Shown piece by piece: positions 1 through 64,000 of a stretch of DNA of 64,000 bases. A program made the position numbers and the translations under genes. The first letter of the stretch is position 1. Each line of letters starts with the position of its first letter. The stretch lies in assembly GCA_963843575.1 (NCBI GenBank), contig CAWJKZ010000013.1:672001-736000 (forward strand), read 5' to 3'. The notes under the pieces were generated by a model, which was given only the letters and a program-made list of their open reading frames with translations, was not told the DNA's origin and did no database searches. The stretch comes from an uncultured Acidobacteriota bacterium. Its GTDB lineage: Bacteria; Acidobacteriota; UBA6911.

Positions 1-1
1 G

Positions 2-553
2 GCGTTTGATCAGGAGCTTGGCAAGCTCAAGCCGCCCCCGGTTAATCCGGCTCTTCACCGTCCCCTCGGGGATGCTCAGCAACTCCGCGATCTCCTGGTA
101 AGCCATCCCCTCCAGGTCGCGGAGCACAATCGCCTCCTTCAGTTCGGGTGAAAGCGCCTGCAGCCCGTCGCGCAGGAATCGCGAGGCTTCAGACTGCTCC
201 GCGGCCCGGTGCGGATTCGGCACGTGGTCGTCGGGCAGGTTCAAGGTCTCCAGCTCCTCCGTCCCGCCGGACTGTTGAAAGCGGCGGGTCTGCCGGTAAT
301 GGTCGATGATCAGGTTGCGCCCGATCTTCAGGATCCAGCTCTGGAACGACCCGACATCCGAGCGGAAGCTCTTCAGATTTTGATAAACTCGAATGAAGAT
401 GTCCTGAGTCAAGTCTTCCGCCTCTTCTTTCCTGCTGGTATAGCGATAGCTGAGGTTGTAGACCCTGCGACCATACGAGTTCACGATACGCTCCCAGGCG
501 GCGTCGTCTCCTTGCAGACAGCGCTCTACAAGTTTCTCGTCGCCTGAGAGCAC
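2..553 (-). CDS. ECF (sigma-70 family, group 4) RNA polymerase sigma factor, 3' end cut off by the window edge
   Basis: Manual translation from GTG at 553: MLSGDEKLVERCLQGDDAAWERIV...AEDLTQDIFIRVYQNL (region 2)...IVLRDLEGMAYQEIAELLSIPEGTVKSRINRGR (region 4). GGAG RBS upstream. Not in the ORF track. Confidence 0.92.
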   Translation of the reverse strand, partial: MLSGDEKLVERCLQGDDAAWERIVNSYGRRVYNLSYRYTSRKEEAEDLTQDIFIRVYQNLKSFRSDVGSFQSWILKIGRNLIIDHYRQTRRFQQSGGTEELETLNLPDDHVPNPHRAAEQSEASRFLRDGLQALSPELKEAIVLRDLEGMAYQEIAELLSIPEGTVKSRINRGRLELAKLLIKR

Positions 554-703
554 TCTCTAACTCCTTGTCTCCAGCCCCGTTTCCCACTGCCAGAAACGGA
601 AGGGGGCGGGCCGAAGTTCAATAAATCTGATTTCCTGCGGCGGCGGCCGTTTCCCGAATCCCGGCCCATGTGCTTGGACGCCGGCCGACTTCCCTGATTT
701 TGC

Positions 704-730
704 AACTGTTGCAGGTTTTCCGCAACAGTT
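704..730. promoter_or_regulatory. Perfect 9-bp inverted repeat (AACTGTTGC-N9-GCAACAGTT) between the divergent ECF sigma gene and nrdR; candidate operator
   Basis: Dyad seen directly in an AT-richer intergenic region. Confidence 0.4.
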
Positions 731-904
731 ACGGCTGCACCGCTCCCACGGGCGTCTCCCCCGCTTCCCAAATGAGGCCTTGACCTTTCCCGGGAATTCC
801 TATTTAGTTCTCTAAGATCTTTGGAATCGCGGACTTGGGCGCTCCGTGGTCATCTGGGCGAACAACGGCAAGCGCCCTCCCGCCATTTCGTGCAGGATCG
901 CGCA

Positions 905-1363
905 ATGAAGTGCCCGTACTGTGGATACCTGAAAGACCGCGTGGTGGATTCCCGTGAGACCCGCGACGGCGACTCGATCCGCCGTCGTCGTCAATGCCTG
1001 AATTGCGCGCGCCGCTTCACCAGCTACGAGCGGATCGATGAAATCCCCTCCATGGTGATCAAGAAAGACGGGGGCCGGGAGAAGTTCGACCGGGGGAAGA
1101 TCCTCAACGGGCTCCTGAAGGCATGCGAAAAGCGACCGGTAAGCCTGACCCAGCTCGAGAAGATCGTCGACACGGTCGAGGCCCGCGTCCAGGAGAGCCC
1201 CGAACATGAGCTCGAGACGGTGGCGATCGGTAAGATCCTGTTGTCCGAGTTGCGGCGGCTCGACAAGGTCGCCTATCTGCGTTTCGCGTCCGTCTACCTC
1301 GAGTTCGAAGATGTCGGGGAATTCATGACGGAGATCAACGAACTATTTGAAAAAAAGCAGTAG
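905..1363 (+). CDS. nrdR: Transcriptional repressor NrdR
   Basis: MKCPYCG...[17 protein letters not shown] zinc ribbon, ATP-cone, [12 protein letters not shown]. Confidence 0.97.
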
Positions 1364-1399
1364 CCGAGCATCCCCCAGATTTCTAGCTGGCTTCTACCT

Positions 1400-1834
1400 A
1401 TGTCCAGACCGAAAAAGAGATTTGTCCAGTCGCAGCGGGAACAGGTGCTCGATCTGCCGGGGGAGGCAGGGAAACTCCTGGCATTCGGCACATGGGTACC
1501 GAACGTCGACGTGTGCGAGACCCCCGACAACGTCTTCGCCCGCGTGGAGCTTCCGGGTGTCGATCCGTGCGACGTGTCCGTCGTGATTCAGAACGGCGTT
1601 TTGCGCATCGGCGGCGTCAAACGGGAGCCCGCCCTATCCGGGAACCTGGTCTGCTACTACTGTGTCGAGCGGCGATACGGCAAGTTCGAACGGGAAATCG
1701 CGCTGCGCTGCGTGGTGGACGTCAAGCGGGCCCGGGCCACGATGCGCGCCGGCATACTGACGGTGGAACTCCCCAGAATGGAGGAGCGGCGGGGCGCCGC
1801 GGTGCGCATCGAGGTTTTTGAAGCAGAGGATTGA
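1400..1834 (+). CDS. Hsp20/alpha-crystallin small heat shock protein
   Basis: PNVDVCET...VELPGV...ERRYGKFEREI...GILTVELP; upstream of lon. Confidence 0.9.
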   Translation: MSRPKKRFVQSQREQVLDLPGEAGKLLAFGTWVPNVDVCETPDNVFARVELPGVDPCDVSVVIQNGVLRIGGVKREPALSGNLVCYYCVERRYGKFEREIALRCVVDVKRARATMRAGILTVELPRMEERRGAAVRIEVFEAED

Positions 1835-1885
1835 AACTTTCTGCGGCCATTCCGAATCGAGTTCTATGGAAAGGTTTGGGTGCCC

Positions 1886-4261
1886 ATGTCGGTTGCGGAA
1901 TTGAAACGAAGCGAGCGCAAGACGGAAGAGGAGCCCCGGGAAGAGAAGGTGGAGATTCCCGAAACCTTGCCGGTGCTCCCGCTGCGGGATGTTGTTACAT
2001 TCCCGTATATGATCATCCCGCTCCTGATCTCGCACGACAAAGCGATCAGCGCGGTCGATCACGCCCTGGCCCAGAACCGCATGATTTTTCTCGCCGCCCA
2101 GCGGGATCAGGAGATCGAAAACCCCACATCCAAGGACATGTACGACGTCGGGACCGTCGGCATGGTGATCCGTATGCTGAAGATGCCGGACCAGAAGGTC
2201 CGTGTCCTGGTGCAGGGGATTGCCCGCGCCCACGCCGAGCGCTGGGAGGAGTCCCGGCCGTACATGCAGGCCAACATCGAACTGCTCGAGGAAGTCGCCC
2301 CCGAGATGACGAGTCTTCAGGTCGAAGCCCTCATCCGCAACGTGAACGCGGCGTTGGAGAAGGCCGCCTCGCTGGGCAAGAACATCTCGCAGGAAATGAT
2401 GGTCATCGCGGCCAGCCTCGAGGATCCCGGCAGGCTGGCCGATCTGACAGCCTCGAACGTCTCGCTCAAGGTGGACGAGGCTCAGGAAATACTGTCGATC
2501 CTCGATCCGTCCAGGAGGCTGCGACGCATCCACGAATTGCTGACCCGTGAAGTCGAATTGCTGACGGTGCAGCAGGAAATCAATTCCCAGGCCAAAGGCG
2601 AAATCGACAAGGGGCAGCGGGAGTACTACCTGAGGCAGCAGCTCAAGGCCATTCAGACGGAGCTCGGCGAGGGGAACGATTTCGCGGAGGACATCCAGCG
2701 TTACATCCGCAAGGCCGACGAGATCAAGATGCCGCGTGAGGCGCGCGAGGAGTTCGACCGGCAGGTGCGCCGGCTCGAGCGGATGCACCCCGACTCCTCG
2801 GAAACGGCGACGCTGCGCACCTACCTGGACTGGATGGTGTCGCTCCCCTGGACCGCCGAGACTAAGGACAACCTCGACCTGCGCAAGGCACGCAAGATTC
2901 TCAACGAGGATCATTATGGGCTCGAGAAGATCAAGGGTCGCATCCTCGAACACCTGGCGGTCCGGAAACTGAAACAGGACAGCAAGGGGCCAATCCTCTG
3001 TTTTGTGGGCCCGCCCGGGACCGGCAAGACTTCCCTCGGCAAGTCTATTGCCCGGGCGCTCGGACGACGTTTCGTGCGTGTCAGCCTCGGGGGTGTGCAC
3101 GATGAGGCCGAAATCCGCGGGCACCGGCGCACCTATGTCGGGGCCATGCCGGGACGCGTCATCCAGGGGCTGCAGCAGGCTTCGTCGAACAACCCGGTGT
3201 TCATCCTCGACGAGGTCGACAAGATCGGCGCCGATTTCCGCGGCGACCCCTCGTCGGCGCTGCTCGAAGTGCTCGACCCCGAACAGAACAACACTTTCCG
3301 CGACAATTATCTGCAGGTCCCGTTCGACCTGTCGCGCGTCCTTTTCCTCACGACTGCGAACGTGCTCGACACGATTCAGCCGGCCTTCCGGGACCGGATG
3401 GAGGTGATTCGGCTGTCCGGCTACACGGAGGAGGAAAAAATCCAGATCGCGCGGCGGCATCTCATCCCCAAGCAGCTCGAGGCTCACGGCCTCAAAGAGG
3501 CCGACCTCACCATCCCGGATGAAGTCGTGCGGGCCATCATCCGCGGCTACACCAGCGAGGCCGGGTTGCGCAACCTGGAACGCGAGATCGCGGCGATCTG
3601 CCGAAGGGTGGCTATGCGTTTCGCAATGGGGAGACGGAGGCCGGTGGTCGTGAACAAGGCCCGTCTCTCGCAGCTGCTCGGGCCGGCGCGCAAGCTGCAG
3701 GAGGAGCAGCTCACCCGCGACCAGGTCGGCGTCGCCACCGGGCTTGCCTGGACCCCCGTCGGGGGCGAGATCCTGTTTGTCGAGGCGCAGGCCATGCAGG
3801 GCAAAGGAGCGCTCATCCTGACCGGCCAGATGGGTGACGTCATGAAGGAGTCGGCCCAGGCCGCGCTCAGCTATGCGCGGGCCCATGCCGGGCAGTATGG
3901 CATCAGCACGGATTTCTTCGGCTCGCACGACTTCCACATCCACATCCCCGAGGGGGCGATCCCGAAAGACGGCCCGTCGGCCGGGGTGACGCTCGCATCG
4001 GCGCTGATTTCCGCGTGCACGGGGCGCCCGATCCACCGGAGCATCGCGATGACCGGAGAAATCACGCTCCGCGGGGAGGTGCTGCCGGTCGGCGGCATCA
4101 AGGAAAAGGTCCTGGCGGCCCACCGCAACCAGTTGCGGACCGTGATGCTGCCTCGCCCCAACCAGAAGGACCTTCGCGAGATCCCCCGCGACCTGCGACG
4201 CGAGATGAAGGTAATACTGGTCGACAAGGTCAACGACGTCCTGAAGCGCGCCCTTGTGTGA
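1886..4261 (+). CDS. lon: ATP-dependent protease La
   Basis: LPVLPLRD N-domain, GPPGTGKT Walker [22 protein letters not shown] catalytic Ser, GGIKEK. Confidence 0.98.
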
Positions 4262-4286
4262 GCGCGCGCCCGGTTGAAGAGGGTGC

Positions 4287-4408
4287 CGGTCAGCCGGACT
4301 GGGGACCACCCCAAAGCAACTTGTCACGGAAGATACGGAAAAAAGCCGTAGGACACGGAAGGCCTACCGAGTTCTCGGGGCCTTCATAGGCGAGCTTCTG
4401 ACTGACCG
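4287..4408 (+). other. Candidate structured RNA or repeat element between lon and thiL
   Basis: Closing stem 4287-4298/4397-4408 encloses three hairpins; three YACGGAA motifs. Confidence 0.3.
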
Positions 4409-4456
4409 CTGAGCTTCGAGGACGCAGCCGATTCGCGTCGAGCCGCCGCACTCCAC

Positions 4457-5485
4457 ATGGATAACGAAGACGACATCGTACGCTCGCTGGCCGCTCGGTT
4501 CCGCAAACGCTCCCCCGGCGTGCGCCTGGGTATCGGGGACGACGCCGCCGTCGTGCGGCTGAAGGGTTCGGCCGAGGACCTCGTCGTCACCACCGACATG
4601 CTCGTGGAGGATGTCGATTTCCGCCGCGCCTGGATGCGCCCCGGGCAGCTCGGCCACAAGTCGCTGGCGGTAAACTTGAGCGATCTCGCCGCAATGGGGG
4701 CACGGCCGCGGTTCTATCTGGTCGCGCTCGCGCTGCCGCGCGGTGTCGGGGACAGCTGGATTCGCGCGTTTTATGCGGGTATGAAGAGACTGGGGGACGC
4801 GACCGGGGCGGAGTTGCTCGGGGGTGACCTCTCCGGCTCTCCGTCGGGGCTCCAGATCACGATAACCGTCCTGGGCGCGACCCGTGGTCGCAGGTACCTG
4901 GCCCGCTCCGGCGGCCGGCCGGGCGAGCCGATCTTCGTGACCGGAACGCTGGGCAGGGCGGCCGCGGGGCTGAAGCTCCTACAGCAAGGCACCCTCAAGG
5001 GAAGAAGCAGGGCCGAACGCGAGGCGCTGGCCGCGCACCGCACTCCGTCACCGAGGTGCGATGCCGGCCAGTGGCTCGCGGCCAGCGGGCTGGTGTCGAG
5101 CATGATGGACCTCAGCGACGGGCTGTCGGCCGACCTGCCGAGGCTCTGCGCCGCCTCCGGCACCGGAGCGGTGGTCGAGGCGGGCAGTCTGCCGCTGTTT
5201 TCGCAATCGCGGCGCTGGGGGTGCGACCCGCTCGCGCTCGCGCTGCACGGCGGCGAGGACTTCGAACTGCTCTTCACGGTCCCGACCGCCAAGGTCGAAC
5301 GTCTGCAGAAAACCTACCCGGCTGGGTTCCCCACGCCGACCGCCGTGGGCCGGCTGGTCGCCGGCCACAAGGTAGAGTGGATGACTCAGGCCGGCCGGAA
5401 ACCCGAAACGCTCCCTAACCTGGGATTCGATCACTTCAGAATTCCGCCCGAGTCGTCGAACCCTTCCGGCCCAAGCCTCGTCTGA
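4457..5485 (+). CDS. thiL: Thiamine-monophosphate kinase
   Basis: GIGDDAAV, TTDMLVEDVDF, AVNLSDLAAMGA, LLGGD, MDLSDGL, HGGEDFELLFT. Confidence 0.96.
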   Translation: MDNEDDIVRSLAARFRKRSPGVRLGIGDDAAVVRLKGSAEDLVVTTDMLVEDVDFRRAWMRPGQLGHKSLAVNLSDLAAMGARPRFYLVALALPRGVGDSWIRAFYAGMKRLGDATGAELLGGDLSGSPSGLQITITVLGATRGRRYLARSGGRPGEPIFVTGTLGRAAAGLKLLQQGTLKGRSRAEREALAAHRTPSPRCDAGQWLAASGLVSSMMDLSDGLSADLPRLCAASGTGAVVEAGSLPLFSQSRRWGCDPLALALHGGEDFELLFTVPTAKVERLQKTYPAGFPTPTAVGRLVAGHKVEWMTQAGRKPETLPNLGFDHFRIPPESSNPSGPSLV

Positions 5486-5570
5486 AATTCATCTGAGGAG
5501 CCGGTGCAGTTGCCGCCGATAAGGTGTTATCATGGATACTGCATTGCGCGGGTTCGCGGCGAGACTTAAG

Positions 5571-5716
5571 GCCGGGGACCGGCTTGACCTAAAATGTGAT
5601 GTACCGAGTGGCGGAGAAGATTGCTTCACCCGTGAACGATTTTCCATCCTGTCTTCTTCCCTGATTCGCCCAATCCCAGGTGGTTTGAGGTCGAGACATC
5701 ACGAGTTTGTCCCGGT
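5571..5716 (+). ncRNA. Candidate structured leader or ncRNA upstream of the DUF2062 gene
   Basis: Several long-range complementary segments (see findings); extended -10 TGtTATCAT just upstream near 5525. Confidence 0.3.
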
Positions 5717-5725
5717 GTCTTTTTT

Positions 5726-6199
5726 ATGGCGCGTAACCGGATGCTGAGATTCCTGAGCCGTCTGCTTAACCTGAACGACACGCCCCAGCGCATCGCGTTG
5801 GCATTCGCCATCGGCGTGTTTCTCGCTTTCACGCCACTGCTCGGCCTGCACACCTTCCTCGGGCTCACCCTGGCTTTTCTTTTTGGCCTGAACCGGGTCG
5901 CCGTGTTGATCGGCCTGTTCGTGAACAACCCGTGGACCCTGCTGCCGATCTACGGCGCCGCCGTTTACGTTGGCGGCCTGCTGGTCGGCTTCCCGGCGGC
6001 ATCAGCCCTGCCCGATTTCGGTTGGCAGCAGGTCTGGCACGCAAGTTTCTGGTTGCGGCTCGTCCGCGACTGGAGGGTCCTCAAACCCCTCGTTCTCGGC
6101 TCTGTGGTGCTTTCGCTTGCGGCCTCGGTGCTTTCGTATATGCTGGCCCTGGTTCTCATCCAGAAGAGGAAGGCCCGGAAAGCGCGACACGGCGCCTGA
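5726..6199 (+). CDS. DUF2062 family membrane protein
   Basis: DTPQRIALAFAIGVFLAFTPLLGLHT...NNPWTLLPIY pattern typical of DUF2062. Confidence 0.85.
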   Translation: MARNRMLRFLSRLLNLNDTPQRIALAFAIGVFLAFTPLLGLHTFLGLTLAFLFGLNRVAVLIGLFVNNPWTLLPIYGAAVYVGGLLVGFPAASALPDFGWQQVWHASFWLRLVRDWRVLKPLVLGSVVLSLAASVLSYMLALVLIQKRKARKARHGA

Positions 6200-6269
6200 G
6201 ATTCGCCCGTTCTTGCACAAACACCTGCCTGTCGGTAAGAATCGTCCTCGAGTGCTGTGGAGACTACCC

Positions 6270-7793
6270 ATGAAGGTCCCGTTCCGTTTGACCGTCCTCG
6301 GGGTTGCCCTGATGTGCGCGGCGGTCCCCCCCGCCCCGGCGCAGTTGATCGTCGAGGACATCGTCAACGTGCGCTTTCAACCCGATGTCCGGGTGTTTGC
6401 GGTCATGGCCGCGCTGAACGCGGCCGGCTTCGACACCGACGCCGGTGCGAACGAGCTGGCCGAAAACCCCACGCGGCGACTCGTGCGCGAACACCTGGCC
6501 GCGATCCCGCAGGAACTGCGGGTTCGTCTGCGCGACTTCTATGCCGCCGCGGCGGGTGAGACGGAGCCCGTGCTCCGGCAAGGCCGGTTCATCTCCTATG
6601 CCCTTCTCCTGAACGGCCCGCCCTCGTTCAGGCTGCCGTTCAAGGCCGAAGAAGTCCCGGAGGAAGCGCGGGCCGCGATCGGATTCGAAAAGCTCGTCGC
6701 CGAACTCTGGCGCCAGGCGGGGCTGGCGACGGTGTGGAGCAAGGTGACGCCACAATACGTCGCCGAGATCGAATCCTACCGGCCGATCATCCGGGACATG
6801 ATCGTCGGGGTCCTTCGCTATGCGCGCACCGAGGCGCGCATAGCGCTTGACCGGGAAGTCACCTTCATCCCGGATCTGCTCAACGCCTATGGCGTGGTCA
6901 ACGGGCGCAACATCTCGAGCACCTATGTCGTCGTGGTCGGCCCGAGCCGTGCCCGCGAGGTGCCGCTGCGCTCCGTGCGGCACGAGTACCTTCATTTTCT
7001 CCTCGACCCGCTCGTCGCCAAATACTGGAGCCGCGTCCCGGACCCGGCCCCCTTTCTGGCGCGGGTGGGGGAGCTCCCCGCGGCCTGGCCGCGCTACCGC
7101 TCTGACTTCAACATGGTGCTGACCGAATCGCTGATTCGCGCGCTCGAACTGCGGCTCGCGGCGGATGCGGGCAACGAGGCGACAGCCCGGCTCGTGGAAC
7201 TGTACGACCAGGGGCTGATTCTGGCGCCCAATTTCTACGAGGCGTTCGGCCGGTTCGAGACGCGCTCGGAACCCCTGAATGCCTGTTTCCCGGAGCTGAT
7301 TGCCGGGTTGACCTGGGAACGTGAAGCGGGTCGGGCGGAGTCCGTGGCGCACCTGCGCGCGGAGGCCGCCGCGCGCAGCGCTCGCGCAACCCTCCCCGCG
7401 CCGGACGAAGATCCTGCCCGCAAGGAGATCCGCGCGCTCCTCGTCGAAGGGAACCGCCTGCTGCAGGCGCGCTCCTTCGAACGGGCGGCCGAAGTGCTCC
7501 AGAGGGCGCTCGGCCTCGATCCGGGCAATGCCGCCGTCCTGTTCGGACTCGGCCAGGCCTCCATGCAACTCCAGGATTTCGAACACGCCCTCGATTACTA
7601 CAGCAAGGCTGCAGCCGCGGCCAGCCCGGGTGAAGCCTGGGTCGCCGCCTGGTCCTACGTGTACCGCGGCAACGTCTTCCGGTTCCTCGACGAGCCTGAA
7701 AAAGCGAAGGTGGAGTGGAATCGGGCCCTGCAGCTGGCAGGGGACCTGCGCGGCGCTGCCGACGCGGCCACCAAGGCGCTCGCTTCGAGATGA
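6270..7793 (+). CDS. Exported protein with an HEXXH zincin-like domain and C-terminal TPR repeats
   Basis: Signal peptide MKVPFRLTVLGVALMCAAVPPAPA; VRHEYLH motif; TPR repeats (LGLDPGNAAVLFGLGQ); GGAG RBS. Confidence 0.75.
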   Translation: MKVPFRLTVLGVALMCAAVPPAPAQLIVEDIVNVRFQPDVRVFAVMAALNAAGFDTDAGANELAENPTRRLVREHLAAIPQELRVRLRDFYAAAAGETEPVLRQGRFISYALLLNGPPSFRLPFKAEEVPEEARAAIGFEKLVAELWRQAGLATVWSKVTPQYVAEIESYRPIIRDMIVGVLRYARTEARIALDREVTFIPDLLNAYGVVNGRNISSTYVVVVGPSRAREVPLRSVRHEYLHFLLDPLVAKYWSRVPDPAPFLARVGELPAAWPRYRSDFNMVLTESLIRALELRLAADAGNEATARLVELYDQGLILAPNFYEAFGRFETRSEPLNACFPELIAGLTWEREAGRAESVAHLRAEAAARSARATLPAPDEDPARKEIRALLVEGNRLLQARSFERAAEVLQRALGLDPGNAAVLFGLGQASMQLQDFEHALDYYSKAAAAASPGEAWVAAWSYVYRGNVFRFLDEPEKAKVEWNRALQLAGDLRGAADAATKALASR

Positions 7794-7855
7794 CGCGCGA
7801 AGTTTCCCAAAACGCCGTGCCCCGGGATACAATGCTCCTGCACGGCGAGGTTCAC

Positions 7856-8578
7856 ATGACCGGAACGCCCGACGTCGATCCATCAGCCGGAGCGATTGCC
7901 GAACTGGAGTCTCTGCTCAGGTATGTGTTCCGGGGCCGCAACCTGCTGCTGACTGCTCTCACACACCGTTCCTATGTCAACGAACACGAGGGCGAGGGAC
8001 TGCATCACAACGAATCGCTCGAATTCCTGGGCGACTCGGTTCTAGGATTCCTCGTCAGCTCCCGCATCTATGCCCGATTCCCCGGCCTCACCGAGGGCGG
8101 GTTGAGCAAGATCAAGGCTTACCTCGTCAGCGCGGCCAGTCTGGTCGGCCTGGCCGAGAAGATCCGGCTGGGTGACTACCTGCGGCTGAGCCACGGCGAG
8201 GAGAAGACCGGCGGGCGCCGGAAGAAGGCGATCCTGGCCGATGCTTACGAGGCGCTCATCGCGGCGATCTTCCTCGATGGCGGCATCGACGCCTGCGCCA
8301 GGGTGTTCGAAGCGCAGATGGCCGACACGCTCGAGCACCTGGACTTGAGCCAGTTCACGTACGGCGATTTCAAGTCCGCCCTGCAGGAGCAGCTGCACGA
8401 ACTCGGCCGGTCGGAACCCGGCTACCGCGTCGTCGACGAGATCGGCCCGGACCACCGCAAGGTTTTTGTCGTGCAGGTTGTCGTCGACGGGCAAATGATC
8501 TCCGAGGGAACCGGCCGGACCAAGAAGGAAGCCCAGCAGGAGGCCGCGCGCGTAGCCCTCGACAGTCTCAGGAAATGA
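7856..8578 (+). CDS. rnc: Ribonuclease III
   Basis: ALTHRS, NESLEFLGDSVL signature, ADAYEALIAAIFLD, dsRBD DFKSALQE...KKEAQQEAA. Confidence 0.97.
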   Translation: MTGTPDVDPSAGAIAELESLLRYVFRGRNLLLTALTHRSYVNEHEGEGLHHNESLEFLGDSVLGFLVSSRIYARFPGLTEGGLSKIKAYLVSAASLVGLAEKIRLGDYLRLSHGEEKTGGRRKKAILADAYEALIAAIFLDGGIDACARVFEAQMADTLEHLDLSQFTYGDFKSALQEQLHELGRSEPGYRVVDEIGPDHRKVFVVQVVVDGQMISEGTGRTKKEAQQEAARVALDSLRK

Positions 8579-8609
8579 GACGCTGCAGGCCGCGACTCGA
8601 GGGCACGAC

Positions 8610-10037
8610 TCATTTCAGCTCCGACAGGCGGCGCAGGGCTTCGGCGTTGCGGGGATCCCAGCGCAACACCTGCATATACTGCGCCTCGGCCCTCCGCGGC
8701 AGCTGCACTTTGACGTACAGCATGCCCAGCGCAAGCCGGACTTCGATGTTCATCGGGTCCAGCTCGATGGCCTTCAGCAGGTTCTGCTCCGCCTCCTTCC
8801 TGTGTTTTTTGAGTTGGGACTGGGCCACGCCGAGGAGAAGCCGGTATCTCGCCACGTCGGGCCTCAGGAAGACACACTCGCCCAACGTCGCCGCCGCCTT
8901 TTCGTAATCCTTGTCCAGGAGAGCGTCCTGGCCGACGCGGCACAGCGCGCGCGCAGTCTTGTCCTTGTCGAGATCTACGCCGGAGCGCGCCTGCAGCGCT
9001 ACTTCCACCTGGCTGTCCTTCGTCCGTCTCTGCTCGTCGTATACAGCCCGGGATGCGGGTTCGCTCAGGGTCCTGTAGGCTGCGGTGACGTACGTAAACA
9101 CCCTCTCCGCGGCTTGGCGCAACGCCGGGCTGAAGCGGTCGGACTGAAACAAGTCCGGGTGGTATTGCTTCGCGAGCCCGTGGTAGGCGGTCTTTATGTC
9201 CTCGTCGGCGGCGTCGGTGGCGACCGAGAGAATCTCGTAGTGGTTGGCCACCTCAAAACGACGCTCGAGCTCCTCGAGTTTCTGCGCGGCCTCGCACGCC
9301 TCGTTCTCCCGCACCACCTCCCGGTCGACGCGCGCACCCTCGGCCTCGATATTCAGGAACCCGAGCAGGACCAGCCTCATCAGGATCTCGCAGGGCGGAG
9401 GCTCCCCCTCAGGCAGCAACTGAAGAAATTCCCCAACCCGGATCGGGCGCTGCGCGAGCGAGCATCCGTAGGCCTCGGCGGGCTCCAGCGGCAGCTCGGA
9501 CAACAGCAGCCTGCTCCCCTCCACCAGCGAAACCACTCCCGACGCGGGCGGGGTCGCGCGCCGCCGCGCAGCTGCGCTCCGGACCGCCAAGGCGAGCAGG
9601 GCCGGTACGGGCATTTCCAAGTCGAAGTCGCGCCGGATGAGGTCCTCGCAGCCGAAATACCGGACCGTGACCTCCTCCCGCTCGAACGCCGATGCGACGA
9701 CCGCGACCGCCTGATGTCGTGCGGCCTGGCGCAAGGCTTCCGGGCTGACCTCACCACCGGCGAGTATCGCTTCGTCCGCGCTCCTGCCGGACTTCATCCG
9801 GTCCGCGATGATCGGGACTGCCGCCCTCGGCAGCAGGTTCGATTTCACCAGAAGATGCACGAGGTGCTCTTCCGGCTGGTTGCTTTCGACGAAGGCCACG
9901 TGCCCGGAGCGCAGGACCAGCTGCTTCTTCACTTTTCCCCACTCCGTCCGGACGATCCCGCCCCCGGCGGTCTCGTGGAGTTGCAGGAGGGTGTGGTTCA
10001 GCTTGACAATGCCGTTCGTGGACACATTTTTCCCCAC
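8610..10037 (-). CDS. DUF4388-like / DnaJ-domain / TPR protein
   Basis: J-domain NHYEILSV...KQYHPD; N-terminal GYF/DUF4388-like region; C-terminal TPRs. Confidence 0.8.
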   Translation of the reverse strand: MGKNVSTNGIVKLNHTLLQLHETAGGGIVRTEWGKVKKQLVLRSGHVAFVESNQPEEHLVHLLVKSNLLPRAAVPIIADRMKSGRSADEAILAGGEVSPEALRQAARHQAVAVVASAFEREEVTVRYFGCEDLIRRDFDLEMPVPALLALAVRSAAARRRATPPASGVVSLVEGSRLLLSELPLEPAEAYGCSLAQRPIRVGEFLQLLPEGEPPPCEILMRLVLLGFLNIEAEGARVDREVVRENEACEAAQKLEELERRFEVANHYEILSVATDAADEDIKTAYHGLAKQYHPDLFQSDRFSPALRQAAERVFTYVTAAYRTLSEPASRAVYDEQRRTKDSQVEVALQARSGVDLDKDKTARALCRVGQDALLDKDYEKAAATLGECVFLRPDVARYRLLLGVAQSQLKKHRKEAEQNLLKAIELDPMNIEVRLALGMLYVKVQLPRRAEAQYMQVLRWDPRNAEALRRLSELK

Positions 10038-10082
10038 CCGGACATATCGGCCGTGAAGAGCCCGAACTGAAAGGAAGTCACA

Positions 10083-10817
10083 TCAGTGCCCAGGCTGCAT
10101 AAAGAACCAGTAGCCGATCAGCACAATCGTGTCATAAGCGGCGTGTGAGACGATGGGGGCGACCAAGCTCCGCCGGACGAGGTAGAGGATCCCGAAAAAG
10201 AGGCCCAACACCCCCGCGATCACAACCCCCTGCACGCCCTGCAGATAGTGCCCGGCGGCGAAGGCCGCGCTCCAGAGCGCAAGCCCCAGCCAAGCGCCGC
10301 CGAGGTGCTGTCGGAACCGGGTGAGAATGAAGGCGCGCTGCAGCTCTTCCTTGATGCCTCCGGCCGCGATGCCGGACAGCAGGAAAAGTGCCAGGTCCCG
10401 CGGCGTTCGTATCAGGTCGATGAGAGGGTTGCGGTCGATGTAAAACCCCGGCAAGAACCGACGGAACAGCTCCGACACGAGCGCGTTGGTCAGGAAGAAG
10501 GCTGGAAGAATGGCGAGCCCGATGAGGGCGTTTGCCCCCCAACGCCTCCCGTTGAGACCCAGGTCAGAGAATCCTTCGCCGTGCGCCTTGAGCAGCGCGA
10601 GCAGGAAGACCATCGTGATGGAGGCTTCGAGCAGGATGAAGGCCGCGATCAGCCGGGCGTCGTGCTGCAGCGCCGGCCCCCCCTTCCGGAGGGAGAAGGG
10701 CAGCGCGGCGAAAAAACTCGAAACCACGCCGGAAACCAGCAGTATCTCGAGGAGCGCCTGGGCCCGGTCGAGCCAGCTGCTGCGCGGAGCGACTTCGACC
10801 GGAGGCGATTCATCCAT
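10083..10817 (-). CDS. CPBP family (CAAX/Abi) intramembrane metalloprotease
   Basis: EELQRAF, FAAGHYLQG, SHAAYD motifs; multiple transmembrane segments. Confidence 0.9.
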   Translation of the reverse strand: MDESPPVEVAPRSSWLDRAQALLEILLVSGVVSSFFAALPFSLRKGGPALQHDARLIAAFILLEASITMVFLLALLKAHGEGFSDLGLNGRRWGANALIGLAILPAFFLTNALVSELFRRFLPGFYIDRNPLIDLIRTPRDLALFLLSGIAAGGIKEELQRAFILTRFRQHLGGAWLGLALWSAAFAAGHYLQGVQGVVIAGVLGLFFGILYLVRRSLVAPIVSHAAYDTIVLIGYWFFMQPGH

Positions 10818-10886
10818 CGCTAGACCCTATCAGCAGCCCCCATGGCCAGTCAAGTAACGGCGCCGCGCCGAATTGCGGGATGCGAC

Positions 10887-10921
10887 AGCCGCCGCACTTC
10901 CGCATCAACCGTTGGACAGCC
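10887..10921. repeat. Partial copy of the REP/MITE-like repeats (AGCCGCCGCACT plus TCAACCGTTGGACAGCC)
   Basis: Matches 4441-4455, 17530-17544 and 40883-40899. Confidence 0.6.
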
Positions 10922-10969
10922 CTTTCTGCCCCGGGCAGGCGGTATTCGGGACTCGATTGCGGCTGTTTT

Positions 10970-10984
10970 CCCGTATAATACGGG
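10970..10984 (+). promoter_or_regulatory. Palindrome CCCGTA-TAA-TACGGG containing a TATAAT -10 box
   Basis: Seen directly upstream of the CDS at 11069. Confidence 0.4.
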
Positions 10985-11068
10985 ATGTAATGTGTTTGAA
11001 CCCTCCGCCGACGGGGCGCGTCTACTCTTGTGATCGAGGAGATTTCTACCTGGAATCCGGAGTTTGAG

Positions 11069-11737
11069 ATGACAAACGCAGGCCCTTGGGGGCTCATATT
11101 TCTTCTGGTGATGCTGGCCGTTCCCGCCCCGGCGGGAGCGCAGGGCAGTGCCGATATGACGCTGCCCGAGGGAACCCGCATCGTGCTCCAGCTCAACGAT
11201 TATCTGAGCACGAAGCTCAGCACGGAAGGCGACCGTTTCACCGCCACCGTCATCGTTCCGGTCTACCAGGGCGATCACCTCGTCGTTCCCAAGGGAAGTA
11301 CAATCAGCGGAAGTATTTCGCGCATAGTGCGCCCGGGCCGTTTCAAGGGTAAGGCGGTGATGAACCTGCTCTTCCAGAGCGTTCGGATTCCGGGTAAAGG
11401 ACAGTACCCGATCGTCGCCTCGCTGGCGAGTGTAGAGGCCGAAGGGCACACCGGCGTGCGTGCCGAAAGTACGGTCGAGGGGGACGGGTCGCTGGGTCGG
11501 GACGCGGGACGGGTATTGAGGCCGGGGTTGGCCGGTGCCGGCATCGGCGGGCTCGCGGGCGGCGGCAAAGGAGCCGCCATCGGCAGCGGCGTCGGCGCCG
11601 CGGTCGGGCTGGCTACCGTATTCGCCACGCGCGGCAAGGAACTCGAGGTGCGCCGCGGTTCCACCATGGAAATCGCCCTGGACCGCCCGTTGAGCGTGGC
11701 TCCGGACATCGAGAACAGCGTAGGCCGGACCCGCTGA
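11069..11737 (+). CDS. Exported TrbI/VirB10-like protein with a glycine zipper
   Basis: Signal peptide, LPEGTRIVLQL...STK...GDRFTA, GAGIGGLAGGGKGAAIG glycine zipper. Confidence 0.7.
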   Translation: MTNAGPWGLIFLLVMLAVPAPAGAQGSADMTLPEGTRIVLQLNDYLSTKLSTEGDRFTATVIVPVYQGDHLVVPKGSTISGSISRIVRPGRFKGKAVMNLLFQSVRIPGKGQYPIVASLASVEAEGHTGVRAESTVEGDGSLGRDAGRVLRPGLAGAGIGGLAGGGKGAAIGSGVGAAVGLATVFATRGKELEVRRGSTMEIALDRPLSVAPDIENSVGRTR

Positions 11738-11743
11738 TCCTGA

Positions 11744-13018
11744 TCATCCTTCCTTCTGTATCCGTTCCATGCCGTCCATATACGGACGCAGTGCCTCGGG
11801 AATCACGACGCTGCCGTCGCCCTGCTGGCAGTTCTCGAGGACGGCCACCCATGTGCGGCCGATGGCGAGGCCGGAACCGTTCAACGTGTGAACAAATCCC
11901 CGCTTCCCTTCTCCCCGATAACGGATGTTGGCCCTGCGGGCCTGGAAGGCCTCGAAGTTGCTGCAGGAGGAGATCTCCCGGAACCGGTTCTGGCTGGGAA
12001 GCCAGACCTCGATGTCATAGGTCTTCGCGCTCGAAAAGCCCATGTCTGCGGTGCACAGCACGACCACCCGGTAGTGCAGTCCCAGACGCTGCAGGATGTC
12101 TTCCGCGTCTCGGGTCAGCGCCTCCAGCTCGTCGTAGGACGTGGCTGGGTCGGTGAACTTCACCAGCTCCACCTTGTTGAACTGGTGCTGTCGGATCAGG
12201 CCGCGGGTGTCCTTCCCGTACGAGCCTGCCTCGCTGCGGAAACAGGGGGTGTAGGCGACAAACTTCCGCGGTAGCGATGCTGCTTCGAGCACCTCTCCCT
12301 GGTAGATGTTCGTTACGGGAACTTCCGCCGTGGGAATGAGATAGTAGTCGGTACCCTCGATTTTGAAGAGGTCCTCCGCGAACTTGGGCAGGTTGCCGGT
12401 GCCGAACAGGCTGGTGCTGTTGGCCATGAACGGGGGAAGGACCTCTTTATACCCGTGGGCCCGCGTGTGGACGTCGAGCATGAAATTGATCAGGGCGCGT
12501 TCCATGCGGGCCCCGGCCCCTGCGAGCAGCGAAAAACGGGCGCCCGTGATTTTTGCCGCGCGGTCCATGTCCAGTATCCCGAGCGTGGTCCCCAGGTCGA
12601 CGTGATCGAGGGGGGCGAAATCAAAGTGCGGTGGTTCTCCCCAGCGCCGCACTTCGAGGTTGGCTGTCTCGTCAGCGCCGACCGGGACCGATGCGTGCGG
12701 CAGGTTGGGTATGCCGTGCAGCAAGGCGTTGAGCCGCTCCTCGGCCTGATGCATCCCCTCCTCGGCGGCCTTGATCTCGGACGAGACTTCCTTCACCTGC
12801 GCCTGCTCGGCGGCGGTGTCGCGGCCCTCCCTCCTGAACCGCCCTATCTGCTCGGATGACTGGTTTCGACGCCGGCGCAGCTCCTCTACCTTCTGGTTGA
12901 GCCTCTTCCACTCGCCGTCGAGCGTGACCAGCTCTTCAACCGCGTAGTTGCCGCCGCGGGCGGAGAGGCGCTCCCGCACAAGGTCCAGGTTTTCTCTGAC
13001 GAAGTTCTTGTCGAGCAT
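11744..13018 (-). CDS. serS: Serine--tRNA ligase
   Basis: [51 protein letters not shown]. Confidence 0.98.
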
Positions 13019-13072
13019 GGCGATTCCGTTCCGTTGTTTCCGCGTTTGACGACGACTGCGCGCGATCGTTCC

Positions 13073-13100
13073 ATCGTAAAGGGTAATTCGACATTGTCAA
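13073..13100 (-). promoter_or_regulatory. Sigma-70 promoter of serS
   Basis: TTGACA-N16-TACGAT on the minus strand. Confidence 0.6.
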
Positions 13101-13302
13101 GCGGCGCACTTCGTTCAGGCAGGCGCGCTCGACCACACGAATCCCGCGACGGTGCCGTCGGGTCGTCTCACAACGCCGGGCTGCGTCGGGCCGCCGCGGC
13201 CCCGTCATCTTGTCCATTGACTTTCGCGGACTCCGTTGTTTCAATCCCATGCGGGGATTTCGGTTGCAGACAGTTCACGTCGAATGCCAGAAGGTGAGGG
13301 GA

Positions 13303-14199
13303 ATGGCTCGAATTCAGATGGCGGTGTTTCCCGCAGCAGGCCTTGGTACCAGGTTCTTGCCGGCGACGAAGGCCCAACCCAAGGAGATGCTCCCGCTCGT
13401 CGACAAGCCGATCATCCAGTACGCGGTCGAAGAGGCCGTCATGTCCGGGCTGGAAAACCTCGTCATCATCACCGGGAGGGGCAAGAACGCCATCGAAGAC
13501 CACTTCGACGTGTCGTTCGAGCTCGAGAAGATACTGGAGGAACGCGGCAAGTCGGAGCTGTTGAGTCTCGTGCGCGCCGTGTCGGACATGGTGCACGTGG
13601 CCTATGTCCGTCAGAAAGAGGCACTCGGGCTTGGCCACGCGATCCTGGTGGCGCGGGACCTCGTGCGCGACGAACCCTTTGCCGTCCTTCTGGGCGACGA
13701 CGTCGTCGAGGCGGAAGTGCCGTGCATCCGACAGATGATCGACGTTTACGAGAAATATCACACCAGCGTCGTCGCCATCATGGAGGTTCCACCCGAAGAG
13801 GTGAAACGCTACGGCGTAATCCGGGCAAAACCACTCCCGGGCGGCGAAGAAGGGAGGCTTTTCGAAATCGAGGACATGGTGGAGAAGCCGGCCGTCGGGT
13901 CGGCCCCCTCGAACCTGGCGATCATCGGCCGCTACATCCTCACGCCCGGTGTTTTCGAGGCTCTCTCGGCCACGAATCGCGGGAGCGGCGGGGAGATTCA
14001 GCTGACGGACGGGCTTCGGCGACTGCTGGAGAAGGAGCGCATACTCGCCTACCGGTTTCGGGGCAAGCGGCACGACGCCGGAGAAAAGCTCGGGTTCCTC
14101 CAGGCGACCGTCGAGTTTGCGCTGAAGAACGAAGAGCTGGGCCCAGCGTTTCGCAACTATCTGAAATCGCTCAACCTCAACGACGCTCCCAAGGAGTGA
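13303..14199 (+). CDS. galU: UTP--glucose-1-phosphate uridylyltransferase
   Basis: AVFPAAGLGTRFLPATKAQPKEMLP, LGLGHA, VEKP, GEIQLTD. Confidence 0.97.
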   Translation: MARIQMAVFPAAGLGTRFLPATKAQPKEMLPLVDKPIIQYAVEEAVMSGLENLVIITGRGKNAIEDHFDVSFELEKILEERGKSELLSLVRAVSDMVHVAYVRQKEALGLGHAILVARDLVRDEPFAVLLGDDVVEAEVPCIRQMIDVYEKYHTSVVAIMEVPPEEVKRYGVIRAKPLPGGEEGRLFEIEDMVEKPAVGSAPSNLAIIGRYILTPGVFEALSATNRGSGGEIQLTDGLRRLLEKERILAYRFRGKRHDAGEKLGFLQATVEFALKNEELGPAFRNYLKSLNLNDAPKE

Positions 14200-14203
14200 G
14201 ACG

Positions 14204-15496
14204 ATGCGCATACTGGTGATCGGGTCAGGCGGCCGGGAACACGCACTGGTATGGAAGCTGAAACAGAGCGGCATAGCCACGGCGCTGTTCTGCGCCCCGG
14301 GCAACGGGGGGATCGCGCGGCATGCCCGGTGCCTGGCGGCGCTGCCGCACGACTCGGCCGCGGTCCTGTCGCTCGTCCGCGAGCACAGGATCGACATGGT
14401 CGTCGTGGGTCCGGAGGTTCCTCTGGCCGGCGGTCTCGTGGACAGGCTGGCAGAGGCTGGCGTGCCCGCGCTCGGCCCGAGCGCCCAGGCGGCGCGGCTG
14501 GAGTCGAGCAAGGTATTCGCCAAGGAGTTCATGGCTCGGCACCGGATCCCGACCGCCGGTTTCAGCGTCCACGACACCGCCGAGTCGGCCCACGCGCGGC
14601 TGGAGTCCGCGGAAACGAGATATCCCGTCGTGGTCAAAGCCGACGGCCTGGCCGCCGGGAAAGGCGTCGTGGTGGCGCGCGACCGGGAGGAGGCGCGTGA
14701 CGCCGTGCGACGCATGCTCGTGGAGCGCGAGTTCGGTCCCGCCGGCGACCGAGTCATCCTCGAGGATTTTCTCGCAGGCACCGAGGCCTCCTACATCGTC
14801 TTCACCGACGGCGACACGGTCATCCCGGCCGTGGCGGCCCGGGATCACAAGGCTGCGTTCGACGGGGACACCGGCCCGAACACGGGGGGCATGGGCGCTT
14901 ACTCCTGCGATACGATCCTCGCCCCCGGCCTCGAACAGACCATCCTGGAAACCGTCGTCCGGCCCACGATCGACGGCATGCGCGCAGAGGGAGCGCCTTT
15001 CCGGGGGATGCTCTACACCGGGCTGATGCTCACCGGTTCGGGTCCCAGCGTCCTGGAATTCAACGTGCGAATGGGCGACCCGGAAGGGCAGGTCATCCTG
15101 CCGCGGCTCGAGAGCGATTTCGCCCTGCTGTGCCAGGCCGTGTGCGGCCGCACCCTGAAGGATTACTCCGCAAAATGGCGCAGCGATGCGGCGATCTGCG
15201 TGGTGCTCGCATCCGGAGGCTACCCCGGCTCCTACTCCAAGGGGAAGGCGATCTCGGGGCTGTCGTTGGCCGAAGAGGATCCCCGGATTACCGTGTTTCA
15301 CGCCGGCACGCGCCGGGAAGGGGAGCGGATCCTGACCGACGGTGGTCGGGTCTTGGGCGTGACCGCCCACGCCCCCGATATTTCCGAGGCGATCATCGCG
15401 GCCTACGAGGCCGTGAACAAGATAGCGTTCGAAGGGATGCATTACCGCCGTGACATCGGCGCCAGGGCGGTACCCCAGGGTGGGACCCGTGCCTGA
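14204..15496 (+). CDS. purD: Phosphoribosylamine--glycine ligase
   Basis: GSGGREHA, KADGLAAGKGV, GPNTGGMGAY, EFNVRMGDPE. Confidence 0.98.
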   Translation: MRILVIGSGGREHALVWKLKQSGIATALFCAPGNGGIARHARCLAALPHDSAAVLSLVREHRIDMVVVGPEVPLAGGLVDRLAEAGVPALGPSAQAARLESSKVFAKEFMARHRIPTAGFSVHDTAESAHARLESAETRYPVVVKADGLAAGKGVVVARDREEARDAVRRMLVEREFGPAGDRVILEDFLAGTEASYIVFTDGDTVIPAVAARDHKAAFDGDTGPNTGGMGAYSCDTILAPGLEQTILETVVRPTIDGMRAEGAPFRGMLYTGLMLTGSGPSVLEFNVRMGDPEGQVILPRLESDFALLCQAVCGRTLKDYSAKWRSDAAICVVLASGGYPGSYSKGKAISGLSLAEEDPRITVFHAGTRREGERILTDGGRVLGVTAHAPDISEAIIAAYEAVNKIAFEGMHYRRDIGARAVPQGGTRA

Positions 15497-15538
15497 TGTC
15501 GACTTCTACGATGCAGTGAACATGCGAGGGAAATACAC

Positions 15539-16045
15539 GTGCTCAAACCAAAAGTGGCCGTCGTGCTCGGGAGTGAATCCGACCTCCCCGTCATCCACGA
15601 CATGCTGCAGGCTCTGAAGGATTTCGATGTGCCCCACGAGGTCACCGTGTCGAGCGCCCACCGCTCCCCCGAGCGGACCTACCGCTACGCCGCGACTCTG
15701 GAGGAACGTGGGGTGCAGGTCATCATCGCGTGCGCGGGCGCGGCCGCCCACCTGGCCGGCGTGCTGGCCGCCCACACGATCCTGCCCGTCATCGGAGTCC
15801 CCATCGACTCGTCCCCCCTGCACGGTTTCGACGCGCTCCTCTCCACGTCGATGATGCCGGCCGGCGTCCCCGTCGCGACCATGGGGATCGGCAAGGCCGG
15901 CGCCACCAACGCCGCCATCCTGGCCGTCCAGATCCTTGCCCGCAGCGACGCCGACCTCGCGCAGAAGATCAGGGAATACAAAAAAAAGCTCGCCGAACGC
16001 GTCGAGGAACGCGACCGCGAGCTGAAGAAGAAACGCGAGGCCTGA
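15539..16045 (+). CDS. purE: N5-CAIR mutase
   Basis: GSESD, SAHRSP, AGAAAHLAG, MPAGVPVAT. Confidence 0.97.
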   Translation: MLKPKVAVVLGSESDLPVIHDMLQALKDFDVPHEVTVSSAHRSPERTYRYAATLEERGVQVIIACAGAAAHLAGVLAAHTILPVIGVPIDSSPLHGFDALLSTSMMPAGVPVATMGIGKAGATNAAILAVQILARSDADLAQKIREYKKKLAERVEERDRELKKKREA

Positions 16046-16092
16046 CGCCCGGACGACGGATCACGCCCCCGCCCGGTCCTGTGAAGTGACGC

Positions 16093-17397
16093 ATGAACAG
16101 TAACACCAAGTTTTTCATCCAGACCTTCGGGTGTCGCTGCAACCAGGCCGACAGTTCGGGTATCCGCTACTCGCTTTGCGGCAAATCGCTCGAGGAAACG
16201 TACACGCCGGCCGAGGCGGACCTGCTCGTGGTCAACACCTGCACGGTCACCCGGCGGACGGACCAGCAGGTGCGGCAGGCGCTCCGCAAGCTGCACCGCG
16301 AAAACCCGGAGGCGCGCCTGGTCGTGACCGGTTGCTACGCCGAAAGGGATCCGGGGACCCTGGCCGCCATCCCCGGGGTGGCCCTGGTCGTCGGCAACGC
16401 AGACCGCGACCGGCTGGCGGAGGCCGCGTCGCACGGGACGATCCCGGACAAGGTGATGCATGGGGCGTTCGACGCTGCCCGTGATTTCCTCATCCCCAGT
16501 ATGTCGTCGACAGGGGGCAAGACGCGTCCGTTCATAAAGCTACAGGACGGGTGCGACGCCCGCTGCTCCTATTGCATCGTCCCCTCGGTGCGTGGCCCGG
16601 GACGCAGCGCACACCCGGATAGCGTCCTGGCCGAGGTCCGTGCCCTGGTCGGGAAGGGATACCAGGAAATCGTCCTGACCGGGATGCACCTGGGCACCTA
16701 CGGCAGGAAGCTGAGCGAGGCCGTGACGCTGCTCGACCTCCTGATGTGTCTCGTCGAAGTGCCCGGGCTGGGCCGGCTGCGGCTCAGCAGCATCGAGCCC
16801 ATGCACTTCGACCGGGGGATCGTCCGTCTGGCGGTCGAACACCCGCTGGTCGCAAGGCATTTCCACGTCCCGCTGCAGAGCGGAAGCGACCGCATCCTGC
16901 GCCGCATGCGGAGGCCCTACACCGCCGCGCGTTTCCGCAGCCTGATCGAGCATATCCGGGACCGCATCCCGGCGGCCGCGCTGGGCACCGACGTGCTGGT
17001 CGGGTTCCCTGGCGAAACCGAGGACGATTTCGAGCAGACCTGCGCGGTCGTCCGCGACTCCCCCCTGACCTATCTGCACGTCTTCCCGTTCTCGGCACGC
17101 GCGGGAACCGTCGCGTTCAACCTCCCCGACCAGGTGCCGGCCCCGGTTGTGCAGGAGCGCGCCCGGACGCTGCGCGAACTCTCCCTCGACAAGAACCTGG
17201 CGTTCCGACGCGGCTTCCTCGGCCGGGTACTACCCGCGCTCACCCTCGCGCGCGAGGAGGAGCTCGGCGAATGCGTGGTCCTGACCGACAATTACATACA
17301 CGCGCGCGTCCGTGCGCACGAACGGCTCCCCAACAGCCTTGTTGAGGTCAGGATCGACGAGGCGCGCCGCGACGGCACCCGCGCGTCGCTCCTCTGA
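16093..17397 (+). CDS. mtaB: tRNA t6A37 methylthiotransferase (radical SAM)
   Basis: TFGCRCNQADS, NTCTVT, KLQDGCDARCSYC, LHVFPFS. Confidence 0.9.
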   Translation: MNSNTKFFIQTFGCRCNQADSSGIRYSLCGKSLEETYTPAEADLLVVNTCTVTRRTDQQVRQALRKLHRENPEARLVVTGCYAERDPGTLAAIPGVALVVGNADRDRLAEAASHGTIPDKVMHGAFDAARDFLIPSMSSTGGKTRPFIKLQDGCDARCSYCIVPSVRGPGRSAHPDSVLAEVRALVGKGYQEIVLTGMHLGTYGRKLSEAVTLLDLLMCLVEVPGLGRLRLSSIEPMHFDRGIVRLAVEHPLVARHFHVPLQSGSDRILRRMRRPYTAARFRSLIEHIRDRIPAAALGTDVLVGFPGETEDDFEQTCAVVRDSPLTYLHVFPFSARAGTVAFNLPDQVPAPVVQERARTLRELSLDKNLAFRRGFLGRVLPALTLAREEELGECVVLTDNYIHARVRAHERLPNSLVEVRIDEARRDGTRASLL

Positions 17398-17438
17398 CCG
17401 GCACCCGCCGTGCCGCCTCGAAATGCAACCGCGGAATT

Positions 17439-17544
17439 TGGAGTGCGGCGCCTTGGCGCCATGCCGGATGGCGGTGTTGCAGGATCGAAGCGCTGCGGCG
17501 CCGCAACCAAAGCGGCGTCCAGCCAGTCCAGCCGCCGCACTCCA
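17439..17544. repeat. REP-like inverted repeat element (TGGAGTGCGGCG...CGCCGCACTCCA) between convergent mtaB and acpS
   Basis: 12-bp terminal inverted repeat; 22/23 identity of the left arm with the reverse complement of 41029-41051. Confidence 0.75.
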
Positions 17545-17570
17545 GAGGACGCCATCCCCCGAGCCGCGAT

Positions 17571-17948
17571 TCACGTTTCCAGGATCACGACCGCGACGGC
17601 CGAATCCTCCCCGTGCGACAGGCTCACGTGCGCGGTGCGCACCTGGAGCGACGCGGCGCGGTTGCTGGCCTCGCCCGCGAGCGAGAGCGACGGGACTCCT
17701 TCCGGGCTGCGCCGCACCTCGACGTCGTGCCATGTCACACCCTTGGCCCACCCGGTGCCCAGCGCCTTGAAGAGCGCCTCCTTCGCGGCGAAGCGCGCCG
17801 CATAGTGCGGCGCGGGATCGCGGTGGGCCCGGCAGTACTCCTGCTCGTCCGCCGTGAAGACGCGCCGAAGGAAGCGGTCTCCCTGCCGGTCGAGTACCGA
17901 CCGGATCCTGCGGATTTCCACGATGTCTATCCCTGTCCCGACGATCAT
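17571..17948 (-). CDS. acpS: Holo-ACP synthase
   Basis: MIVGTGIDIVE, AARFAAKEALFKALGTG, VSLSH. Confidence 0.97.
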   Translation of the reverse strand: MIVGTGIDIVEIRRIRSVLDRQGDRFLRRVFTADEQEYCRAHRDPAPHYAARFAAKEALFKALGTGWAKGVTWHDVEVRRSPEGVPSLSLAGEASNRAASLQVRTAHVSLSHGEDSAVAVVILET

Positions 17949-18000
17949 CTCCGGCTCCGGCGCATTGACATGACGGGCAGGCACGTCCCACTATCTGAAG

Positions 18001-18819
18001 ATGAGCGACCGCGGGTTCGTCCGCCGGGAGGTGGACGGCATCCCCTTTTACGTGTGCCGCGCCCTGGAGAGTGTGACGGGACTGCGCCACTGTTTTACCA
18101 CGCGCTCCGGCGGGGTCAGCGCCCTGCCGGTGGGCGCGCTCAACCTCAGCTACGTCGGCTGGGACTCGGCTGCCGCGGTCGACGAAAACCGGCACCGCCT
18201 CATGTCGGCGTTGAGGCTCCGGTCGATGCCCCTGGCCACCTTGTCCCAAGTCCATTCGGATCAGGTCCATATCATAGAGGAAATGCCTGACCAAGGGAAA
18301 GACCGGCCCAGGGCGGACGCCGTCGCGACATGGTTGTACGGGATCGCCCTGGCGGTTCAGGTCGCGGACTGCTTCCCGCTCCTCATTGCGCATCGGGCTG
18401 GCGCGGCCATCGCCGCCGTGCACGCCGGGTGGCGCGGTTCGGTCGAACGGATCGCCGCAAAGACGGTCGCGGTGCTGGAGTCGCACTGCGGGGCAAAGCC
18501 CGCGGAATTACTGGCGGCAATCGGGCCGGGCATCCGGGGCTGCTGCTTCGAGGTGGGCCCCGAGGTCTCGGCCCGGTTCGAGGAACAGTACCCCGGCGCG
18601 CCGCTGCAGAGGCCGAACCCCGCGAACCCGTCCCGCGCGCTTCTCGACCTGCCCGCGGCTCTCCGGCTTCAGCTGGCCGAGGCCGGTGTCCGGACGGCTC
18701 ACATCTTCGACGCGGGCCTCTGCACAAAGTGCAACGGCGGCGAGTTCTTCTCGCACCGCGGCGAGGGACCGCACTGCGGCCGCCTCATGGCGGTCATCGC
18801 CAGACAGGGGCAAGCCTAG
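18001..18819 (+). CDS. pgeF: Peptidoglycan editing factor PgeF (YfiH family)
   Basis: FTTRSGGVS, QVHS, ADCFP, HAGWRG, IGPGI, FFSHR. Confidence 0.93.
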   Translation: MSDRGFVRREVDGIPFYVCRALESVTGLRHCFTTRSGGVSALPVGALNLSYVGWDSAAAVDENRHRLMSALRLRSMPLATLSQVHSDQVHIIEEMPDQGKDRPRADAVATWLYGIALAVQVADCFPLLIAHRAGAAIAAVHAGWRGSVERIAAKTVAVLESHCGAKPAELLAAIGPGIRGCCFEVGPEVSARFEEQYPGAPLQRPNPANPSRALLDLPAALRLQLAEAGVRTAHIFDAGLCTKCNGGEFFSHRGEGPHCGRLMAVIARQGQA

Positions 18820-19906
18820 TCCCGCCTGCGGGGAGATCTGGGAGGCGGCTGCGCCGGCGTCGCCCCGCGGCTGTTCGCGGCCGGCGAGCATGCCGCACGC
18901 CGCCGAAACATCGTCCCCGCGCGGCCGGCGGATGTAGGCGGTGATGTGGTGCTCGAGCAGGATTTTCTGAAACGCCAGGATGCGCTCCTCGCCCGGCGTT
19001 TTCAGCGGGACCCACGGATCGGCGTTCAGCGGGATGAGGTTCACCTTCTGCTTCATCCCGCGGAGCAGCCGCACGAGCCGGAGCGCGTCCGCGTCGCTGT
19101 CGTTCATCCCCGCGATCAGGACGTACTCGAATGTGATGCGACGCCTGCGCTCGAGCGGGAAGTCCCGGCAGGCCTGCATCAGGGTCGCGATGTTCCACTT
19201 GCGGTTGATCGGGATCAGGATGTCGCGGACTTCGTCGGTGGTGGCGTTCAGCGAAACGGCCAGGTTCGGGATCACCGTTTCCGCCGCGAGGCGCTGCAGC
19301 CCGGGGACCACCCCGGAGGTCGACAGCGTGATGCGGCGCGGCGAGAGGGACATACCCTCTTTGTCCGCCATGAGGCGGATGGCGCGCATCACGTTTTCGT
19401 AGTTGTGCATCGGCTCGCCCATCCCCATGATCACGACGTTCAGGCGCTTGGGCAGGGTGCCCCGGTCGGCTTGCAGGGCCAGCACCTGCCCGACGATCTC
19501 GCCCGCCGACAGGTTGCGGCGCATCGGAAGTTTCCCGGTGACGCAGAACAGGCACTCGACCGCGCAGCCCACCTGGGTCGAAATGCAGAAGGTGTCGCGG
19601 CGCTCCTCCGGGATGAAGACCGATTCGATCTTCTGACCCGGGGAGACGTCGAACAGGTAACGGCGAGTCCCATCCGCCGAAACGAAGACGCGCTCGACCG
19701 TGGGGTAGGCGATCGAGTACGCCGTCGGCCAGCTTCAGCCGCAAGCCCTTCCCCAGGTCCGTAAAGGCGTTCCACGAGGCGAGCCCGCGACGGTAGATAC
19801 CGGCATAGATCTGCCGCGCGCGGTATGCGGGTTCGCCCAGTCCGGCCGCGACGGCGACGATGTCGTCCAGGGTCGCGCCGACCAGGTTGGTTTTGGCGTC
19901 GGTCAT
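18816..19906 (-). CDS. rlmN: 23S rRNA/tRNA m2A methyltransferase RlmN; frameshift near 19720, 3' end uncertain
   Basis: N-terminus MTDAKTNLVG...YRARQI joins, after a frameshift, CISTQVGCAVECLFC, MGMGEP, VNLIP, RGDDVSAACG. Confidence 0.92.
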
Positions 19907-19991
19907 AGGTCGAAAAGGGCGCCACTGGCGCCCATGAGCGACAGCATAACATTTCCCCGCGCCGCGCGCAGGTTGCGGGTCACCGCCGCCT

Positions 19992-20007
19992 GTGGTAGTA
20001 ATACCAC
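19992..20007. promoter_or_regulatory. Palindrome GTGGTA-GTAA-TACCAC between divergent rlmN and the M16 peptidase gene
   Basis: 6-bp perfect dyad in an AT-rich patch. Confidence 0.35.
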
Positions 20008-20037
20008 TGAATACGGTCGCGGAGCTCTGGGGCCCGG

Positions 20038-21301
20038 ATGGACGTCCAGAAACACGAGATGAAGAATGGCCTTGTGGTGGCCACCGAGGCCATGCCGCAT
20101 CTCCGCTCGGTGTCGATCGGGGTATGGATCAAAGGCGGTTCCCGCTTCGAGGCCCCCGAGGTCTGGGGCATTTCCCACTTCATCGAGCACTTGCTGTTCA
20201 AGGGCACGTCGAGGCGCTCGGCCGCGGAAATCGCGGAGGCGATCGATTCCGTCGGCGGGCAGCTCAACGCGTTCACCGACAAGGAGTATGTCGGTTTTTA
20301 CGCCAAGGTCCTCGACCGGCACCTCCCGCTCGCCTTCGAGCTCCTGTCGGACATCGTGCGGAATCCCGACCTTCCCTGCGCACGAGATGAGGCGCGAGCG
20401 CAACGTGATCTTCGAAGAAATCAACATGATCGAGGACTCGCCCCAGGAATTGATCCAGGACATTTTCATGGAGAGCTTCTGGAAGGGGCACCCGCTCGGC
20501 CGCGCCGTGTCGGGCACGAAGGAGTCGGTGGCGGCCATCTCCCGCACCCAGGTCACCCGCTACTTCAGGAACAATTACACCGCGCGCAACACGATCGTGT
20601 CGGTCGCCGGGAACCTCAGGCATCGGGAGGTGTGCGCCCTCGCGCGCCGGTATTTTTCAGACCTGGCGACGGGTGCTCCGATCGATCCGGGCCCCCCGCC
20701 GTCGGGAGGGCCGACGCGGCTCCTGCGCCGCAAGCGCAACCTCGAGCAGACACATCTTTGCCTGGGGACGCCCTCCCCGCCGATCGTCTCCAAGGAGCGC
20801 TACGCGGCCCAGGTGCTGTGCAGCGTGCTGGGCGGCGGCATGAGTTCCCGGCTGTTCCAGAAGATCCGCGAAAAACGCGGGCTCGTCTATTCCATCTACT
20901 CCAGCCTGAACCTCTACCGCGACGCCGGCACCCTGCTCGTCTACGCGGGCATGGCGCCCGGCGCGGCGCGCGCGGTCGTCGACCTCACCATGAAGGAACT
21001 GCGCGAGCTGCGCAGGACGCTCGTGCCGCACGACGAGCTGAAACGCGCCAAAGAGAGCATCAAGGGATCTGTCGTCCTGAGCCTCGAAAGCTCGAGCAGC
21101 CGGATGACCCACCTGGCGCACGAACTGCTGTATTTCGGGACGTTCCACAATATGCAGGAAATCCTGGACGGCTTCGACGCCGTGCGGGCGAGAGATCTTC
21201 GCAGGCTGGCCAACGAAATGTTCGACTCGTCGTGCCTCACCCTGACTGCGCTGGGCAGCGAGGACAGCCGGGAACTCGAGTCGGTGACGCTGAGAGTCTG
21301 A
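20038..21301 (+). CDS. M16 family (pitrilysin-like) zinc peptidase; frameshift near 20375
   Basis: HFIEHLLFKGT inverzincin motif, NAFT, then ERNVIFEEI...GGGMSSRLFQKIREKRGLVYS in the next frame. Confidence 0.92.
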
Positions 21302-21306
21302 AGACC

Positions 21307-22092
21307 ATGGGACTCGGGTTCACGTTGCTGGGAAGCGGAAGTTCGGGGAATGCGACGCTGATAAGCGACGGGGAAAACCGCGTCCTGCTCGACATCGGAC
21401 TGAGCGGCCGCGAGACGGTCCGCCGGCTGCGCGAGTGCGGCATCGAACCGGAGCAGATCGCGGCCATCGTGCTCTCGCACGAGCACGGGGACCACAGCCG
21501 CGGCGTGTCGCCGTTCGCGCGGGACCTGGACATCCCCGTTTTCGTCACCGAGGCCACGCTCGCCGCCGCGGAAATGAAACTCGACCCCCGCAAAGTGCGG
21601 CGGATCGAGAGCGGCGTCGGTTTCGAAATCTGCGGCATCGGGTTCACCCCGTTCGCGGTGCCGCACGACGCCGCCGACCCGGTCGCGTTCTGCGTCGAGA
21701 AGGACGGCGTCAAACTGGCGATCGTGCTGGATCTCGGATACGTCACCAACCTCGTGGTCGAGCGTCTGAAACGTTGCGACGCCATCGTCCTGGAATCGAA
21801 TCACGACGTGAACATGCTGAAGGTGGGGCCCTATCCCTGGTCGTTGAAACAGAGGGTAATGAGCCGGCGGGGCCACCTTTCCAACGACTCGGTCGCGGAC
21901 TTCCTGTCCGACGGTTTCGACGGGAGGGCACGCGACGTCGTGCTGGCCCACTTGAGCAAGAAGAACAATCTTCCGGACCTCGCGCTCCTGTCGGCCCGTA
22001 ACGCGCTGCAGGCCCGCTGCGGGCTCTTCGCGCCCCAGACACGGCTCGAGTTGGCCGATGCGGACCGGATTGGCAGACCCCACTGGTATTGA
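21307..22092 (+). CDS. MBL-fold metallo-hydrolase (YycJ/WalJ-like)
   Basis: LGSGSSGN, SHEHGDH, VPHDAADP, LESNHD, GHLSN, AHLS. Confidence 0.92.
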   Translation: MGLGFTLLGSGSSGNATLISDGENRVLLDIGLSGRETVRRLRECGIEPEQIAAIVLSHEHGDHSRGVSPFARDLDIPVFVTEATLAAAEMKLDPRKVRRIESGVGFEICGIGFTPFAVPHDAADPVAFCVEKDGVKLAIVLDLGYVTNLVVERLKRCDAIVLESNHDVNMLKVGPYPWSLKQRVMSRRGHLSNDSVADFLSDGFDGRARDVVLAHLSKKNNLPDLALLSARNALQARCGLFAPQTRLELADADRIGRPHWY

Positions 22093-22136
22093 CTGCCGTC
22101 ACGCCGGAGCCTTTGAGGCGCGCTGCACGACTCACC

Positions 22137-22166
22137 TCCAAGGCGCGAAGATCCAAGGCGCGAAGA
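22137..22166 (+). repeat. 15-bp tandem repeat TCCAAGGCGCGAAGA x2
   Basis: Exact duplication in the intergenic region before purB. Confidence 0.7.
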
Positions 22167-22278
22167 CCTCAAGGAATCTCGAAGATCGGTTCCGCCTCCG
22201 GGGCACCTGCCTTTTTGGTGCTTCACGTGGCTTGCTTTTCAGCGCACCAGGCTCGTTGACAAACTTGGGAGTTGTCCG

Positions 22279-23574
22279 ATGATCGACCGCTATTTTCCCG
22301 CAGACATGGCCGAGATATGGTCGGAAGAAAACAAGTTCCGTGCGTGGCTCCGGGTCGAGGTGGAGACCTGCAGGATCCTTGCCGAGAAGGGCTGGATCCC
22401 GGCCGAGTCATTCGCGCACATCGAGAGCAAGGCCGGGTTTTCCCTCGAACGCATCCGGCAGATCGAGAAGGTGACGCACCACGACCTGATCGCCTTCACG
22501 ACCAGCGTGGCCGAATGCGTCGGCCCCGACTCCAGGTACATCCACTGGGGGCTGACCTCGACGGACGTGGTCGACACCGCGCAGGCCTTGCAGCTCCGCG
22601 CCGCCAACGAAATCCTGCTCGTCGAGCTCGACCGCCTGAGGGAGGCAATCGGCCGCCGGGCGCAGGAGCACCGCCGAACCCTCATGATGGGGCGCACCCA
22701 CGGGGTGCACGCGGAAGTCACCACCTTCGGGTTGAAACTGGCCGTGTGGTACGACGAGATGCGCCGGAACAGGGAACGCCTGGCGCGGGCCGCGGAACGC
22801 ATGCGGGTAGGCAAACTGTCGGGTGCCGTCGGGACGTTCGCACACCTCGGCCCGGACGTCGAGGCGCGCGTCTGCGAAAGGCTCGGCCTGAGAGCGGCGC
22901 GGATCTCGACCCAGACCCTGCAGCGTGACCGCCACGCCGAATACGTCTCCACCCTGGCCATCGTGGGGGCTTCGCTCGACAAGTTCGCCACCGAGATCCG
23001 CCACCTGCAGCGGACGGAAGTGCGGGAAGTGGAGGAGCCCTTCGCCGCCGGCCAGAAAGGCTCCTCGGCGATGCCGCACAAACGCAACCCGGTTAAGTGC
23101 GAGCAGGTCTGCGGCCTCGCCCGGCTGCTGCGCGGCTACGTCGTGACCGCGCTCGAGGACTGCGCCCTCTGGCACGAGCGAGACATTTCGCACTCGTCGG
23201 TCGAGCGCGTCATCCTGCCCGATTCAACGGCGGTGCTCTGCTATATGCTACGCACGATGACCTTTATCATCTCAGGACTGCTGGTCTACCCGGAGAGGAT
23301 GCTGCACAACATGGAGCTTACCCGAGGGTTGGCCTATTCAGGGCAGCTGCTGCTCGAGCTGACGCGGAAAGGCGTCAGCCGCGAGGACGCCTACGTCTGG
23401 GTGCAGCGCTGCTCGATGAAGGTCTGGAACGAGGACAAGGATTTTGTGCTGGCGGTCGAGGACGACCCGGATATCGCACGAGTGCTGACACCCGACGAGA
23501 TCCGCGCCGCCGTAAACCCGGAGCTGCAATTGCGCAACGTCGACGGCGTCTTCGCCCGCGTGTTCGAGGGCTGA
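22279..23574 (+). CDS. purB: Adenylosuccinate lyase
   Basis: [46 protein letters not shown]. Confidence 0.98.
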
Positions 23575-23659
23575 ACCGGCCGGGGCGCCTTTTAATCATT
23601 GCATTTCCGGCCCCCAGTTCCTATCATACTGGTTTTCACATTTTCAGCCGGAGACGTAC

Positions 23660-23803
23660 GTGGCAAAGAGGACGTTCCAGCCCAACAACAGCAAACGAAA
23701 GAAAACCCACGGCTTCAAGTCCAGAATGGCGACTAAGGGCGGCCGGCTCGTTTTGAAGAGACGGCGGGCCAAAGGCCGCAAGAGGCTGACGGTGAGTGGC
23801 TAA
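23660..23803 (+). CDS. rpmH: 50S ribosomal protein L34
   Basis: Manual translation [47 protein letters not shown] (47 aa; below the ORF-track cutoff); GGAG RBS. Confidence 0.97.
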
Positions 23804-24224
23804 CACGGCCAGTGAGGGATTTCCCCGGCGGCACCGTATCGTGCACGGGGCGCACTACCGGGCAGTCTATGCCGCCGGCACGAAACTCCATTCCGAGAGG
23901 TTTGTGCTCTTCGGCTGCGAAAACAGCCTGAGTCATCACCGCCTCGGAATAACCGTGTCGCGGAAGGTCGGGGGGGCCGTGGTCCGCAACCGCGTCAAGC
24001 GCCTTTTCCGAGAGATTTTTCGCAAGTCCTTCGCCGAGATTCCTGGCCACTTCGATTTTGTGGTAAACGCCAGGCGCAGCTGCGCTGGTGTGTGCTATCT
24101 TGTTCTTAAGGAAGAGTTTACGGCTACGGCGCGGAAGATCTGCGTCCGGGGTAACCTTCAACCCCCGGCGGGTGCTGGAGACGGCAATGAAGGCGATGAT
24201 CCTTCTGGTCCTGCGGGGCTATAA
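23796..24224 (+). CDS. rnpA: Ribonuclease P protein component
   Basis: [25 protein letters not shown]. Confidence 0.95.
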
Positions 24225-24396
24225 GCGATTCGTATCCCCCCTGTTGCCCCGGGCGTGCCGTTTCGAGCCGACGTGCTCGGTGTATGTGTATCAGGCCATA
24301 GAAAGGAAAGGAGTCCTCAAGGGACTCTGGCTGGGGATCCGCCGACTCGTACGGTGCCACCCGTTTTGTGCTGGCGGGTACGATCCGGTTCCCTAG
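24187..24396 (+). CDS. yidD: Membrane protein insertion efficiency factor
   Basis: [22 protein letters not shown]...[14 protein letters not shown]. Confidence 0.95.
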
Positions 24397-24413
24397 CGTC
24401 CCCGGACTGACCT

Positions 24414-26105
24414 ATGGAAAAAAGAGCTCTGGCCGCCATCGCACTCTCGATCCTGGTGCTGCTCGCGTTCCGTTACGTCGAGGAGCGGCGGATGGGGGAT
24501 GCCGCCCGGCGCCGGCCTGTCCCCGCCAGGCAGGCGCCCGCATCTCCGGCGGCACCGTCGGTCACCCCTGCCGCCCCGGCAGAGCCGGCAAGCGCCGAGC
24601 AGCCTCCACAGTCAACCGCGGCGGGAGCGGCGGATACGAGCGCCGCCCCCCGGACCGTGACCGTGGAGTCCGACCTCTACCGGGCGGTCCTCGACAACCG
24701 CGGCGCCGTGTTCACGAGCTGGCAGCTGAAGAAGTACACGGGGGCGCGGGGCGAGCCATTCGAGATGGTAGCGGGGGGCAACGGCCCTGAGGCGCGCTTC
24801 CCCGGCACGATCGCCTTCGAGGATGCCTCGGCCTCCGGTACGGCGGCGCGCGAGAACTACGAGGTGGTTACCGAAGGCGGCGGCCCCGGACCCCTCACCC
24901 CACCTGCGACGGTGACGATGCGGTTGCGCCGAGGCGACCTGACCGTCGAGAAGACCTTCCGTTTCGACAAGGACAACTACATAGCCCAGGTGTCGCTGCT
25001 CACCGAGAAGGCCGGGCGCCCTCTTCCGGGACGGTTCATCGTCGGGCAGGATATCGGGCCCGAACACGAACACCTGCTCAATCCCTCGATTCAGCTTTCT
25101 GCCGTCTACAGCCTGGCGGGCAAGGTGCACCGCGAGGCGCCGCCCAAAGACGAGAACGAGATCAAGCCGATCGCGGGCGATGTACGTTGGGCGGGGCTGG
25201 AAATGCAGTATTTCGCGATGCTCGCGATCCCGGCCCAGCCGATCCAGCTCTTCGAGGTACAAAAGAGGCCGATGCAGGCGGTCGGCCTGGACGGCAAAGA
25301 GTTCACGCGGCAATTGGTGCGGGTGACGGTCCCCGAAAACGGTAAGGCGGACTTCCGCATGTACGTCGGCCCAAAGGAACAGTCGTTGCTGGAGAAGGTA
25401 CCCGGGGTCGACCTGTCCGGTGTCATCGACTACGGCATGTTCTCCTTTCTGGTGCGTCCGCTGCTGTTCTCGCTGAAGTGGATCCATCAGTACGTGCACA
25501 ACTGGGGCGCCGCCATCATCCTCCTCACCCTTGCCCTGACCCTACTGCTGTTCCCGTTCCGTCTCAAGCAGATGGCCTCGATGAAGCGGATGCAGGTGAT
25601 CCAGCCCAAGATCAAGGAGATCCAGGAACGCTACAAGAAGTACAAGAAGACGGACCCGAAGCGCGCCGAGATGAACCAGGAGATGATGGCGCTCTACAAG
25701 GAACACAATGTCAACCCGCTCGGGGGGTGCGTTCCGCTCCTGTTGCAGATGCCGCTGCTGTTTGCGTTCTATCAGCTTCTTGCCGTCTCCATCGAGCTGC
25801 GGCACGCGCCGTTCATGCTCTGGATCCAGGATCTCGCCGTCAAGGACCCCTATTACGTCCTTCCGGTCGTCATGGGGATCACGATGTTGGTTTCGCAGAA
25901 GATGACGCCCATGACCCCCGGCACCGACCCGACCCAAGCCAAGATGATGATGTTCATGCCGGTGGTCTTTACCGTCATGTTTTTCAATATTTCCAGCGGC
26001 TTGAACCTGTATTTTCTGTGCAGTAATATCTTCCAGATCGCTTTCCAGAAAGTGGCGGAGAGGTGGTTAGGTGACCGACAATCCCCTCGCAAATCCAGAG
26101 CCTGA
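24414..26105 (+). CDS. yidC: Membrane protein insertase
   Basis: N-terminal TM, periplasmic domain, NWGAAIILLT, NPLGGCVPLLLQMP, DPYYVLP. Confidence 0.97.
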   Translation: MEKRALAAIALSILVLLAFRYVEERRMGDAARRRPVPARQAPASPAAPSVTPAAPAEPASAEQPPQSTAAGAADTSAAPRTVTVESDLYRAVLDNRGAVFTSWQLKKYTGARGEPFEMVAGGNGPEARFPGTIAFEDASASGTAARENYEVVTEGGGPGPLTPPATVTMRLRRGDLTVEKTFRFDKDNYIAQVSLLTEKAGRPLPGRFIVGQDIGPEHEHLLNPSIQLSAVYSLAGKVHREAPPKDENEIKPIAGDVRWAGLEMQYFAMLAIPAQPIQLFEVQKRPMQAVGLDGKEFTRQLVRVTVPENGKADFRMYVGPKEQSLLEKVPGVDLSGVIDYGMFSFLVRPLLFSLKWIHQYVHNWGAAIILLTLALTLLLFPFRLKQMASMKRMQVIQPKIKEIQERYKKYKKTDPKRAEMNQEMMALYKEHNVNPLGGCVPLLLQMPLLFAFYQLLAVSIELRHAPFMLWIQDLAVKDPYYVLPVVMGITMLVSQKMTPMTPGTDPTQAKMMMFMPVVFTVMFFNISSGLNLYFLCSNIFQIAFQKVAERWLGDRQSPRKSRA

Positions 26106-26565
26106 CCGTGGCATCGAGGCGACCGCGCGGGACGTGGAAGCGTTCTGCAGCCGGCTGGTGAGCGTGATGCGTCTGGAGCTCAATACCTCCGCCTCTGAGG
26201 AGCAGGGCACAATCCGGGTGAATTTTTCGGGCCCCGACAGGCCCATCCTCCTGTCCGGCAACGCGCAGGTGCTCAACTGCATGGAGTATCTGGTAGGCCG
26301 CACGTTCCGAACCGGCAGGGGGGCGCGTATAGCCTCGATCCTGCTCGACTCGGACAGTTACCGCCAGCACCGCGAAGCGGAACTCGTCCTGCTGGCCCAG
26401 ATGGCGTCCCAGAAGGTGATAGCGCAGAAAAAACCGCTGACCCTGCAGCCGATGACCCCGCGCGAGCGCCGCATCGTCCACCTGGCGCTCGCCTCCGTCG
26501 CGGGGGTCCGCTCCGAGAGCGATGGGGAGGGGGACAACCGGAGCGTCACCATCTTCCCCGGATAG
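26071..26565 (+). CDS. Jag/KhpB-like KH-R3H RNA-binding protein (short form)
   Basis: PMTPRERRIVHLAL...SESDGEGDNRSV R3H domain; sits between yidC and mnmE. Confidence 0.88.
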   Translation: MTDNPLANPEPDRGIEATARDVEAFCSRLVSVMRLELNTSASEEQGTIRVNFSGPDRPILLSGNAQVLNCMEYLVGRTFRTGRGARIASILLDSDSYRQHREAELVLLAQMASQKVIAQKKPLTLQPMTPRERRIVHLALASVAGVRSESDGEGDNRSVTIFPG

Positions 26566-26682
26566 GAGCACCCGTCCGGGAGCCCGGGAGGGGCATCGCC
26601 CCGGGACGGCGTCGCGGACGCAAAGCTTACCTCACCTCTCCCGCTCCCCGTGTCCGCCGCTTGTTTTTGGCCCGCACCTGAG

Positions 26683-28068
26683 ATGCACGATTTGAACGAC
26701 ACAATCTGCGCCCTATCGACTGCGCCCGGTCGCGGGGGCATCGCACTGGTGCGCATGAGTGGCAACCGTAGTTTCGAGTTCCTGGACCGGGTGTTCGCGC
26801 CCGAGCGCGGGAGCGGGGGCCCGGCGGTGCCCCGTTCGGCCGTCCTCGGCCGAATTGTCGACCCTCGGTCGGGGGACGAGGTCGACCAGGTGCTGGCGAC
26901 ACGCTTTCCAGCGCCCCACTCGTACACGGGCGAGGACGTCACCGAGATCTCGCTGCACGGGAGCCCTGTGCTGGTCGCCGCGGTGCTGGACGTGCTTTGC
27001 GGCTGCGGCGCGCGCTTGGCGGGCCCCGGGGAATTCACGATGCGGGCATTCCTTCACGGCCGGCTCGACTTGGCGCAGGCGGAGGCGGTGAGGGACATCG
27101 TGGACGCGACCACGCTCTACCAGGCTCGGGTCGCGTCGCGGCAGCGCGACGGGGAGCTCTCGAACGCCCTCGCGCCGTTGAAGGACCTGCTGGTCAACAT
27201 CGTCGTCCAGCTCGAATCCGCGGTGGAGTTCGTGGAGCAGGATCTGGTCACCGAGTCGCGCGAGGCGCTGGCGGCGCGCCTGGAAGAAGCGCTCGTGTGG
27301 ACCTCGGGGTGGATCGACTCGTTCCGGCGCGGGCGGATCGTGCGCGAAGGTTTCAGCCTGGCGGTCGCCGGACGCCCGAACGTCGGGAAGAGCAGCGTGT
27401 TCAACTCCCTGCTGTCGCGGGACCGCTCGATCGTGACCGAGCTGCCGGGCACGACGCGGGACCTCGTGTCGGAGGACACGAGCCTGCGGGGGATTCCGGT
27501 CCGGCTGCTCGACACGGCCGGGGTGCGGGATTCCGAAGACCGGATCGAGCGGCTCGGGGTGGACCGGAGCTACCGGGCGATGGCCGATGCGGATGCGGTG
27601 CTGCACGTGGTGGATGCGAGCGCGGCTCCGGAGGGGGAAGACGAGCGGCTGCGCGCCCACCTTTCCGGGCTGCCGTGCATCGTGGTATTCAACAAGGCGG
27701 ACCTGCCGAGCGCGTGGCCGGATACCGAACGGGAGGGGTTCGGGCTCCCCAATCCCTGGGTCACCGTCTCGGCCCTGAGCGGCGCCGGCATGGACGGGCT
27801 GCGAGACACGATCCTGCGGCTCCTGTGCGGCGACGCGGGGGCGTCCCAGGACGGTCCCTTGGTCACAAACCTGCGTCATTGCCGGTGTCTCGAGGCGGTG
27901 CTGGAGCGGGTGGGGCGCGCGCAGCAAGCCCTGCGCGCCTCGGCCTCGGAGGAGCTGGTGCTGGTCGACCTGCACGCCGCGCTGAGTGAACTGGGCGCCA
28001 TAACGGGCGAGACGACCGTCGAAGACCTGCTCGGGGAAATCTTCTCGCGCTTCTGTGTCGGGAAATAG
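26683..28068 (+). CDS. mnmE: tRNA modification GTPase MnmE
   Basis: [41 protein letters not shown]. Confidence 0.98.
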
Positions 28069-28069
28069 G

Positions 28070-29962
28070 ATGAAGAGCCGTTTTCACGAGTCTTTCGACG
28101 TGGTGGTCGTCGGCGCGGGTCACGCCGGGTGCGAGGCCGCCGTGGCGTCGGCGCGCCTGGGGGCGGACACGGCGCTTTTCACGCTTAACCTGGACCTGGT
28201 GGCGCAGATGTCGTGCAACCCGGCCATCGGCGGGATCGCCAAGGGGCATCTCGTCCGGGAGATCGACGCCCTCGGCGGCGTCATGGGGGAAGTCGCCGAC
28301 CGGACGGGGATCCAGTTCCGGCTGCTGAACCGCAGCCGCGGCCCTGCCGTCCAGGCGCCGCGCTGCCAGTCTGATAAGTCTCGATATCGCAATGAGATGC
28401 GCAGATTATTGGAGGCGCATAACAACCTCCGCCTGCGCCAGTGCGAGGTGGTCGGTCTGGCAGTCGAGGGCGGGGGCGTGGCGGGGGTCGAACTCCTGGA
28501 CGGGAGGCTGGTCGGGGCGCGCGCGGTGGTTATCACGACCGGGACCTTCCTGAACGGGCTGGTACACGTCGGGGACCGGCGTTATCCCGCCGGGCGCAAC
28601 GGCGAGTCGCCGTCGGTGCTGCTCGGGGAGTGGCTGCGCCAAGCCGGTTTCCGGGTGGGGAGGCTGAAGACGGGGACGCCGCCGCGGATCGACGGGCGGA
28701 CGATCGACTACGGCCGGTTCGAGGAGCAGGCGGGGGATCCCGAGCCGACCTTCTTCTCGTTTTGGAGCGAGGCGGTAGCATTACGACAAGTGTCATGTTA
28801 TGTTGGATATACGGGTGGAAAGATGCACGACGTGGTGCGGCGCAACCTGGGTCGTTCCGCGCTGTACGGCGGTGCGATCAGGGGGATCGGGCCGCGGTAT
28901 TGTCCCAGCATCGAGGACAAGGTGGTGAAGTTCGCCGACAAGGAGCGGCACCAGCTTTTTCTGGAGCCGGAGGGGTTGGACACGCACGAAGTGTATCTGA
29001 ACGGGCTGTCGACCAGCATGCCGGCGGAGGTGCAGCAGGAGATGCTCGAGGCGGTGCCGGGGCTGGAGGGGGCGAAGATGATCCGGCCGGGGTACGCGAT
29101 CGAGTACGACTTCATCGATCCGACGGAGCTGATGCCGTCGCTGGAGACCAAGAGGGTGGCGGGGCTCTACTACGCGGGGCAGATCAACGGGACGACCGGG
29201 TACGAGGAGGCGGCGGCGCAGGGGCTGGTCGCGGGGATAAACGCGGCGCTGAAGGCGGCAGGCAGGGATGCGGTGCACTTTCCGCGGGAGGGGAGCTACA
29301 TCGGGACGTTGTTGGACGACCTGGTGACGCGAGGGGTGGACGAGCCTTACCGCATGTTCACGTCGCGGTCGGAGGTTCGTTTGCTGCTGCGGATCGACAA
29401 CGCAGACCGGCGTCTGACGCCGACGGGTCACGCCCTGGGGCTGGTGCCGGAGGCGCATTTCCGGAAGTTCCAGGAGAAGTACGAGCAGGTGGAGGGGGCT
29501 CTCCGTTTTCTGCGCGGGCGTCGTTACGACCCGGGCGAGGCGTCGTGCCCGGAGCTCGAGGCGAAGGTGGGCGGGGCCGGGGCGAAGGGGGCGACGCTGG
29601 AGCAGCTGCTGCGGCGGCCGGGGGTGGTGCTGGACGATTTGGATCCGGTGTTGCGGAGGCACGGCGTGGTGCTGTCCGGGGCGGCGCGGTGCGCGGTGGA
29701 GGTCGAGGTGCGCTACGACGGTTACATCGCGCAGCAGCGCCGGGACGCCGAGAGGATTGGCCGTCTTGCGGCGCGGCGGATCCCGGAGGATCTCGACTAC
29801 GGGAAGATCGAGGGGCTGAGCCGCGAGATGCGGGAGAAGCTGGTGCGGGTGCGGCCGCGGGACCTCGGGATGGCGGCGCGGATCCCGGGGGTGACGCCGG
29901 CCGCCGTATCGATCCTCAACGTGCAGATCGAGATGCGCCGGCGCAGGCGGGGTCCGGAGTAA
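28070..29962 (+). CDS. mnmG: tRNA uridine 5-carboxymethylaminomethyl modification enzyme MnmG (GidA)
   Basis: [47 protein letters not shown]. Confidence 0.98.
28373..28401. promoter_or_regulatory. Embedded 29-bp dyad site (GA TAAGTC-N13-GAGATG CG)
   Basis: AT-rich rare-codon island inside mnmG; member of the parS-proximal motif family. Confidence 0.45.
28785..28813. promoter_or_regulatory. Embedded 29-bp dyad site (GA CAAGTG-N13-GATATA CG)
   Basis: AT-rich rare-codon island inside mnmG. Confidence 0.45.
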
Positions 29963-29970
29963 GGGGGGCC

Positions 29971-30624
29971 ATGGACGCGGCGGAGGGACTGGAGCGGCTG
30001 ATTGCAGGGGCGGGGGTGGATGCGGCCGCCGGGGAGCGTCTGAGGGTTTACCTCCGGCTGCTGCTGAAGTGGAATGCGCGGCTTAACCTGACGGGCCGGA
30101 CCGACTGGGAGGGGCTCGGGCCGCACTTCGGCGAGGGGGTATGGGCGGCGGCGCTCGGGAGGTGGGAGCCTGCGCTTCACCTGGACATCGGGAGCGGCGC
30201 GGGATTCCCGGCGCTGCCGATGGCGGCTTTGCGGCCGCGGGGGCGCTTCGAACTGGTGGAGGCTCGGGCGCGCCGCTGCGTGTTCCTGGAGGTGGCGGCG
30301 CGGGAGCTGGGGCTGACGGGCGTCCGGGTGTGCCAGCTGAGGCTGTCGGACTACCTTGCGGAGAACGCGGCGGGCGGCTGGGATCGCGTCAGCTGGAAAG
30401 GGGTGCGGCTCGGCGCGCGGGACGCGGATGGGCTGTTGCGCCGGGGGGCGCCCGGGGTGGAATTCTGGCTCTTTCACGGCCGGGAACTCCCGGTCGAGGA
30501 GCCTGAGGCGTGGCTGCGGGCCGTGCGGCTGACGCGCCGGGTTAGCTTCCCCGGCAAGGCTGGCTGGTTCCTGTCGATCTACCGGCGGCAGCCGGACCTT
30601 CCTGTTTCACGTGAAACAAGCTGA
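29971..30624 (+). CDS. rsmG: 16S rRNA m7G527 methyltransferase RsmG (GidB)
   Basis: LLKWNARLNLTG, LDIGSGAGFPA, VEARARRCVFL; follows mnmG. Confidence 0.88.
   Translation: MDAAEGLERLIAGAGVDAAAGERLRVYLRLLLKWNARLNLTGRTDWEGLGPHFGEGVWAAALGRWEPALHLDIGSGAGFPALPMAALRPRGRFELVEARARRCVFLEVAARELGLTGVRVCQLRLSDYLAENAAGGWDRVSWKGVRLGARDADGLLRRGAPGVEFWLFHGRELPVEEPEAWLRAVRLTRRVSFPGKAGWFLSIYRRQPDLPVSRETS
30603..30618. other. parS centromere site (perfect consensus)
   Basis: TGTTTCACGTGAAACA, at the 3' end of rsmG just upstream of parA. Confidence 0.95.
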
Positions 30625-30670
30625 ACTTCACGAAACGGACGCGCGCGGGGGGCGCCCCGCCGCGCTTTTT

Positions 30671-30686
30671 TGCTTCACGTGAAACA
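30671..30686. other. parS centromere site (1 mismatch)
   Basis: TGCTTCACGTGAAACA. Confidence 0.9.
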
Positions 30687-30733
30687 ATTCCCGCGCAAAG
30701 TGTGCTATTCTCCGGCCGAGCGCGCGCGACGCC

Positions 30734-31509
30734 ATGGCCAAAATCATCTCCATCACGAACCAGAAGGGGGGCGTGGGCAAGACCACCACGGCCATCAACC
30801 TCGGCGCCGCGCTCGCCTGCGCCGACATGCGCGTGCTCATCGTCGACACCGACGCCCAGGCCAACTGCACGAGCGGGCTCGGCTTCGCCAAGGGGGGGGG
30901 CGCAAGAGCATCTACGACGCGCTCATCCGGGAGGAACCGCTCGAGCGCCTGCTCGTCGACACCGAACTGGACAGCCTGAAACTCGTCCCCGCCGACCGCA
31001 GCCTCACCGGGGCTGCCATCGAGATGATCGAGCTTCCCGACCGGGAGATGATCCTGAAGCGTCTGCTGCAACCGCTCCTCCACCGCTTCGACTTCATCCT
31101 GATCGACACCCCCCCGTCGCTCAACATCCTCACGCTGAACGGGCTCGTCGCCGCGCACTCCGTCCTGATCCCGATACAATGCGAGTACTTCGCCCTCGAG
31201 GGGATCTCCGACCTCATGGACACGCTCGCCCGCGTGCGCCGCACCCTGAACCCCTCCCTCGCCGTCCAGGGGATCCTCCTGACCATGTTCGACGAACGGA
31301 CCAACCTCAGCGCGCAGGTCCGGGCCGACCTGCGCAAGTTTTTCCCGACCCAGATGCTGCAGACCGTCATCCCCCGCAACGTGCGGCTGGCCGAGGCTCC
31401 GAGCTTCGGTAAGCCTATAATGCTCTATGACATACGCTCAAAGGGCGCCGACAGCTATATCGCCCTCGCGAAGGAAATCCTGAACCATGAAAAAAAAGGT
31501 CTTGGGTAG
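30734..31509 (+). CDS. parA: Chromosome partitioning ATPase ParA/Soj; frameshift in a G9 run at 30892-30900
   Basis: [24 protein letters not shown], then in the next frame [32 protein letters not shown]. Confidence 0.95.
31408..31436. promoter_or_regulatory. Embedded 29-bp dyad site (GG TAAGCC-N13-GACATA CG)
   Basis: AT-rich rare-codon island inside parA. Confidence 0.45.
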
Positions 31510-32323
31510 AGGGTTGGAAGCGCTGATCCCGGAAGTCGAACGGGCCGAGCCCGCGACCTCGGACATCGACCTCGACCGGATCACCCCCAACCCGGAGCAG
31601 CCGCGCCTGCATATCGACGACGCCCGGCTCGAAGGGCTCGCCGCCTCGATACGGGAAAACGGCGTCCTGCAGCCGATCCTCGTCCGCCCCAAGGGGGACG
31701 GCTACGAACTCGTCGCCGGTGAACGCCGCGTCGCCGCCGCGCAGCGCGCCGGACTGCTCAAAATACCCGCCGTCGTGCGCAGCGTCCCCGACGAGCGGCT
31801 CCTCGAGCTCGCCCTCGTCGAGAACATCCAGCGCGAGGAGCTCAACCCCATCGAGGAGGCGCAGGCCTACCAGCGGCTCGCCGAGGAGCTCGCCATCACG
31901 CAGGAACAGCTCGCCGCCCGCCTGGGCAAGGAACGGAGCACCGTCGCCAACGCCCTCCGGCTCCTCAAACTCCCCAAGACCGTCAGGGAACTCGTCGCCT
32001 CCGGCCAGCTTTCCCCCGGACACGCCCGCGCCCTCCTGGCCGCAGACCTCCCACCCGCCGAAATCGCCAAGGCCGCCGACCTCATGGTCCGGCAGGGGTG
32101 GTCCGTGCGCGACGCCGAACGCTGGGCCAAAAGCCAGCCGCGCAAGACGAAAGCCGCCCACCCCCGCGACCCCAACGCCGCCGCCGCCGAAGACCGCCTT
32201 CGGACCGTCATGGGCACCAAGGTCGAAATCCGCAAAGGCAAAGCCGACGGGCCCGGGCACATCCGGATTTACTTTTACAACGAAGAGGACCTCATCCGCA
32301 TCTACGCCATGCTTACGGAGTAA
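31487..32323 (+). CDS. parB: Chromosome partitioning protein ParB/Spo0J
   Basis: [41 protein letters not shown]. Confidence 0.97.
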   Translation: MKKKVLGRGLEALIPEVERAEPATSDIDLDRITPNPEQPRLHIDDARLEGLAASIRENGVLQPILVRPKGDGYELVAGERRVAAAQRAGLLKIPAVVRSVPDERLLELALVENIQREELNPIEEAQAYQRLAEELAITQEQLAARLGKERSTVANALRLLKLPKTVRELVASGQLSPGHARALLAADLPPAEIAKAADLMVRQGWSVRDAERWAKSQPRKTKAAHPRDPNAAAAEDRLRTVMGTKVEIRKGKADGPGHIRIYFYNEEDLIRIYAMLTE

Positions 32324-32343
32324 CGCCTTCAACGGAGCCAACT

Positions 32344-32796
32344 ATGAAATTCAGAAAGGAAACGTCCGACGAAATCCTCAGCCTGCTCGGCGAAGGGGTC
32401 GAGGTCGTCGGTGAGATCTCCTTCAGCCAGGGGCTGCGCGTCGACGGGATCGTCAAGGGGAGGATTCGCTCGGAGGCCACCCTCGTCGTCGGCAAGAGTG
32501 GCCGCGTCGAGGCCGAGGTCAACGTGCGCAGGGTCTCCATAAATGGCGACTTCCGCGGTATCATCCACGCATCGGACCGCGTCGAGATCCACAAGGACGG
32601 CAAGGTCTACGGAGAGATCTTCGCGCCCTGCCTGATAATCGAAGCGGGCGCGCTGTTTGAAGGGAAGTGCAACATGGCCGAAAGCCGGGCCCCCAAGCCC
32701 GACCACCCGGCCGCGGCCCCCCGGGAAGCCGATACGTCCGGCACCCCCGTGGGGCTGTCTCAGTCTGCGGGCGGCGAAAAAACATGGACGAACTGA
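32344..32796 (+). CDS. Bactofilin (polymer-forming cytoskeletal protein)
   Basis: SLLGEGVEVVGEI...LRVDG...V.G.I.A...IEAGALFEGKC. Confidence 0.9.
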   Translation: MKFRKETSDEILSLLGEGVEVVGEISFSQGLRVDGIVKGRIRSEATLVVGKSGRVEAEVNVRRVSINGDFRGIIHASDRVEIHKDGKVYGEIFAPCLIIEAGALFEGKCNMAESRAPKPDHPAAAPREADTSGTPVGLSQSAGGEKTWTN

Positions 32797-33829
32797 AACG
32801 ACTTACGGAACTGGTCTCCTGTGCCGGTTGAGCGAGTAAGCTGAGCGCAACCAGCCTGGCCCAGGTCCTGGGTCAATTGCCCGTCTATCCCGAACCCGAC
32901 GTCCTGGTCGGCTACCACACCGCCGACGACGCGGGCGTGTTCCGCCTCGACGACGGGCACGCCCTCGTCCAGACGCTCGATTTCTTCACCCCAGTGGTCG
33001 ACGATCCCTTCGCCTACGGTGCCATCGCCGCCGCCAACGCGCTCAGCGACGTCTACGCCATGGGCGGTAAACCACTGACAGCACTTGCGATCGCTTGCTT
33101 TCCAGAAAAAGGGGTCGACCTCGACATCCTGGCCCGCATCATGACCGGCGGGCTCGAAAAACTGCGCGAGGCCGGCGTCGCCCTCCTGGGCGGCCACACC
33201 GTCGCCGACCAGGAGATCAAGTTCGGGTACTCCATCACCGGCCTGATCCACCCCGAACCGTATCCTCACTAACGCGGGCGCCCGCCCCGGCGATCAACTC
33301 GTCCTCACCAAGCCCCTCGGACTCGGCATCCTGACAAGCGGCATCAAGTTCAACAAGACCAGCCCCGCCGCCGCCCGGGAGGCGATCCGGGTGATGTCGA
33401 CCCTCAACCGGGACGCCGCCGCCGCCATGCTGCGCCACCGCTGCCACGGCGCCACCGACATCACCGGGAACGGCCTGCTCGGCCACGCTTACGAAATGGC
33501 CCAGGCAAGCGGGGCCGCCCTGCGCTTCTGGTCGGCCACCGTCCCCGTGCTCCCGGAAGCCCTGGAACTGACTCGCCAAGGGACTCCTCCCCCGTACCGC
33601 ACACACGACCTGGACCATGATCGCAAGACTCCACCCGCGTTGGACCCCTCGTCCCCGAACCTGTCAAAAACGCGACTGCTCGATCCACAGACCTCCGGCG
33701 GCCTGCTGATCGCCGTCGACGGACACGGATCTCGAAAACCTGCTGGCGGATCTTACCGTTAATCAGGTACAGGCAACCCACGTGGGAACGGTGGAGGAGT
33801 ATCGGAACGCGCGGATAATCGTGGATTGA
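32784..33829 (+). CDS. selD: Selenide, water dikinase with an in-frame UGA (Sec16); frameshifts near 33258 and 33720-33780
   Basis: [81 protein letters not shown]. Confidence 0.93.
32858..32874 (+). promoter_or_regulatory. Candidate bacterial SECIS hairpin
   Basis: GGCCCAG-GUC-CUGGGUC stem with an apical G about 33 nt after the UGA at 32829-32831. Confidence 0.5.
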
Positions 33830-33841
33830 AACCGAAGTGGG

Positions 33842-34129
33842 CTAAACCTCGGCGTCTACTGCTATCTTGAGAGATTTAAGGAATTTAGCGTCTTCGCTCG
33901 TAATGCGCAAGCGCACCGGGTCCTCGGTCTTGACCGGCGTCGAAATCGTTTCGTCGTCGCCCTTCCCCTTGCGGTTGTAACCGATCTTCGCTTCAATTAT
34001 CAGGAAGACCTCGTAGCCGGAGTCCCGGATGTTCTGGATGGATTCGTTGATCTTGGGAGATTCGCTCAGAGTCTCGTTGATGGACTCTCCCAGTGTCTTC
34101 ATGAGACGTTTGATTTCTGCGTCAGGCAT
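33842..34129 (-). CDS. Small hypothetical protein
   Basis: 95-aa ORF with AGGAGAGG RBS and a strong promoter; non-shadow amino-acid composition. Confidence 0.8.
   Translation of the reverse strand: MPDAEIKRLMKTLGESINETLSESPKINESIQNIRDSGYEVFLIIEAKIGYNRKGKGDDETISTPVKTEDPVRLRITSEDAKFLKSLKIAVDAEV
33861..33889. promoter_or_regulatory. Embedded 29-bp dyad site (GC TATCTT-N13-AATTTA GC)
   Basis: Close match to the copy at 24094-24122 in rnpA. Confidence 0.45.
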
Positions 34130-34208
34130 GCGCCTCTCCTAAAACGGTCCTTCCTAGCGGCGAGCTGTGAGGAAGAAATCGCTGATTCGGAATTAAAACG
34201 GTAAAAAT

Positions 34209-34237
34209 ATCTTAAATAAGTCGTGAATCGCTGTCAA
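34209..34237 (-). promoter_or_regulatory. Sigma-70 promoter of the 95-aa gene
   Basis: TTGACA-N17-TAAGAT. Confidence 0.7.
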
Positions 34238-34330
34238 GATTGAACTTACAATGCCCGTTCGCCTCTTGCCATGAAACCATTGCCCATTGCCAGATCCAGG
34301 ACATTGGCTCATCATAGGAGATTTGATAAA

Positions 34331-35869
34331 ATGGAGCAGAAAGCGCTCTACCCGCCCCGGGAGACGCCGCCCGAAGAACCCGGCTCGTACCCCTTCACCC
34401 GAGGGGTTTACCAGAACATGTACCGGGGGCGGCTCTGGACCATGCGGCAGTACGCCGGCTTTGCCGGCGCCCGGGAGTCCAACAGCCGTTACCGCTATCT
34501 CCTCGAGCAGGGACAGACCGGCCTGAGCGTCGCCTTCGATCTACCCACCCAGATGGGAATCGATCCCGACAGCCCCGCGGCCTCGGGGGAAGTCGGCAAG
34601 GTGGGTGTCTCCGTCGCCTCGCTCGAGGACATGGAGGTGCTGCTCGACGGCCTGCCGCTCGACCGGGTCTCCATCTCCATGACCATAAACAGCACCGCCG
34701 CAATCCTCCTTGCCATGGTCTTGTCCATCGCCCGGCGTCGCGGTGTGCCGTGGATGGCGCTGCGGGGCACCATTCAGAACGACATCCTCAAAGAGTATAT
34801 CGCGCGCGGGACCTACATCTTTCCCCCGGTGCCGTCGCTCCGCATCACCACAGACATCTTCGCCTTCTGCCGCGAGCACGTCCCGTCGTGGAACACGATC
34901 TCGATCAGCGGCTACCACATCCGCGAGGCGGGATCGACCGCCGTCCAGGAAGTCGCCTTCACCCTCGCCAACGGCATCACGTATGTCCAGAGCGCGCTGG
35001 ATGCCGGGCCTGCAGATCGACGAGTTTGCCGGGCAGCTGTCGTTTTTCTTCAACGCGCACAACAATTTCCTGGAAGAGATCGCAAAGTACCGAGCGGCCC
35101 GCCGCCTCTGGGCCCGGATAATGCGCGAGCGTTTCGGTGCCCGGAGCCCCCGCTCCTGGGCCTTGCGCTTCCACACCCAGACAGCCGGCAGCACCTTGAC
35201 CGCCCAGCAGCCCGAAAACAATGTCGTTCGGGTCGCGCTTCAGGCCCTCGCCGCCGTGCTCGGCGGGACACAGTCGCTGCACACCAACTCGCTCGATGAG
35301 GCGCTGGCGCTCCCGAGCGCCGAGGCCGTCCGGATCGCCTTGCGGACCCAGCAGATCATCGCCTTCGAAAGCGGCGTCGCCAACACCGCGGACCCGCTCG
35401 GAGGCTCTTACGCGATCGAAACGATGACCGACGAAATCGAGGCTGGAGGCCGAGCAGTACCTGCACAAGATCGATGCGCTCGGCGGCATGCTCGAGGCCA
35501 TCGGACAGGGTTACGTCCAGCGGGAAATCCAGGACGCCGCGTACGAAGCCCAGCTCAAGACTGAACGCGGCGAAAACGTCATCGTCGGCGTGAACCGGTT
35601 CACCACCGAGGAAAAGAGCCGCATCGAGCTGCTCGTGGTTGGACGAGGAGGTCGCCGAAACCCGCAGGCGCGAAGTCGCGGGACTCCGCTCCCGACGCGA
35701 TGCCGCGGCTGCCGCCCGCGCCCTCGACGCGCTCGGCCGCGCCGCGCAAGGGAACGACAACCTCCTCCCGCCGGTCATCGACTGCGTCGAGGCGCTCACG
35801 ACCGTGGGGGAGATCTCCGACTGCCTGCGGGCTGTCTTCGGCCAGTACCGCGAATCCGTCGTCCTGTAG
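34331..35869 (+). CDS. Methylmalonyl-CoA mutase family, large (substrate-binding) subunit; about 3 frameshifts
   Basis: [65 protein letters not shown]; no B12-binding domain. Confidence 0.93.
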
Positions 35870-35876
35870 CCCGGGC

Positions 35877-36799
35877 TCAGGGTGCGGGGACAGCGTAGAC
35901 TACGGCAAGGCCGGCGTAGGCCAGGATGGCCATTATGTAGATGAGCCTCCATGAGATGTGGTTCTCGCCGCGTCCCAGTTCCTCGGGCCGGCGGAGGATC
36001 AGGTAGTCAATGTACATCCCGAGCGCGGACAGCGCCGCCGCAAGCGCGTACAACCCCGGGGCCCAGCCGCTCAGCAGCCCATATCGCGCCATCGCCGCCC
36101 ACAGGAAAAACGGCAGCACGAAAAACGGGGCGATCATGACGGCGGTCCTGCGGATACCGTACCTGACCGGGAGGGTGTTGCAGCCGCCGGCCCTGTCCCC
36201 CGGCATGTCGGAGAAGTCCTTCGTCGAGTTCGCCCCCAATATGAAAAGCCCCAGGGGCAACGCAGATCAACCACGGTTCCGCCATGGCCACGCTCTTGAC
36301 CGCCGACCACCCCGCCACCGGAAGCAGAAACCCCCGCGGGAGCGCCACCGTGACGTTGGCAAGCAGCCCCCAACGTTTCGTGCGTGCCGGTGGCACCGAA
36401 TAGCATGCCGTGAGAATCGCCGCGGCCAGCGCCATGATTAGGCACTGCCAGTTCACGAGCCAGGCCAGCACCAAACCCGCTGAAAGGGTCAGCCACGTGA
36501 ACGCGCCAGGCCTGCGCCAGGCGGAGGCGCCCCGAAGGGAGCGGCCGCGTCGGCTTGTTTATCCGGTCGATCTCGATATCGTATATCTGGTTCAACCCGT
36601 TCGACCCGGCGTTCATGACCGCTGCCATGATCGCTCCCAGCCCGATCCTGAGCCAGACGCCCGCCCCCGCGCTTCCCCAGTCGCTCTGAAACCGCGGATC
36701 GGCGCCCCAAGCGACTATCCCTCCGGCGACCATGCCGACGGCCGGCATCAGCAGCGTGAACGGCCGAGCAAATTCCCAATAGACCGGCAGTTTGCTCAT
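35877..36799 (-). CDS. UbiA family prenyltransferase; about 2 frameshifts
   Basis: ARPFTL, NQIYDIEIDRINKPTRPLPSG, YSVPPARTKR, KDFSDMPGDRAGGCNTLPVRYG. Confidence 0.88.
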
Positions 36800-36815
36800 C
36801 CGTGCTCCCGGAAAA

Positions 36816-36870
36816 CGGGTTTTGGGTGCTGGGTTTCAGGTGTTGGCCGTCACCCGTCACCCAAAACCCG
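36816..36870. repeat. Heptamer-based inverted repeat (CGGGTTTTGGGTG / CACCCAAAACCCG)
   Basis: Perfect 13-bp IR built from GGGTKYT-like 7-mers. Confidence 0.6.
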
Positions 36871-38189
36871 CCTTCAAGCCCAGTGCGATCAGGATCGCGG
36901 CGACCGTGTGGAACGCGTTCATGACGGGCCCGCTTGCGCGCGCGTGGCCTTTCCCGGCCGAGATCCAGCTCTCGATGTGGGTTGCGATGGCCGCCGCGGC
37001 CGCCGCCCACACCGCGCCTCTTGCGCTTACCAGACCCGACCAGCAGCCTGCCGTCGCCATGGCGACGGCGGCCAGCAGGCCGGCCGCACTCCCTGCGAGC
37101 GACACCGCCCCGCGGGTGCCCGGCGGGACCTGTTTGAAACTCCTGATCAGGAAGGGCCGGCCGCCCGCCAGCAGCCCCAGCTCGGTGGCCGTCGTGTCGC
37201 AAAGCGACGCCGACAGAGCCGCGACGAAACCGAGCTGCGCTGACGTCTTGTCTTCCAGGAAGATGGATGCCGCCGCCGCGAGGAAGGCGGCCACCCCCTT
37301 GCCCCAGACATGCCGCGAGGAGCGCCGCGAGTGGTCCGGCTGGGCGGCGCCCAGCCGAGCCTTGCGGCCGTACCCGATCCTGGTGAACAAGCGTCCCGAG
37401 TACAAAAAACGCCGCCAGCAGACGCAAACCCCTCTAAGCCGAACGCGTAGTACACCACGGTCCCGATTGCCGCACCGGAGGCGAATCCCCCCAGCGACAC
37501 ACCGCCGACGGCAAGCGCCGCCGCCCCGAAGCCCCCCGCCAGCAATATTCCCAGTCCCAGGGCCGGGGCAGAGAAGCCGCGTGGCAGGGACGCTCCGGTC
37601 AGCCATGACAGAAAAATCCCGCCGGAGGCGCAGATGGCCAGGTTGTCGTCGATCGGCAGCGGCAGCGTCTCCACGACCGAGCAGACCAGCGAGGTCGCTA
37701 CGGCGATACCAGAGCGTCAGACCGTAGCGAATCGGGACGTCTCCGGGGAGCCCAGTCCAGACGAGAAGAACGAAGGCGGCCAGGGTTGAAGCGAAGAAGC
37801 CCGCAACGGTGCCGAGCCAGGTTTTCGAACGGTTCCAGGGCAGGGTCTTCCGGCCGAATTTCCGGCCGACAACGTTGGAGACGGAGTCGCCGACTGCGAG
37901 GTTGGCCCAGGCCGCGACGACGATGAAAGGCGGGAAAAGCAGGACCAGCAGGAACACCGCAGACTCCGTACCAGACCTTCCCCGGCGAGGAGGCGCCGGT
38001 GGCTTCCCCCGGACGGCGCGTCCCCGGCCACAGGCGCGAGGAGAGAGCCCCGTAGACAATCGCCACGGCCGCCAGCGCGAGCGCCTGCGGCCGGCTCAGA
38101 TACCGCATCAGGAACGCGAAAGCGATCGGCAGGAAGTGCTCGAGCTGACGGAGGTCTTCGTTGGGGGGGATGCTGGGCGACTCGCTCAT
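36857..38189 (-). CDS. Membrane protein: phytol/dolichol-kinase-like (CTP-dependent) N-domain fused to DUF92; several frameshifts
   Basis: EDLRQLEH, LAVGDSVSNVVGRKFG...KTWLGT, ETLPLPIDDNL; DUF92 part DTTATELG...VPPGTRGAVSLAGSAAG...ESWI. Confidence 0.75.
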
Positions 38190-38460
38190 GCCGGGGGTAG
38201 CGCGATACTCGTCTGATAACGGATCCGCACGCGCCGATCGGGTGAGCCGTGGCTGTCAGGATCGACGCAGCGGCAAATTCTATCATGACCGGTTTCATTT
38301 CCGGCTCCACATTCGGTAAAATGCAGAGTTTCCCGTTGCTCTTGCACCAGTGCCTTCGTACCCGTAGCTTTGGCGCGCCCTGCTTTTTGCTCGAATTGGT
38401 GAAACTTTTGCGCTCCGGGGCTCGTAGTAATGGGCGTCCTTGCAACCGGAGGTATGCACA

Positions 38461-39952
38461 ATGGCCCTGACCAGGAAGAAGAAGATCTGGATAGCCTGCG
38501 GCGGCGTCGCGCTCCTGGGCGTCATCATATATTTCAGCATCAACGCGACCCGCAAGGACGAAGTTCAGGTGCAGACCGCAAAGGCGCAGCGCAAGGACGT
38601 CCTGAAATCGAAGGTCGCCGCGAGCGGCGAGATCCGGGCGAAGGAGTTCGTCGACCTCCAGGCGGAGATAACGGGCGTCATCACCGATCTGGTCGTCCAC
38701 GAGGGGGACTCCGTCAAGAAGGGGGATGTCCTGCTGCGGATCGATCCCCTGCAGACCCAGGCGGACACCAACTCCACGAAGGCGCAGCTCGATGCGGCCG
38801 TCGTCCGAGGCGCGCGCGCAGGAGTTCCAGATCATGAACGCCGAGTCGAACCTGGCGCGCGACGACGCGGCCCTCCGTTCGTCCAAGGCCGAGTTCGAGC
38901 AGGCGCAGAACAACAACGTGCGCGCCCAGACCAGCTTCAAAAGAAAGCAGCAGCTGCACGAGGACGGGCTGATCTCGCGCGAAGAATACGAAATGGCGCA
39001 GAACGACGCCAGGTCCGCCCAGGCACAGCTTGAAGTCGCGCGGGCCCGTGTCGCCCAGCAGGAGACCCAGATCCAGGTCTCGAAAAACACCATCCAGCAG
39101 ATGAAGACGTCGCTCAGCGCCGCCCAGAGTCGCACCAAGTCCTATTCGGCCAACCTGGTGCGCGCTGCCGATCAGCTCGAGAAGACCGTCATCAAATCGC
39201 CCCTCTCCGGCGTCGTCACCAACCTGGCCGTGGAGAAGGGGGAGCGCGCCGTCCCGGGCATGATGTTCAACACGCAGGCGACCCTCATGACGATCGCCGA
39301 CCTCAGCGTGATCCAGGCGGAGCTGAAGGTGGACGAGACCGACATCGTCAACCTGAAGCTGAAGGACTCGGCGTCCATCAAGGTCGACGCTCTGCCGGAC
39401 AGCGTCTTCGAGGGCGAGGTCACCGAGATCGGCAACAGCCCGATCAAGTCGACCACCACGTCGACCACGCAGGAAGCGAAGGATTTCAAGGTCGTCGTCA
39501 CCCTGAAGGATCCCTCCGCCAAGCTCCGTCCCGGCATGTCGTGCACGGGCGACATTACCACCAACACGAAGCAGAACGTGCTCGTCGTCCCGATCCAGGC
39601 GCTTACGATCCGCGAGGTCGAGATCGACAAGGACGGCAAATACGTTCAGCCGGACCTCAAGGACCTCAAGAAGAAGAAGTCGGACTCCTCCGTCGCCAAG
39701 GCGGACACCTCCAAGAACCAGCCGAAAAAGAAAGAACTCGAAGGGGTGTTTGTCGTGAACTCGGACAAGGTCGCCCGCTTCCGTCCGGTCAAAACGGGCA
39801 TAACCGGGGAATCCGAGATCGAGATTCTCGATAACCTGAAAGAGGGAGAAGAGGTGGTTTCGGGGAGCTTCCAAACCTTGAGGACGATCAAGGACGGCGC
39901 ATCGGTGAAGATCGACAACAGCACGAAAGCGCAGCCCGAGAAGAAAAGTTAG
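38461..39952 (+). CDS. MacA-like efflux periplasmic adaptor subunit; frameshift near 38805
   Basis: N-terminal [18 protein letters not shown], coiled coil, [21 protein letters not shown]. Confidence 0.9.
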
Positions 39953-39981
39953 GCAGCCCACAGTTTTTTTCAGAGGAAGAC

Positions 39982-40701
39982 ATGACCGGAGGCAACGGCA
40001 GCGACGGCAAGGCGGATATTCTCATCAAAACGGAAGAACTCTGGAAGAGCTACCAGATGGGCGCGGAGGAAATCCATGCCCTGCAGGGGGTTTCCTTCGA
40101 AATCCACCGGGGAGAATACGTGGCCATCATGGGGCCGTCCGGGTCAGGGAAGTCGACCATGATGAACCTCATCGGCTGCCTCGACACGCCGTCGAAGGGG
40201 AGCTACTACCTGAACAGCCGTCTCGTTTCGGAAATGAACGACGACGAACTGGCGCACATCCGCAACAAGGAAATTGGATTCGTGTTCCAGACGTTCAACC
40301 TGCTGGCGCGCGCCACGGCCCTGCACAACGTCGAACTGCCGTTGATCTACAACGGCACCCCCGCGCACGAGCGCAAGGAACGCGCCATCAAGGCGCTGCA
40401 GGCGGTGGAACTCGGCGAGCGCATGTACCACAAGCCAAACGAGCTCTCAGGAGGTCAGCGGCAGCGCGTCGCCATCGCGCGGGCGCTGGTGAACAACCCG
40501 TCCATCATCCTCGCCGACGAGCCCACCGGCAACCTCGACTCCGCGACCAGCACCGATATCATGAACCTCTTCGATGCGCTCTACCGGCGGGGCAATACCA
40601 TCATCCTGGTCACGCACGAGCTCGACATCGCGCTGCACGCCTACCGGGTGATCCGTCTGCTCGACGGCAAGGTTGCTGCGGACGAAATCGTCAAGCACTG
40701 A
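39982..40701 (+). CDS. MacB/LolD-type ABC transporter ATP-binding protein
   Basis: [31 protein letters not shown]. Confidence 0.95.
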
Positions 40702-40723
40702 CCGGTGTGCCGGCCCTCAGGGA

Positions 40724-40897
40724 CTGTCCAACGGTTGATCTGCCCGCCCCAAGCAAGACACACGTGGGTCCGGGGACGTCTTTAAAGCCGTTGCATATCG
40801 TGACAGATGCACCTTACAGCTACTGCAAAAGACGTCCGGGCTGAAGCCCGGACCCACTTGTCTTACGGGCAGGGCGGGTGGTTCAACCGTTGGACAG
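40724..40897. mobile_element. 174-bp MITE-like palindromic element with 15-bp terminal IR
   Basis: CTGTCCAACGGTTGA / TCAACCGTTGGACAG; inner IRs GTGGGTCCGGG/CCCGGACCCAC and GACGTCTTT/AAAGACGTC; GGGCTGAAGCCC REP-like palindrome; partial duplicate follows to about 40980. Confidence 0.6.
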
Positions 40898-41024
40898 CCT
40901 CTTCAGCCCGGACGTCTTTAAATCCGTTCCATAGAGTTCCACCTGCCCTGCATAGCGACAGCAAACAGCGTCCGGGCTTCGACGCCACCGCGCGCTGAGG
41001 TTGCAGGGTCGCATTCCCCGATTT

Positions 41025-41051
41025 GGGGTGGCGCCGAGGCGCCGCACTCCA
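41025..41051 (-). repeat. REP-like repeat copy (TGGAGTGCGGCGCCTCGGCGCCACCCC)
   Basis: Matches 17439-17461 and 42842-42862. Confidence 0.75.
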
Positions 41052-41066
41052 GATGCGCGGCCCTCC

Positions 41067-41870
41067 TCACGAAAATAACGCGGCGAACCCGGCTTTGCCC
41101 AGCACCCACACCAGCCATGGGATCATGACGCCCACGGCCGCCTTCCCCGTCGTCAGCTTCCCGTGTGAGATCGTCGAGAAGCCGATCGCCAGCAGCGCGA
41201 TCGACCAGGCCGAGAAGACGTCGATCGAGCCGAGCAGGCTGGCGAGCACCGGGTGCGCCCGGTCCGAGACCAGCAACCCAAGGTTGCTGGCGATGTTCTT
41301 GCTCGGGTCGAGCTCCAGCGCGTCCGGGTCCTTGACGTACATGAAGATGATCCCGAGCACGGTCACGACCAGCGCGGGCGGGGCCAGCCCCCAGATCATC
41401 ACCGCGAGGGACTTCTTGAAGGTGACCGCGGCCCCCATGATCAGGAAAACGACGAGGAGTGCCGCCGCCATAACCAGGTACGAAACCAGCATCCCGATCG
41501 GCGCGAACACGAAGGTCGAGTACCGCTGAAACGCCGACTGCGGCCGATTGAGCACCTGCTGGACCTGCTCGTCGGAGAGGTTCCTGGTCATCGGGTTCAT
41601 CTGCAGCGCCTTGCGCATGTACGTCTCGTGGTCCATCCGGGACGTAAGCACGTAAATCGAGGCCGTCGCAAAGGCGCAGATCAGCAGAAAGATGCCGACC
41701 CAACCACCCCGCCGGTCGATGTCCTGATAGGTGGCTCGCGGTTCCACATACATCCCGGCCAGCCGCTGGCCGAAATTCATCCCGGCCTCCTGCGGACTGC
41801 CCTGGTCCACTGTCGAAGCCCTCTCGTCCATGCTCCCTCCTGGTGAGTTTGTACCGTATTGATACGCCAA
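41067..41870 (-). CDS. YIP1 family membrane protein (start may be 41831)
   Basis: NFGQRLAGMYVEPRATY..., 5 TM segments, SIDVFSAW. Confidence 0.8.
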   Translation of the reverse strand: MAYQYGTNSPGGSMDERASTVDQGSPQEAGMNFGQRLAGMYVEPRATYQDIDRRGGWVGIFLLICAFATASIYVLTSRMDHETYMRKALQMNPMTRNLSDEQVQQVLNRPQSAFQRYSTFVFAPIGMLVSYLVMAAALLVVFLIMGAAVTFKKSLAVMIWGLAPPALVVTVLGIIFMYVKDPDALELDPSKNIASNLGLLVSDRAHPVLASLLGSIDVFSAWSIALLAIGFSTISHGKLTTGKAAVGVMIPWLVWVLGKAGFAALFS

Positions 41871-41878
41871 CTGCCGAA

Positions 41879-42817
41879 TCAGGTATACAGAAAACAGGCG
41901 ACCTTGTCGCCGTCGCCTCGCGCCTGCAGAGGCGGCGGCGCGGACGAGCAGATGGGCAGCGCCCGCGGGCAGCGGGGCCGGAACAAGCAGCCCGCCGGAG
42001 GCGGCGCCGGGCCGTCAGGCACGGGCGCCGGCGGCGGAAGGCCCGCGCGGCGGCCGGGCAAGCTATCCAGGAGCAGCCTGCTGTAGGGGTGGAGCGGATC
42101 CCGGAACAGTTCCTCGGCCTTCCGCTCCTCGACGACGCGCCCCAGGTACATCACGATGATCCGTTCGCACGCGTAGCGCACGGCCGCCAGGTCGTGCGAG
42201 ATCAGGATCAAGGTGACGCCGAGGCGCCGCCGAATGTCGTCGAGCAGGTTCAGGACTAGGGCCTGCACGGAGGCGTCGAGCGCAGAGACGGGCTCGTCCG
42301 CGATCAAGAGCCTGGGCTGCAGGGCCAAGGCGCGGGCGATCGCCACGCGCTGCTGCTCACCCCCGCTCAGGTCGGCGGGGTACCTCTCCAGGAGAGTGGG
42401 TTCCAGGCCGACTTCGCGCAGCAACGAGGGCAAGCGCGCCTCGCGTTCCGGGCCGGAGGCGATGCGATGCGCCTCAAACGGTTCCAGCAGGATGCGCCGC
42501 ACGGGCATGCGCGGGTCGAGCGAGCCGAATGGGTCCTGGAAGATGATCTGGAATTCGCGCCGCCTGCGTCGCAGCTCCTCCCTGGTCAAAGTCCCGAGGT
42601 CGGTGCCGTCGAACGACACGTGCCCGGACGTCGGTTCGAGCAGGCGCACGGCGCAGCGCGCCAGCGTGCTCTTGCCGCAGCCGGATTCTCCGACGACCCC
42701 CAGCGCGGCTCCCGCGGGCACCTCCAGGCTAACCCCGTCCACGGCACGGACGACACGGCCCCCAACCAGGAAATCCCGGCGCAGCGCGTCGATTTTCAGG
42801 AGTGGGAGTGGAGTCAT
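41879..42817 (-). CDS. Oligopeptide/dipeptide ABC ATP-binding protein (OppF/DppF-like)
   Basis: RAVDGVSL, GESGCGKST, LSGGEQQR, DEPVSALD, HPYS, GCLFRPRC. Confidence 0.93.
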   Translation of the reverse strand: MTPLPLLKIDALRRDFLVGGRVVRAVDGVSLEVPAGAALGVVGESGCGKSTLARCAVRLLEPTSGHVSFDGTDLGTLTREELRRRRREFQIIFQDPFGSLDPRMPVRRILLEPFEAHRIASGPEREARLPSLLREVGLEPTLLERYPADLSGGEQQRVAIARALALQPRLLIADEPVSALDASVQALVLNLLDDIRRRLGVTLILISHDLAAVRYACERIIVMYLGRVVEERKAEELFRDPLHPYSRLLLDSLPGRRAGLPPPAPVPDGPAPPPAGCLFRPRCPRALPICSSAPPPLQARGDGDKVACFLYT

Positions 42818-43021
42818 GTCACCCGCAATCGAATTGCGGGGGCGGCGCCTCGGCGCCACCCCCTTTGGACACAGCGCAAATCCTCGACAGGCCAGCGGAT
42901 GCCAGATGTTGGATTCCGTGTTTCCCCGCGTCGATCCCTGGTTGGTTTTTTCTTCCGGTTGAAGTGCGTATAACGTCCAGGTGTCGAGACGCACCCCAGG
43001 TCCTTTCCTCGGCTTCAGCAG

Positions 43022-44014
43022 TCATTGCCGTCCGGCCTCGAAGCAGGCTACGTCGTGGTCCGGGGACACGGGCTTGGCGGGCGGTTCCCCGGCCAGGCAG
43101 CGCGGCCCCGCGACGGGGCAGCGCGGCGCGAACGCGCACCCGGAAAGTTCGACGGCCGCTCCCGGCGGCGTGCCGGGGATGGGTTCGAGACGCCGGCCGG
43201 GGAGGGTGTCGGCGAGTCCGGGCAACGCCCTCACCAGTCCCTGGGTGTATGGGTGCCGCGGCGCCCCGACGATCTCGCGTGCCGGGCCGATTTCCACGAG
43301 ACGGCCGTGGTACATCACGGCAACGCGGCGGGCGCAATGCGCGACCAGCTCGAGATCGTGGCTGATCAGGAGGATGGTCAGCCCGTCGCCGTTCATTTCC
43401 TGCAGCAGCGCGATGATCTGCGCCCGGACGGTCGGGTCGAGGGCGCTGGTGGCTTCGTCGGCCACCAGCAGGGCCGGCCGGTTGCAAACGGCCAGCGCGA
43501 TTCCCACCCGCTGGCACATGCCGCCCGAGAGCTCGTACGGGTAGCGGCGCATCCAGAACGCGGGATCCGGCAGCCCGACGCGCGCCAGCAGCTCGGCCCC
43601 CCGCTGCAGGGTGCCGCCTCGCGTTCTGTCGCCGTGGGCGCGCAACGCATCGCGCAGCTGCGCGCCGACCGAGAGGACGGGGTTCAGGGAGTTGCGCGGG
43701 TCCTGAAAAACCATCCCGATCGAGGCGCCGCGCAGCGCGCGCCAGGCCCGTTCCTCTCCGGGGACGGGGGTGGGCCGCCCGCAGATTCGGATGAGACCCT
43801 GCTGCAGGGTTCGGCGCGGATCGAGCAATCCGAGCAGGGCGAGGGCGAGGGTAGACTTCCCGCAGCCGGTTTCTCCGACCAGCGCCAGGATGTCTCCGGT
43901 TGCGATCTCGAACGAGACGTCCCGCGCCGCGCGGATCGGGCGCCCGGCGCCACGATAGGACACCGAGAGGCCCCGCACCTCGAGCAGCGGCAGGGCGGGC
44001 GGCTGGTTGATCAC
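43022..44014 (-). CDS. Oligopeptide/dipeptide ABC ATP-binding protein (OppD/DppD-like)
   Basis: GETGCGKST, YPYELSGGMCQR, HPYTQGL, GCAFAPRC. Confidence 0.93.
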   Translation of the reverse strand: MINQPPALPLLEVRGLSVSYRGAGRPIRAARDVSFEIATGDILALVGETGCGKSTLALALLGLLDPRRTLQQGLIRICGRPTPVPGEERAWRALRGASIGMVFQDPRNSLNPVLSVGAQLRDALRAHGDRTRGGTLQRGAELLARVGLPDPAFWMRRYPYELSGGMCQRVGIALAVCNRPALLVADEATSALDPTVRAQIIALLQEMNGDGLTILLISHDLELVAHCARRVAVMYHGRLVEIGPAREIVGAPRHPYTQGLVRALPGLADTLPGRRLEPIPGTPPGAAVELSGCAFAPRCPVAGPRCLAGEPPAKPVSPDHDVACFEAGRQ

Positions 44015-44108
44015 GGCTCGACGACACCGGGGAGCGACAATGGCCCCCTTTGAAGGAGGTTCACACGGGAACGGGTTGCGCGGGGGAACCGGGTGCCGCG
44101 GCTCGGGT

Positions 44109-45536
<1,428 letters not shown>

Positions 45537-45554
45537 TCAACGCGGGAGGCGTCC

Positions 45555-45896
45555 ATGAAGTTCTCGTCTCGACAGGTTGACGGCGTCGTCATCTTGGACA
45601 TCGAAGGCAAGATCCTGCTCGGTGACGGAGATGTCGAGATCAAGCAGGCGGTGGACGATCTCCTCGCCCGGGGCCAGAAAAAAATCCTCCTGAACCTTGC
45701 GAAGGTGCCTTACATCGACAGCGCAGGGCTCGGCGAGATCATCCGCTGCTTCACCGCCATCAGGAAAAAGGGGGGAAACCTCAAGCTGCTGGCCCCGAAC
45801 CAGAGGTTGATCGACCTCCTGAGCATCACGAAGCTGGTAAACGTGTTCGATTGGTACAACGACGAGTCTTCCGCGGTGACGAGTTTTTCCTCCTGA
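45555..45896 (+). CDS. STAS-domain anti-sigma factor antagonist
   Basis: LLNLAKVPYIDSAGLGE with the phosphorylatable Ser. Confidence 0.92.
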   Translation: MKFSSRQVDGVVILDIEGKILLGDGDVEIKQAVDDLLARGQKKILLNLAKVPYIDSAGLGEIIRCFTAIRKKGGNLKLLAPNQRLIDLLSITKLVNVFDWYNDESSAVTSFSS

Positions 45897-45942
45897 TCCT
45901 CCGACTTATCCAGAGCCGAACTGTGCCGCCGGTGATTGCCGA

Positions 45943-47043
45943 ATGTATCGACTGATCGTATCGATGACGCTTGCCCTTGGCTGGCTCGCGGCCGCCTCCT
46001 CCAACGCCGCGGCGGCTCAGGCGCTCGACAGCAGCATCGTTTCGGAGCACGTGCGCATCCGCATCCCGACCGAACGCGCGTGGCTGGGCCGCGACGTCGT
46101 CATGGAGCTCGAGCGCTGCTGGCGCTTCGTCAATCCCGCGACCGGGGAGAGCCTCCCCCGCCGCCTGCTGGTCGCCGTCGATTGGGAGGGGAGCGTGAGC
46201 TCGGCCAGCCCGCGGGACGGCACCATCACGGTGGGGCTCAACCAGCCCGCAGCCGCCCCCGACGTCCGGGCATTCCTCGTGCGTGAGTCCGCCCGGGAGA
46301 TGGCACGCCTCGGATTGCTGAATCTCGCGCGCCAGGCTGCCCCGGTCGAACGGACCGCCTTCCTCTTCCAGGGAATGGCAGAGCTGCTCGGGCGCGAATT
46401 CAACCATTCCACCCGCGGACTCGGCAGCGCCTGGGTCCTGGCTCACCTGCTCGACCGTATGAAACTGCTGGGAATCTCCGCCCAGTCCTCCTGGGACGCG
46501 TTCTCCGAAGGGCGCAACGACCTGCGCGCCGCGGCACCCGGGGTCACCTTCCTGATGACTTGTCGCGAAACCTACGGCCGGGAGAAGATCCTGAAACTGT
46601 TCGAAGGGCTGCGCAAAGGGAACCTGGAGGAGAGCGTCTCCTCGACTTTTCGGACCTCTTTGGCCGCCCTGGAAGTCGCGTGGCTGAAAAAAGTCCGCGA
46701 GCTGCCCCAGTGGAGCGACGTGACGATCACCTCGGATGAGGATGCGCCGGTGCTCGAAAAGTCCGAGCTCCCGCGGCCGTCGCGCCCCGGCGAGACCCTG
46801 CAACTTCGCGTCTACCTCCGCGACCGAACGCGCGACTTGTTGCCGAGCGGGATTTTCGCCATCGCGTCCAACTCCGGGGCCGTGGCGCAAGCGCAACCGG
46901 GACCGGCCGGCGCCCCATACGTTGCGATCGACTTGGGGATTGAAAAGGAACGTCGCGCCGGCAGCTACGGCTACCGGCTGACCGCCGTGGACGAGTCCGG
47001 GAATATCAGGAACTGGGACGGGAGCTACTCGGTCGGGCCCTGA
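45943..47043 (+). CDS. Exported hypothetical protein, peptidase MA-like fold with degenerate zinc motif
   Basis: Signal peptide; AREMAR in place of HExxH, FQGMAE. Confidence 0.6.
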   Translation: MYRLIVSMTLALGWLAAASSNAAAAQALDSSIVSEHVRIRIPTERAWLGRDVVMELERCWRFVNPATGESLPRRLLVAVDWEGSVSSASPRDGTITVGLNQPAAAPDVRAFLVRESAREMARLGLLNLARQAAPVERTAFLFQGMAELLGREFNHSTRGLGSAWVLAHLLDRMKLLGISAQSSWDAFSEGRNDLRAAAPGVTFLMTCRETYGREKILKLFEGLRKGNLEESVSSTFRTSLAALEVAWLKKVRELPQWSDVTITSDEDAPVLEKSELPRPSRPGETLQLRVYLRDRTRDLLPSGIFAIASNSGAVAQAQPGPAGAPYVAIDLGIEKERRAGSYGYRLTAVDESGNIRNWDGSYSVGP

Positions 47044-47112
47044 CGGGTGCCGCGCAATTCTTTGCCAGGACCCACACTCGGCAACGGCTTTCTCTACGAA
47101 GCTCAGGACGGG

Positions 47113-48066
47113 TCAGCGTTTCTTCAGTTCCTGCACCCGGGCGACAGCCTCTTTCAAACCGGGCGAGGGATTGAGCTCCGAAGCCTTCTGGTAGGCGTTC
47201 AGGGAGAGGTCCCACTTCTTCTGTTTTTCGTAAACCAGACCCAGCCGCTGAAAGACCTCCGCGCTGCGAGGCATCAATTCGAGCGCTTGGTTCAACGCCC
47301 TCTCGGCCTCGCCGTAGTTTTTCTGGAACAGATAAGCTTCCGCCAGGTTGTAATGGACGAAGCCGTCGCGCGCGTTATAGTCGCGGGCCTTCTTGAGATA
47401 CTCCACCGCCTGGTCGTACTGTTTCGCCGACAGCGCAGAGATCCCCCGCTTGAAATACGACTTGCCGAGGTACTCGGCGGTGGCTGAGTGACCGGGCTTC
47501 ATCGCCAGCGCCCTCGTCAACGCCTGCGCGGCGTCCTCCTGCCGGTTCAGGTTGTAGTAGGCGATGCCGAGCTGGGAGAAATCGGTCCAATCCGCCGCAG
47601 AGATCCGTATCGCGGCGGTCAGGTCGGTTGCGGCGTTCTGCCACCGTTCGGACTGGTATTCGGCCGAACCGCGCAGATGGTACAGCTTGTACTTCTCCCG
47701 GTCCCCCTCTTTGGCTGCGAGGGTTTCCCCCTGGTTGAGCGCCTGCACGGCCTGCTCGTATTTCTGCATGTTGAAGTAGGCCTGACCCAGCCCCAGGTAG
47801 GTGGAGAAGGCAGTTGATTTCAGTTGCGCCGCGCGCGTGAGCGAGGAGATGGCGAGGGCGTTGTTTTTCAGGTTGAGGTAACTGAGGCCGACCAGCCGGT
47901 GACCGAATTCCCAGTCGGGGCTCTGGTCGAGGTCAGGCTTGAGCTCCTGGATGGCCTTGTCGAAGCGCCCCTGGTTGTAATACATGACCGCCTGTTTGTA
48001 GTCGGCTTGCGCGGGTGCCGCAGACAGGACGGCCAGCAGCGGCACCGCGGCAACCCACTTGTTCAT
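47113..48066 (-). CDS. Exported TPR-repeat protein
   Basis: Signal peptide MNKWVAAVPLLAVLSAAPAQA, about 8 TPRs; start overlaps the exbD stop. Confidence 0.9.
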   Translation of the reverse strand: MNKWVAAVPLLAVLSAAPAQADYKQAVMYYNQGRFDKAIQELKPDLDQSPDWEFGHRLVGLSYLNLKNNALAISSLTRAAQLKSTAFSTYLGLGQAYFNMQKYEQAVQALNQGETLAAKEGDREKYKLYHLRGSAEYQSERWQNAATDLTAAIRISAADWTDFSQLGIAYYNLNRQEDAAQALTRALAMKPGHSATAEYLGKSYFKRGISALSAKQYDQAVEYLKKARDYNARDGFVHYNLAEAYLFQKNYGEAERALNQALELMPRSAEVFQRLGLVYEKQKKWDLSLNAYQKASELNPSPGLKEAVARVQELKKR

Positions 48067-48512
48067 CGGGCAACCCCTCCCACCCCGCCGGAAAACCCCG
48101 ACCACATCGCGACCTCGGCATTGGTAGGGATCGAGACGTTTTCCACCTTCAACTGCTTGCACATGTCGAGCACATCGACCGTCGCGAAGTAGGGCACATT
48201 GGGGTCCGTTTGGACGATCACCGGTTTCTTCGGGTTCTGTTTGAGCTTCGCGTCGATGTAGCCCGCCATCTGCGGCAGGGTTGCCGGCTTGCGGTCGATA
48301 GTGTACTGGCCGGGGCCCATGATGTGAATGTGCATGGATTCGAGCGGCTGCACGTTCACGATGTCTTCGTTCTTGGGCAGCCCGTACTCGAGGCCGAAAT
48401 TGCTGCTGTACACCGAAGTCAGCATGAAAAAGATGATGAGCAGGAATGCGATGTCCGCCATCGATGCGGTCGGTATTTCGGCGGGTACCTTGTTGCGAAT
48501 CTGGATCGCCAT
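48063..48512 (-). CDS. ExbD/TolR family protein
   Basis: EIPTASMADIAFLLIIFFM, VLDMCK. Confidence 0.9.
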   Translation of the reverse strand: MAIQIRNKVPAEIPTASMADIAFLLIIFFMLTSVYSSNFGLEYGLPKNEDIVNVQPLESMHIHIMGPGQYTIDRKPATLPQMAGYIDAKLKQNPKKPVIVQTDPNVPYFATVDVLDMCKQLKVENVSIPTNAEVAMWSGFSGGVGGVAR

Positions 48513-48526
48513 CTCGGGACTCTCTG

Positions 48527-48955
48527 TTACTGGGCCGTGTTCTGCTTCGCCTCGGTCAGAAGCGCTATGCGCCGGCAGTTGTTCGCGCGCAGTTTTTCGT
48601 ACACCGCGTTGAACAGGTCATAGCGCACGTTCTTGTCGGCCTTGATGATGAACTGTTTTGTCGGATCGGAACTGACGACTTCCTTCACGAACAGGTCCAG
48701 CTCATCGAGCGTGTTGAGCTTCGTGCCGGGCTGGATGCCGTTTGAAATCTCCATGTCGCCGTTGGGGGCCACCGCGATGATGGCCGCATCCTTCTCCACT
48801 TCTTCCCGGTTTGCCGCTTCAGCCAGGTCGACGGACATCTTGACCGGGCTGAACGACGTGGTGAGCATGAAGAATATGATGAGCAGGAAGGCGATGTCCG
48901 CCATCGATGCCGTCGGGATGACGGCGGTCACCTTGTTGACGCGCAGATGCTTCAT
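48527..48955 (-). CDS. ExbD/TolR family protein
   Basis: IPTASMADIAFLLIIFFMLTTSF, IKADKNVRY. Confidence 0.9.
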   Translation of the reverse strand: MKHLRVNKVTAVIPTASMADIAFLLIIFFMLTTSFSPVKMSVDLAEAANREEVEKDAAIIAVAPNGDMEISNGIQPGTKLNTLDELDLFVKEVVSSDPTKQFIIKADKNVRYDLFNAVYEKLRANNCRRIALLTEAKQNTAQ

Positions 48956-49647
48956 GAAACCACCTGCGGCTGGGGCACCGGGGTCGCGACGGGCGCGCTC
49001 GGCGCAGCACCAGGGTGGTCCTCCAGCTCATTGAAAGTTTCCAGCAGCATGGCGGAGCTGGTTTCCATGTCGAGCGCAAAATTGGTGATGCGGCTGGTGA
49101 AATAGTTGTAGGCCGCTTGCACCGGCAGTGCGATGAACAAGCCGTAAGCGGTCGTAATGAGCGCTTCGGAAATACCGGCCGCGACGAGCTTGGGGTTCCC
49201 CAGTCCGGCTTCCGCCAGTACCGCGAAGGACTTGATCATCCCCGTTACCGTTCCGAGGAACCCAAACAGCGGGGCGATGTTGGCGACGGTGGCGAGAACC
49301 CAGAGTCCCCTCTCCAGTTTGGAAATCTCGTGCAACGCCACGCTCTCCATCGCCTTCTCGATGTCGCTGACAGGCTTCCCGAACCGGAGGAGGCCGGCAC
49401 GCAATGTATCGGATATGGGGCTCGGGTTCTGGTCGCACACCTCGATTGCGCCCTTCAAGTCGCGGCGAACGAGGGCGGCACGCACGGCCCCGAATACCTG
49501 GGCTGTGTTGACCTTGATCCGATGCAAAACAATGGCGCGCTCGATGATCACGATGAGCCCCACGATCGAACAAATCAGCATGGGGTGCATCGTTACACCG
49601 CCCCTGACGTAATAGTCGACCAAGCTGCCTGCGATTGAGCTTGACAA
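48952..49647 (-). CDS. MotA/TolQ/ExbB proton channel
   Basis: APLFGFLGTVTGMIKSF, GISEALITTAYGL. Confidence 0.93.
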   Translation of the reverse strand: MSSSIAGSLVDYYVRGGVTMHPMLICSIVGLIVIIERAIVLHRIKVNTAQVFGAVRAALVRRDLKGAIEVCDQNPSPISDTLRAGLLRFGKPVSDIEKAMESVALHEISKLERGLWVLATVANIAPLFGFLGTVTGMIKSFAVLAEAGLGNPKLVAAGISEALITTAYGLFIALPVQAAYNYFTSRITNFALDMETSSAMLLETFNELEDHPGAAPSAPVATPVPQPQVVS

Positions 49648-49782
49648 TTCTCGTCTTCCCCCTGTGATAGATTCCGTTTGCCGCCTTGGTACTAGATCCC
49701 GGGAACCCCTGAAGGTTTCAGCAGAAAATAGCCAGAAGGGGTTTTTTCGAGGAGCCCCCCCTTGGACGGAAACCCTCTCTAG

Positions 49783-49811
49783 AATCTAGCGACAACGATG
49801 CGGCAAGTCAA
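49783..49811 (-). promoter_or_regulatory. Sigma-70 promoter of the exbB operon
   Basis: TTGACT-N17-TAGATT. Confidence 0.55.
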
Positions 49812-49872
49812 GGTAACACGCTTGAAGGCTGGAGGTTATTGGCGTCCAAGGACGAGCGGGAGCGATGGGCGG

Positions 49873-51255
49873 TCAGCGGTTTTTGATCTTGAGCCGCTTC
49901 AGCTTCTCGCTGAGGGTGGTGGCGTTTACACCCAGCAATTGCGCGGCCTTTTTCTGATTCCAGTCGGTATTGTCCAGGGCTGCCAGTATGAGGCTCCGCT
50001 CGAAGTTGCCGACCCGCTCCTTGAGGGGGAGGCCGTCTCCGGGCATGCGGCCCTGGGCTGCCGCCGACGTGGTCGGCAGCGTGAGGTTCCTCGGGAAGAG
50101 GTCGGCGCTGATCGTGCTCTCGGGCGCCAGCACGACGGCCCGCTCCATGACATTCTCAAGCTCGCGCACGTTGCCCGGCCAGTCGTAATCCATGAGGACT
50201 TTCAGGGCCGCCGGTTCGAGGGTGCAGCGCTCGCGGTCGTTTTCCTCGCAATATTTCCTGATGAAATGTTCCGCCAGCAGCGGGATGTCTTCCGCGCGCT
50301 CGCGCAGCGCCGGGAGCTTGATGACGATGACATTGAGCCTGTAATAAAGATCGTCGCGGAAAGTACCGGCCTGCACCGCCGCCTGCAGGTCGGTATTGGT
50401 GGCGGCGACAATGCGCACGTCGATCTTGATGTTTTCCAGGCCCCCGAGCCGTCGGAACTCCCGTTCCTGGATGACGCGCAGGAGTTTGGCCTGCATCTCC
50501 ATCGAGATGGTAGCGACCTCGTCCAGGAACAGTGTGCCGCCGTCGGCGACCTCGAAGAGCCCTTTTTTCGAGCTCGTCGCGCCCGTGTAGGCGCCGCGGA
50601 CATGTCCGAAGATCTCGCTCTCGAGGAGGTCCGACGGGATGTTGCCGCAGTTGATCGCGACGAAGGGGGCCTCAGACCGGCTGCCGCTGGATGAGTGGAT
50701 CGCCTTGGCCACCAGTTCCTTGCCGGTGCCGCTCTCCCCCTGCAGCAGGATCGTGCTCCGCCGCGGCGCCACCTGGGTGATCAGATCGTAGATCTGCTGC
50801 ATGGCGGCGCTCTTCCCGATGATGTTCCTGAAGCTGTAGCGTTGCTTCAGTGACTCCTTGAGCCGGATGTTTTCTTCCCGCAGACGGCGGTTTTCGGCCG
50901 CGTTTTTGACCGCCAGCACGATCTCGTCGTTCTTAAACGGCTTGGTGATGAAATCAAAGGCGCCGAGCTTGGTGGCCTTGACGGCCTTCTCGATCGAACC
51001 GAACGCCGTGAGGATCACGGTCACCGGGCTGGGTTCCAGCTTGGCGAACTCCTCGAGCACCTGCAGCCCGTCCATGTCGGGCATCATCAGGTCGAGGAGC
51101 ACGACGGTGTACTCACTGTCGCGGACAAGCTCCAGGGCCTCGGAACCGTTCTGTGCCAGGTCGACCGCGTAGTCCTCGGCGGCCAGCAGGGTCGACAGGA
51201 CATCCCTGATGATCTCTTCGTCGTCGACTACCAGGATCTTTCCGTTGCTGGTCAT
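49873..51255 (-). CDS. Sigma-54-dependent (NtrC family) response regulator
   Basis: Receiver domain (VVDDE, LDLMMP), GESGTGKE, GAYTGA loop, WPGNVRELEN, Fis HTH. Confidence 0.96.
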   Translation of the reverse strand: MTSNGKILVVDDEEIIRDVLSTLLAAEDYAVDLAQNGSEALELVRDSEYTVVLLDLMMPDMDGLQVLEEFAKLEPSPVTVILTAFGSIEKAVKATKLGAFDFITKPFKNDEIVLAVKNAAENRRLREENIRLKESLKQRYSFRNIIGKSAAMQQIYDLITQVAPRRSTILLQGESGTGKELVAKAIHSSSGSRSEAPFVAINCGNIPSDLLESEIFGHVRGAYTGATSSKKGLFEVADGGTLFLDEVATISMEMQAKLLRVIQEREFRRLGGLENIKIDVRIVAATNTDLQAAVQAGTFRDDLYYRLNVIVIKLPALRERAEDIPLLAEHFIRKYCEENDRERCTLEPAALKVLMDYDWPGNVRELENVMERAVVLAPESTISADLFPRNLTLPTTSAAAQGRMPGDGLPLKERVGNFERSLILAALDNTDWNQKKAAQLLGVNATTLSEKLKRLKIKNR

Positions 51256-54097
51256 TGTGAGGCGTGTCGGGTCGGCAGCTTGAGCCTGAAGTGAGTCCCC
51301 TGTCCGGGAGTGCTGTCGACGAAGATCCGTCCGCCGTGCTCCTGGATGATCCCGTAGGTGACCGCCAGGCCGAGCCCCGTGCCCTTTCCGGTGCTCTTGG
51401 TCGTGAAGAACGGGTCGTAGATCTTCTTGATGTTTTCCTCGGAGATGCCGGCCCCCGTGTCCCGGATGTCGACGACGACCATCGTGTCGTTCATCGAGGT
51501 CCGGACGACCAGGTTGCCGCCGGAGGTCATCGCGTCGCGGGCGTTCAGGAAGAGGTTGATAAACACCTGCTGCAGTTTACCGCTGTTGCCGTACACGGGC
51601 GGGATAGCGTCGTCCAGATACTCGTCGACTTCGGACGTTGCACTGCTTCAGCTGGTGGTCGAGCAGCGACAGGCTTTCCTGGATCAGCCGGTTCAGGTCG
51701 AGGTCCTTGAACTCGCTGCCGTTCAGGCGGGCGAAGTTCAGCAGCCCGTTCACGATTTCCGCGGCGCGGAACGTCTGCTTCTCGATCTTTTCCAGGATCG
51801 GTTTGCGGACGTCGGATTCCGGGGTCTGCTTCAGCAGCATCTGGGTGTAGCTCGAGATTCCCGTGATCGGCGTGTTGACCTCGTGCGCGATGCCCTGCCG
51901 CCAGCAGACCTATCGAGGAGAGCTTCTCGACCTGCATCAGCTGGTCCTCGAGCCGGACCTTGGCGCGTGATGTCGTCCATGACGATCAGGCAGCCGGAGT
52001 TCAGGTCCACCGAGTCGAGCAGCGGGATGATGCTCAGGTTGACGATCAGCTTCTCGCCGCTGCCGGTTTTCCAGGAACAGCTTGAAGATATTCGCGGCCG
52101 ATTTCAGATCCCAGCCGCTGCTGCCGGACGCGTTGTGCATCGACTCGATGACGTCGGGCGCCAGCAGCGTATCGACTGCCCATGCCGCGCACCTGGTCGC
52201 GCCGGACACGATAGAGCTCTTCGAAGGCCCGGTTGCAGGAGGTGACGTTTCCGTTCAGATCCAGGGCCAGCACGGCGACGTTGATGCTCTCGATGATGTT
52301 TTCGGTGTAGATCTTCAGCCGCTCCAGTTCGTGCGCCTTCGTCTCGACCGAGCGGTAGAGGTTGGCGTTTTCCAGCGCGATCGCGGCGTATCCCGACAGC
52401 GCCGATAGCAGATCGACGTCTTCGCTGGAAAAGTGCTTGTCCCCCGGCAGTTGGCCGAGCGCGATGATCCCGATGCGTCGGCCCCGCAGCTTCAGGTCCT
52501 GGGCATACTGCAGGCCCGAGGCCTGCCAGCCCGGGACTGACCGGTGCAGCCTGTTCCCGGGCTCCACCTCGAGCGGATTTCGTGGCGGTGCGCGGGTCCA
52601 GCAAGTCTTCTTCGCGATACAGGGGATCGCCGCTCTTCGGGGATCTCGAGCCCCAGCGCGTCGGCGAGGCGGAAGAAGCCGGGGTGAACCGGGTCGGTCA
52701 GGAACATCGCGGCCTTGCGAACCTGAAATGTCTTCGAGACCCGGTCCAGAATGCTGCGCGTGAGGCGGCCCAGGCTGATCTTCGCTGCTCAGCGTGCGCG
52801 CAAACTCGAGCAGGCTCGACCGGTCGTCGAACTGGTCCTTGTAGAACGAGCGGTCCAAACGGTGCTGCACCTTGTTGCGCAGCGGCGCAAACAGCAGCGC
52901 GATGCCGAGTGCCGCGACGCAGATCGACGACGAAATTCGCTTCCGGCGCCGCGTACTGAAGGCGCACGCCCGACGACCAGGACGAAGAAGAGATAGCACC
53001 GCCAGCAGACCGTGCTGGCAATGAAGTAGGCCGCGCCCCCGCGGACAATGACTTCGACGTCGAGCAGACGGTAGCGGACTGATCGCATACGCGAAACTGA
53101 GCGGGATGATGCCGAGGAAGAGCAGCGATGCTTCCATGGCAAAGGTCGGGCGCACGCCCAGAAAGCCACGGCAGTGCGTAAATCAGGCTGAACGGCACCA
53201 CGCCCGCCAGCGTTCCGTAACTCACCCACTTCATCTGTTGGCCGGATCGTGAACTCACGGGACCGTGCCCGACGAATCAGCAGCAGCACGCCACCCGACG
53301 ATGAAGCCGGCGCAGAAGTAGACCAGCTCGATCCGGTCGAGGACCATGCTGGCGTTCGCCGTACGCGGCAGTCCGAAGTTTGCGAGGCGGCCGGTCATCC
53401 ACAGCGACTGCAGAGGCCGAGCGCCAGCGCCGGCATGTAGATCGAGCGGAGCCCGGCTGCGCCCTCGGGCCGAATCGATCGGGAACCGCATGCAGAAGTG
53501 AACGAAAAGCGCAGGAAGCAGCAGGAAAGCGGCGAGCGAAAGACCGTAGACGGTCCAGTCGAAGGCTTCAAGGCGCGGAGTGTAGCTGTAGAGGTAGACG
53601 ACAAAGGCCGCGACCGAGATGAGGTAGAAGTGAAATGCTCGAGGCAGCCCGAAGCCGCGCAGGCCGGACGAAAAGCTCCGATACCGAGGTGCAGGAATGC
53701 GAGAATGGTGCGCAGCCCGTCCCGCGGGGCGAGCAGGAAGTTCTTCGCGGCCAGCTGCAAGGCTACCGTTCTTTGCCCCGAGCGAGCCGGCAATCTCGTA
53801 GGTCACGGAGGCGTTGGGGCCCGAGGCTGTCGAGAACGTCGAAGTACTGTCTGAGATTGGCCGTCCGCGCCCGTTGATCGACAACAGCCGGTCGCCGACC
53901 TGGATTCCAGCCGCTTCCCGGGCCGCCCGCGCTACACTCGTCGCGACAAGCCCGGCCTCGCCGTCGACCCAGTAGACGCCGTCGGTCGGATCTACCCACT
54001 CCGCCCGGTCCCGCACATTCAGGATGCCCACGGCCAACAGCACTGCCGTCAGCAGAACCGTAGCAATGATCTTGAACGGGACAGGAAATGAGTTCAT
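51252..54097 (-). CDS. Multi-TM sensor histidine kinase (PDZ-TM-GAF-PAS-HisKA-HATPase); many frameshifts
   Basis: AGIQVGDRLLSING (PDZ), TM segments, IALENANLY (GAF), IIESINVAV (PAS), EKLSSIGLLAAG.AHEVN.P, QVFINL, DTGAG, GTGLGL. Confidence 0.88.
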
Positions 54098-54137
54098 GTC
54101 ACAGATCGTCCATATCGGGCGACGTCAAAGGGGAATA

Positions 54138-54153
54138 TGCAATCGACATGCCA
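54138..54153 (-). promoter_or_regulatory. Sigma-54 (-24/-12) promoter of the kinase-regulator operon
   Basis: TGGCAT-GTCGA-TTGCA with exact GG-N10-GC spacing, about 40 nt upstream of the kinase ATG. Confidence 0.8.
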
Positions 54154-54247
54154 AAGGATGAATGGTGACAAATCTATAATTCATTTTGCTTGTTCTGTTA
54201 CGGCGCAGCGACGGCACCTTCAACCTGGTCGAGCAGTAATTCATGCC

Positions 54248-54269
54248 ATTGGATACATTACCGTCCAAT
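54248..54269. promoter_or_regulatory. Candidate upstream activator site (ATTGGA-N10-TCCAAT)
   Basis: Dyad about 100 bp upstream of the sigma-54 promoter. Confidence 0.4.
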
Positions 54270-54364
54270 ATTTTGAACTGGCACTTTATCTTATTCAAGG
54301 TCAAAGACAAAGCAGGGGCAGGTGCAACTGTCGCAGAGGGAGCGGCAACGTGTGGGGCAGACGC

Positions 54365-56125
54365 CTAATACAGGTTCAGGTTTAGACCAAACCGCAAGGA
54401 GCGCGGGTTGCGGGTGAGGAGTATGTCTCCGTCCGTTGTTTGGACTCGCTGGAGGTTCTGGTCGAACAGGTTTCGCACGTCCACGAGAGCCTCCCAACGC
54501 CGGGTGCTGCCCATGAACTCAGGCAGGGGGATGGGTTGGCGGATGACGAAGTTCGTCCCCTTGGACATCATGTCGGTCCTGTCGCCGAAGAGGTCGATCG
54601 GGCTCAGGGGATGCCCTGGGTACCAGCGAACGGTGGCAGTGATCTCGGTCTTGGTGTGAGGAACGACCGCGTTCAGCCTGGTCGTGAAGGCGTGGTAGTA
54701 CGAACGCTGCACGTGCTCGAGCAGGCTGCGGGCCATGGCCTCGCTCGAGAGCTGCCTATCCTGGCCGGACAGACTTGCTCCGGAGCCATAGACATACGCG
54801 ATCGAGCCGGTCAGGAAATCGAGGAACCTGCGGTTCATGGCCAGCCTGACGCCGCGTTGCGCCGACTGGGCTTCGGTCAGCTGAGTCACGCGCTCCGGAT
54901 ACCCGGGTTGCGGAGACGACAGGAACAGCGGCATCCCGGGGCCGTTCATGTGGTCTTCGTAGACGCCGAGCTCGACGTTGGTCCCGTCGGTGAACTCGCG
55001 GCCGACCGAAAGCTCGGAGTGCTTGAACTCGCTTACGTGGACCTGCCCGTCGATTTTTGCGATGTAGGTGGGTTCGATCAGGTTGAGTACCTCGCCGTCC
55101 GGCAAAGCGATGGAGTTGTTGTCGCTGAGGCGGCGCGACGCGATCCCGGTCTTGACGAACCAGCCGTCGATCGGCGTGACGGTGATCTGGAAAAACGGGC
55201 TGAAGAAGGTGCTGGTGGGGCCGTAGTAGACGCGCGACAGGTCGAAACCATACTCGAGCGCGAGGCTGTCCAGGACTTTGCTGCGGGACGCGAAACCAAC
55301 CCCGACAGTCTGAATGCCCGATTCCCGCAATTGCGGGTCGCCGTCGAAGAACTCGGCCGGACGCGAGATGTTGCCCAGGGTGGGGCCGTCCATCGTCATG
55401 CGGCCGTAGCCGAACGAGAACTTCATGTCCCGGTCGGGACCCGGCCGGTAGTTGTAGGTGTTGCGCACCTGCCAGTACGAGTCGAAGCCCGAATTGAGCT
55501 GTCCGGAAAGGATCATCCGACCGTGTTCGCTCACCGGTTCCGAGAACGCGAAGTTCGAAACGATCCCCGTCTGTCCGGTTACGGGCGAGAGAGTGTAACT
55601 GTCGCTGCTCAGCCCCGACGTCGAGATGACGTTGAGAGTCGCTCCGCGTGCGAACGACCCGTCGCCGTCGGTGGGCACGTTGGACGGGAGGTCCCTGAAG
55701 ATGAGGCGCCGGTCCGAGGTGCTGCGCACGACACTCTTCAGGTCCCAATTGCGTGGGTCGGGTTCGCCCGAGACAAAATCGAGGAACTGCTGCAGTATGA
55801 CGTTGAGGGTCGTCGTCTTTCCCGGCTCGATCTTGATGGAGGAACTTGTCAGCGGGTGGTACCCTTCGCGGCTGACCTGCAGAAAATAGGAGCCTGGCGT
55901 GAGGTTTGCCAGCGCGTACACGCCCTGCCGGTCGGAGCGGGTGAACGAGATCGTTCCCCCTTCCTGATCCTGTTTGAAGACCGTGATTACGGCGCCTATC
56001 AAACCCTCTCCGGTTCCGGATGTCACCTTTCCGGAGATTCGCCCAGCGGTCTTGGCCCCCGCAACCGGGGGGACGGCAAGTGCGGCCAGCAAGAACATCG
56101 GGAGGATGCGCACGAAGGCCTTCAT
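54365..56125 (-). CDS. Outer-membrane protein with an N-terminal carboxypeptidase-regulatory-like domain and a putative beta-barrel
   Basis: Signal peptide; ISGKVT...GAVITV...LTPGSY; C-terminal VRNLFD...PRSLRFGLNLNLY like TonB-receptor ends. Confidence 0.75.
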   Translation of the reverse strand: MKAFVRILPMFLLAALAVPPVAGAKTAGRISGKVTSGTGEGLIGAVITVFKQDQEGGTISFTRSDRQGVYALANLTPGSYFLQVSREGYHPLTSSSIKIEPGKTTTLNVILQQFLDFVSGEPDPRNWDLKSVVRSTSDRRLIFRDLPSNVPTDGDGSFARGATLNVISTSGLSSDSYTLSPVTGQTGIVSNFAFSEPVSEHGRMILSGQLNSGFDSYWQVRNTYNYRPGPDRDMKFSFGYGRMTMDGPTLGNISRPAEFFDGDPQLRESGIQTVGVGFASRSKVLDSLALEYGFDLSRVYYGPTSTFFSPFFQITVTPIDGWFVKTGIASRRLSDNNSIALPDGEVLNLIEPTYIAKIDGQVHVSEFKHSELSVGREFTDGTNVELGVYEDHMNGPGMPLFLSSPQPGYPERVTQLTEAQSAQRGVRLAMNRRFLDFLTGSIAYVYGSGASLSGQDRQLSSEAMARSLLEHVQRSYYHAFTTRLNAVVPHTKTEITATVRWYPGHPLSPIDLFGDRTDMMSKGTNFVIRQPIPLPEFMGSTRRWEALVDVRNLFDQNLQRVQTTDGDILLTRNPRSLRFGLNLNLY

Positions 56126-56250
56126 GTAACTCGTCCCTTTAGGTCCCACGGACACTTCCAGCCGGACCCTATATTTCTTTGAGGCTACCACACGCCTCAC
56201 CGGGTGTCAATTTTCGAAAAACAGCTGCGCAAACAGCTGCCGCGCGCGCT

Positions 56251-56682
56251 TCACTCAATGTCGGCGTAGAGCACCTGTGCGGAGCAGTGCACTGCTCCCG
56301 CGGGCAGGTCCGGAACCGGGATGCCGGTGGCTGAGACCCCATCTCCTCCCGCGACCGAGACGCGCACAAGTTGGTTGCGGGGCTCGAGGAGGGTGTTGTT
56401 CTTCGTCCTGAACGACAATTTGAGCATGACGTTGCGGTAGCCGCTCCGGCCGCTGTTGCGGATTTCGACGTCCACCGTGCCGTCGTTGACCCTGCACACT
56501 CCGGTGAGGTCCGCGGGGGCGATCGCCCGGGTGGCGGTGGGGTGCGACTCGCGCACGATCTCGACTGGACGCGGGCTGCCTGGCGGGGCCTCTATCCTGC
56601 GCGACTGGACAACGAGGTATACGAGCACGGCGGTGAGCATCGCGGTCAAGCCGAGGAACAGATATCTTCTAAACTTGAACAT
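56251..56682 (-). CDS. Membrane-anchored hypothetical protein
   Basis: N-terminal TM; Ig-like C-terminus. Confidence 0.65.
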   Translation of the reverse strand: MFKFRRYLFLGLTAMLTAVLVYLVVQSRRIEAPPGSPRPVEIVRESHPTATRAIAPADLTGVCRVNDGTVDVEIRNSGRSGYRNVMLKLSFRTKNNTLLEPRNQLVRVSVAGGDGVSATGIPVPDLPAGAVHCSAQVLYADIE

Positions 56683-56697
56683 AGGGGGCCTGGAATC

Positions 56698-57948
56698 CTA
56701 ATCGCGGCGCCAAACGATTTCTCCACAGACTACAGTCGCCAGGCAATCCCCGGCGCCTTCCAGGATCTGGCTGACGAGGTTGCGCTCCGCGACCTCCCCT
56801 GGCAGCCGAAGGATGGTCAGGTCGGCCCAGTAGCCACGCCGCAAGCAGCCCAACACGCCGCCGAACCCCAGTGCGCTTGCGCCATTCAGGGTTGCCATCC
56901 GGAGGATTTCCTCCGATTTCAAGTCTTTGCGCGTTCCGAAAAGGTACCGCACCTCGTCCAGCATACTGAGAGACGCATTGCTTGCTAGAGAATCCGTTCC
57001 CAGGGCCACGTTGATGCCGAGATCGAGCATACGGCGCACCGGGTGCGGAGGGTGGCCGAAGTAGGCGTGGCTGCGCGGGCAGTACACGACGGAGCTGCGG
57101 GTCTGGAGGATCCTGGACATCGAGTCTTCGTCGACGTAGTTGCAGTGAATGAGGACGGGGGAAAGCTGCAGAACGCCCAGGCTTTCGAGCCACGGCACCG
57201 GGGCCGCCTGCGGGGCCGACCAGCCGGGCGGCATCGCGCCCATGCTTTCGAGCAGGTCCCTCAGATCGCCTGTTCCCGACTGAAGTAGCGCGAGCTCCTC
57301 TTCCGTTTCCGCAGTGTGCGTCGCAAGCGGGAGGTCCAGCCGCTGCGCGAGGGCCGCCGCGCCGCGGTACAGCGCGGGGGACACGGTGTAGGGCGCGTGC
57401 GGTGAAACTCCAGCCACGAGTAACGAGTCGCCGCGGTTACGGTCCGCTTCCACCCGTTCTGCCAGGAGTGTCATGCGCGTGGGGCAGAGCGCGGGATCCA
57501 GGCCGAGGGTCTCCTCGAACACAACCTGCCGCAATTTCCCGGGCTGGAGTGCCTGCACGCTCAAGCCAGCGGCGGAAATATCCCCGGCCAGGGTGGTGCC
57601 CGACGCGATCGACATGCGGGCACCTGCCCGGGTGGATTCCACAAAGCGTTCGCGGTGCCACGCGCGCCTCAGGTCGACCAGCTGGCGCAGCCAGTCGGAA
57701 AAGCTGCGCGGGGCATTGATTTGTCCCTGCAGAAGGGTGAGTTCGAGGTGCGTGTGAGCGTTGACGAGACCGGGCAGGATGACGGCGTCGCCCCAGTCGA
57801 TCAGCTCGGTCTCGAGCGCCGCCGGGGGGCCGGTCCATCGTTCCACCCGCGAGATCCTCCCCGGCGCCGCCACGTGCACCGCCGAGTTGCCCAGGACGTG
57901 GTCCGCCTCCGCGACGACAAACCGGGCCCGGTGAATCGTCCGAATCAT
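56698..57948 (-). CDS. Amidohydrolase (MTA/SAH or aminodeoxyfutalosine deaminase-like)
   Basis: PGLVNAHTHLE, SPHAPY, HTAE, IHCN, GTDS. Confidence 0.9.
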   Translation of the reverse strand: MIRTIHRARFVVAEADHVLGNSAVHVAAPGRISRVERWTGPPAALETELIDWGDAVILPGLVNAHTHLELTLLQGQINAPRSFSDWLRQLVDLRRAWHRERFVESTRAGARMSIASGTTLAGDISAAGLSVQALQPGKLRQVVFEETLGLDPALCPTRMTLLAERVEADRNRGDSLLVAGVSPHAPYTVSPALYRGAAALAQRLDLPLATHTAETEEELALLQSGTGDLRDLLESMGAMPPGWSAPQAAPVPWLESLGVLQLSPVLIHCNYVDEDSMSRILQTRSSVVYCPRSHAYFGHPPHPVRRMLDLGINVALGTDSLASNASLSMLDEVRYLFGTRKDLKSEEILRMATLNGASALGFGGVLGCLRRGYWADLTILRLPGEVAERNLVSQILEGAGDCLATVVCGEIVWRRD

Positions 57949-57964
57949 GGCCGTATTGGGGTGA

Positions 57965-58198
57965 AAGGTCCTGTGAGAAGCATAGGTAGAAGACAAAGGC
58001 CCGAGTGTGCGCAAGGGAGAAGGGGTTCCGGCATAACACCGGAGCAGGCCTAAAAGGCCTTGACCGCCCCCCCGCTCGCGATCTCCTGAGCGGGTATTTG
58101 GGATGGCACTCGCACTCGGGCTGAGCGAAATATATCCACCTTCGCCGTATCCTGCAAGCTCAATCCATTGTGAGCACGCACCAAAGACAACGGACCTT
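57965..58198 (+). ncRNA. Candidate large structured RNA in a 370-bp divergent intergenic region
   Basis: Nested stems 57965-57971/58192-58198 and 57998-58009/58111-58122 plus four hairpins. Confidence 0.35.
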
Positions 58199-58321
58199 CC
58201 CGGCATTGGACAAACCGCCGGGCGGGATCCAAATGTCCCTTGGCGCGGCCGCAGCCCTTCGGTATATTGACACCGGCGAACTCGATTGGATGTTGCTAAC
58301 GCACTGTGCAGAGGGAAGTTC

Positions 58322-59278
58322 ATGGCAATCCTGCTGAGGGAATCGGATGTAGAAAAGCTGGCCGGCATGAAAATGGCGCTCGATGCGGTCGAGGAGGCCT
58401 TCAGGCTGCAGGGGCAGAAGGAGGCCGACAACGCCCCGCGCCGCCGCTGCCGGCTCAACGACAAGGGCCTCCTGCACGTGATGAGCGCGTCTCTGCCGAC
58501 CCTAGGGTATGCCGGGCTGAAGAGCTACACGAGCATTGGCGGCAAGGCGCGTTTCTTCGTCCAACTCTACAGCGCGTCGACCGGGGAACTACTGGCCATG
58601 GTCGAGGCCGACCTCCTGGGTCAGATCCGCACCGGGGCGGCGAGTGGGGTGGCAACGAAGTTCATGGCGCGGGACAATGCGGCGCGCGTCGGCATCTTCG
58701 GCACCGGCTGGCAGGCGCGTTCGCAGGTCGAGGCGGTTTGCGCCGTGCGCCCCGTCGAATCCGTCGTCGCCTTCAGCCCGAATCCGCAGCACCGGGAGAA
58801 GTTCTGCAGCGACATGTCCGCGAAGCTCGGAATACCGGTTCGGGCCGCATCCGGTGCGGAAGAGACGGCCCGAGAGGCGGATATCGTCATAACGGCGACC
58901 ACTTCCAGGGAACCCGTGTTCCAGGGGGAGTGGATCGCTCCCGGCACCCACATCAACGCCGTCGGCGCTAACCATCTCTCGAGACAGGAACTCGACGTCG
59001 AAACCGTCCGCCGGAGCGCCTGCGTGGTCGTCGACTCGCTCGAGCAGTCGATGCTCGAGTCGGGGGATCTGGCGCGCGCAGCCGAGGCCGATGCCTTCTA
59101 CTGGGAAGATGCCCGCGACCTGGGTCTGGTGGTCGTCGGCGAGTTTCCCGGCCGCGAAGACCCTAGCGAAATCACCATCTTCAAGTCCAACGGGATCGCA
59201 CTGGAGGATATTGCGCTGGCGGGACGCGTTTATGAAGCGGCCTGCAAGACCGGAGCCGGTGAAAAACTGCCTGTTTGA
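58322..59278 (+). CDS. Ornithine cyclodeaminase/mu-crystallin family protein
   Basis: GQIRTGAASGVA, GTGWQA, GTHINAVG, FKSNGIALED. Confidence 0.93.
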   Translation: MAILLRESDVEKLAGMKMALDAVEEAFRLQGQKEADNAPRRRCRLNDKGLLHVMSASLPTLGYAGLKSYTSIGGKARFFVQLYSASTGELLAMVEADLLGQIRTGAASGVATKFMARDNAARVGIFGTGWQARSQVEAVCAVRPVESVVAFSPNPQHREKFCSDMSAKLGIPVRAASGAEETAREADIVITATTSREPVFQGEWIAPGTHINAVGANHLSRQELDVETVRRSACVVVDSLEQSMLESGDLARAAEADAFYWEDARDLGLVVVGEFPGREDPSEITIFKSNGIALEDIALAGRVYEAACKTGAGEKLPV

Positions 59279-59332
59279 TTTGTGCCACCAAGTGGGCGGG
59301 GACGGCCCGCCCCCGCCCCATGACCCTACCCC

Positions 59333-60325
59333 TCACTTCCTGGTGCCACCGAGCAAACCTGACACCTCGGCCGCGGTCGGAAACGCGGGGATAGCTCCGG
59401 GTCTGGTCGTGGCCAGGGCTCCGACGGCGTTGGCAAAGCCGATCCAGCGTGTCAGCACGGCGCGGCCGATATGCAGCTTCCGCAGGTCGCCGGGATTCTT
59501 CAGCAGGCAGGTGAGAAACCCTGCGACAAATCCGTCGCCCGCCCCGGTGCTGTCGACGGCCCGTACCGCGAATCCGGGAACTTCCCCCTCGTATCGCCGC
59601 CAACGGTATGCGGCGCCGCGGGCGCCGCGCGTCACCAGGATCAGGGCATCGCAACACGCCGCCAGTGACCGCATTCCGGTAGATAGGTCCGCGTGCCCGG
59701 TCAGGAACTCCATTTCCTCCTCGTTGACCTTCAGAAGGTGGACGGGGGCAAGAGCCCCTAGCACGGTCCGGCGGGCAACGGCCGCCGAGGGCCACAAGCG
59801 CATCCTCAGGTTCGGATCGCACGAGATGTAGACGCCGGATTCCACGGCCGCACGAATCGAGCTGCAGGCTACCGCGCGAGTAGCCCGGTGGATCAGGCTG
59901 ATGGTGCCGAAATGGAACACGCGGCAACCTCGGATCAGCCCGATGGGGATGTCCCGGGCCCGGAGGCGATGGTCCGCGGTTCCCTCCCAGTAGAACAGAA
60001 AGTCGCGCTCCGCGTCCTCCTTCAACGAGACGAATGCGATCGGGGTGCTCCCGCGCGAGGAAAGAACGAGCCCGCTCACGTCCACGCCGTTCACCGTGAG
60101 TTCTTGTGCCAGGAAGCGGCCGAACTCGTCGTCCCCGACGGCGCCGAGGAACGCCGTGCGCACGCCCAGGCGCGCGGCCGCGACCGCGACGTTGGCCGGG
60201 GCGCCTCCGGCCGCCTTCAGGAATCCGGGGGCGTTGCGGAGCGGGCCGGTGGCGGTGGACACGAAGTCGATGAGAAGCTCGCCGAAACACGCAAGATCCA
60301 GGTGAGGTGATGCCGGTCGGAGCAT
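59333..60325 (-). CDS. PfkB family carbohydrate kinase (fructokinase-like)
   Basis: GELLIDF, GGAPANVA, DPNLR, KVNEEE, VDSTGAGDGF. Confidence 0.93.
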   Translation of the reverse strand: MLRPASPHLDLACFGELLIDFVSTATGPLRNAPGFLKAAGGAPANVAVAAARLGVRTAFLGAVGDDEFGRFLAQELTVNGVDVSGLVLSSRGSTPIAFVSLKEDAERDFLFYWEGTADHRLRARDIPIGLIRGCRVFHFGTISLIHRATRAVACSSIRAAVESGVYISCDPNLRMRLWPSAAVARRTVLGALAPVHLLKVNEEEMEFLTGHADLSTGMRSLAACCDALILVTRGARGAAYRWRRYEGEVPGFAVRAVDSTGAGDGFVAGFLTCLLKNPGDLRKLHIGRAVLTRWIGFANAVGALATTRPGAIPAFPTAAEVSGLLGGTRK

Positions 60326-60487
60326 GCCGGACCTCCAGCGGCCGTACTCTATGCCGCGCAACGGGCAAAGGGAACAGCTTTGTGTCCGCGGGACTGTGCC
60401 TGGCCGTCTCTCCCCCGCGCGGGGCCCGGGCAGGCTATTTCAAAGGCTCGAAGACCCGCATCGATTTGATGTAGACTCGTGGTTCCC

Positions 60488-61996
60488 ATGCGCGCCGAAT
60501 CCAAACCCTACCTGGTCCTCGAGAGCGTCTCGAAATCCTTTCCCGGGGTTCAAGCCCTGGACTCGGTCAATTTCTCGGTGGCGGCCGGCGAGTGTCATGC
60601 GCTGGTGGGTGAAAACGGCGCCGGAAAATCGACGCTGATGAAGGTGTTGTCGGGTGCGGTGCTGCCCGAATCGGGCTCGATCTACTTGGCCGGGGAAAAG
60701 GTCGAGATCGACTCCCCGGCGACGGCCCGGCGACTCGGGATCAGCATGATTTACCAGGAGCTCAACCTCCTGCCGGAACTGACCGTCGCCGAAAACATCT
60801 TTCTCGGCCGCGAGCCGCGCGGCCGGTTCGGGTTGCTGGACCGGCGGAGGATGGTCGAGGAGAGCCGGGTGTGGCTCGAGCGCCTGCACCAGAGCATCGA
60901 TCCCGGCGCCCGGACCCGGGCGCTGTCGCTTGCGCAGCAGCAGATGGTCGAGATCGTCAAAGCCCTTTCGCTGCAGGCGAAGGTCATGATCATGGACGAG
61001 CCCTCGTCCATCCTTACGGACCGGGAACTGGACGAGCTGTTCGCTTTGATCTTGCGCCTGAAGGCCGAAGGGCTGGCCATTATCTACATATCCCACCGGC
61101 TGGAGGAGATATTCCGGGCCTGCGACCGTGTGACAGTCATGCGCGACGGCCGCACGATCTCCACCCGGGTCGTCCCGGAGTCGGACCAGGCGACTCTGGT
61201 CCGGGAGATGGTCGGCCGCGAGGTCGCCGGTGTTTTCCCGACGCGCCGCGAGCCGGCCGAGGAGGTGGTCCTCGACGTCCGGGACGTCACTCGTGCGCCG
61301 CGGTTGCGCCACGTCTCGCTCCGGGTGCGGCGCGGCGAGATTGTCGGGTTGTCCGGGCTCGTGGGGGCCGGCCGCACCGAACTGGCGCGCGTCGTCTTCG
61401 GGGCCGACCCCGCCGACGAGGGCGAAATCCGGTTCGAGGGGGAGGCTCTCCGGAATCACGGGCCGCACGAGGCCATCGAACGAGGGATCGGTTTCCTGAC
61501 GGAAGACCGCAAGTCGCTCGGCCTCCTGCTCAATATGACGGTGCGCGAAAACGTCACCCTTGCCAGGCTGGCAAGGGTGACGCGGGCGGGATTCATTTCC
61601 CGCAGCAGGGAGCGGGAACTGATTGCTCCCCTGGTCGGCGAACTGAGGGTGAAGACGCCGTCGCTGGAACAGGACATCGTCAACCTCTCCGGGGGCAACC
61701 AGCAGAAAGCCATCCTGGCCCGCTGGCTGTTCACGCAGAGCCGCTTCCTGATCTTCGACGAGCCGACCAGGGGCATCGACGTCGGGGCGAAGGCCGAGAT
61801 CTACCAGTTGATCGTCGACCTTGCCGCCGCGGGGAAAAGCATCCTCGTCATCTCCTCGGAACTGCCGGAGATCCTCGGCCTGTGCCACCGCGTCTATGTG
61901 ATGCGCGAAGGCGAGATCGCCGGAGAGTACGCGGCCGCGGGTTCGACACAGGAGCAACTGCTCGCCGCCGCCATGGGAGTTTCCATCGCCAGCTGA
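60488..61996 (+). CDS. Monosaccharide ABC transporter ATP-binding protein (RbsA-like)
   Basis: GENGAGKST, two ABC domains, LSGGNQQK, DEPTRGIDVGAK. Confidence 0.95.
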   Translation: MRAESKPYLVLESVSKSFPGVQALDSVNFSVAAGECHALVGENGAGKSTLMKVLSGAVLPESGSIYLAGEKVEIDSPATARRLGISMIYQELNLLPELTVAENIFLGREPRGRFGLLDRRRMVEESRVWLERLHQSIDPGARTRALSLAQQQMVEIVKALSLQAKVMIMDEPSSILTDRELDELFALILRLKAEGLAIIYISHRLEEIFRACDRVTVMRDGRTISTRVVPESDQATLVREMVGREVAGVFPTRREPAEEVVLDVRDVTRAPRLRHVSLRVRRGEIVGLSGLVGAGRTELARVVFGADPADEGEIRFEGEALRNHGPHEAIERGIGFLTEDRKSLGLLLNMTVRENVTLARLARVTRAGFISRSRERELIAPLVGELRVKTPSLEQDIVNLSGGNQQKAILARWLFTQSRFLIFDEPTRGIDVGAKAEIYQLIVDLAAAGKSILVISSELPEILGLCHRVYVMREGEIAGEYAAAGSTQEQLLAAAMGVSIAS

Positions 61997-62003
61997 GGTC
62001 TAA

Positions 62004-62951
62004 ATGGAAGTCAGTCGCCGACTGCGCACGACCGAGGTCGCGATTTTCGCGGCCGTCCTCCTCGAGTGCATCGTTTTCGCCTTCCTATCGCCGAGCTTCC
62101 TCACCCTGAACAACTTCGTCAACGTGACCCTGCAGATCGCGATCTACGGCATTCTGGCTGTCGGGATGACGATCATCATGATCACCGGCGGCATCGATCT
62201 CTCCATCGGCTCGGTGGTTGCACTCGTCGGGGTCGTCGCCGCGATCCTGTCGAAAAAAGAGGCGCTGCCGGCAGACGTCATGGTGGGGACCGCGATGCTC
62301 GCCGGGATCGCGCTCGGGACCGCGATTGGGGCCGCTTCCGGGTCGCTGATTGCCCGGTTCGGCATACCTCCGTTTATCGTGACGCTCGCGCTGATGACCA
62401 TCTGCCGCGGCGTGGTGTTCATCATCACCGGGGGTTTCACCGAGGGCGAGCTTCCCGCCCATTTTGGCTGGCTCGGGCGAGGGCACCTCTGGTTCCTCCC
62501 CATCCCGGTCGTCATCATGGTGCTTCTGTTCGGGGCGGGCTACGTGGTCCTCGATATGACGGCCTTCGGCCGCCACATCTACGCCCTTGGCGGCAACGAG
62601 GAGGCCGCCCGGCTCTCGGGCATCAGGGTGCGCCGGACCAAGGTCCTCGTCTATTCGCTCAGTGGGCTGCTCACCGGCCTGGCAGGGGTCACCCTGGCGG
62701 CGCGGCTCGGGGCCGGGGCCCCCAATTCGGGGCTCGGCTACGAGCTGGACGTCATCGCCGCCGTGGTGGTCGGCGGCACCAGCTTGAGCGGAGGGCGCGG
62801 GAGTATGATCGGCACCCTCGCAGGAACGATGTTCATAGGGGTGCTGAACAACGGGCTCAACCTCGCCAACGTCGACCCCTACACGCAAAAGGTAGCGCTG
62901 GGCCTCGTCATCCTCGCCGCGGTCTGGCTCGATCAGCTGCAGAAGAAGTAG
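62004..62951 (+). CDS. Monosaccharide ABC transporter permease (RbsC-like)
   Basis: GGIDLSIGS, PPFIVTL, GGNEEAARLSGI, YELDVIAAVVVGG. Confidence 0.95.
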   Translation: MEVSRRLRTTEVAIFAAVLLECIVFAFLSPSFLTLNNFVNVTLQIAIYGILAVGMTIIMITGGIDLSIGSVVALVGVVAAILSKKEALPADVMVGTAMLAGIALGTAIGAASGSLIARFGIPPFIVTLALMTICRGVVFIITGGFTEGELPAHFGWLGRGHLWFLPIPVVIMVLLFGAGYVVLDMTAFGRHIYALGGNEEAARLSGIRVRRTKVLVYSLSGLLTGLAGVTLAARLGAGAPNSGLGYELDVIAAVVVGGTSLSGGRGSMIGTLAGTMFIGVLNNGLNLANVDPYTQKVALGLVILAAVWLDQLQKK

Positions 62952-63097
62952 GCTCCGCCCGGGGACACGCGAAGTCCACCTCAACGATTGCGCAAGGTTC
63001 CGGGGCCGCGGCGAACCGCCGCGGCCCACCACCCGACTGGCAGCTGCGCGCTGCGCAGTGTACGATTCCAGGTACAAGTTATGGAGGTGCCCGCTTC

Positions 63098-64000
63098 ATG
63101 AGAGCCCGATCCGCCGTCATCGTCGCCCTGCTGTGCGGTTTCGCAGCCGCACGGGCCCAGGCCGAGGAGCAGTACTATCTCCCACAGGTCGTTGACGGCC
63201 GCTTCGAGCGGGGGAGCTACAGGACTACCTTTGTCTTCTTCAACAACACCGACGCCAATGTCACCGTCCTGCTGAAGTTGACCGGCGACGCCGGCGCGCC
63301 CCTGGTGGTCGGGATCGACAGTCTCGGTCGGGCCAGCGAATTCAACATCTTCCTCGCCGCGGGGGCGACCGAGATTCTGCAGACCGACGGCACGGGTGCC
63401 ATCGTCACCGGGGCAGCCTCCGTTACCACGTCCGCGAAGATCGGCGTCTCGGCCATCTTCTCGAATTTCGACGCTGACGGACGATACCTGACCGAGGCGG
63501 GGGTGGGCGGCGCTGAGCCGCAGACGGACTTTGTCCTGCCCGTCGATACCACGGGCCTGTTCAACACGGGGCTGGCGCTCTTCAATCCAGGGACCAGCCA
63601 GGCCGTCATCACTGCGGAGCTGCGCGATTCGGGCGGACAGACCGTCGCATCCGCAAACGTCGACCTGGCCGCAGGGGGGCACGTGGCGCGATTCGTGGCG
63701 GGTTCCGGTCAGCTCTTCCCCTCCGTCGCCGCATTCCAGGGAACGCTCCGGGTGCAGAGCAGCGCCCCGGTTTCGGCCTTGGTACTGCGCCAGAACGAGC
63801 TGCCCCTCTCGTACACGTCTCTGCCCGTCGTCCCGGCCGGCGCCTCGACCCTGACGCGCAACCTCGCGCAGGTGGCGACCGGTTCTTTTGACGGCGGCGT
63901 GTTCAAGACCTCGTTTCTCCTGTTCAATCTCTCGCCCGGAGCTGCCAACGCGGTCCTCGCACTGACCAGGAACGACGGCACACCGCTTTCGGTGACCGTT
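63098..64000 (+). CDS. Exported beta-rich repeat protein, cut off by the window edge
   Basis: Manual translation MRARSAVIVALLCGFAAARAQAEEQYYLPQVVDGRFERGSYRTTFVFFN...; internal repeat LAQVATGSFDGGVFKTSFLLFN; GGAGG RBS; open to the end. Confidence 0.8.
   Translation, partial: MRARSAVIVALLCGFAAARAQAEEQYYLPQVVDGRFERGSYRTTFVFFNNTDANVTVLLKLTGDAGAPLVVGIDSLGRASEFNIFLAAGATEILQTDGTGAIVTGAASVTTSAKIGVSAIFSNFDADGRYLTEAGVGGAEPQTDFVLPVDTTGLFNTGLALFNPGTSQAVITAELRDSGGQTVASANVDLAAGGHVARFVAGSGQLFPSVAAFQGTLRVQSSAPVSALVLRQNELPLSYTSLPVVPAGASTLTRNLAQVATGSFDGGVFKTSFLLFNLSPGAANAVLALTRNDGTPLSVTV

Follow-up and report, generated by a model that had tools for sequence, protein, structure and literature searches.

In replication chirochores the leading strand carries more G than C and more T than A, and the sign switches at oriC and at the terminus. 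Strand-coordinated mutation clusters flank double-strand breaks in yeast and in cancer genomes, where 3' tails are single-stranded after resection, a process which proceeds 5'->3'. To our knowledge, no strand-specific compositional footprint has been reported for ParB. Transcription-associated strand asymmetry was described in one account as cytosine loss on the non-transcribed strand (PMC2031905), and ParB was described in another to redistribute ~15 kb from parS (PMC9242446).

The locus considered here lies in a window of 64,000 nucleotides, i.e., the whole stretch of DNA that was analysed, which derives from a soil Acidobacteriota genome (6.68-Mb assembly). Its strand bias flips at a parS pair, which is a genuine local oddity and no replication boundary. 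As in chirochores, G and T are raised and C and A lowered on one strand, the effect is maximal at synonymous sites and the switch is abrupt; unlike in chirochores, the asymmetry spans about 8-11 kb and not a replichore, the genome is essentially without replichore skew, and the polarity is terminus-like beside parS, 64 kb from dnaA. The left block resembles transcription-associated asymmetry in having a G-rich coding strand, as have tuf and groEL of the source genome, but in the right block the sign is reversed with respect to the genes that it contains, hence antisense transcription must be assumed for it, and the four-fold amplitude of +/-0.5 is far above that of the rest of the genome. With the chromosomal ParABS centromere and ParB spreading the locus shares a consensus parS pair directly upstream of parA-parB and a skewed zone of the same order of size, whereas a footprint is slight or absent in most relatives whose parS is placed likewise. 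Finally, as in break-flanking clusters, C is lost from the top strand left and from the bottom strand right of the site; those clusters, however, are somatic or experimental, while here an evolutionary equilibrium composition is seen instead of clustered mutations, and nothing observed here points to breaks at parS.

Organization of the locus

All genes from rnpA to selD share the + strand orientation, and the statement of an earlier sequence-only reading that genes on both sides of parS are on the + strand holds for this whole row. Its upstream part comprises rnpA (RNase P protein, 23796..24224; Pfam Ribonuclease_P, E 2e-28) and yidC (24414..26105; NCBIfam YidC models), the latter being ordinary with a four-fold GC skew of 0.00. 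The G-rich block begins at mnmE (26650..28068; NCBIfam TIGR00450, 319.5 bits, above the cut-off) and continues through mnmG (28055..29962; TIGR00136, 813.9 bits) and rsmG (29971..30624), for which TIGR00138 gave an E of 1.5e-19 and a score below the cut-off (70.4 vs 99.5 bits). The first parS, a perfect 16-bp palindrome (TGTTTCACGTGAAACA, 30603-30618), overlaps the end of rsmG, and the second (TGCTTCACGTGAAACA, 30671-30686) carries one mismatch; both are located where the sequence-only reading had placed them, and they are the only matches with up to two mismatches in the 6.68-Mb assembly. Between them lies a terminator-like GC-rich hairpin followed by a T run (30645..30660, + strand), which is not present in the parS spacer of the congener G001. 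The C-rich block sets in within parA (30735..31509) or just upstream of it and includes parB (31487..32323; TIGR00180, 183.6 bits), a bactofilin gene (32344..32796; Pfam Bactofilin, E 5.6e-28; four-fold skew -0.38) and selD (32784..33762), whose two pieces are both matched by TIGR00476 and show four-fold skews of -0.49 and -0.25. This block is interrupted by a small conserved hypothetical gene of low GC on the - strand (33842..34129), which is directed toward parS; a Pfam search with it gave no match, and its closest Atlas clusters are Acidobacteriota hypotheticals (score 0.95). Further out, a sigma-70-like site (TTGACA-17-TAAGAT, 34209..34237, - strand), the top-scoring one in 15 kb, predicts leftward transcription, and the ~150 bp around it are nearly identical in G001, vs 84-88% identity elsewhere. 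It is followed by a methylmalonyl-CoA mutase gene (34271..35564, + strand), which is frameshifted in the assembly.

Size and shape of the skew reversal

In 1-kb windows GC skew amounts to +0.121, +0.171, +0.270 and +0.113 from 27 to 31 kb and to -0.159, -0.075, -0.148 and -0.072 from 31 to 35 kb, with the flanks beyond staying within about +/-0.09. Measured against a genome-wide baseline of 13,328 1-kb windows (sd 0.051), the 29-30 kb window ranks in the top dozen on the positive side. When the 4 kb to the left are compared with the 4 kb to the right, the contrast is maximal at window position 30750 (0.289; left +0.178, right -0.110), and the parS contrast corresponds to 7.3 sd and to rank 2 of 25,887 positions, the sole stronger position adjoining a low-GC island; the sharp local G-to-C reversal reported earlier is hence borne out. 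Cumulative G-C passes from a minimum at 26727 to a maximum at 30545 and to the next minimum at 37558, which delimits on the + strand a G(T)-rich block (26727..30545), where G exceeds C by about 510, and a C(A)-rich block (30546..35300) with a weak tail reaching the latter minimum. The maximum is 58 bp away from parS in the window and 22 bp away in G001, and that of G+T versus C+A (30607) falls inside parS. Four-fold skew in 120-codon windows peaks with +0.77 at 29.1-29.5 kb and with -0.64 at 31.85-32.3 kb and has faded to near zero on reaching yidC to the left and about 35 kb to the right, whereby these windows and the cumulative skew both agree with the fade within about 4-5 kb on each side that had been estimated by eye.

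Signature at synonymous sites

Codon-class comparison of the parS-flanking genes revealed the skew to be strongest at four-fold sites. Ranked among the 3,013 genes that measure 600 nt or more, mnmE reaches the 99.1st percentile (+0.25), mnmG is third highest (+0.49) and parB second lowest (-0.50), while rsmG shows +0.50 (G 92, C 31); for such opposite extremes to be adjacent, a permutation p of 0.006 was obtained. The claim that mnmE, mnmG and rsmG use G-ending codons is thereby confirmed, and that of C-ending codons in parA, parB and selD applies to parB and selD but not to the first 57 codons of parA, which are G-ending (+0.60, from 25 sites only). In mnmG, GAG makes up 94%, AAG 100% and GGG 64% of the respective codons, and in parB GCC and GTC each account for 88%, GAA for 54% and AAA for 53%. 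The left block has 66% G and 23% C at four-fold sites and 6% A-ending Lys/Glu/Gln codons (lowest percentile); parB has 71% C and 24% G, with 43% A-ending (96th percentile) and 6% T-ending codons (2nd percentile). Codon family and next base together predict -0.06 and -0.02, where +0.49 and -0.50 are observed. Counting every codon does not make the skew disappear, a possibility that the sequence-only reading had raised. The skew of codon positions 1 and 2 tracks that of four-fold sites across orthologues (MnmG, r=0.62; ParB, 0.52), and for this measure MnmG of the source genome is top of 39. The signature, G,T-rich versus C,A-rich with codon positions 1 and 2 also shifted, looks mutational.

Conservation in relatives

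The separately assembled congener G001, which is collinear at 84-88% identity, carries the same dipole, and its C-rich + strand extends into - strand genes 6-7 kb out. Within the family, gene order is conserved in 17 of 17 loci and the flip is weak, mostly of the same sign (16/17). In other families, 22 genomes with mnmG/rsmG and parAB beside parS yielded a median D of 0.05 (16 of the 22 above 0), and two genomes of the comparison (G072 and G096) have equal skew sign on both sides of parS. Right of parS, G026 has mnmE, yidC and a further gene, each read toward parS; these three are the most G-ending of 199 genes, with rsmG, on the opposite side, being fourth. The earlier proposal of a parS-centred mutational asymmetry fits the window and G001. 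That parS is its cause does not follow, both because the flip is small or lacking in the 22 other-family genomes and because the node doubles as the boundary of two operons.

Possible origins of the strand bias

On either side, for ~4 kb, the strand whose 5'->3' direction leads to parS has an excess of G and a deficit of C and A. Tentatively, and with clearly less than even confidence, the flip is suggested to result from two opposed transcription streams which halt at the parS pair. The parS-directed strand of each side would be single-stranded during transcription and hence prone to cytosine loss, whereby the left stream would be sense transcription of the rnpA...mnmE-mnmG-rsmG row and the right one leftward antisense transcription from the conserved - strand promoter at 34.2 kb, perhaps from farther out. 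Both streams would end at the parS pair, which offers a hairpin terminator here and is presumably ParB-bound, and in this genus high synonymous G/C turnover may let a modest bias become extreme. That parAB-selD is transcribed in antisense is something that we purely infer. Genome-wide, same-strand neighbours correlate in four-fold skew (r=0.21, n=2,066) and opposite-strand neighbours do not (r=-0.05, n=1,114), hence causes at the level of the transcription unit dominate in the source genome. Consistent with the two streams, the left block makes up the 3' portion of a co-oriented row ending at the hairpin and T run, the best promoter-like site in 15 kb aims at parS (-, 34237-34209) and C-richness is greatest between this site and parS; the G-ending genes read toward parS in G026 and the G-ending coding strands of the highly expressed tuf and groEL point the same way. 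Against them stands the ribosomal-protein operon beside tuf, which lacks the bias, so that strong transcription alone is insufficient for it, and the genome mean coding-strand four-fold skew is slightly negative (-0.03), hence sense transcription does not generally make genes G-rich. Moreover, the bias of the left row is not highest at the promoter end but climbs from 0.00 in yidC to +0.77 in the 3' half of mnmG, the mutase gene, which lies past the - strand promoter and has its own + strand start, is nevertheless C-ending over its first 240 codons (-0.35, -0.24), and the small - strand gene is not itself G-rich (28 sites only). The reach of the C-rich + strand into - strand genes and the hairpin-free spacer, both in G001, likewise argue against this reading.

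A transcription-independent footprint of DNA processing centred on parS is considered rather unlikely. Recurrent breaks, gaps or stalled forks at ParB-parS would be resected 5'->3', whereupon the 3'-ending, parS-directed strand of each side would remain single-stranded; exposure of this strand by ParB or by SMC loading is another conceivable route, and cytosine loss from the exposed strand would render the + strand G-rich on the left and C-rich on the right. The closeness of the node to parS in both congeners and the G+T maximum inside parS speak for such a footprint, as do the polarity, which fits the geometry expected from the known direction of resection, and a roughly antisymmetric profile with peaks 1.1-1.6 kb out that has faded by about 4-4.6 kb. 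Furthermore, the right block extends over several transcription units, and in G001 and G026 over genes of both orientations, and yidC shows 0.00 at 4.5-6 kb from parS here and +0.39 at about 2.8 kb in G026. Four-fold differences between the congeners are mostly C/G transversions (124/229 left, 52/91 right), but these prevail in control genes, too (112/205), so that the spectrum is not block-specific. The coincidence of node and operon boundary renders parS and gene junction inseparable, the 22 other-family genomes and the single sign of G072 and G096 stand against the footprint, on the parA side skew is lowest and not highest next to parS, and we know of no ParB or SMC activity that exposes one strand. 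Operon-specific selection on codon or RNA composition, acting for reasons of expression such as transcript C/G content in Rho-dependent termination or RNA structure, in operons that would abut at parS by chance, is judged unlikely. It would account for the limitation of the skew correlation to same-strand neighbours, and among 40 relatives C-ending codons prevail on average in ParB (mean -0.12) and bactofilin (-0.15), and G-ending ones in MnmE (+0.09) and YidC (+0.07). ParB is C-ending even when read toward the nearest parS (6 loci, mean -0.28), although the families with ParB C-ending in both orientations are explained by ordinary replication-type strand bias; for tuf, all 19 loci identified in the class are G-ending (+0.44 to +0.95), as if by a rule specific to this gene. 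MnmG, however, averages 0.00 over the 39 relatives with a match, hence the +0.49 found here is no family trait, the complementary shift of A/G and C/T two-fold codons and of codon positions 1 and 2 is that of a strand bias and not of tRNA matching, and the right block covers unrelated genes (parAB, bactofilin, selD, mutase). The idea that polar G-rich tracks are under selection to serve SMC or a translocase, as raised by the sequence-only reading, found no support: no polar motif was detected, the only shared polar words being GGCGGCG-type codon repeats, and a search for a GGGNAGGG cluster found none.

Replication offers two further explanations. A local asymmetry related to it is quite improbable; either an unrecognised origin a few kb right of parAB would cause the parS-to-origin interval to be copied leftward, or the blocks would retain the memory of a replication direction changed by rearrangement. 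Measurable replichore skew was found in two relatives, G026 and the complete genome G072, both of normal polarity; their origin-like switches from C to G are separated from parS by a few kb to about 29 kb. In G072 the + strand is most C-rich (four-fold R -0.14) throughout the 29 kb that separate parS from the origin-like switch at dnaA, in genes of either orientation, and the skew is about 0 just past mnmG; in G026 the C-rich zone right of parS stops some 9 kb out, at the origin-like switch. Gene order around parS comes in two versions within the class, hence rearrangements did occur. The source genome, however, has neither a G-rich region right of the C-rich block nor replichore skew, its dnaA is 64 kb to the left, the window contains no DnaA-box cluster (E. 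coli consensus, up to one mismatch), and the G-rich left block would be left unexplained. With gene order common to 17/17 family loci but a third of the four-fold sites already diverged between the two congeners, a compositional memory should have decayed by now. That parS marks a true replichore boundary, i.e., an inverted-skew origin or a terminus, as had been considered earlier, is barely credible. Only the G-rich-then-C-rich polarity and the parS/mnmG context favour it; in either direction from parS the skew has dropped to about zero after some 4-7 kb, the strand-corrected four-fold value is 0.00 +/- 0.02 over 140 kb each side, and a step of replichore scale is absent from the contig, where most 10-kb skews lie within +/-0.04. 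Without a replichore-wide step the origin and terminus readings fail, as does such a step as full explanation, and normal polarity near parS in the relatives with measurable skew is in line with this. Very improbable, too, is an assembly artefact or a mosaic of segments gained by horizontal transfer, to which assembly frameshifts in parA, selD and the mutase gene might point. The same dipole in the independently assembled G001 and the gene order kept throughout the family argue against this reading, neither block departs from normal GC3 (0.87 and 0.86), and full-length matches of MnmG to 14 family members have 64-71% identity, as under vertical descent.

One reading frame of parA holds the N-terminus with its Walker-type KGGVGKTT and the other one the rest, whose C-terminal part matches Pfam AAA_31/CbiA; the frame switches near 30,900 at a G run, the same spot is intact in G001, and the change is probably an assembly error. 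The frame break of selD is located between 33272 and 33391, and its codon 16 is an in-frame TGA (32829-32831, selenocysteine), translation of which as U gives SCAGUASKL.

The skew flip at parS

On the + strand of the window, the row rnpA, yidC, a small ORF, mnmE, mnmG, rsmG, a 110-bp spacer, parA, parB, a bactofilin gene and selD was found to be divided into a G-rich left block (mnmE-mnmG-rsmG) and a C-rich right block (parA to selD and a mutase gene), a dipole whose node is the spacer with its two parS sites. The sequence-only reading had described a sharp, local skew reversal at this place, and the computed values bear it out, as successive 1-kb skews amount to +0.12, +0.17, +0.27 and +0.11, followed by -0.16, -0.08, -0.15 and -0.07, the genome-wide sd of 1-kb skew being 0.051 (13,328 windows). 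The contrast between the 4 kb to the left and the 4 kb to the right reached its maximum of 0.289 at position 30750, corresponding to 7.3 sd and to rank 2 of 25,887 positions, and the sole stronger contrast as well as the next-ranked ones adjoin an island of low GC or a stretch poor in ORFs. Strong local skew contrasts in other than core genes were seen at a 50%-GC island with a 1,784-aa gene (C9:200491-205842, on another contig of the assembly) and at an 11-kb G-rich stretch without any ORF of at least 300 aa (C24:344342-355331), inside which rRNA operons may lie.

At four-fold degenerate codon sites, the skew of G versus C (four-fold skew) averages -0.03 with an sd of 0.11 over the 3,013 called genes that measure 600 nt or more. 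Against this background the flip survives counting at the codon level, its extremes being located at these synonymous sites: mnmG (+0.49) was exceeded only by the two tuf copies (+0.94), mnmE (+0.25) lies at the 99.1st percentile and parB (-0.50) is second lowest, ranks which hold among the called genes, as the home-made caller, based on codon-usage scoring, covers 68% of the genome, partly due to frameshifts. For rsmG and the selD fragment 32877-33272, values of +0.50 and -0.49 were obtained. Opposite extremes this strong at a distance of at most two gene positions occurred in 0.64% of 5,000 gene-value shuffles. The flip is genuine, local, statistically extreme and synonymous, and it is amplified in this genus.

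Along the DNA, cumulative G-C has a minimum at 26727 (the mnmE start), a maximum at 30545, i.e., 58 bp before parS, and its next minimum at 37558, whereby the maximum of G+T versus C+A locates to 30607; in the congener G001 the cumulative G-C maximum is found at 9825 and the parS sites at 9803 and 9920. In successive windows of 120 codons the four-fold skew is about 0 in yidC, +0.10, +0.24, +0.53 and +0.11 in mnmE, +0.11, +0.34, +0.71, +0.77 and +0.57 in mnmG, and +0.61 and +0.33 in rsmG, followed by +0.60 (25 sites), -0.25 and -0.12 in parA, -0.35 and -0.64 in parB, -0.38 in the bactofilin gene, -0.25 in the downstream selD piece (33391-33762) and -0.35, -0.24 and +0.08 in the mutase gene. 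This profile is roughly antisymmetric, not smooth, with peaks 1.1-1.6 kb from parS, and it has faded by 4-4.6 kb, in agreement with the fading within about 4-5 kb on each side that had been estimated by eye.

The parS spacer and its neighbouring genes

The first parS is a perfect 16-bp palindrome matching the consensus (30603-30618), the second matches it with one mismatch (30671-30686), and between both, at 30645-30660, a GC hairpin is followed by a T run; the whole assembly possesses no other parS-like site. In predicted RNA folds of 30596-30700 the two parS can form a stem that encloses the GC hairpin, the RNA of the + strand having -41.4 kcal/mol (z -3.3) and that of the - strand -44.5 kcal/mol (z -2.6). 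The adjoining parA (30735-31509, +) encodes a KGGVGKTT motif of a Walker-type ATPase and matches Pfam AAA_31/CbiA, and the ParB product matches TIGR00180 with 183.6 bits (cut-off 58.45), so that the consensus parS and the adjoining parA and parB expected of a chromosomal ParABS locus are both present. Directly after parB follows the bactofilin gene (32344-32796, +), and a bactofilin-matching ORF was seen in 19 of 40 related loci; in Myxococcus, bactofilins are known to act together with ParB. Next in the row is selD (32784-33762, +) with an in-frame TGA at codon 16 (32829-32831), and as this TGA lies inside the SelD motif SCAGUASKL, the predicted product is a selenocysteine-containing SelD. 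A search of 20-42 kb with Rfam, SECIS models included, gave no match at the gathering threshold.

On the - strand, a short conserved gene for a hypothetical protein (33842-34129), the relatives of which are Acidobacteriota hypotheticals, is preceded by a predicted sigma-70-like site, TTGACA-17-TAAGAT (34237-34209, -), the best-scoring one in the 15-kb region. Upstream of this gene (33842-34340 region), about 150 bp comprising this site and a long leader are near-identical in the window and the congener, which elsewhere are 84-88% identical. Farther to the right the mutase gene (+) is followed by UbiA- and DUF92-family genes (-).

The assembly (6.68 Mb, 27 contigs, 64% GC) is 88% complete and 3% contaminated and contains frame errors, parA being read in two frames, selD being split by a frame break between 33272 and 33391 and the mutase gene being broken. 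The parA switch near 30,900 falls into a G run at a point where the congener's parA is intact, for which reason the frameshift is probably an assembly error. An assembly artefact or mosaic as source of the dipole itself is considered very unlikely: beside these frame errors stands the congener, which is collinear with the window and shows the same switch at its own parS. For MnmG, identity is 87% to the congener and 64-71% to 14 full-length matches of the family, and the closest named relatives are uncultured Acidobacteriota (55-59%).

Origin and terminus

From the terminus-like polarity an inverted-skew origin had been proposed as one possibility. Both this and the terminus reading fail on the flat flanks and on the normal polarity of relatives. 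Most 10-kb skews of the 831-kb contig lie within +/-0.04, strand-corrected four-fold skew in seven bins of 560-831 kb is 0.00 +/- 0.02 with the dipole genes removed, and a replichore boundary, which would appear as a step and not as a pulse, was rejected as neither sign persists across a replichore. The flip runs from G to C, an origin would run from C to G. Two relatives, G026 and G072, both from other families, show a replichore skew: the + strand of G026 changes from C-rich (up to about 600 kb) to G-rich (beyond 622 kb), its parS lying at 612 kb, and in the single contig of G072 an origin-like switch is found at dnaA, 29 kb from parS. In the source genome dnaA lies 64 kb left of the parS region. 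DnaA boxes resembling TTATCCACA (at most one mismatch) gave five matches in the 64-kb window, none of them in 921-45,905, the consensus being that of E. coli, which a divergent box may escape; genome-wide, the search for oriC by such boxes yielded at most three matches per 600-bp window. On the strands running toward parS, the terminus-type polar motif GGGNAGGG was counted 0 and 1 times. A true replichore boundary at parS is extremely improbable.

Nature of the base bias

Both blocks are complementary, whereby four-fold sites carry 66% G in mnmG versus 24% in parB and 23% C versus 71%. A-ending Lys/Glu/Gln codons make up 6% in mnmG and 43% in parB (genome mean 28%), and T-ending two-fold codons 24% in mnmG, an ordinary value (68th percentile), and 6% in parB (genome mean 21%). 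On the coding strand G exceeds C and T exceeds A in mnmE, mnmG and rsmG, and the reverse is found in parA, parB, the bactofilin gene, selD and the mutase gene. Amino-acid or neighbouring-base context was rejected as a cause, as the values expected from codon family plus next base are -0.06 in mnmG and -0.02 in parB and hence explain nothing of the bias. Skew at codon positions 1+2 tracks four-fold skew over 35-40 orthologues (r = 0.62 for MnmG, 0.52 for ParB, 0.42 for RsmG), and at these positions none of the 39 MnmG genes is more G-skewed than that of the window. The bias looks like a pressure on a DNA or RNA strand, not like tRNA matching. Translational selection shared with ribosomal proteins was likewise rejected, the S10/spc-type operon beside tuf being ordinary (-0.31 to +0.21).

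GGG runs in the left block number 134 on the + strand versus 34 on the - strand. Among the 7-mers of both blocks no single polar word accounts for the bias; the commonest shared polar words, GGCGGCG and GCGGCGG, derive from repeated Ala-Ala codons. The excess of shared 7-mers was 8 versus 3.97 +/- 0.73 (maximum 7) in 100 codon-order shuffles, and GCTGGTGG did not occur. One third of the four-fold sites differ between the window and the congener, mostly by C/G transversions, which predominate in control genes as well as in the blocks, and the G:C ratio at such sites is therefore able to shift fast. In ten gene segments of window 22-40 kb, C/G transversions account for 288 of 525 differing four-fold sites. 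At about 70% protein identity, the family outgroups have saturated synonymous sites and hence do not allow substitutions to be polarised.

Occurrence in relatives

The position of parS after rsmG is kept in all 20 first loci. The difference D, defined as pooled four-fold skew of mnmG and rsmG minus that of parA and parB (locus L147, without MnmG or RsmG match, being excluded), is 0.78 in the window, 0.56 in the congener and 0.33 and 0.30 in the family members G010 and G011. In the family (f1), D is positive in 16 of 17 loci, the congener, G010 and G011 included, with a median of 0.10, and in other families in 16 of 22 with a median of 0.05, counts which are descriptive and not a test, as kin are not independent. 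Two of these 22 reach 0.34 (G026, family f8) and 0.31 (G023, family f6).

G026 differs in gene order, as mnmG, rsmG, parS, parA, parB and a second parS-like site are followed by three - strand genes, namely mnmE, yidC and one more. Among 199 genes, the top four in G-ending codons are these - strand genes (+0.42, +0.39, +0.36) and rsmG (+0.35), all of which read toward parS; parA and parB have -0.13 and -0.19. Despite the different order, the strand toward parS is G-rich, and G026 fits a parS-centred rule. Its yidC, about 2.8 kb from parS, is skewed, the one in the window is not. The rule does not hold in G072 and four other f19 loci nor in G096 and other f8 loci, where both sides of parS have the same sign. 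Between parS and dnaA of G072 (G072:C1:2857000-2890000, L191-L193), the whole 29-kb interval has a four-fold R of -0.14 with genes of both orientations, its flanks ranging from about -0.02 to -0.06 on the left and from +0.02 to +0.05 on the right, which resembles a bias of the replication type that is amplified locally. Of 80 distant MnmG loci from several phyla, just 18 have a parS-like site within the locus and none has a comparable dipole, a comparison that carries little weight as gene orders differ.

Possible causes of the dipole

The usual explanations of local anomalies in strand composition are the direction of replication, an inversion or foreign DNA, and none of them fits the parS flip. 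Its signature resembles that of classical strand asymmetry, from which it differs in its kilobase scale, in its terminus-like polarity beside a centromere and in its extreme amplitude without background skew. Local readings related to replication are regarded as quite unlikely. Convergent transcription ending at parS is tentatively put forward as the leading candidate cause. A left stream would follow the co-oriented gene row, the tail of which is the left block, and stop at the terminator-like hairpin between the parS sites; a right stream would run leftward from the candidate - strand promoter, 3.5 kb right of parS, and be directed at parS. This candidate promoter is predicted as a strong sigma-70-like site, unusually conserved with the congener, and the strongest C-richness lies between it and parS. 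Genome-wide, only same-strand neighbours share four-fold skew (r = 0.21; opposite-strand r = -0.05), a point in favour of this cause, but the right block crosses at least three transcription units; the G-ending codons of tuf and groEL are in line with a transcription-linked bias. Weighty objections exist, however: the ribosomal-protein operon is unbiased, a gradient exists within the left operon, C-richness continues on the far side of the candidate promoter, both within the mutase gene and, in the congener, within - strand genes, and the congener's spacer is devoid of a hairpin. Among the sequencing runs listed for the 10-kb stretch no RNA run appears, and three soil DNA runs of one study contain small shares of it (0.05-0.14).

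A process centred on parS, e.g., a break with subsequent resection, would account for the location of the node, for the antisymmetric profile, for a right block that spans at least three transcription units and for the arrangement in G026, and the polarity fits, the + strand being C-poor left and G-poor right of a node at parS. Yet the dipole is weak or absent in most other families, and we know of no mechanism for such a process, which is rated as rather doubtful. Somewhat improbable, too, is the idea that the parS/ParB centromere leaves a mutational footprint on its flanking genes. A parS-anchored process would here re-expose, for about 4 kb per side, the strand having its 3' end toward parS, either because DNA recurrently breaks or forks stall at the ParB complex and resection follows, or because RNA polymerases pile against ParB from both sides, and in lineages where damaged single-stranded cytosine is weakly repaired this would push the flanking genes to genome-extreme synonymous G/C. 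Selection specific to the two operons is unlikely, the right block being composed of unrelated genes.

Full-text searches of the literature brought up no description of a local skew dipole at parS. Here, vertically inherited core genes on one strand reach opposite synonymous G/C extremes and switch on a centromere-like site. If converging transcription is the cause, base composition would by itself reveal that antisense transcription is strong and that transcription stops at a bacterial centromere; if parS is the cause, DNA damage or processing at the ParB complex would for the first time be seen to leave an evolutionary footprint, a hypothesis open to testing in any cultured Acidobacteriota relative. 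With either cause, kilobase-scale dipoles can mislead skew-based finders of origins and termini.

Both tuf copies lie outside the window (C24:247904-248830 and C14:794618-795544) and end almost wholly in G at four-fold sites (GGG 96%, GCG 96%, CGG 88%; skew +0.94). In 15 genomes of the class, the source genome included, tuf skew ranges from +0.44 to +0.95 in 19 of 19 loci (L157-L179), a count that leaves out L158 and L170 (2 of 21 loci), where a wrong ORF with 0 shared words had been taken. Purine-ending codons are favoured in these tuf loci, the adjoining ribosomal-protein genes being ordinary. If the centromere does leave a mutational footprint, the avoidance of C-ending codons by tuf across the class could be another expression of the vulnerability of single strands supposed there.
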